Source: Candidatus Helarchaeota archaeon (GTDB lineage: Archaea; Asgardarchaeota; Lokiarchaeia; Helarchaeales; RDOG01). Taken from it: a stretch of DNA of 17,500 bases. The position numbers and the translations under genes were made by a program. Shown piece after piece: positions 1 through 17,500 of the stretch; within the stretch, counting starts at the first letter, position 1; the number at the start of each line of letters is the position of its first letter. The stretch spans positions 1 to 17,500 of the forward strand of contig JALGVI010000102.1 in the NCBI GenBank assembly GCA_029838215.1. Direction: 5' to 3'. The notes under the pieces are model-generated. The model was not told the origin of the DNA. It did not search any database and saw only the letters and a list, made by a program, of their open reading frames with translations.

Positions 1-179
1 GCGGGCTGCCCTAACTCGCGCCCCGCGCGCACGCGCGACACTTCCAAGACGCTGAACCTGCGGTGCCCGCCCGCCGTGCGAACGCAGCGTATCTTGCCCG
101 CTCGGTCCCACCTTCTTAAAGTCTTCGCGCAAACACCGAGCTCTGCCGCCGCCTGCCCTATCCTCAGCCACGAACTCAT
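1..179 (-). CDS. tnpA: IS607-family serine-recombinase transposase TnpA, N-terminal MerR-like HTH (partial, runs off the window edge; not in the ORF track)
   Basis: Manual translation of the minus strand from ATG at 179 gives MSSWLRIGQAAAELGVCAKTLRRWDRAGKIRCVRTAGGHRRFSVLEVSRVRAGRELGQP. This matches the IS607 TnpA HTH pattern (A..LGV...TLRRW...GKI...RT.GGHRRF). The catalytic domain is outside the window. Confidence 0.9.
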   Translation of the reverse strand, partial: MSSWLRIGQAAAELGVCAKTLRRWDRAGKIRCVRTAGGHRRFSVLEVSRVRAGRELGQP

Positions 180-293
180 GATGAAAAAGTACGGCGAAAG
201 TGCTAATTAAAACGCGTGTCATCACGGGAACACCGCGTGAAAAAATTTAAACGTGCAGGATTGTCCAAGTTTTACGAAGCTGATGATTAACCT
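1..293 (-). mobile_element. IS607-family insertion sequence, left end plus start of tnpA (partial)
   Basis: The 114 bp upstream of tnpA (180-293) match 17387-17500 in inverted orientation at 111/114 positions. Homology stops at an AGG junction (GG at 292-291 on the minus strand), consistent with the GG crossover dinucleotide described for IS607. Confidence 0.85.
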
Positions 294-1405
294 TTGTAGA
301 TACGACGAGCAATATGCGGTAAATCTAATGTTTGTGGAAGTTGATGATTAATATTAAAAAATTCTTGTATTTCGAGAATCGCTGCCTTTAATCCTTCCTC
401 ACCGTGATATTTATAACTTCTTTTGTCTATTTGACCAAAAACATGAACTAACATGTCGTTCCAAGAATGAATATCCTTCTGTTTCCACCGGCCATGATAA
501 ATCGAGCGGGCTATGTGCATCAGATCAGTAGTTCGTGGCATTTTTTGATGCTCAGAATAAAAAGCTCGCATATCAGAAATAGCTTCATTAAACAGACTTT
601 CATTATCAGGTTTAATCTTGTTTATTTTTCTCTTTTTCTTCTTATTCTTCCATTGAATTACTTGATCTTCTCCAAATGCTAAGATGAGTAAATCTTTCCA
701 CGATTTTACTTTTATTCTTGCAAATTGACCACGACTAAGTAAAACCGCTATTGATCTCAAGGCCATGTCATTTTTTCGTGGTTCCCGCTCATTTTCTTTG
801 TAAATGTCCTTAATTTCTTCATTGCACGTCTTAATCCATTAACACCAACGTATTTATTAGCTTCTCTGTTGATTTTTTTAAAGACATGGAGCAATAGCTC
901 ATTCCATGAATTTATGCCGTATTTCTCCCAATATCCAATAACAATTCTGCCAATAATTCGCCGCATTTCGCTTGCTTTTGGAATTCTTCCATTCTTCATT
1001 TTAAAAATCCGTAGCTCACTAGCAGCAAGCTCCAATCCAAGCTTGCCTTCATCCTTTATCTGATCTTCTAAAATTTCTTCCATTTTCGTCCCAAATAATA
1101 AATCCTTGGCTACGCGCTTGATTTTAAAGATAGGTAATTCAAATTTTTCGGCAACATCCTTTAATCGAGCCCCCATTAAATAGGACATCCTTTAATCGAG
1201 CCCCCATTAAATAGGAGATACCAGCCTTGTATCGACGTTTAAATTCACCTAGCAACTCTTCAGAATAGAGTTCGGGATAGAAAATCCTGAAATTATCAAG
1301 CGACCAGGCTGGCAACTTGAAAAATCTTCGATCTTTTAAGTCATATTTCTTTAATTCCTTAGGTTGGTAAGTATTAAATAGAGTTATTTCTCCGTTGGTT
1401 GCCAT
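287..1405 (-). pseudogene. Disrupted paralog of the transposon-associated tandem-repeat protein (6073-7623)
   Basis: ORFs 1139-1405, 757-1188 and 287-766 align consecutively to the 516-aa protein (RFFKLPAWS vs RFHKLPAWS; GKLGLELAASELRI vs GKLGLERAASELRI; FGEDQVIQW vs FREDQIKKW). Breaks: 31-bp tandem duplication at 1154-1215, a 1-bp deletion near 802-804, and IS607 truncation at ~293. Confidence 0.88.
1154..1215. repeat. Perfect 31-bp tandem duplication (ACATCCTTTAATCGAGCCCCCATTAAATAGG x2)
   Basis: Copies at 1154-1184 and 1185-1215 are identical. Removing one fuses ORF 1139-1405 with ORF 757-1188 in frame (ISYLMGARLKDV|AEKF). Confidence 0.97.
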
Positions 1406-1428
1406 GAGACCACGTTCATTTCATAATT

Positions 1429-1472
1429 TGAGAATTTCTCATTATTTCGCATTATTTACTGAGATTCTCTCA
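1429..1472. promoter_or_regulatory. Two 13-bp palindromes TGAGA-N3-TCTCA (putative operator pair) in a divergent intergenic region
   Basis: TGAGAATTTCTCA at 1429-1441 and TGAGATTCTCTCA at 1460-1472, 31 bp apart, between the divergent starts at 1405 and 1608. Function is inferred. Confidence 0.45.
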
Positions 1473-1607
1473 ATTGGTTCAACTTATTGCTAATTCTTAT
1501 CATAGTAGTTTATATGCCCAAATCTAATATCTATATTTGCAGCAATTTTTTCTTGCGGATTTTTTAAAAATCCAAAACAGCGTGAAGGCGAGTTACCAAT
1601 CTTTAAC

Positions 1608-3275
1608 ATGAGAATTAAAAATAAAACTTTTGTATTTATGGCAATTATCTTACTTTTTGGAAGTACATTTATTTCTGTAAGTGTTTTTTCTTCATATATT
1701 TCGGTTTTACAAATAACTTCTCAAAACGGAACAGAGGAAGAGCCAATTCTAGAAGTCCCTCCAGATTTCCTCACTTTCAATTCTACATCAGTTAATATCC
1801 TCATTCTAAAGGGAGCAAATGATTTAGAGGTCAATTCATGTGTTTCTGCACTCATTGAATCCTTGGATTTTACTATTGAAATAATACAAAGCTTTGATGA
1901 AATTCATGAAACCGAGGAAATAGATAATATTATTATTATTGGTCACGGTAATTCTGAGGAAATTATGATAAGTGAAAATCATTATACTTGGTCTGATTTT
2001 GCAAGGCTTCTTGATTCATTAATAATTTCAAAGGGTTTTAATGATTATCCTTTTGATCACTTCCCTCCCATAGTGATTGCGTCGTGTTACGCTCAAAATA
2101 TTTACAATCATACAAAATTTCCAAACTCTATTTTTGCCTGGGGAGATGGATTAATTGATGCCAAATTCATTGGTTACGTAATTAGCAGCTTGATAAATTA
2201 CGCCAATGACCAATATTCATCTTGGATGCTTAGTTTGAAAAACGGCATGGAGCGAATGATAGCCGTTGATAATGGATCTGCTTGCTTTTTACCTTTAGTT
2301 TGGATCAGACGATCTACTGCATTCATACCCAATATAATAAATTATAATAAGTTAGAGTTTCAGGTGCCTTCTGAAGAACAAGCTTCTTTTGGTTTGTTCA
2401 CAGTAAATACTCCCATAGGTCTTTATGCGCTAACGGTTGGCGGAGCTTGGGTCGCCTTAAGCTTCTGGACCGCTGGTATTGGTGCGATTGGTGGAATCCT
2501 TTTTACTGTTGCAATGATTGCTGCAGCTACTCAAATTGACTATTGGACGGCCGAATCAAATACAGCTCACGGTGGGACTCTAGTTATGGAATATATTGCG
2601 TGGGGAGCGCCAGGGTGGGGGACATTAACAATTGGTTTTGATATTGGAGGCGGTCAAGTTATAAGATTTCCAGTTTTGTGGGAACCAATATCGGTCACTA
2701 TAACCTATCTTATTTTCGGATTATTTCCCTGTGATTGGATATGGTATAATCCCTTCACGTCCACCCCTTCAATAACCAGACCAACTTCTCTCTCCTTATC
2801 GGTTGGAGCATCTGACACGATCTCTTACTCGATAACAAATCCTGATTTTATTCAACAAAATTATGTTATTTCGGTTAAAGAAGTTTCAGAACTAGGAATT
2901 GAAGAGTCTGAACAAACAATAACATTTTCTTCCTTAGAAACCAAAACTTTTGAGTTACCTATAACCGCTAACTCAATTGGAGATTACGTTGTCGAGCTGG
3001 ATGTAACTAGACTTGGTGGAGAAACATCAATAGAAATCCCGGTTTATGTTCCTGCTCCAGTTGATCAAACGCCACCTTATATTTCAATAGGAGACATTCA
3101 AGCAACGGATGCTTCACTGAATTTCTTCATTTCATCGAAAATTACGGATCTTCAAAGTGGAATTTCTAATGTCAAAGGTAAAATAATGTCTGATTCTTCT
3201 CTGCTCGAAGAAACGGTGCCCGTTCAGGTTTCTGCTGAAACAATTATGCAACTAAAGAAAAAGAGTTCCAAGTAA
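1608..3275 (+). CDS. N-terminal part of a large secreted/membrane-anchored protein: signal/TM segment, putative clan-CD (caspase/CHAT-like) peptidase domain, Gly/Ala-rich hydrophobic hairpin, first Ig-like domains
   Basis: Basic-then-hydrophobic N-terminus (MRIKNKTFVFMAIILLFGSTF). IIIIGHG (H113) and IVIASCY (C160) motifs. Hydrophobic segment at about residues 270-308. Beta-rich C-terminal part. The frame is lost near 3239-3275. Confidence 0.7.
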   Translation: MRIKNKTFVFMAIILLFGSTFISVSVFSSYISVLQITSQNGTEEEPILEVPPDFLTFNSTSVNILILKGANDLEVNSCVSALIESLDFTIEIIQSFDEIHETEEIDNIIIIGHGNSEEIMISENHYTWSDFARLLDSLIISKGFNDYPFDHFPPIVIASCYAQNIYNHTKFPNSIFAWGDGLIDAKFIGYVISSLINYANDQYSSWMLSLKNGMERMIAVDNGSACFLPLVWIRRSTAFIPNIINYNKLEFQVPSEEQASFGLFTVNTPIGLYALTVGGAWVALSFWTAGIGAIGGILFTVAMIAAATQIDYWTAESNTAHGGTLVMEYIAWGAPGWGTLTIGFDIGGGQVIRFPVLWEPISVTITYLIFGLFPCDWIWYNPFTSTPSITRPTSLSLSVGASDTISYSITNPDFIQQNYVISVKEVSELGIEESEQTITFSSLETKTFELPITANSIGDYVVELDVTRLGGETSIEIPVYVPAPVDQTPPYISIGDIQATDASLNFFISSKITDLQSGISNVKGKIMSDSSLLEETVPVQVSAETIMQLKKKSSK

Positions 3276-3394
3276 TTGATGATGATATCGCCATTCCGGT
3301 AGTTTATATAATTCCACCGACGCAAACAATAACAGACGGTGATGAGACAATTGGATTTGGCATTCACGCATTTGATCAGTCAGGAATTGAAAAA

Positions 3395-4615
3395 TTGAAG
3401 ATATTTGTGGATGAAGCTTTAATAGAAGAGCTTGATTTTACTTCTGAAGGATATCCTACTGAATTCTCGATGGAATATTCATTTTTAAATCCACAAATTC
3501 TCGGAGATCACACTATATCAATAGAAGCTTGGGATGCAGATTTGGACCGAGGTTCAATCGATCAACTTTCTGAGAGTTTCACGGGATCTTTTCAAACAAT
3601 CGACGATGACACGACAGCTCCAACAATAGAAATTGAGTATCTAGAAGGAGATGGAACCGATGGTAGTCCTGGACTATTTACTTGGGAAATAATGGATGCT
3701 GATGATGGAGTTGGGGGCGATGGAGATCTGGGATTTAGTAACATTGAGATTAAAGTTGATTATGTATCTTCCGATAATTCAGAGGATTTTACCATTTCAC
3801 TACCCGCGAGCGAAGTGGGAAGTTGGAACCTACCATCTAATTTAGGGACATATACGATAACTGTAACGGCAACGGATAATGATGACGACCGGACGTCAGA
3901 CAGTCTGACAACTACATCATTGATAAATCAAGTTATAATAGATGATGATGTCTTACAACCCGTGATTTCTGACTTGCAAATAATGGATGACTTTTTGAAT
4001 ATAGCAATTTCATTCAACGCCATAGATGATAATGCAGGAGATGACCAAGGAATCAGGGAGATAAATATCTTCATTGACAATGAGCTAGTTGTAAATTATG
4101 CTCCGACACCGATAGAAATCTCATATAATTTCGAATTATCTAATGACCGGATCATGGAGATTGGAGATCATCTGGTGAGAGTTGAAGTAACGGACGCGGA
4201 TGATGATAGGTCAATGGATTCTCTAATGACTTTAATTGAAGAATCTTTTGAAGTGACTCTCGAGGAGACCAAACAATACGTTAATTGGGAGATAGACCAC
4301 TTGAATGAGGCAATTCAAAGCTCTTCTGACGACTGTTGGAGAAACCCCGCGAGCAATCGAAAGGCAACAATGTCCGAAAAGTTAAATGAATTGAAGGTCT
4401 TAATAACGATAAACGAGTTTGAAGAAGCATATGACAAGTTGTTGCATGACATCAAGCCTAAATTAACTGGTCTAAAAACTGACGAAAATGAGGAGCCTTG
4501 GGGTGGTGGCATCTTTAATAATCCTTGGGTTACTTGCCCTGAATTACAGGAGATATTTAAATTAGATTGCAATAGAATTTTAGCTCATCTTATAGTATTA
4601 ATTTACGGAGCTTAA
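3395..4615 (+). CDS. C-terminal part of the same surface protein: acidic Ig-like repeats and a C-terminal helical domain
   Basis: This frame is open from 3239 (NNYATKEKEFQVIDDDIAIPVV...). Repeated xxIDDDxxxPxI linkers and G-x-[HY]-x6-D-x-D-x-DR-x2-3-D-x-L loops are present. One extra A at 3238-3240 would join it to 1608-3275 as a 1002-aa protein. Confidence 0.75.
   Translation: MKIFVDEALIEELDFTSEGYPTEFSMEYSFLNPQILGDHTISIEAWDADLDRGSIDQLSESFTGSFQTIDDDTTAPTIEIEYLEGDGTDGSPGLFTWEIMDADDGVGGDGDLGFSNIEIKVDYVSSDNSEDFTISLPASEVGSWNLPSNLGTYTITVTATDNDDDRTSDSLTTTSLINQVIIDDDVLQPVISDLQIMDDFLNIAISFNAIDDNAGDDQGIREINIFIDNELVVNYAPTPIEISYNFELSNDRIMEIGDHLVRVEVTDADDDRSMDSLMTLIEESFEVTLEETKQYVNWEIDHLNEAIQSSSDDCWRNPASNRKATMSEKLNELKVLITINEFEEAYDKLLHDIKPKLTGLKTDENEEPWGGGIFNNPWVTCPELQEIFKLDCNRILAHLIVLIYGA
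4452..4600 (+). repeat. Copy 1 of a 149-bp direct repeat (3' end of the surface-protein gene)
   Basis: 135/149 identical to 5470-5618 by manual alignment. Confidence 0.92.
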
Positions 4616-4807
4616 TTATTATTGATGTCTCATTGAAGAAGCTTGAAATAAAAAACGTTTTGATTTATATATTATGGAAGCATATTTTGAAAAAGAAAAT
4701 TAGTTAAAAATGTTTCACAAAGGAAAAAAAGATTTTCAAAAAAGATTCATTAATCGGAGAGGATTTTAATAAACTATAAGGTAAAAAGGAGCATTATAAT
4801 ACTGATC

Positions 4808-5023
4808 TTGACCGTGGGTGTTCCCTCTTTCACGTGGTTCTTTTTTCTGGGAATATTAAATCCATTATTTTCTGTAATGTTCGGACGTGATTTTGGTTTT
4901 TTCATATTGATGATAACATTACTTACTTATGTACTTATTGCAACTCCTATTTGCGGTCTAATCGGTTTTTTAGTTGATCGCAAGCTTAATCCTGCTAAAA
5001 AGAAAACATTTGCCAAAGACTGA
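4808..5023 (+). CDS. Small two-TM membrane protein with basic C-terminal tail (start uncertain, TTG)
   Basis: Two hydrophobic stretches and a KKK tail. The frame is open from 4754 but has no ATG. Confidence 0.5.
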   Translation: MTVGVPSFTWFFFLGILNPLFSVMFGRDFGFFILMITLLTYVLIATPICGLIGFLVDRKLNPAKKKTFAKD

Positions 5024-5182
5024 TTCCAAATGAAACAGTGAATTACCAAGAATCAAGCTAACCCGCAAAAGAAGAGAGTCCAATAATACATCTGTAATTA
5101 ATAATATTCTTTCTGAATTTAGTGATAGAGTTTCATGAAAAAAGGAGTAATATGTCTATTATTTGAAGGAAGGACAATATAA

Positions 5183-5410
5183 ATGAAAAATAAGCTGAAA
5201 AATACGATTTACATCGTTATTTTGCTTCTTCCGGCTCCATTTTTATTGCTCGTTCTGGAACCATTTTATTTTTTAATACTTGGATTAGAATTCGGTTTAA
5301 TTTTAACTATTATAACGTTTATTATAATTTATTCAATCCTCTTCATAGGTATTATGAGTCATAAGCTTTATTTCTCAAAAAAGAAAAAAGAAGGTAAAAA
5401 TCCTTTTTAA
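5183..5410 (+). CDS. Small two-TM membrane protein
   Basis: ATG start preceded by purine-rich GAAGGAAGGA. Basic N-terminus, two hydrophobic helices and a KKKKEGK tail. Confidence 0.65.
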   Translation: MKNKLKNTIYIVILLLPAPFLLLVLEPFYFLILGLEFGLILTIITFIIIYSILFIGIMSHKLYFSKKKKEGKNPF

Positions 5411-5469
5411 TCAAATAAAAAGATTATAAGTGCTTTGGATTTATTATGTGATAACGTTGTAATATGGCC

Positions 5470-5624
5470 TCAAACCTAAATTAACCGGTCTAAAAACTGA
5501 CGAAAATGAGGAGCCTTGGGGCGGTGGAGTCTTTAATAATCCTTGGGTTACTTGCCCTGAATTGCAGGAGGTATATAGATTAGATTGCAATAAATTTTTA
5601 ACTCATATCATAATATTAGGTTAG
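5470..5624 (+). pseudogene. Orphan 3' remnant (50 codons) of a paralogous surface-protein gene; copy 2 of the 149-bp repeat
   Basis: Translates as KPKLTGLKTDENEEPWGGGVFNNPWVTCPELQEVYRLDCNKILTHIIILG*. An in-frame TAA at 5460-5462 lies just upstream and there is no start codon. Confidence 0.85.
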
Positions 5625-5743
5625 GGGACATCTCAGACTAATGGTAAATCAAATAAATGCCGAATTAGACCCTTTTATAAACGCTTTAAATTTGATCTAA
5701 ATGTCAGAGAGGAATGAGTTTGCTTTAAATTTAGCAATGAGAA

Positions 5744-5947
5744 GTGGTTGGAATGAAAAGGAAAATAAAAGAAATACTCATGATCGTGATTTGGACTTAT
5801 GCTTATTGGGTCTCTTTCGTTATTATTTTCACAATATTTAATACAAATTTATTTTTATTTGGTATCCTAGTTATAATCTTAGCTTCTCTTACGATAATAA
5901 CATACATCGTGTTCAGAAAAAAGATTCTAGGTCCGAAAGAGATGTAA
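5744..5947 (+). CDS. Small two-TM membrane protein (ATG at 5753 is the likelier start)
   Basis: MKRKIKE, two hydrophobic helices and an RKK tail, the same architecture as the neighbouring small ORFs. Confidence 0.6.
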   Translation: MVGMKRKIKEILMIVIWTYAYWVSFVIIFTIFNTNLFLFGILVIILASLTIITYIVFRKKILGPKEM

Positions 5948-6072
5948 TGAAACTTAAGAAAAAAAGAAATCATAGAAAAATATTTTATCCTCTTTTCTAC
6001 TTTACACTCAATCATAGTAGGAATACACTGATTTGAAAAAAAGGAAGAACTATAATTAGATTTTTAGAAGAA

Positions 6073-7623
6073 CTATTTAAAGGCAATCCTTAACAAATCA
6101 TTCCATTTCTTTATTCCGAATGCTGACCAATAACCCCTGTAAATACTGTTAATAATTGTAGGCATTCCTTTATCTTTCGCGCGAGGTCTTCTATGATTTT
6201 TCTTTTCAAATGCATTCAACATAACTATTGCCCTCCTAAGCCCTTCTTTACCTTTATATTGGTTTTTCATTTGATTAACTTCGTTAAAAGTGGATTGGAG
6301 TAAATCATTCCAAAGAAGAATCCCATGTTCCTTCCAATATCCTCTTTGAACAGCATGAAATATAGCACACATGTCTTTGGCGGTTGGTATCCTCCCTTTC
6401 TGATCTTGAAACTTCTTTAATTTAATTTGAGCATTAATTAATCCTTCTTCACCTAGATACTTCCCTTTTTCTTGATTCACATCTGAAAAAATGCAAAATA
6501 AAAGATCATTCCAGCATGAAATTCCGAATTTCTGCCAATTGCCATTTGAAATTGATGTAGCTATGCTAGGTAGCTCTCTTGCACGTGGTTTTCTTCGATT
6601 TTTTTTGTAAAAATCACGGATTTTTCTGGAAGCTCGGTCGAGCCCAGTAATACCAACATGCATATTTCTTTCAACATTTATTTTTTTAAAGACATAATTC
6701 AGCATTTCATTCCATGTCGTAATCCCAAAACATTTCCAATGACCCCGCCTTATTGTGTTAACGATCCAAGAGATTCCCTTATCATTCATTGAAGGTAAGC
6801 GTCTATTCTTTCTTTGGATTTCACGCAACTCTGATAAAGCTCGGTTGAAACTTTTTTTATTTGCGTGCTTTGGAGGTTTTTTCTTCAGATCTTCCCATTT
6901 TTTAATTTGGTCCTCTCTAAAAGATCTCAAGAGTAATTTTTTCCAAGTATTTATCCCAAGGTGCTTCCAAATACCGCTATATGCCGCATTAAATATGGAT
7001 TTGATTTTCTTATCTTTATAATCTGGCTTTTTGCCATTTTTCATGTAATATTCTTTTAGTTTTGTAATCGCACGGTCCAAACCTTCTATGCCATTATATT
7101 TACCGAATTCTACATTAATGCTCTTGAATACGTAGAATAGGAGGTCGTTCCATTTTGTTATACCAAAAGTCTCCCAATTACCCTCGGCAATTCTTGAAGC
7201 CACATTGCCCATCTTTCTGGCGGCTGGTATTTTTTTGAATCTCTTTTTAATTATCCTTAACTCGCTTGCTGCCCTCTCGAGTCCAAGCTTCCCTTTATAA
7301 GTTATTTGGTTTCTTAATATGTCCTCCATGCTCTTCCTAATAATGAGATCTCTTGCGAATCTCTTAATGCCGAGAGCGGTTTGTCCATATTGTCTAACAA
7401 TTTGTTTCAAGGATTTACCATTTAGGTAATCAACAGTTGCATTGAATTTTTGATTGAATTCTACAAGAACTTCAGTCGAATAAAGCTCGAAATCGGTTAG
7501 TTCATATTGATCTCCCGACCAAGCGGGTAATTTGTGGAATCTAGAATCTTTATTGGTTTCTTTTATTAGTACATGAGGCTGATAATGTGTGATAAAGTCT
7601 ATTTCAGGCTCAATTTCCGACAA
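6073..7623 (-). CDS. Basic tandem-repeat protein (N-terminal HTH-like region plus six ~67-69-aa repeats); putative DNA-binding/target-selection factor of the transposon
   Basis: Repeat consensus G..GL.RA...L..F..KN.R.P...D....I...I..G.W..FGI..WNDLL...F..IN. It loosely resembles the homing-endonuclease-associated repeat (..GR.P....FG.WN.AL). The gene lies 20 bp downstream of tnsC on the same strand. There is no TniQ-type CxxC zinc-finger pattern. Confidence 0.75.
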   Translation of the reverse strand: MSEIEPEIDFITHYQPHVLIKETNKDSRFHKLPAWSGDQYELTDFELYSTEVLVEFNQKFNATVDYLNGKSLKQIVRQYGQTALGIKRFARDLIIRKSMEDILRNQITYKGKLGLERAASELRIIKKRFKKIPAARKMGNVASRIAEGNWETFGITKWNDLLFYVFKSINVEFGKYNGIEGLDRAITKLKEYYMKNGKKPDYKDKKIKSIFNAAYSGIWKHLGINTWKKLLLRSFREDQIKKWEDLKKKPPKHANKKSFNRALSELREIQRKNRRLPSMNDKGISWIVNTIRRGHWKCFGITTWNEMLNYVFKKINVERNMHVGITGLDRASRKIRDFYKKNRRKPRARELPSIATSISNGNWQKFGISCWNDLLFCIFSDVNQEKGKYLGEEGLINAQIKLKKFQDQKGRIPTAKDMCAIFHAVQRGYWKEHGILLWNDLLQSTFNEVNQMKNQYKGKEGLRRAIVMLNAFEKKNHRRPRAKDKGMPTIINSIYRGYWSAFGIKKWNDLLRIAFK

Positions 7624-7643
7624 GAAATCACGTTCACTTATTA

Positions 7644-8654
7644 TTATTTTCTCTTTTTCTTAACCGGTTTCTGAGTTTTTGATACACGGTTCTTTACTGC
7701 AATTTTACCATTCATGATCTCATAAGTGAGATGAAATACGGTTTTATAATCCTCTTCCGTAATATTCGTCCGATTTTGTAAAAGAGCATGCACCGCACCA
7801 TACCTGACAATTTGAATTAATTTCCCCAATCGTCCTCTTGATAATTTATGTAATAACTTGGCAATTGTTGGGTTAATCTTGCCATCTTTATTTGTGAGGT
7901 CCCAGTCAGGTAGAAAATCTCCATACGCTTTGTAGATTGAGTATAACAGGTCTAGATATTCTTCATTAATTTCCCATGCTGGAAGGTTTAGTGGTCTGAA
8001 CCGTTCTTCTACCCAATCAGCCGCGTGAAATAATTCGAACGCTTCTGGCGTTCCTATAAGAATAATCCGGGTTTGGCTTTGATTAGTGAGTTTTTTAAAT
8101 CCATTGAAAATGTCTTTTTTATCTTCTAAGTCCGCTTTAATCAAATTCTGGATTTCATCAATGAAAAGGAGTCTAACTTTTCGAGATTTCAATTCTTTTA
8201 TTATCCTGTCAATTAAAACGTCCGTATGGGTGTTTCTCAACGCAGATCCATGTATTTCGATGCCAAATGTTTCCAATATAGCAGAGAACATGCGTTTAAG
8301 CGTGACACGTACCGGTGTCTCATAATATAAAATATCCCATCTAGAAAAAGGTATTCCTTCTTTTTTTGCAATGAGCTTACAATAATTCATGTACTTTATC
8401 ACCAGGGTCGTTTTTCCCGTATTAATTTCCCCTGAAATGAAAAGAGATAGTGGTCTTACTTCAGAATTAACATCGGGATTATCGTGATATTGGAGAGCTT
8501 GCAAGAATGCAACATCGATTTCATCGCAAATTTGCCTCGCTCGATTATATTCAAACCATGCTTGGTATGTAAGAATTTCTGTAGCTTGTTCGACTCGTTT
8601 TCTTCTTTCATGATCATGAGATGTAAGATCATGAATACTGGGTGCTTTAATCAT
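7644..8654 (-). CDS. tnsC: TnsC/TniB-family AAA+ ATPase
   Basis: Walker A GEINTGKT, Walker B LLFIDEIQNL, IILIGT and ERFRPLNLPAW (TniB-type RF...LP.W). Starts 3 bp after the transposase stop. Confidence 0.9.
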   Translation of the reverse strand: MIKAPSIHDLTSHDHERRKRVEQATEILTYQAWFEYNRARQICDEIDVAFLQALQYHDNPDVNSEVRPLSLFISGEINTGKTTLVIKYMNYCKLIAKKEGIPFSRWDILYYETPVRVTLKRMFSAILETFGIEIHGSALRNTHTDVLIDRIIKELKSRKVRLLFIDEIQNLIKADLEDKKDIFNGFKKLTNQSQTRIILIGTPEAFELFHAADWVEERFRPLNLPAWEINEEYLDLLYSIYKAYGDFLPDWDLTNKDGKINPTIAKLLHKLSRGRLGKLIQIVRYGAVHALLQNRTNITEEDYKTVFHLTYEIMNGKIAVKNRVSKTQKPVKKKRK

Positions 8655-8657
8655 TTT

Positions 8658-11258
8658 TTAACCTTCCATATATTCTTTACTTGGATATTTACTCGTTTCT
8701 AATCCTTTCGATTGGTATTTTTGAAAGATTTCTTCATTATTTGGTTTATCAGAATCCATTAATTCAGGTTGATATGTCTTAAAAAGTAGATCATCATATT
8801 CATCCAATTCGGAATTAATTGGAATGTTTCTTTCTTTATTCACCAAAATTTTGCTTTGAATACTTTTACGGCTACTCTCTTTTACCTTTTCTTGTTCCCT
8901 TCGGACACGTTTCGACTCCTTCTTGGCAGTGCTCACTAACTTTTCTCGTTCTAGTCTAGAATATTCTTTCCTAAAGCTATATGGCGTTAATCTGTTCTTG
9001 ACTCGAATTTTAATTGCTTGAACGTCTCTCTGCCAAGCCGACGCATAAATTGGTAAATTTCCATATGCTTCAAGTAATGTTGCTGCCCAACCGCTTGCGA
9101 GCTCAACTTTGATGGGATTATTATCGATAGGGTTAATAACCCATATATATCGAATATCTTTTCGATCTAACAATACAAATACTTTCTGTTTTTCTCCTAG
9201 GATGTTAAATATTCGTGATAATTCCTTATTATTATATTTCAGATATCGTTTGGTTATACCATCACTTCTCAGAGTACGCTTATCTTTATCAAGGGTGTCG
9301 AGATATAATAAAGCAATTTCCCGATGGTTTCGTGGCGGTTCTCTTGGTAATGGTATAATAATTTTTGAACTAGAGCATTTGATATCATCGAATTTTACAA
9401 AAGGTGCCAGAACATGGTCATCGTAAGAGTTTGTAAAATGATATTCATCAACTATCCATTTATGCAACCATTTTTCGATCTCTTGTAGGGTACAAACAGC
9501 TTCAGCTTCTGGTTTTAAATCGGGATTTTCTAGACGTTTTCGTAGTAATGGACGATATCCTGGAACTTCATCTTTTATTCCTTGACGTAAAACGTTGAAC
9601 CATTGTTCAATAAATGCTTTATAGCGGGGGGTTCTAACAGGAGCGTATTCAAGGATGATGTCGTACTTCATGCAGAACTCTTTCAAGGCTAGAGACCTAT
9701 AATCCATTCCATTATCCACCAAAATGAGAACTGGAAATCCTTGGATGGGCCATTCTTGCTCAGTCTCGTATATTTGTGTATAATTTTTCTTTGATAAGAT
9801 ACTTTGTACAAGAACTTCAAGAACAGTTTGACTCGAACTCGGCGAGAAAGAGAGATAAAACCCTGTTATCATTCGTGTATGACAATCAATGGAGGCAGTT
9901 AAATAGGGAGTGGATAATGGAAGGCGTTGCTCTGAATCTACTAGAAATACATCAAATGGCGTGTTATCAAATTGAAGGACTTGCATCGGACCAACCGCTT
10001 CTTGAAAAGAAGCAAATGAAGGAGTGAAATCTGACTTGTGAGCACGTCGACCTCGTTTATAGTAAGCGAGTTCTGAAGCTGTAGTGTTATAATTAACATA
10101 TCGACGAAATGAAGATATACTAGGTGGTGATGTTTCGGATTTCTTACATAATTTTACAAGATTGTTAAAAGCCTTCTTTAAAGTTATATTGGGTTTTAAA
10201 TATTGTTTCCGAGCTTTCTCTATCAATTCAAAAGTACTTTGATCGAACTTTTTTGGTCTTCCTGCATTTTTAAAATTTGGAACAAGACCATTAATCCCAT
10301 TTTTTTTGTATGATGAAATCCAGTAATAAAGTGTTCTTTGGGGAACCATCCATTGTTTACAGAAATTTTTTCGCCATTGTGATGTCCTCTTTTTTGAGGG
10401 TTGTTTTAACCACGCCTTCACTATCAAGTGTCGCTTCTCAACTTCTTCTTGATACTTTAGAGGAATGTTTGATGAAATTGATTTTAAAGTAGCATCTTCA
10501 AATTCTTGAGAATCAGTCGTATCCTCACTTGTTTGATCTAAAAACCAATCATATTCCTCCCATAATGGCTTAAAAGGAAATCTTTTAATCCTTGTTCTCT
10601 TTCGAATAATAGTATCTTCTGATAAACGTCTTGTAGAAAAAGTATCAACAAATACGAGTCCATGATAAATTGCATAACAAATAATTTGACTAGCTTTTCC
10701 AATTTCGACTCCTAACTCCTCAGCTAATTGAAAACACAGGAGATTATATTTCTCTCCATCTGGAGATATTAATAAAACGAGACTCTTGATATATTTATCG
10801 TTGTCAATACATTTAGATGCTCCTAAAGCATACCAAATATTCGCCATCCGAGTGGTTTTTATTTCTTTTTCGGTTATTACTGCAAATAAACAGCCATTTC
10901 GTTTTGCCCAAGATTTTGCAGCCGCGAATTTTAGCTCAAGCTCTTCATAGTTATTTAATAATGATTCTTCGTTCTTGATTTCTACTAACACACAATTTCC
11001 ATCAGAAAATTCAATATAGACATCAGGGGTGTAGCTTTTCGTTTTTCCCTTTTCATCCTTATATTCTATTTTAACTGGTTGGTGTTGATATCGTATTACA
11101 GCAGGATCATGTTCAAGTTGAAGGTAAAAATTTCGTTCGAGCTGAGATTCGTATTCGACAAATTTCTCCGGAACTTTATTTGATGGAAAAAATCCGCGAT
11201 TTCCTCGCGTCTTTGGTGGTATCTTACGGACTGAGGACCAATTTATAGACATTGCCAA
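8658..11258 (-). CDS. tnsAB: Fused TnsA endonuclease / TnsB DDE transposase (TnsAB); ATG at 11252 is an alternative start
   Basis: N-terminal TnsA motifs ESQLE, QP, YTPD and VEIK. Central HTH (QRTLYYWISSYKKNGINGL...GRP). DDE core QFDNTPFD, IDCHTRMITG, VDNGMDY, KAFIEQWF. Mu-type C-terminal region. One uninterrupted ORF. Confidence 0.92.
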   Translation of the reverse strand: MAMSINWSSVRKIPPKTRGNRGFFPSNKVPEKFVEYESQLERNFYLQLEHDPAVIRYQHQPVKIEYKDEKGKTKSYTPDVYIEFSDGNCVLVEIKNEESLLNNYEELELKFAAAKSWAKRNGCLFAVITEKEIKTTRMANIWYALGASKCIDNDKYIKSLVLLISPDGEKYNLLCFQLAEELGVEIGKASQIICYAIYHGLVFVDTFSTRRLSEDTIIRKRTRIKRFPFKPLWEEYDWFLDQTSEDTTDSQEFEDATLKSISSNIPLKYQEEVEKRHLIVKAWLKQPSKKRTSQWRKNFCKQWMVPQRTLYYWISSYKKNGINGLVPNFKNAGRPKKFDQSTFELIEKARKQYLKPNITLKKAFNNLVKLCKKSETSPPSISSFRRYVNYNTTASELAYYKRGRRAHKSDFTPSFASFQEAVGPMQVLQFDNTPFDVFLVDSEQRLPLSTPYLTASIDCHTRMITGFYLSFSPSSSQTVLEVLVQSILSKKNYTQIYETEQEWPIQGFPVLILVDNGMDYRSLALKEFCMKYDIILEYAPVRTPRYKAFIEQWFNVLRQGIKDEVPGYRPLLRKRLENPDLKPEAEAVCTLQEIEKWLHKWIVDEYHFTNSYDDHVLAPFVKFDDIKCSSSKIIIPLPREPPRNHREIALLYLDTLDKDKRTLRSDGITKRYLKYNNKELSRIFNILGEKQKVFVLLDRKDIRYIWVINPIDNNPIKVELASGWAATLLEAYGNLPIYASAWQRDVQAIKIRVKNRLTPYSFRKEYSRLEREKLVSTAKKESKRVRREQEKVKESSRKSIQSKILVNKERNIPINSELDEYDDLLFKTYQPELMDSDKPNNEEIFQKYQSKGLETSKYPSKEYMEG

Positions 11259-11455
11259 TCATTTTGATAAAAAGAAGATCGCACTATATATATGGTGCCA
11301 GACATTTTGAAATTCTTGATACATATTGCCAAACATTATGAATTTCTTTTTTCCAGAATTGTTTGGCGATAAACCAGAAGAATGATCCTCAGAACTATTT
11401 CTGCATTCCCTTCATTGCTAATCATTATGAATTTTCTCATAATGTTTTCATGCCA
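11253..11455. repeat. Candidate transposon end: six ~17-bp sites (consensus TGCCAAACATTATGAAT), putative TnsB-binding sites
   Basis: Forward: TGCCAATCATTTTGAT (11253), TGCCAGACATTTTGAAA (11296), TGCCAAACATTATGAAT (11327), TGCTAATCATTATGAAT (11416). Inverted: CGCCAAACAATTCTGGA (11368-11352) and TGAAAACATTATGAGAA (11450-11434). Confidence 0.7.
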
Positions 11456-11492
11456 TCTGTTGAGAGAGTATCTTTTAGAGAAAAGATCTTGA

Positions 11493-12464
11493 TCAAACCA
11501 GTCTTATCCAAACGGTTCTATCGTTATCCATGGGAAATTTAGAAACTCTCATGTTCTTAAATGCGTCAGGCATGATGATCTGGTAACCTTTTCCTTTTAC
11601 ACTATAAAACCCGATTTGATTGTCTAAGTTAGTTTTAAGCCTCTTAGCTTTATTCTTTATTAAATCTGAAATATCATGGTCATTTATTGCCTTATTGACC
11701 ACTTCTCCAATTGTCATGCTTGATGTATACCCCGGCCTATAAGGATCGTCAATATCGATGAAGAATTGGTCCGTTTGATTTTTATCGAGAAATATCACGA
11801 GTTTGTATCGATTTTTAGCAAGAACTTTAAGTCTTCTTTTCTCTTGAAATTTTTCCAGCTTGCTCGGATCTGATACTTCTAAATGAAATTCTATTGCATA
11901 CTCTTTATATAAATATTCGTTTTCAATAATATCTTCTAAGATTTCTTTTCCTTTATGGTTGCCCATTTTTGCGAGGATATAAGCAAGATTAATTTTTTCT
12001 CTCAATTCTTCAGTCTTATTCAATTCCTTTTCAATTACGTCCGTAACTTTTGGATTCTTAATTTTAACAAATATTTCAGCAATATTCCTTACTACTTCGT
12101 TAGAAAAAAACCAAACTTTCAACAGTTTAAGACTTGATTTAAGATTGCTTACATCTGCTATCAATGAAATCGTTTTAATGGTTTCTAAATTATTTAAACG
12201 ATATGGATTAAATGAACTTAATTTTTTATTATGTTCTATTGACAGAGCAATTAATTTCTCTGCAGTTTTATTATCTCCAAGTTTACCTAAGGCATTAAGA
12301 ATAGGTATTTGTTCTGACCTATATCCTTTTTTCATTAAGTTACGTAGCTTTTTTAAAAGCGGCTTATTAGCTTTTGGAGAGTTGAGTTGAATCAATTGAT
12401 CGCAGATTTCTTCCGTTTTGCTCCTATCAGATTGGAGTTGATTTAAAAGCTCTTTAAGATTCAT
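11493..12464 (-). CDS. HEAT (PBS-lyase-like) repeat protein with an unassigned C-terminal domain
   Basis: HEAT-like units ILNALGKLGDNKTAEKLIAL and NLAYILAKMGNHKGKEILEDII. The last ~105 aa have a distinct alpha/beta character. Confidence 0.7.
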   Translation of the reverse strand: MNLKELLNQLQSDRSKTEEICDQLIQLNSPKANKPLLKKLRNLMKKGYRSEQIPILNALGKLGDNKTAEKLIALSIEHNKKLSSFNPYRLNNLETIKTISLIADVSNLKSSLKLLKVWFFSNEVVRNIAEIFVKIKNPKVTDVIEKELNKTEELREKINLAYILAKMGNHKGKEILEDIIENEYLYKEYAIEFHLEVSDPSKLEKFQEKRRLKVLAKNRYKLVIFLDKNQTDQFFIDIDDPYRPGYTSSMTIGEVVNKAINDHDISDLIKNKAKRLKTNLDNQIGFYSVKGKGYQIIMPDAFKNMRVSKFPMDNDRTVWIRLV

Positions 12465-12468
12465 GACG

Positions 12469-12499
12469 AAAAAAAAAAAAATCTTTATTTAAGTTTTTC
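12469..12499 (-). promoter_or_regulatory. Putative archaeal BRE-TATA promoter followed by a T13 tract, upstream of the HEAT gene
   Basis: The minus strand reads GAAAAA CTTAAATA AAGA T13 CGTC ATG, with the TATA ending about 22 nt before the ATG (leaderless-type spacing). Confidence 0.45.
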
Positions 12500-12763
12500 T
12501 ATACTTCGGTCTTAGGTTAGTCCGAAATTTTAGTTACGGCTTAAATCTGTTTCAATAAATCTAGATTTAGCCAAAAATTCATTAAACAGAAAAAGTCGGC
12601 AAGAAATGATCCGCTCTGAATTTCTGACCTACCCAAATTCTTGTTTATATAAAAAACATGATTTTTCGAAATATTTGTCGATAAATCGCATGGCTGGTCT
12701 ATATTATTGCCTGATTACTAAAAGACTTGATAATCTTTTTAAAGAAGTTTTAAATCGTTTTAA

Positions 12764-13087
12764 ATGATGAATAAAAACCAAACAAAAACCCTGATTTGTG
12801 TTCTAACGGCAGGATTATTCTTCATTCCTTCGGTTATCTTTGATTTATGGTTTCTCATTCCAATTGGAGCCATATTTGATTGGTTGCCTTTGCCGATGGG
12901 ATGGATGAAAGGTGAAGAAAAAACAGAACGAAAGAAAAATTTAATCATAATCCATGCCATAATCACCGTGATAGCTTATATTTTCGCAATCATTTGGATT
13001 TTTACGCTGATATGGATTTATAAGTTCTTATTTTTGGAAATCTGGTGGGCGGCGGTCATAATTGGAGTATTCTTGATTGGAAAATGA
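12764..13087 (+). CDS. Hypothetical multi-pass membrane protein
   Basis: 107 aa with about 3-4 hydrophobic segments and a charged loop (KGEEKTERKK). Confidence 0.7.
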   Translation: MMNKNQTKTLICVLTAGLFFIPSVIFDLWFLIPIGAIFDWLPLPMGWMKGEEKTERKKNLIIIHAIITVIAYIFAIIWIFTLIWIYKFLFLEIWWAAVIIGVFLIGK

Positions 13088-13099
13088 GGAAAATTTGCT

Positions 13100-13930
13100 C
13101 TAAGCCTTACCGCGGCGTGCATCTTCTTTCTTTTGAATCTCTTCATATGGGTCGTGGTAGAATGATAAATAATATTTTGCTGCCAGTTCATCCAGATCCC
13201 AATATTCTCCCTGCAGGGATTGGATGCTTGCAAAGACTCGCTTTGCGTTTTCCGTGAATCCGCTTGAAGTTATGATGTAGGCATAGTCAATGCCGTATCT
13301 GCTTGCGAATTTTGAGAATTCTTCAATTGTTTCTTGGTCGACCAGCTTGTTGAAGTAATGAATTCCTTGTATGAATATACGATTTCCGAAGATTTGTTGA
13401 ATTCTCAGTTTTTCTTGCGTGTAATCTGCGATGCGGAATCCCTTTTCGAACAATACATCGGCAATGGGAAGGAATTTGAAATTATTTTTTTCAAAAAATC
13501 GTTCGATTATGTCCATGAAGCCCGATTGGTCAACAGACAAGATCCAGTTCTTGATCTCTTCCGTTCGAGTCCTAAAATCTTTATAATCTTTTTCTTGCAG
13601 GAATATTTGATATTTATAATTTAATAACTTGATTTGTTGCTGTAAATACCTAAAACTCGTTTCATAATTTTCTTTACTGATGGTATTTGACTCTCTTTTC
13701 TTTTCAAGTTGATCTAGTCCTTCGCTCAATCGCAAGATTCGAAGTTGGAAATCTTTTTCAGATTGAATGACGAATCCTTCGACTTTTAGTTCGGTTATTT
13801 TAAACTGATTTGATTTTTGCTCCGCCTCATTTGGTACAATTTTTACTTCCTTTTCAGTTTCATCTTTCTCGTCTTGTTGTTCGGCTTGTTTTTCTTTTTT
13901 CCATTCCGGAAACATGATATCGCGAACCAT
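13100..13930 (-). CDS. Charged/coiled-coil N-terminus plus C-terminal Mrr-like (type IV restriction endonuclease fold) domain, apparently degenerate
   Basis: The C-terminal pattern IFIQGIHY...VDQETIEEF...YAYIITSSGFTENAK...WDLDEL matches the Mrr_cat tail (xQxK...v....v.ef...iT.s.FT..A...d...L). The catalytic Lys position reads Ile. Confidence 0.6.
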   Translation of the reverse strand: MVRDIMFPEWKKEKQAEQQDEKDETEKEVKIVPNEAEQKSNQFKITELKVEGFVIQSEKDFQLRILRLSEGLDQLEKKRESNTISKENYETSFRYLQQQIKLLNYKYQIFLQEKDYKDFRTRTEEIKNWILSVDQSGFMDIIERFFEKNNFKFLPIADVLFEKGFRIADYTQEKLRIQQIFGNRIFIQGIHYFNKLVDQETIEEFSKFASRYGIDYAYIITSSGFTENAKRVFASIQSLQGEYWDLDELAAKYYLSFYHDPYEEIQKKEDARRGKA

Positions 13931-14375
13931 CCGTCAATTTCTTTTTAGAATTTCGTCGAAAGTCGTCATTTATATCTGATCCGTCGTCGTATTTATAATT
14001 AATTATAAAAAGACGTCTTGTTTTTATTCGCGGCTAAAGAAAAAATGGTTCAGAAGCAAGGATCTGAACATGTTGTCTATTTAAAATAAAAATGAGTCTT
14101 GAATTTAATTACATTCCAAATGAAAACTGAAATTCGGATGAATAGTCAAGACCGCTGAAGTAGACGGAAATACTGGAAATAATGAGCACGACGATTAATA
14201 TGCTTATACAAACGAGAAAAATGAATGACATTTTTTCGTAAAAGGTCGGTGGGTCTGGTATTTCGTCAAAAGGATCCCTTGACATCTGATTTCACCTGAT
14301 TTAAAAAAGTTTAAAACCTTACTATATAATTTTTCTAAAGATTGCTATTAAAGTTTTTTACAAATTCGATTGAAA

Positions 14376-15245
14376 ATGCCCAAGTTGAAGAGAATGAAGT
14401 TTGCGAAAGTCCACGGAATTGGTAATGATTTTATTTTAATAAATAATATTGAGGAGCGTATTTCAATAGAGCGTTTTCCTGAATTAGCCCGTAGGTTTTG
14501 CAGGCGTAATTTCTCTATTGGTGCAGATGGGATTCTCGTTTTGGAAAATTCACGGGGTGCAGATTTCAGGATGCTAATTTTTAATTCTGACGGTTCCGAA
14601 GCGGAGATGTGTGGGAATGGTATTCGTTGCATTGCCATGTATTGCCATGAAAAAGGTCTCACGGACAAGCAAGAGTTAGAAATCGAGACGCTTGCAGGAA
14701 TTATCAAGCCAAGAATTAACATCAACGAAAAGAATCAAGTTTCCGGGATCACGGTTGACATGGGCAAAGCAGAACTGACCAGAAGTAAGATTCCCATGGT
14801 CGGTCCTGATGAACCCGTTGTATCTGAAGATTTTGATCTCAATGGAACCGTTTTTAAAATTACAGCTGTTTCCATGGGCAATCCTCACTGCGTGATTTTC
14901 GTAGATGACCTTTCTACCTTCAACACGTGGAAGGAATTTGGAGCAAGGATCGAAGTTGATGCCAGATTTCCACAGCGCGTGAACGTGGAATTTGTCCAAA
15001 TCGAGTCGCCTAGCAATGTTAAAGTGAACGTTTGGGAACGCGGTGCAGGTGCTACACTAGCGTGTGGAACGGGTGCCTGTGCAGTAGTTGTTGCTTTAGT
15101 GTTAAATCGAAAGGCAAAGAAGGGTGATGAGATCACCGTATCCTTACCCGGAGGCGATTTAAAGATAACATGGGCTCTCGATGAGCATGTATACATGACC
15201 GGACCTGCTGAGTTTGTATTTGAGGCGGAAATTAATCATGATTGA
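14376..15245 (+). CDS. dapF: Diaminopimelate epimerase
   Basis: Signature motifs HGIGNDF, EAEMCGNGIRC, SMGNPHCV, NVEFV and WERGAGATLACGTGACA. ATG at 14376 chosen over the TTG at 14370. Confidence 0.97.
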   Translation: MPKLKRMKFAKVHGIGNDFILINNIEERISIERFPELARRFCRRNFSIGADGILVLENSRGADFRMLIFNSDGSEAEMCGNGIRCIAMYCHEKGLTDKQELEIETLAGIIKPRININEKNQVSGITVDMGKAELTRSKIPMVGPDEPVVSEDFDLNGTVFKITAVSMGNPHCVIFVDDLSTFNTWKEFGARIEVDARFPQRVNVEFVQIESPSNVKVNVWERGAGATLACGTGACAVVVALVLNRKAKKGDEITVSLPGGDLKITWALDEHVYMTGPAEFVFEAEINHD

Positions 15246-16098
15246 TTATCATTGTCATACAAAATTTTGTCGTCATGCAACGGGCACGATGAATGAATAT
15301 GTAGAGCGTGCGAAGAAGTTGGGACTATCGGGAATGGGTTTCAGCGATCATTTTCCCATGGTTTTTCTGAGGCGTTTTTTCAAACCTGAAGAAATCAACG
15401 ACGTTCCGCTTGAGGATTATTCAATGACTCCTGAAGAAGTCCCTACCTATCTCCAAATGGTGAAGACGTTACAAGCACGGTTTACCACGCCCGGCTTCGA
15501 GATAAAACTCGGGTTTGAACTAGACTATGTTCGAGACCAAGATGCTCAAATCAAATCATTAATTACTCCACATGTTGCCGACTTAGATTATATCTATGGT
15601 TCCATACATTTTCTTTACGTGAAAGGTCGTGTTTTTCCCTTTGACGATTCTCGATTCAAGAAGATTTACGATAGCGTGTCCATAGATGACTTGCACGTCC
15701 TATATTTCGAAAGTCTAAACAAGATGGTCAAATCGGGCATTTATGATATCGTTGCTCACTTTGACTTGTTGAAAAAATTCAATATCCGTCCTTTAAAAAG
15801 GTCTAATTATGAAACTCTCGTGGAAGAATCGCTTTCTGAGATAGCAAGATCTGGAATGGCATTAGAATTAAACACGGCTGGTCTCAGAAAACCCGTGAAT
15901 GAGTTTTACCCCGAAGATTTCATCCTAGAAATATGCTTGGAAAAGAAAATTCCCATCGTGCTCGGTTCCGATGCCCACAACCCTGAAGAAGTCGGTCATG
16001 AATTCAAGAGCGCTCAAAGTTTGCTTTTAAAATTAGGATTCACGTCAACGGTTAACTTCAAAAAAAGGAAGCAGGTTTTAATCAATCTGATCGATTAG
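15238..16098 (+). CDS. hisK: PHP-family histidinol-phosphatase (HisJ/HisK type)
   Basis: DYHCHT...H, FSDH, GFELDY, GSIH, AHFDL.KKF, ELNTAGLRKP...YP and LGSDAH.P metal-binding motifs. ATG at 15238 overlaps the dapF 3' end by 8 bp. Substrate is assigned by family resemblance. Confidence 0.85.
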   Translation: MIDYHCHTKFCRHATGTMNEYVERAKKLGLSGMGFSDHFPMVFLRRFFKPEEINDVPLEDYSMTPEEVPTYLQMVKTLQARFTTPGFEIKLGFELDYVRDQDAQIKSLITPHVADLDYIYGSIHFLYVKGRVFPFDDSRFKKIYDSVSIDDLHVLYFESLNKMVKSGIYDIVAHFDLLKKFNIRPLKRSNYETLVEESLSEIARSGMALELNTAGLRKPVNEFYPEDFILEICLEKKIPIVLGSDAHNPEEVGHEFKSAQSLLLKLGFTSTVNFKKRKQVLINLID

Positions 16099-16610
16099 CC
16101 GTAGTACTGACCCTGGTCGTTCCTTGCAAGCAATCGCCGTAAATCATTTCGGAGCTTCCGATCGAGTTCCTTCTGCTTGTCCGAGATGAAATCAGGTTTA
16201 TTTGAGAAAAGAATCGGTCCCTGTAATGACAGAGGAGACCTCAACGTTTTCTCTATCGGAACGGGATCGTTACGGAGAACATCAGAAATTAATGCATTTA
16301 TGGGATTTTTATCCAGCAAGTCATTTTTCAATCGCTCTAATTGTTCGGAAAGAAGCGGTCTGAAACCAAAGCTAGGACTCTGTCTCTGAACAAGACTTGC
16401 TTCATCAGGGTTCCCTATCTTCATTCCGACTCCAAGCGATCTCGGTTTAAAAAGGCTGTCAAGTTTAACTTGCCAGACCCCGTGATTTGGGTTTGAAACG
16501 AAAATATTCCCATTATTGAATTTATCACGATTCACGGACATGTGCCAATCGAGCGGATCCTTGTTATAAAGCTTCATGATTTCATACAGGATTTCTTGCA
16601 CGGATTTCAT
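16095..16610 (-). CDS. Hypothetical protein, probably of a conserved archaeal family
   Basis: Intact 171-aa ORF convergent with hisK (4-bp overlap). The N-terminal DP..W...G.IFV..P..GVWQ.K pattern recalls uncharacterised haloarchaeal proteins (from memory, not searched). Confidence 0.65.
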   Translation of the reverse strand: MKSVQEILYEIMKLYNKDPLDWHMSVNRDKFNNGNIFVSNPNHGVWQVKLDSLFKPRSLGVGMKIGNPDEASLVQRQSPSFGFRPLLSEQLERLKNDLLDKNPINALISDVLRNDPVPIEKTLRSPLSLQGPILFSNKPDFISDKQKELDRKLRNDLRRLLARNDQGQYYG

Positions 16611-16836
16611 CTATCATCACGTTGATCGAAATAGCATATATTCAGGCTATATAGGTTTTTAGTGGCTTTTTAAATTTTCTAATTTCTTGCAATTCTTTAA
16701 TAACCAAAAGTTGGTTAAACTTCATCAATTATCAACCAGAGCAATTTTTAAACCAAACTTTTAAATCTACTAATGAAAAAGTACGAACCTATTGGTTTAA
16801 AATTTAAAAAAATGGATTAAAATTCAAAAAGGTGTT

Positions 16837-17277
16837 ATGGAAATGGGAAGTGCCGTATGGGATGGTGCAGATGATTTCGTTGCCAGTGTTAATGAACCTT
16901 GGGTGATGTTGATAACCATTGCGTTATCTGCACCGTTTGCAGTCTATAATATTCTTATGAGTGTCCTATCAATTCTGTCAAATCTAGCGATATTATTAAA
17001 TCCCCTCTCTGCTATAATACCCTTGATAGGTGCCATCGTGCCTATCAGCATGGGTATCGCCTCCTTAGTCTGTGGAATTTTAGCCGGTGTTTTATATCAA
17101 TTGATCATTGCGCCTGCAGTATCTGATGATACAATGACAGTGGCGAAGCATGTTTGGCTCATCATCATCATGGTGATTAGCTTTTTTGCAGGGTTAGCGG
17201 GAGTCTGGATGTTCGTGATCTGGCTTTTTAAGTCGATTCTAGGTGCTCAACCAATTTGGGATGCCGCCCCTTCGTAA
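16837..17277 (+). CDS. Hypothetical multi-pass membrane protein
   Basis: 146 aa, almost entirely hydrophobic helices, followed by T-tracts. Confidence 0.7.
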   Translation: MEMGSAVWDGADDFVASVNEPWVMLITIALSAPFAVYNILMSVLSILSNLAILLNPLSAIIPLIGAIVPISMGIASLVCGILAGVLYQLIIAPAVSDDTMTVAKHVWLIIIMVISFFAGLAGVWMFVIWLFKSILGAQPIWDAAPS

Positions 17278-17290
17278 ATAAAAAACGAAA

Positions 17291-17326
17291 TTTTTTTCTT
17301 TTTTCTTTTTTCTTGGGATTTTTTTT
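17291..17326 (+). terminator. Oligo-T tracts (archaeal-type intrinsic terminator)
   Basis: TTTTTTTC-TTTTTTC-TTTTTTC ... T8 begins 14 bp after the stop of 16837-17277. Confidence 0.5.
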
Positions 17327-17386
17327 CAGATAATTCAAGAGAATTGATGAGATGGTCAACCAAACATTTAAAATAGAAATGCATTT

Positions 17387-17500
17387 AGGTTAATCATCAG
17401 CTTCGTAAAACTTGGACAATCCTGCACGTTTAAATTTTTTCACGCGGTGTTCCCGTGATGACACGCGCTTTAATTAGCACTTTCGCCGCCCTTTTTCATC
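17387..17500 (+). mobile_element. Second IS607-family left end (inverted relative to the copy at 180-293); tnpA expected to start just beyond the window
   Basis: 111/114 identity to the reverse complement of 180-293. Begins at AGGTTAATCATC and ends exactly where the ATG follows in the other copy. Confidence 0.85.

Follow-up and report, generated by a model that had tools for sequence, protein, structure and literature searches.

An Asgard Tn7-family transposon, found in the genome of Candidatus Helarchaeota archaeon, carries no TniQ core; directly behind tnsC it encodes a tandem-repeat protein of 516 aa (P0003, selector candidate 1), and this arrangement points to a mode of insertion-site choice that has not been described before. 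Within the Tn7 family, TniQ is regarded as the hallmark of targeting and as its universal hub, and this view extends to the CRISPR-guided forms employed in genome engineering. From its sequence, P0003 is best described as a selector of the TnsD kind in which the TniQ core has been replaced by a segment of about 47 aa. We infer DNA binding, contact with TnsC and a role as selectors for P0003 and related repeat proteins from comparison with other Asgard elements.

Organization and ends of the element

The window, a stretch of 17,500 nucleotides, holds a Tn7-family operon on the minus strand between 6073 and 11439 (Table 1). The three ORFs described in an earlier note on this DNA were borne out (8658-11258 for tnsAB, the other two as tabulated), with gaps of 3 bp between tnsAB and tnsC and of 20 bp between tnsC and the 516-aa gene. 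The tnsAB ORF opens at a TTG (11258; 866 aa); translation probably begins at the ATG at 11252, and the resulting 864 aa match the sister record and the family consensus (MSIDW).

Table 1. Features of the element and adjoining DNA, in positions of the window.
Feature	Position	Strand	Basis or description
Right end	11249-11439	-	Terminus 5'-TGAGAAAA at 11439 and four direct TnsB-type sites
Right-end TnsB-type sites	11412-11436, 11323-11347, 11292-11316, 11249-11273	-	Direct repeats of ~20 bp
tnsAB (fused TnsA endonuclease and TnsB DDE transposase)	8658-11252	-	Pfam domains and conserved catalytic residues
tnsC (AAA+ adaptor ATPase, 336 aa)	7644-8654	-	TniB (PF05621), 1.2e-27
Selector candidate 1 (P0003, 516 aa)	6073-7623	-	N-terminus 1-47, linker about 50-106, repeats 100-515
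Cargo	1608-5947	+	Opposite strand to the tns genes
Three small hydrophobic cargo ORFs	4808-5023, 5183-5410, 5744-5947	+	After the Big_7 ORFs
Selector candidate 2, broken in this assembly	288-1405	-	Intact 382-aa gene in the sister contig
GC-rich multi-copy element	1-287		Interrupts selector 2 and ends the contig

A TnsA-type PD-(D/E)xK endonuclease, a TnsB DDE transposase and a TnsC/TniB AAA+ regulator, three components that mark the Tn7 family, are present. Pfam searches place Tn7_TnsA-like_N (PF08722, 1.6e-18) at residues 51-130 of TnsAB and HTH, rve and Mu-transpos_C domains within residues 304-709; the rve match, at 28.6 bits, lies under its cut-off of 32.6, and that to Mu-transpos_C scores 22.3 against a cut-off of 21.7. 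When 27 relatives were aligned, no substitution was seen at E37, D431, D515 or E551, and few or none at D79, E93 and K95. Relatives of TnsAB form 75 clusters, and those with a named source are all Asgard, with one weak exception. Both nucleotide-binding motifs of TnsC are intact (Walker A, GEINTGKT, at residue 75; Walker B, LLFIDEI, at residue 162).

The best explanation of the locus is a Tn7-family transposon of Asgard archaea of about 11.4 kb. A sister contig (L055), 99.9% identical and with all genes intact, contains the whole ~11.4-kb element with both ends; reading from the right end, tnsAB, tnsC, selector 1, cargo and selector 2 follow one another up to the left end, the last being taken from the sister contig. 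The limits proposed earlier need revision: the end given as 11455 is close to the right terminus, which we place at 11439, and the edge at 6073 does not hold, as cargo and then the broken second repeat-protein gene lie beyond it.

Three of the four right-end sites fit the 18-bp consensus TTCATAATGNTTGGCAAT with two mismatches or fewer; the chance expectation for such sites, with up to three mismatches allowed, is 0.17. A matrix built from the four scores them at 22-27, the next best site in the window reaching 16.6, and the right-end layout is identical in the relatives L052 and L053. A scan with this matrix found no left end in the window (nothing above 16.6), and the left-end region is absent from the assembly of the source genome; it is seen only in the sister contig, where three inverted sites and the terminus TGTTAATT follow selector 2. 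A metagenome contig has a 12-nt indel exactly behind 11439, and in this variant AGAAT stands 2 nt outside the right terminus; AGAAT flanks the left terminus of the sister contig too. The window contains no clean 5-bp target duplication, and the only sequencing run that covered a small share of the window gave no empty site. A single apparent joint of 7025 to 11343 has a 21-nt side with 85% likeness and is probably a repeat artifact. The gene P0004, which lies upstream of the right end with its stop codon 54 bp from the right terminus, was considered as a glmS-like attachment gene and dropped; it has no homologue in 40 relatives, in 400 Asgard genomes or upstream of related elements, and no conserved attachment gene was found.

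The cargo gene for an Ig-like (Big_7) surface protein is split into ORFs of 555 and 406 aa in the window and forms one uninterrupted reading frame of 1030 aa in the sister contig. Selector 2 has suffered a 31-bp tandem duplication (1154-1215), a 1-nt indel and loss of its 3' end at 288 to the multi-copy element. The latter is probably an insertion sequence; further copies terminate contigs C11 and C72 and lie within C25 and C112, and an inverted one occupies 17387-17500 of the window. With both selector 2 and the cargo gene disrupted in this assembly, the window copy of the transposon may be decaying.

The repeat protein and the TniQ core

The 47-aa N-terminus of P0003 is acidic (pI 4.7) and is followed by a four-helix linker and by six three-helix repeats of 67-77 aa each (100-166, 167-235, 236-312, 313-379, 380-446 and 447-515), which together have a pI of 10.3 and a net charge of +53. 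AlphaFold predicts disorder for residues 1-40 and a confident three-helix bundle for every repeat. Homologues share the N-terminal motif F..Y.P..L...D.RF.K..AWS...Y.L..PE.YS ahead of the helical linker. The most variable positions of the repeat arrays fall in and around helix 2, and the arrays may read DNA module by module.

No family in Pfam or NCBIfam reaches its curated cut-off in P0003. Foldseek searches of the PDB with the full model and with one repeat returned nothing at E up to 0.001, and a profile search of PDB sequences with the N-terminal alignment gave no match. A wide structural search yielded Z scores of at most 4.3, the best matches being mostly TetR-type HTH DNA-binding domains at a weak Z of 3.3-4.0. 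The homing endonuclease associated repeat of Pfam (PF18780, HNH_repeat) scores 30-63 bits in relatives with repeat arrays (P0033 63, P0037 42.5, P0016 39.7 and P0018 39; gathering cut-off 26 bits), and matches neither P0003 at E below 0.1 nor any single unit; its profile has 54 positions, compared with about 68 aa in the units of P0003. Members of the repeat-array family also occur away from tns genes, for example in a defense island (P0043), and can be joined to other domains, methyltransferases among them (P0071), so the array is a general module and not one specific to Tn7.

The defining core of TniQ/TnsD spans about 300 aa and comprises Hel1, a zinc finger, a connector and Hel2 (PMC10293859). 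P0003 lacks the N-terminal Hel1 and zinc-finger part of this core, and only the segment that follows the Pfam TniQ domain has a counterpart in it. Neither Pfam nor NCBIfam matches P0003 to TniQ (PF06527). When the N-terminal alignment was compared by hhalign with 14 Asgard TniQ N-halves, the linker alone matched (A2 45-134 to A3 279-382) and the Cys/His zinc core of TniQ had no counterpart; the alignment of Asgard TniQ proteins shows no variation at C150, C153, C174, H177, C185, C188, C217 or C220, and residues 1-110 of P0003 contain no Cys. Two possibilities raised at the outset, that the N-terminus is a divergent TniQ and that a tniQ lies elsewhere, thus found no support in these searches or in the wider ones. 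An Asgard TniQ profile, which detected TniQ in 21 related loci as positive controls, had as its sole match in the whole 94%-complete genome a TFS/RpoM-like zinc ribbon, and no tniQ was found in the sister contig as far as the left end. The TniQ/TnsD signature protein of the Tn7 family is accordingly missing from the element. ORF domain scans together with array and Rfam searches confirmed that the window has no TniQ, cas gene or CRISPR-like array, and they showed no tRNA or Rfam match; no cas domain that would mark a CRISPR-associated transposon occurs in the scanned window ORFs or in the called genes of the sister element.

The repeat protein is nevertheless akin to TniQ selectors. Residues 43-104 of P0003 align to 297-358 of a TniQ protein in L001, and TniQ is joined to a linker and repeats of the P0003 type within one protein in other Asgard Tn7 elements (P0019, P0033, P0061, P0089 and the L042 protein). 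Linker and repeats are therefore homologous to the C-terminal extension of TniQ/TnsD selectors, presumably the DNA-binding part. The earlier description of a repeat protein "instead of TniQ" stands in that the TniQ core is gone, and has to be qualified in that the protein is not unrelated to TniQ, given its homology with the C-terminal portion of proteins that join TniQ to repeats.

Co-inheritance of tnsC and the selector candidates

A lack of linkage between homologues and tnsBC, named at the outset as telling against the proposal, was not observed: a TniQ-less protein with the same N-terminus directly follows tnsC in at least seven other distinct elements (L006, L020/L053, L051, L052, L023, L034 and L056). 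Such loci often carry two paralogues of the selector candidate. The same slot is occupied by TniQ/TnsD in 21 related loci. The proteins of L023 and L034 keep the N-terminal region despite a different C-terminal domain, and a leave-out profile recovers the L023 protein at E 2e-5; a TFIIB-cyclin-like fold suspected by eye in these C-terminal domains had no Pfam match. L034, of ~5.3 kb (about 9663-14965) with three inverted site copies on each side, contains just tnsAB, tnsC and a 420-aa protein with a P0003-type N-terminal region; no further non-overlapping ORF lies between its ends, whose exact termini and target duplication could not be fixed.

An unrooted tree of TnsC split all nine TniQ-less rows from the 18 others with support of 99/99; among these 18 rows, 16 have a TniQ profile match, L026 has a minimal TniQ and L013 could not be assigned. 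The window TnsC is 52-61% identical to those of TniQ-less partners and 20-30% identical to those of TniQ partners, while for TnsAB the corresponding ranges are 44-59% and 45-55%. The similarity of TnsAB to both groups, not shared by TnsC, implies that tnsC is passed on together with the selector, as a single module.

Co-folding of TnsC with residues 1-110 of P0003 gave a score of 0.57 (runs 0.57, 0.61 and 0.48), the best of three controls scoring 0.00; at least 94% of contacts agreed between runs, and the pLDDT of the partner was 80 or above. Of 80 solved complexes 58 attain the pass mark, as do 2 of 110 mismatched pairs, and scores of 0.60 or under belong to just 7 of the 80 solved complexes and to both passing mismatches, so that the model lends weak support to a contact between TnsC and the N-terminal region.

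Proposed mode of target selection and its alternatives

We propose, as a reading with reasonable probability, that targets are chosen without a TniQ core, the repeat proteins binding DNA and passing the site directly to TnsC. DNA binding by P0003 and by its 382-aa paralogue near the left end would rest on a basic array whose three-helix modules loosely recall HTH domains; the conserved N-terminal region, which would sit where TniQ has Hel1 and its zinc-finger core, would hand the target site directly to TnsC; and the fused TnsAB, called in by TnsC, would cut at the TG termini and so lead to insertion of the element. More tentatively, and with slightly less than an even chance, these proteins may represent a second, TniQ-independent class of Tn7 selectors, in which a short TnsC-docking N-terminus is combined with interchangeable DNA-binding parts (arrays of 4-11 basic repeats with three helices each, or the different domains seen in L023 and L034) and has co-evolved with a dedicated branch of TnsC, the tnsC-selector cassette moving between transposase backbones. 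If the N-terminal region of ~100 residues (47-aa segment and linker) can replace the TniQ core in bringing in TnsC, it would constitute a new TnsC interface, would show that transposase backbones exchange tnsC and selector as a cassette, and would offer a compact handle for linking other DNA-binding arrays to the transposase.

The repeat protein might bind target DNA and yet depend on an unrecognized host protein, or a small adaptor of the element, to bridge it to TnsC. Separate DNA-binding selectors normally act via the TniQ hub, as TnsF does in Tn6022 (PMC10293859), and the co-fold argues only weakly for direct contact. We consider such an adaptor unlikely, however, as the minimal L034 leaves no further non-overlapping ORF to encode it, the genome has no TniQ-like ORF, and the TnsC branch co-varies strictly with the N-terminal region, for which direct contact is the simplest account.

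The innermost right-end site overlaps the tnsAB start codon, which makes regulation at this end plausible, and repeat-array proteins exist outside tns operons, joined to methyltransferases as in P0071; the protein could accordingly be a regulator, such as an end repressor, or a DNA-binding protein of the cargo, with TnsABC inserting with little or no targeting. This is rather improbable for a gene that holds the post-tnsC slot used by TniQ/TnsD in related loci, whose linker and repeats are homologous to part of the TniQ fusions, and whose N-terminal region is kept where the C-terminal domain differs. That these are decaying elements, immobile since a deletion removed the TniQ core, would fit the lesions in selector 2 and the cargo gene and the locus L036, which has tnsAB and tnsC and no selector, but is very improbable given that at least eight distinct elements, sharing just 44-60% identity, have this architecture with intact ORFs and conserved catalytic residues, that the sister contig is intact from end to end, and that the N-terminal region is conserved, unlike a random deletion product.

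TnsE of Tn7 is the one known selector that works through TnsC despite lacking a TniQ domain. TnsE accompanies TnsD/TniQ and does not replace it (PMC10293859), whereas the window element has no TniQ at all, and Pfam and NCBIfam show no sequence similarity between TnsE and P0003.

Tn7-family elements of Asgard archaea have been described as Clade X, in Helarchaeota and Promethearchaeia (Thesier, Hsieh, Schargel, Wingo, Peters, bioRxiv 2025, 10.1101/2025.07.27.667033). They resemble the window element in having a fused tnsAB followed by tnsC, in their host phylum, in the terminus (TGA in the Helarchaeota element; TGAGAAAA at the right end in the window) and, as we presume for the window, in selectors whose DNA-binding modules derive from the host domain. 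All were found by PF06527 and carry TniQ, whereas the window element has no TniQ core and a different selector N-terminus, and its TnsC stands apart from those of the TniQ-bearing relatives found here by the low identity given above. The suggestion of an undescribed archaeal branch is thus too broad for the fused-TnsAB, TGA-end lineage, which was already known, and applies to the TniQ-less form, which that survey, the one made of archaeal Tn7 elements, could not detect because it was anchored on TniQ (10.1101/2025.07.27.667033). On comparative evidence, this form adds to the mobile elements known from Asgard archaea.

The gene for TnsD or long TniQ in bacterial Tn7-like elements directly follows tnsC, as that for P0003 does; the C-terminus of TnsD consists of HTH domains and that of P0003 of small helical modules, both presumed to read the attachment site (PMC10293859). 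Paralogue pairs are frequent both among these bacterial selectors and in loci of the P0003 type (PMC10293859).

Operon organization and the search for a TniQ core

The element is a real Tn7-family transposon; its archaeal kind has been described before, its selector arrangement has not. In the Helarchaeota-like Asgard genome from which the 17.5-kb contig derives (94% complete), three closely spaced genes on the minus strand of the window encode TnsAB, TnsC and the repeat protein P0003. ORF coordinates and Pfam assignments bear out the operon of fused tnsAB, tnsC and a 516-aa repeat protein described in the earlier note. The likely start of tnsAB is the ATG at 11252, giving a protein of 864 aa. 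Its endonuclease residues E37, D79, E93 and K95 and its DDE residues D431, D515 and E551 show no or almost no variation across an alignment of 27 relatives. P0003 comprises an N-terminal part of about 100 residues followed by six repeats of 67–77 aa each.

Features of the window and its flanks
Feature	Coordinates	Strand	Description
GC-rich multi-copy element	1-287 and 17387-17500		inverted orientation, both contig ends
Inverted repeat	180-293 / 17387-17500		
Candidate selector 2 gene, damaged	288-1405	-	31-bp tandem duplication, 1-nt indel, cut at 288
Tandem duplication in selector 2	1154-1215		exact 31 bp, ACATCCTTTAATCGAGCCCCCATTAAATAGG twice
Ig-like cargo gene	1608-4615		Big_7, faint; 555- and 406-aa ORFs
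Direct repeat	4438-4608 and 5456-5626		171 nt, 87% identical
Small hydrophobic ORFs	4808-5023, 5183-5410, 5744-5947		three, 67-75 aa
P0003 (candidate selector 1), 516 aa	6073-7623	-	no family reaching curated cut-off (Pfam, NCBIfam)
tnsC	7644-8654	-	TnsC/TniB match 1.2e-27; Walker motifs intact
tnsAB (TnsA-TnsB fusion)	8658-11258	-	Tn7_TnsA-like_N 1.6e-18, HTH domains, rve core, Mu-transposase C-terminal domain (Pfam)
Right-end repeats	11249-11436		four direct, about 20 bp
TG outside right-end repeats	11439		TGAGAAAA
Genes just outside right end	11493-13930 region		323-aa orphan protein, weak HEAT-repeat match; Mrr_cat restriction endonuclease (7e-8)
dapF	14370-15245		

TniQ is known as a modular hub, with TnsD-like proteins carrying long C-terminal multi-HTH extensions, and the accessory selectors TnsE and TnsF accompany it (Faure et al., 2023, PMC10293859). 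A survey of 13,858 archaeal assemblies that used PF06527 only has described archaeal Tn7 elements, among them Asgard representatives with a fused tnsAB, ends in TGA and TniQs bearing C2H2 zinc fingers; in that work we found no mention of TniQ-less elements or of repeat arrays of the P0003 type (Thesier et al., 2025, 10.1101/2025.07.27.667033).

P0003 has no Pfam or NCBIfam match to TniQ. The collected Asgard TniQ proteins have invariant Cys/His columns, and residues 1–110 of P0003 contain no cysteine at all. To look for a divergent TniQ at the N-terminus, the family's N-terminal alignment was compared, profile against profile, with the N-halves of 14 Asgard TniQ proteins. Only positions 45–134 aligned, to 279–382 (E 8e-4, probability 24%), which is the part after the TniQ domain; the TniQ core itself gave no alignment to the N-terminal region of the family. 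A profile built from the collected Asgard proteins, which recovers TniQ in 21 related loci, matched only a TFS/RpoM-type zinc ribbon in a six-frame translation of the whole genome. There is likewise no tniQ between the element ends in L055, a 99.9% identical sister contig, and the small cargo ORFs encode hydrophobic peptides. The lack of TniQ noted earlier from the window is thus confirmed, as is the absence of cas genes and CRISPR arrays; a scan of the window also found no tRNAs or Rfam matches.

Inheritance of the candidate selector with TnsC

Related loci were gathered via TnsAB, TnsC and the repeat protein. A TniQ protein directly follows tnsC in 21 of them. A partner with the window-type N-terminal region and no TniQ takes this position in the window and in L006, L020/L053, L051, L052, L023, L034 and L056, so that the linkage of homologues to tnsC holds. 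These TniQ-less loci often carry two tandem paralogues after tnsC. The L023 and L034 proteins keep the window-type N-terminal region and differ in their C-terminal part; a profile made without either still matches L023 (E 2e-5), while the likeness of L034 to L023 was judged by eye only. In L034, three site copies stand opposite three inverted copies, with only tnsAB, tnsC and a gene for a 420-aa protein between them, and this looks like a complete element of about 5.3 kb. In L056 tnsA and tnsB are separate genes, and tnsC and the selector are of the window type.

In the TnsC tree a split supported at 99/99 separates all nine TniQ-less rows from the 18 others, which comprise 16 rows with a TniQ profile match, L026 with its minimal TniQ, and L013, in which the third gene is without assignment. 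The window TnsAB is equally near both groups (45–55% identity to TniQ-type partners versus 44–59% to TniQ-less ones), whereas its TnsC is near the TniQ-less group only (52–61% versus 20–30% for TniQ-type partners). This implies that tnsC and the selector travel as a cassette, as would be expected if the two proteins touch. The TniQ-less clade is rare among species representatives, occurring in 2 of 400 Asgard genomes, and metagenomes supply about 20 TnsC clusters.

Several further loci were noted. The L026 third gene (4365–5192) encodes a 275-aa protein in which a minimal TniQ-like N-terminus (PxPxxGES motif) precedes four or five zinc fingers of the C2H2 type; it has no Pfam TniQ match and fits the zinc-finger TniQs of Thesier et al. 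In the Heimdallarchaeota locus L018/L048 (3331–5933), a 428-aa TnsC, placed on a long branch with the TniQ-less side, is followed by a 433-aa protein of five repeats that lacks both a TniQ domain and the N-terminal motif of the window protein. L034 (9617–9631) and L023 (about 95–115), which have the same third-gene type, share the sequence CCATTCCCGTA(C/T)TTTT upstream of tnsAB; this looks like a left-end site in inverted orientation, and may have been left behind by a neighbouring element or belong to a shared target. In the window's own genome no other tns genes were found; contig C136 carries, near its high-coordinate end (~20.8–21.0 kb), a solitary 86-aa fragment of the window-type N-terminal selector region (profile E 1e-10) that ends abruptly in GC-rich sequence.

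The repeat protein and its predicted contact with TnsC

The P0003 family comprises about 215 representative clusters, and all members with a named source are Asgard. True fusions of TniQ to repeats of this type occur in P0019 (TniQ 5.9e-15), P0033, P0061, P0089 and the L042 protein; P0033, with TniQ at 9e-14 and 11 repeats, is the best match of P0003. Residues 43–104 of P0003 align with 297–358 of the TniQ protein in L001, the linker between TniQ domain and repeats. Elsewhere in the family, the array is joined to a methyltransferase domain (P0071) or encoded in defence islands without tns genes, indicating that the array is a general module which in Tn7 elements serves as the C-terminal part of the selector. 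The Pfam HNH_repeat cut-off is passed by some relatives, at scores of up to 63 bits, but by neither P0003 nor single units.

An AlphaFold model of P0003 (pLDDT 86) has residues 1–40 disordered, a four-helix unit at 50–106 and one three-helix bundle per repeat. A single repeat, predicted at pLDDT 90, has weak PDB matches (Z at most 4.3), mostly to TetR-type HTH domains. The repeat region is basic (pI 10.3, net +53) and residues 1–47 are acidic (pI 4.7). Variation among repeat positions is greatest in and around helix 2. The candidate selector is a TnsD-like repeat array without the TniQ core; it has a conserved new N-terminus and is inherited with its own TnsC branch.

Co-folding of TnsC with P0003 1–110 scored 0.57 (runs 0.57, 0.61 and 0.48; best control 0.00), which is weak support, as calibration shows that passes of 0.60 or less are wrong in most cases unless the two proteins were likely partners beforehand. 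Contacts agreed between runs to at least 94%, with partner pLDDT of at least 80. The best-supported reading, to which we give a modest preference, is that P0003 would select targets by direct contact with TnsC, the selector role proposed in the earlier note.

Ends, decay and surroundings of the element

The right-end repeats lie directly upstream of tnsAB, the innermost overlapping its start codon, a layout common to the relatives L052 and L053. Three of the four differ from the 18-bp consensus TTCATAATGNTTGGCAAT at no more than two positions; the chance expectation for such sites is 0.17 at up to three mismatches. We take the TG eight bases outside the outermost site as the right terminus. 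A site scan found no left end in the window. In L055, the 516-aa gene is followed by the gene for an Ig-like surface protein of 1030 aa, on the opposite strand, then by a second repeat protein of the same type (382 aa) and a left end of three inverted copies of the right-end site, its terminus TGTTAATT also eight bases outside the core. L055 thus shows the rest of the element, giving a length of about 11.4 kb. The right junction is also present in an independent sediment metagenome, where 12 additional bases follow immediately behind 11439. Among them is AGAAT, the pentamer that also borders the left terminus in L055; this suggests a 5-bp target duplication, with a 2-nt offset left over.

The window copy shows signs of decay in selector 2 and cargo. 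The duplication in selector 2 shifts the reading frame and is not in L055, and the gene is cut by the GC-rich element, probably an insertion sequence. The cargo gene, split in the window, is a single 1030-aa gene in L055, and the two assemblies also differ there by a 75-nt indel. The direct repeat and the small hydrophobic ORFs lie in the stretch that separates the cargo gene from selector 1.

No attachment gene could be named, and the orphan protein outside the right end has no homologue in 400 Asgard genomes. The left flank in L055 holds a GIY-YIG gene, a D12 methyltransferase and an Eco57I-like gene; together with Mrr_cat, these place the element in a variable, defence-like island adjoining dapF. 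The terminal inverted repeat arises because the GC-rich element sits at both contig ends. Contigs C11 and C72 carry further copies at their ends, and C25 and C112 also contain copies. Its frame opens with a MerR/excisionase-like HTH peptide, and by eye only it is IS607-like.

Follow-up and report, generated by a model that had tools for sequence, protein, structure and literature searches.

Gene content of the locus

The window, by which we mean the whole 17,500-nt stretch of Helarchaeota DNA that was analysed, holds the following features.

6073–7623, minus strand: P0001 gene, encoding a 516-aa basic repeat protein; TTG start, stop codon at 6073–6075 (from the open reading frame list and translation).
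7644–8654, minus strand: gene for a TnsC/TniB-type AAA+ ATPase (336 aa; PF05621 TniB 97 bits, E 1.2e-27).
8658–11258, minus strand: gene for a TnsA–TnsB fusion (866 aa; PF08722 TnsA-like N 67.4 bits; NCBIfam TnsA_like 51.7 bits).
11250–11440, plus strand: probable right end of the element, with four direct copies of TGCCAAWCATTWTGAW at 11253, 11296, 11327 and 11416.
287–1405, minus strand: diverged repeat-protein paralog on the other side of the cargo, disrupted in this assembly.

The genes tnsAB, tnsC and P0001 lie on one strand in that order, with gaps of 3 and 20 nt, the repeat gene being third in the operon, directly downstream of tnsC and in the slot of TniQ/TnsD. Beyond its TnsA-like part, TnsAB matched rve below the cut-off (28.6 bits against 32.6) and Mu-transpos_C above it (22.3 bits against 21.7), and it carries HTH domains of its own, HTH_32 and HTH_28. 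As judged from these domain matches, the element has the TnsA-type endonuclease, DDE TnsB and TnsC/TniB regulator of a Tn7-like transposon. TniQ is regarded as the signature protein of Tn7-family elements; it (PF06527) was absent from P0001 and, at E ≤ 0.01, from the whole 3.6-Mb assembly, a 94% complete genome.

The order TnsA/B, TnsC, repeat protein(s) is shared by three further Asgard genomes, members of two other families (loci L034, G160:C46; L035, G075:C27; and L037, G060:C353); their TnsC proteins are 27–40% identical to that of the window. Among the larger contexts of repeat-protein genes, four of seven had no TnsB or TnsC nearby, so that the repeat family is not exclusive to Tn7-like elements. 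A metagenome scan with P0002 gave three loci, none of them with Tn7 genes, and a search of genome contigs with P0001 found no relative.

Architecture of P0001

From the N-terminus, P0001 has a short peptide, an HTH-like module of 60 residues and a run of six tandem units, R1 to R6.

7501–7623, minus strand: N-terminal peptide, residues 1–41; conserved short motifs, low-confidence model.
7309–7500, minus strand: HTH-like four-helix module, residues 42–105, directly N-terminal to R1; helices from AF2.
7123–7308, minus strand: R1, residues 106–167; short class; helix 2 GNVASRIA.
6916–7122, minus strand: R2, residues 168–236; +2 class; helix 2 KSIFNAAY.
6685–6915, minus strand: R3, residues 237–313; +2 class; helix 2 SWIVNTIR.
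6484–6684, minus strand: R4, residues 314–380; short class; helix 2 PSIATSIS.
6283–6483, minus strand: R5, residues 381–447; short class; helix 2 CAIFHAVQ.
6076–6282, minus strand: R6, residues 448–516; +2 class; helix 2 PTIINSIY.

The protein is strongly basic, as had been noted from the sequence alone (104 K+R versus 53 D+E, pI 10.07). It contains four cysteines in total and no zinc ribbon, and no family in Pfam, NCBIfam or PHROGs matched it above threshold.

The N-terminal peptide takes the place of the TniQ domain that is present in fused relatives (see below). Its motifs, [LF]..Y.P+.L, D.RF.K..AWS and pEfYS, are conserved across 22 TniQ-less relatives, and a Y.P motif resembling that of the peptide also occurs in the C-terminal tail of TnsAB. 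AlphaFold gave the N-terminus a pLDDT below 50 at residues 1–7 and 13–24; mean values per 10-residue block were 43–48 for residues 1–30 and 73 for residues 31–40.

The HTH-like module has predicted helices at residues 50–67, 72–79, 83–94 and 99–106. Its structural matches in VIA included the I-beta subdomain of Mu transposase (4fcy_B, Z 6.4), a TrpR-like protein (3g1c, Z 6.3) and the TnsABCD–DNA transpososome entry 9bw1 (chain M residues 345–409, Z 4.9). Of 164 family representatives, 73 have the module; the proteins fused to TniQ are among them and carry it at residues 294–356. Residues 42–104 of P0001 align to that segment with E values of 1e-15 to 1e-19.

Six tandem units with a conserved core and variable surfaces

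A repeat HMM was seeded on the six units of P0001 and iterated over the family, the final training set comprising 721 units from 164 related proteins. Each P0001 unit scored 67.6–94.1 bits against it, far beyond chance, bearing out the original prediction of six tandem repeats, and pairwise identity among the six is 28–46%. The scaffold residues that had been listed, G..GL.RA, P, G.W and FGI..WNDLL...F in our delimitation, are present in the units, as are all six of the variable segments that had been quoted. The two proposed length classes are also real: they differ by a 2-residue indel immediately before helix 2, absent in R1, R4 and R5 and present in R2, R3 and R6. Across the family, periods of 69 aa account for 41% of cases and those of 67 aa for 15%; 79% of all periods fall at 66–70 aa. 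Units are joined by a conserved linker, FGE[VI]N...Y.G; that of R3 is atypical, being long and basic (EDQIKKWEDLKKKPPKH), and unit 3 of the paralog has the same long linker.

The description of the array as a constant scaffold with one hypervariable helix held in part. The exposed positions of helix 2 (41, 42, 44, 45 and 48) are indeed the most variable, with a mean entropy of 3.63 bits, but only about 24 of 68 columns in the unit are conserved and other surfaces are nearly as variable (linker 3.43 bits, exposed face of helix 1 3.12 bits, positions 65–66 3.65 bits). The segment between P and G.W itself contains conserved buried positions, I43, A46, I47 and R49. Among 156 close unit pairs (60–75% identity), helix 2 was the fastest-changing element, at 1.35 times the average column (0.49 differences per column versus 0.36). 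Comparison of unit 1 between P0001 and the paralog gave 14 of 19 identical residues in helix 1 and only 2 of 8 in helix 2. Relatives differ in how many units they have and in how these are ordered, positional orthology being found for unit 1 only.

Acidic residues (D/E) make up 5% of the exposed, variable positions of helix 2 across the family, versus 22% for helix 1; many residues at these positions are polar or small, and conserved basic R31 and R49 flank them, with K/R frequencies of 85% and 67%, respectively.

These patterns bear on the possibility that the array binds DNA by its structure or non-specifically, or binds a host protein, and so steers the element to a kind of DNA and not to one sequence. 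On that view, drift or an arms race would account for the variable surface, which would hold no code. Variation on all exposed faces, with a helix 2 excess of just 1.35-fold, would suit such binding, as would the lack of conserved unit order and number. The exposed face of helix 2 is, however, acid-depleted and polar-rich, as a surface that reads bases should be, and we consider binding of this kind unlikely; further evidence on it is given with the ends of the element.

Predicted structure of the units and the array

The structure prediction that had been proposed returned rigid three-helix units (pLDDT 91) but no fixed geometry of the array, the orientation of the units relative to one another being unsettled in the model (pTM 0.51). 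Because this mutual orientation is not predicted, we picture the array as beads on a string rather than as a TALE-like solenoid.

The best structural neighbours of the units in VIA were TetR-type DNA-binding domains, which made up about half of the best 50 matches. These matches are weak (Z 3.4–4.5, a range that the search tool itself labels a common arrangement); the units' best Z values were 4.0–4.5, with an rmsd of 2.3–3.4 over about 50 residues. Superposition on TetR placed variable helix 2 on the first HTH helix and the invariant WNDLL helix on the canonical recognition helix. Helices 2 and 3 of the unit are connected by an 11-residue loop and not by a tight turn. In view of the weak matches, we treat the HTH-like unit of the original prediction as tentative.

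With Foldseek at E ≤ 0.001, neither model matched the PDB and the two-unit model had no match in BFVD; a PDB sequence search with the repeats likewise returned no match. The non-significant BFVD rows include giant-virus ‘helicase-associated domain’ proteins, which we record as a lead only.

Designed PPR proteins appeared among Foldseek's non-significant top rows (probability ≤ 0.08), and would fit an RNA-binding array built from helical repeats like those of PPR or PUF proteins. We find this very improbable: no such match was significant, the units are three-helix domains without fixed packing (pTM 0.51) rather than parts of a two-helix solenoid, and the genomic context is one of DNA transposition.

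Kinship with PF18780 and domain fusions in relatives

A loose resemblance to the homing-endonuclease-associated repeat (PF18780) had been taken to support nucleic-acid binding. P0001 itself stays below the threshold of that model, giving no match at E ≤ 0.1 (gathering cut-off 26 bits); the R5–R6 fragment gave none either, and a six-frame search of the genome with PF18780 returned nothing at E ≤ 0.01. The resemblance does stand for its relatives, which match at 35–98 bits (P0049, 98.1; P0032, 63; the 925-aa protein of L034, 48.2; P0037, 42.5; P0011, 34.8). The repeat HMM detects the units of P0049, P0032 and P0037 (17–51 bits per unit in P0049) in the same regions that pass PF18780, and 7 of 44 two-unit fragments of the family matched PF18780, with a best E value of 5.5e-6. 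Against PF14882 (INT_rpt, cut-off 26.5 bits), P0001 scored 14.1 bits, below the cut-off, and the relative P0005 scored 27.1 bits. At the level of sequence, the P0001 units are a divergent branch of PF18780, annotated as ‘homing endonuclease associated repeat’, and one that is so far Asgard-only, all named relatives of P0001 being from Asgard archaea. No HNH or homing endonuclease domain was found in P0001 or among the family fusion partners seen; the most PF18780-like part of P0049, compared with shorter proteins, gave nothing at E ≤ 1e-5 and no link to named HNH endonucleases.

Family members carry 2–17 units. In five representatives, a TniQ domain is fused N-terminal to the HTH-plus-repeat module: P0017 (56.6 bits), P0032 (52.7), P0059 (43.0) and P0066 (30.8) lie above the PF06527 cut-off of 27 bits, and P0087 was assigned through homology to P0017. 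Methyltransferase domains are fused in two relatives, and another family fusion is an uncharacterised 160-aa C-terminal extension.

The methyltransferase fusions and the C-terminal extension, together with the four of seven contexts that lack TnsB and TnsC, are what would be seen if P0001 were an independent DNA-binding regulator or accessory factor, present as cargo or as a neighbour only and with no part in target choice. That role is set against a tight operon place directly after tnsC in four independent genomes, the fusions to TniQ, and the failure to find a second selector candidate in either the element or the genome; it appears distinctly unlikely to us.

Ends of the element and the paralog

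The four right-end copies are putative TnsB sites that lie upstream of tnsAB, with about 55–60 nt between them and the neighbouring gene's stop codon, a placement like that of Tn7 at attTn7. The innermost copy overlaps the tnsAB start codon, and the TCA at 11437–11439, the complement of a ‘tga’ end, is a candidate for the exact terminus. A 21-nt form of the repeat has a chance expectation of 0.01, and the cluster occurs nowhere else in the 3.6-Mb assembly; a search of the window and of the rest of the assembly for inverted copies of the motif found none. Neither a left end nor a target-site duplication was found for the window element. At L035, a TTTTCCAAAATAA-TGATAA motif occurs on both sides (at about 1677 and about 14316), and the search there did not turn up a clean terminal inverted repeat accompanied by a 5-bp duplication; a search for ends at L037 gave nothing clear.

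The right-end repeats could also point to an architectural or repressor role, in which the array attaches to the ends of its own transposon or controls tnsAB expression and does not read targets, given that there are four direct copies with the innermost on the tnsAB start codon, and that the HTH module resembles the I-beta subdomain with which Mu transposase binds ends (Z 6.4). In Tn7-family elements, however, the ends are bound by TnsB, and TnsAB here has its own HTH_32 and HTH_28; gene position and TniQ fusions again favour a selector. We therefore judge binding of the element's own ends to be quite improbable.

The gene adjoining the right end is an orphan, with no match in the 30 other genomes searched, and is not a conserved housekeeping gene. 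HEAT-repeat genes, compared from the neighbourhoods of other family members, were considered as a common target and rejected: the neighbouring gene is an orphan and its similarity to the HEAT genes is marginal (E ≥ 0.03).

The paralog is frameshifted by a 31-nt perfect tandem duplication at 1154–1215, with a second frame change near 793–835, and its 3′ end is cut at 287–290 by a GC-rich repeat, the contig breaking at the position-290 repeat. The public protein P0022 (332 aa, four repeats) reads through two of these breaks; the longest public contig listed is 20,502 nt for P0022 and the same for P0001. No Rfam family matched the GC-rich repeat at contig ends, and three open reading frames beside or overlapping its internal copy on contig C112 contain no Pfam domain.

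Tn7 TnsE targets replication structures and the sliding clamp. The presence of two selector-like genes per element (the window paralog, L034 and L035), which recalls the TnsD/TnsE pair, would agree with binding to a DNA structure or a host protein, and so would the lack of conservation of the gene next to the right end. Against this stands the fusion of the module to TniQ, in the manner of the sequence-specific DNA-binding domains of TnsD-type selectors.

P0001 as a candidate target-site selector

Our preferred reading, to which we give a probability of roughly 0.6, is that P0001 is the target-site selector of a Helarchaeota-type Asgard Tn7-like transposon and does the job of TnsD/TniQ without a TniQ domain. 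Since P0001 occupies the position of the target chooser, its array most likely binds DNA at the insertion site. The role is supported by the operon slot, the gene order conserved in three genomes, the relatives with fused TniQ and the lack of a separate TniQ in the 94% complete genome. DNA recognition is supported indirectly, by the PF18780-matching relatives, the methyltransferase fusions and the acid-poor helix 2; the pI, the weak TetR-type neighbours, the fast evolution of helix 2 and the right end near a neighbour's stop codon also speak for the selector reading. The nucleic-acid-binding array of the original prediction is thus sustained indirectly, through the slot, the TniQ fusions, the PF18780 relatives and helix 2, and the array is probably a DNA-binding target selector. 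Several points count against a selector: P0001 falls below every Pfam threshold, no structural match of the units exceeds Z 4.5, the TetR superposition puts the recognition helix on invariant WNDLL and not on the variable helix, four of seven contexts are without TnsB and TnsC, the gene by the right end is an orphan, and the left end and target-site duplication were not found.

As a selector, P0001 may work as follows. The six three-helix units of the HNH_repeat type, with the HTH-like module, would bind an extended stretch of DNA beside the future insertion point. Each unit would act as a rigid small domain, and the conserved FGE[VI]N...Y.G linker that joins the units would, we propose, let the array wrap along DNA in beads-on-string fashion. 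The acid-poor, fast-evolving face formed by the post-proline loop and helix 2 may contact DNA and give specificity, with positions 34–36, 41, 42, 44, 45 and 48 facing DNA in a frame of conserved basic R31, K38 and R49. Recruitment of the TnsC ATPase could fall to the N-terminal peptide (residues 1–41, modelled with low confidence); TnsC would then bring TnsAB, and the element would insert a set distance away, its right end toward the bound site.

A bolder proposal, which we hold only as a speculative and rather doubtful idea, is that the PF18780-type units form a modular DNA-reading array, a re-codable protein-only guide for a transposase in which a short TnsC-docking peptide replaces TniQ. 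The exposed residues of helix 2, with the loop before it, would let each 67–69-aa unit recognise a few adjacent base pairs, and an array of 2–17 units could specify a long site and direct Tn7-type insertion there. If the units do read DNA modularly, they would serve as a new kind of scaffold in the design of DNA-recognising proteins and as a route to protein-guided DNA insertion by a Tn7-type machine.

If P0001 is a selector without TniQ, surveys based on TniQ would undercount the Tn7 family; the sole survey of archaeal Tn7-like transposons looked for TniQ. A TniQ-less selector also poses the concrete question of the route by which TnsC is recruited. PF18780, for which no structure has been solved and no function reported, would gain a functional context in target choice by a transposase, and the Asgard-only range so far is of evolutionary interest.

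Comparison with known systems

P0001 resembles TnsD/TniQ selectors in that its gene immediately follows tnsC within a tnsA(B)–tnsC operon, and in its modular build with a predicted C-terminal DNA-binding part, relatives having a genuine TniQ before the same module. It differs from them in having neither a TniQ domain nor a zinc ribbon, with a 41-residue low-confidence peptide instead. The fused tnsAB agrees with Thesier et al., who report such fusions in Helarchaeota and Promethearchaeia elements and who assayed transposition of a Heimdallarchaeota element in E. coli by mate-out (bioRxiv 10.1101/2025.07.27.667033). That 2025 preprint also describes eukaryote-like tandem C2H2 zinc-finger arrays as the DNA-binding domains of archaeal TniQs, whereas P0001 has an array of PF18780-type helical units, which are absent from the preprint (10.1101/2025.07.27.667033). 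The signature used in that survey was the TniQ Pfam model (bioRxiv 10.1101/2025.07.27.667033), and it could not have found this element.

With PF18780 and PF14882, listed among repeat families without known structure (PMC8078820), P0001 shares tandem units of the pattern G..GL..A...L..F....G+.P ... G.W..FGI..W.D.L, but its unit is 67–69 aa long versus 54 positions in the model and it has no HNH nuclease or integrase domain. Like TetR-type N-terminal domains, the unit has three helices in about 50–60 structured residues; unlike a TetR-type HTH (Z 3.4–4.5), it has an 11-residue loop between helices 2 and 3, and its variable helix is the second and not the third. Myb repeats are likewise tandem three-helix DNA-binding domains. 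C2H2 zinc fingers and TALE repeats share with the array a near-constant period, a conserved linker, variable copy number and some fast-evolving exposed positions, whereas the P0001 units are much larger, vary beyond 2–4 positions and are not predicted to form a rigid superhelix.

A six-unit repeat protein in the TniQ/TnsD place of a Tn7-like operon

The repeat protein is encoded by one gene, and its tandem units, whose presence the original prediction pointed out for the 6073–7295 region, run from residue 106 to the C-terminus:

7623..6073, minus strand: repeat-protein gene, a single open reading frame of 516 aa with a TTG start, containing 6073–7295
Residues 106–167, 168–236, 237–313, 314–380, 381–447 and 448–516: six tandem repeat units (R1–R6)

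The units are 28–46% identical in pairwise comparison, with the consensus y.G..GL.RA...L.....kn.r.P.a.d.....I...i..G.W..fGI..WNdLL...F. Because each scores 68–94 bits against a repeat HMM seeded with these six units and iterated over relatives, a chance pattern is excluded as the origin of the repetition. The six variable segments quoted earlier match the translation exactly, the two length classes are real and arise from a two-residue indel immediately before the second helix, and the protein is indeed strongly basic (pI 10.07; 104 K+R versus 53 D+E).

Three closely spaced minus-strand genes end with the repeat gene. Ahead of it come those for an 866-aa TnsA–TnsB fusion (with PF08722 at 67 bits, rve, Mu-transpos_C and a pair of HTH domains) and a 336-aa TnsC/TniB ATPase (PF05621, 97 bits). 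By this third position the repeat gene occupies the TniQ/TnsD place in the operon; no TniQ domain was detectable anywhere in the genome (94% complete). The best-supported reading, to which we assign a probability of about 0.6, is that the repeat protein is the element's target selector.

Upstream of tnsAB lies a repeat cluster, unique in the 3.6-Mb assembly, that looks like a Tn7-type right end:

11253, 11296, 11327 and 11416: four direct copies of TGCCAAWCATTWTGAW
11250–11270: innermost putative TnsB-binding repeat, overlapping the tnsAB start codon

With this overlap, the transposase could act as a repressor of its own gene; that the repeat protein is itself an end-binding or regulatory factor remains a rival to target selection. 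No inverted left-end cluster was found on the contig or elsewhere in the assembly. Some 60 nt separate the outermost right-end repeat from the stop codon of an orphan HEAT-like gene (11493–12464), for which a search of 30 other genomes gave no match. The region beside the right end (11493–13930) holds this orphan and a gene for an Mrr-type restriction endonuclease (PF04471, E 7e-8). The setting of the element may be a variable or defence island instead of the vicinity of a housekeeping gene. Within the cargo, the last 171 nt (4438–4608) of gene 3395–4615 recur 1 kb downstream at 5456–5626 with 87% identity, as an orphan 3′ fragment, with small membrane ORFs between both copies.

A diverged paralog and the contig ends

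A second, related gene lies beyond the cargo, and a repeat found at the contig ends recurs on other contigs of the assembly:

287–1405: diverged paralog of the repeat protein, beyond the cargo genes, broken in the assembly
C11:1–123, C72:2509–2623 and C25:4037–4069: other end-repeat copies
C112:130023–130300: internal end-repeat copy, 85% identical, inside a ~450-nt GC-rich island

A public counterpart of the paralog, P0022 (332 aa, four repeats), reads through two of its breaks; the longest contig listed for P0022, and for a public protein identical to the 516-aa repeat protein, is 20,502 nt in both cases. At window positions 1154–1215, inside the paralog, a perfect 31-nt tandem duplication shifts the reading frame, and P0022 reads through it; 31 nt is also a common k-mer length of assemblers, so the duplication may have arisen in assembly and not as a genuine pseudogenising mutation.

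The contig, whose full length is the window, is interrupted at position 290 by a GC-rich repeat present in several copies, which cuts off the paralog 3′ end at 287–290. A 114-nt repeat is found in inverted orientation at the two ends (1–293 and 17387–17500), its copies being 97% identical, and continues at the left end into a stretch of ~56% GC (1–300) in a genome of ~33% GC. The end repeat matched no Rfam family, and the three tested ORFs that adjoin or overlap the C112 copy gave no Pfam domain; a mobile element, a structured RNA and an assembly chimera are all possible explanations of the repeat.

Related loci in other Asgard genomes

Among seven homologs whose larger contexts were examined, three, from two other Asgard families, showed the order TnsA/B, TnsC, repeat protein:

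L034 (genome G160): TnsAB, TnsC and two tandem repeat proteins of 373 and 925 aa (repeat-protein genes at L034:8519–12454)
L035 (genome G075): TnsAB, TnsC and two tandem repeat proteins of 373 and 422 aa (repeat-protein genes at L035:8030–10383)
L037 (genome G060): separate TnsA and TnsB, TnsC and a 511-aa repeat protein

The TnsC proteins of these loci are 27–40% identical to that of the window. In the other four contexts no TnsB or TnsC was within reach and the neighbours were mutually unrelated; an unrelated DNA-binding passenger remains a rival reading. The second repeat-protein copy stands in tandem after tnsC in L034 and L035, and on the far side of the cargo in the window element.

The repeat family and its Pfam kinship

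A full HMMER scan of 1.84 billion cluster representatives returned 215 related proteins at E ≤ 1e-3 (79 at E ≤ 1e-30), and every relative with a named source was from Asgard archaea (Promethearchaeota, Helarchaeota, Odinarchaeota, Heimdallarchaeota, Hermodarchaeota and Hodarchaeota). Matches occurred in 22 of 400 sampled genomes of the phylum and were spread across 11 of 85 genera, a scatter that mobile DNA would be expected to show. Between 1 and 17 units were counted in each of the 164 retrieved proteins, 721 in all, and the period is tight, with 41% of cases at 69 aa, 15% at 67 aa and 79% within 66–70 aa. Relatives differ in unit number and order, with positional orthology in the first unit only.

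The proposed resemblance to the homing-endonuclease-associated repeat, PF18780, held for relatives but not for the window protein, which was under threshold for all Pfam, NCBIfam and PHROG families; nor did the PF18780 model match anything in the genome. PF18780 was passed by P0049 (98 bits), P0032 (63), the L034 925-aa protein (48), P0037 (42.5) and P0011 (35), and PF14882 ('integrase repeat unit') by P0005 (27). Since the window-seeded HMM recognises units of PF18780-passing relatives, the window units are a divergent branch of the PF18780/PF14882 repeat superfamily. Both families are listed among repeat families without known structure (PMC8078820), the only paper naming both that our literature search found.

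The window's N-terminal module is common to 73 of the 164 representatives. About 65 of these have a short TniQ-less N-terminus with conserved motifs ([LF]..Y.P+.L, D.RF.K..AWS and pEfYS), and five have a TniQ domain in its place, followed by the same HTH module and 2–11 repeats (PF06527 at 31–57 bits in P0017, P0032, P0059 and P0066; assigned by homology in P0087). Elsewhere in the family the units are joined to methyltransferase domains (P0049, P0069) or to an uncharacterised extension of 160 aa at the C-terminus.

P0049 (2049 aa, 17 units, also with LexA-type DNA-binding-domain-like stretches) and P0069 (1072 aa, 7 units) carry class-I methyltransferase domains and are possibly sequence-directed methyltransferases. 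A subgroup (P0037, P0016, P0055, P0025, P0065 and P0062) is without the N-terminal module and has the ~160-aa extension, which has no Pfam match; P0037 (locus L036) adjoins very large HEAT-repeat proteins, not Tn7 genes.

Predicted structure

A full-length AlphaFold2 model from a family alignment of 56 sequences had a mean pLDDT of 90.9 and pTM of 0.51, with low confidence over about the first 30 residues (pLDDT <50 at 1–7 and 13–24). Residues 42–105 were modelled as a four-helix HTH-like module and each unit as a three-helix domain: a long helix 1 (~19 residues, G.GL.RA...L..F....), a loop around an invariant proline, a short helix 2 (8 residues, the variable segment of the original prediction), an 11-residue loop (RG.W..FGI..) and helix 3 (9 residues, WNDLL...F). 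A two-unit R5–R6 model (44 two-unit fragments; pLDDT 91.0, pTM 0.51) agreed with it. Given pLDDT of ~91 with pTM of 0.51 in both, structure prediction yielded confidently folded three-helix units but no defined mutual orientation. The array would thus behave as beads on a string, like zinc fingers and Myb repeats, and the models predict no rigid solenoid of the TALE or PPR kind.

Foldseek against solved and viral structures returned nothing at E ≤ 0.001. An exhaustive VIA search gave weak rows for the units (best, SauUSI residues 616–668, Z 4.5; many TetR-family N-terminal DNA-binding domains, Z 3.4–4.4, rmsd 2.3–3.4 over ~50 residues) and, for the N-terminal module, Mu transposase I-beta (Z 6.4), TrpR-like proteins and chain M residues 345–409 of the TnsABCD transpososome 9bw1 (Z 4.9; chain not identified as TnsD), but by the tool's own warning Z values in this range may reflect merely a common helical arrangement. 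For this reason the 'HTH-like' label is a lead and not a result.

Variability and surface chemistry of the units

The scaffold had been described as nearly invariant around one hypervariable helix. About 24 of 68 columns are conserved over 721 units (G11, G14, L15, A18, L22, F25, R31, P33, D37, I43, A46, I47, R49, G50, W52, F55, G56, I57, W60, N61, D62, L63, L64 and F68). With surface exposure inferred from helical periodicity and conservation, the exposed helix 2 positions (41, 42, 44, 45 and 48) have the highest mean entropy, 3.63 bits, but the linker (3.43), variable helix 1 positions (3.12) and positions 65–66 (3.65) are close behind, so the rest of the scaffold is not constant. Helix 2 also changes fastest among 156 unit pairs of 60–75% identity (differences per column: helix 2, 0.49; preceding loop, 0.41; linker, 0.40; helix 1, 0.38; helix 2–helix 3 loop, 0.29; helix 3, 0.21).

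The chemistry tells more than the variability. Variable helix 2 positions are 5% acidic, 40% polar (N, Q, S, T, H, Y), 20% G/A and 18% basic, and variable helix 1 positions are 22% acidic, like an ordinary solvent face. The loop at positions 30–40 is acid-poor too, and conserved basic residues surround the helix 2/loop face (R31, 85% K/R; K38, 49%; R49, 67%). In unit 1, the one clearly orthologous pair between the window protein and its paralog, 14 of the 19 helix 1 residues are shared, against 2 of the 8 in helix 2. Because of this variability, acid-poor chemistry and divergence, helix 2 and the preceding loop are the best candidate for a ligand-reading surface. A weak TetR superposition places helix 2 on the first HTH helix, not the recognition helix. 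An RNA binder remains a rival reading of the protein, and a zinc-finger- or TALE-like per-unit 'code', as originally proposed, seems improbable, the computed data speaking neither for nor against it.

A proposed target selector without TniQ

As a target selector, the protein would use its HTH module and repeat array to bind DNA, and its N-terminal peptide would connect it to TnsC in place of the TniQ domain; we infer DNA binding, contacting face, target and TnsC docking alike. A shared Y.P motif in the TnsAB tail and selector N-termini fits this link, but is only a hint, and [LF]..Y.P may be a common TnsC-docking peptide. The motif occurs in the TnsAB C-terminal tail (DLLFKTYQPEL, 8766–8786) and in the N-termini of the repeat protein (DFITHYQP, 7576–7596) and paralog (TLFNTYQPKEL, 1361–1381); it is kept in 22 TniQ-less relatives, with a similar ENYEPKLL in the L037 TnsB tail.

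Comparison with known systems

The proposed DNA-binding part is homologous to the appended HTH and repeat part of the TniQ-fused relatives, and its module and array are analogous to the TnsD C-terminal domain. With two putative selectors per element, the window element, L034 and L035 are reminiscent of TnsD/TnsE or dual-TniQ systems; a structure-specific or protein-directed (TnsE-like) selector remains a rival to one that reads target sequence.

A 2025 preprint by the Peters laboratory describes Tn7-family elements of archaea, Asgard archaea included. Its survey, with the TniQ Pfam model as signature, yielded 27 TniQ proteins; archaeal TniQs are reported to have tandem C2H2 zinc-finger arrays for DNA binding, tnsAB to be fused in elements of Helarchaeota and Promethearchaeia, and the Helarchaeota element to have 'tga' ends (10.1101/2025.07.27.667033). 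The preprint mentions neither PF18780-type arrays nor TniQ-less selectors (a search of its text gave no 'HNH' and showed 'repeat' in use solely for DNA repeats and zinc fingers). To this known kind of system the present element adds a PF18780-type array and a proposed TniQ-less selector, and the repeat family gains its first functional context.
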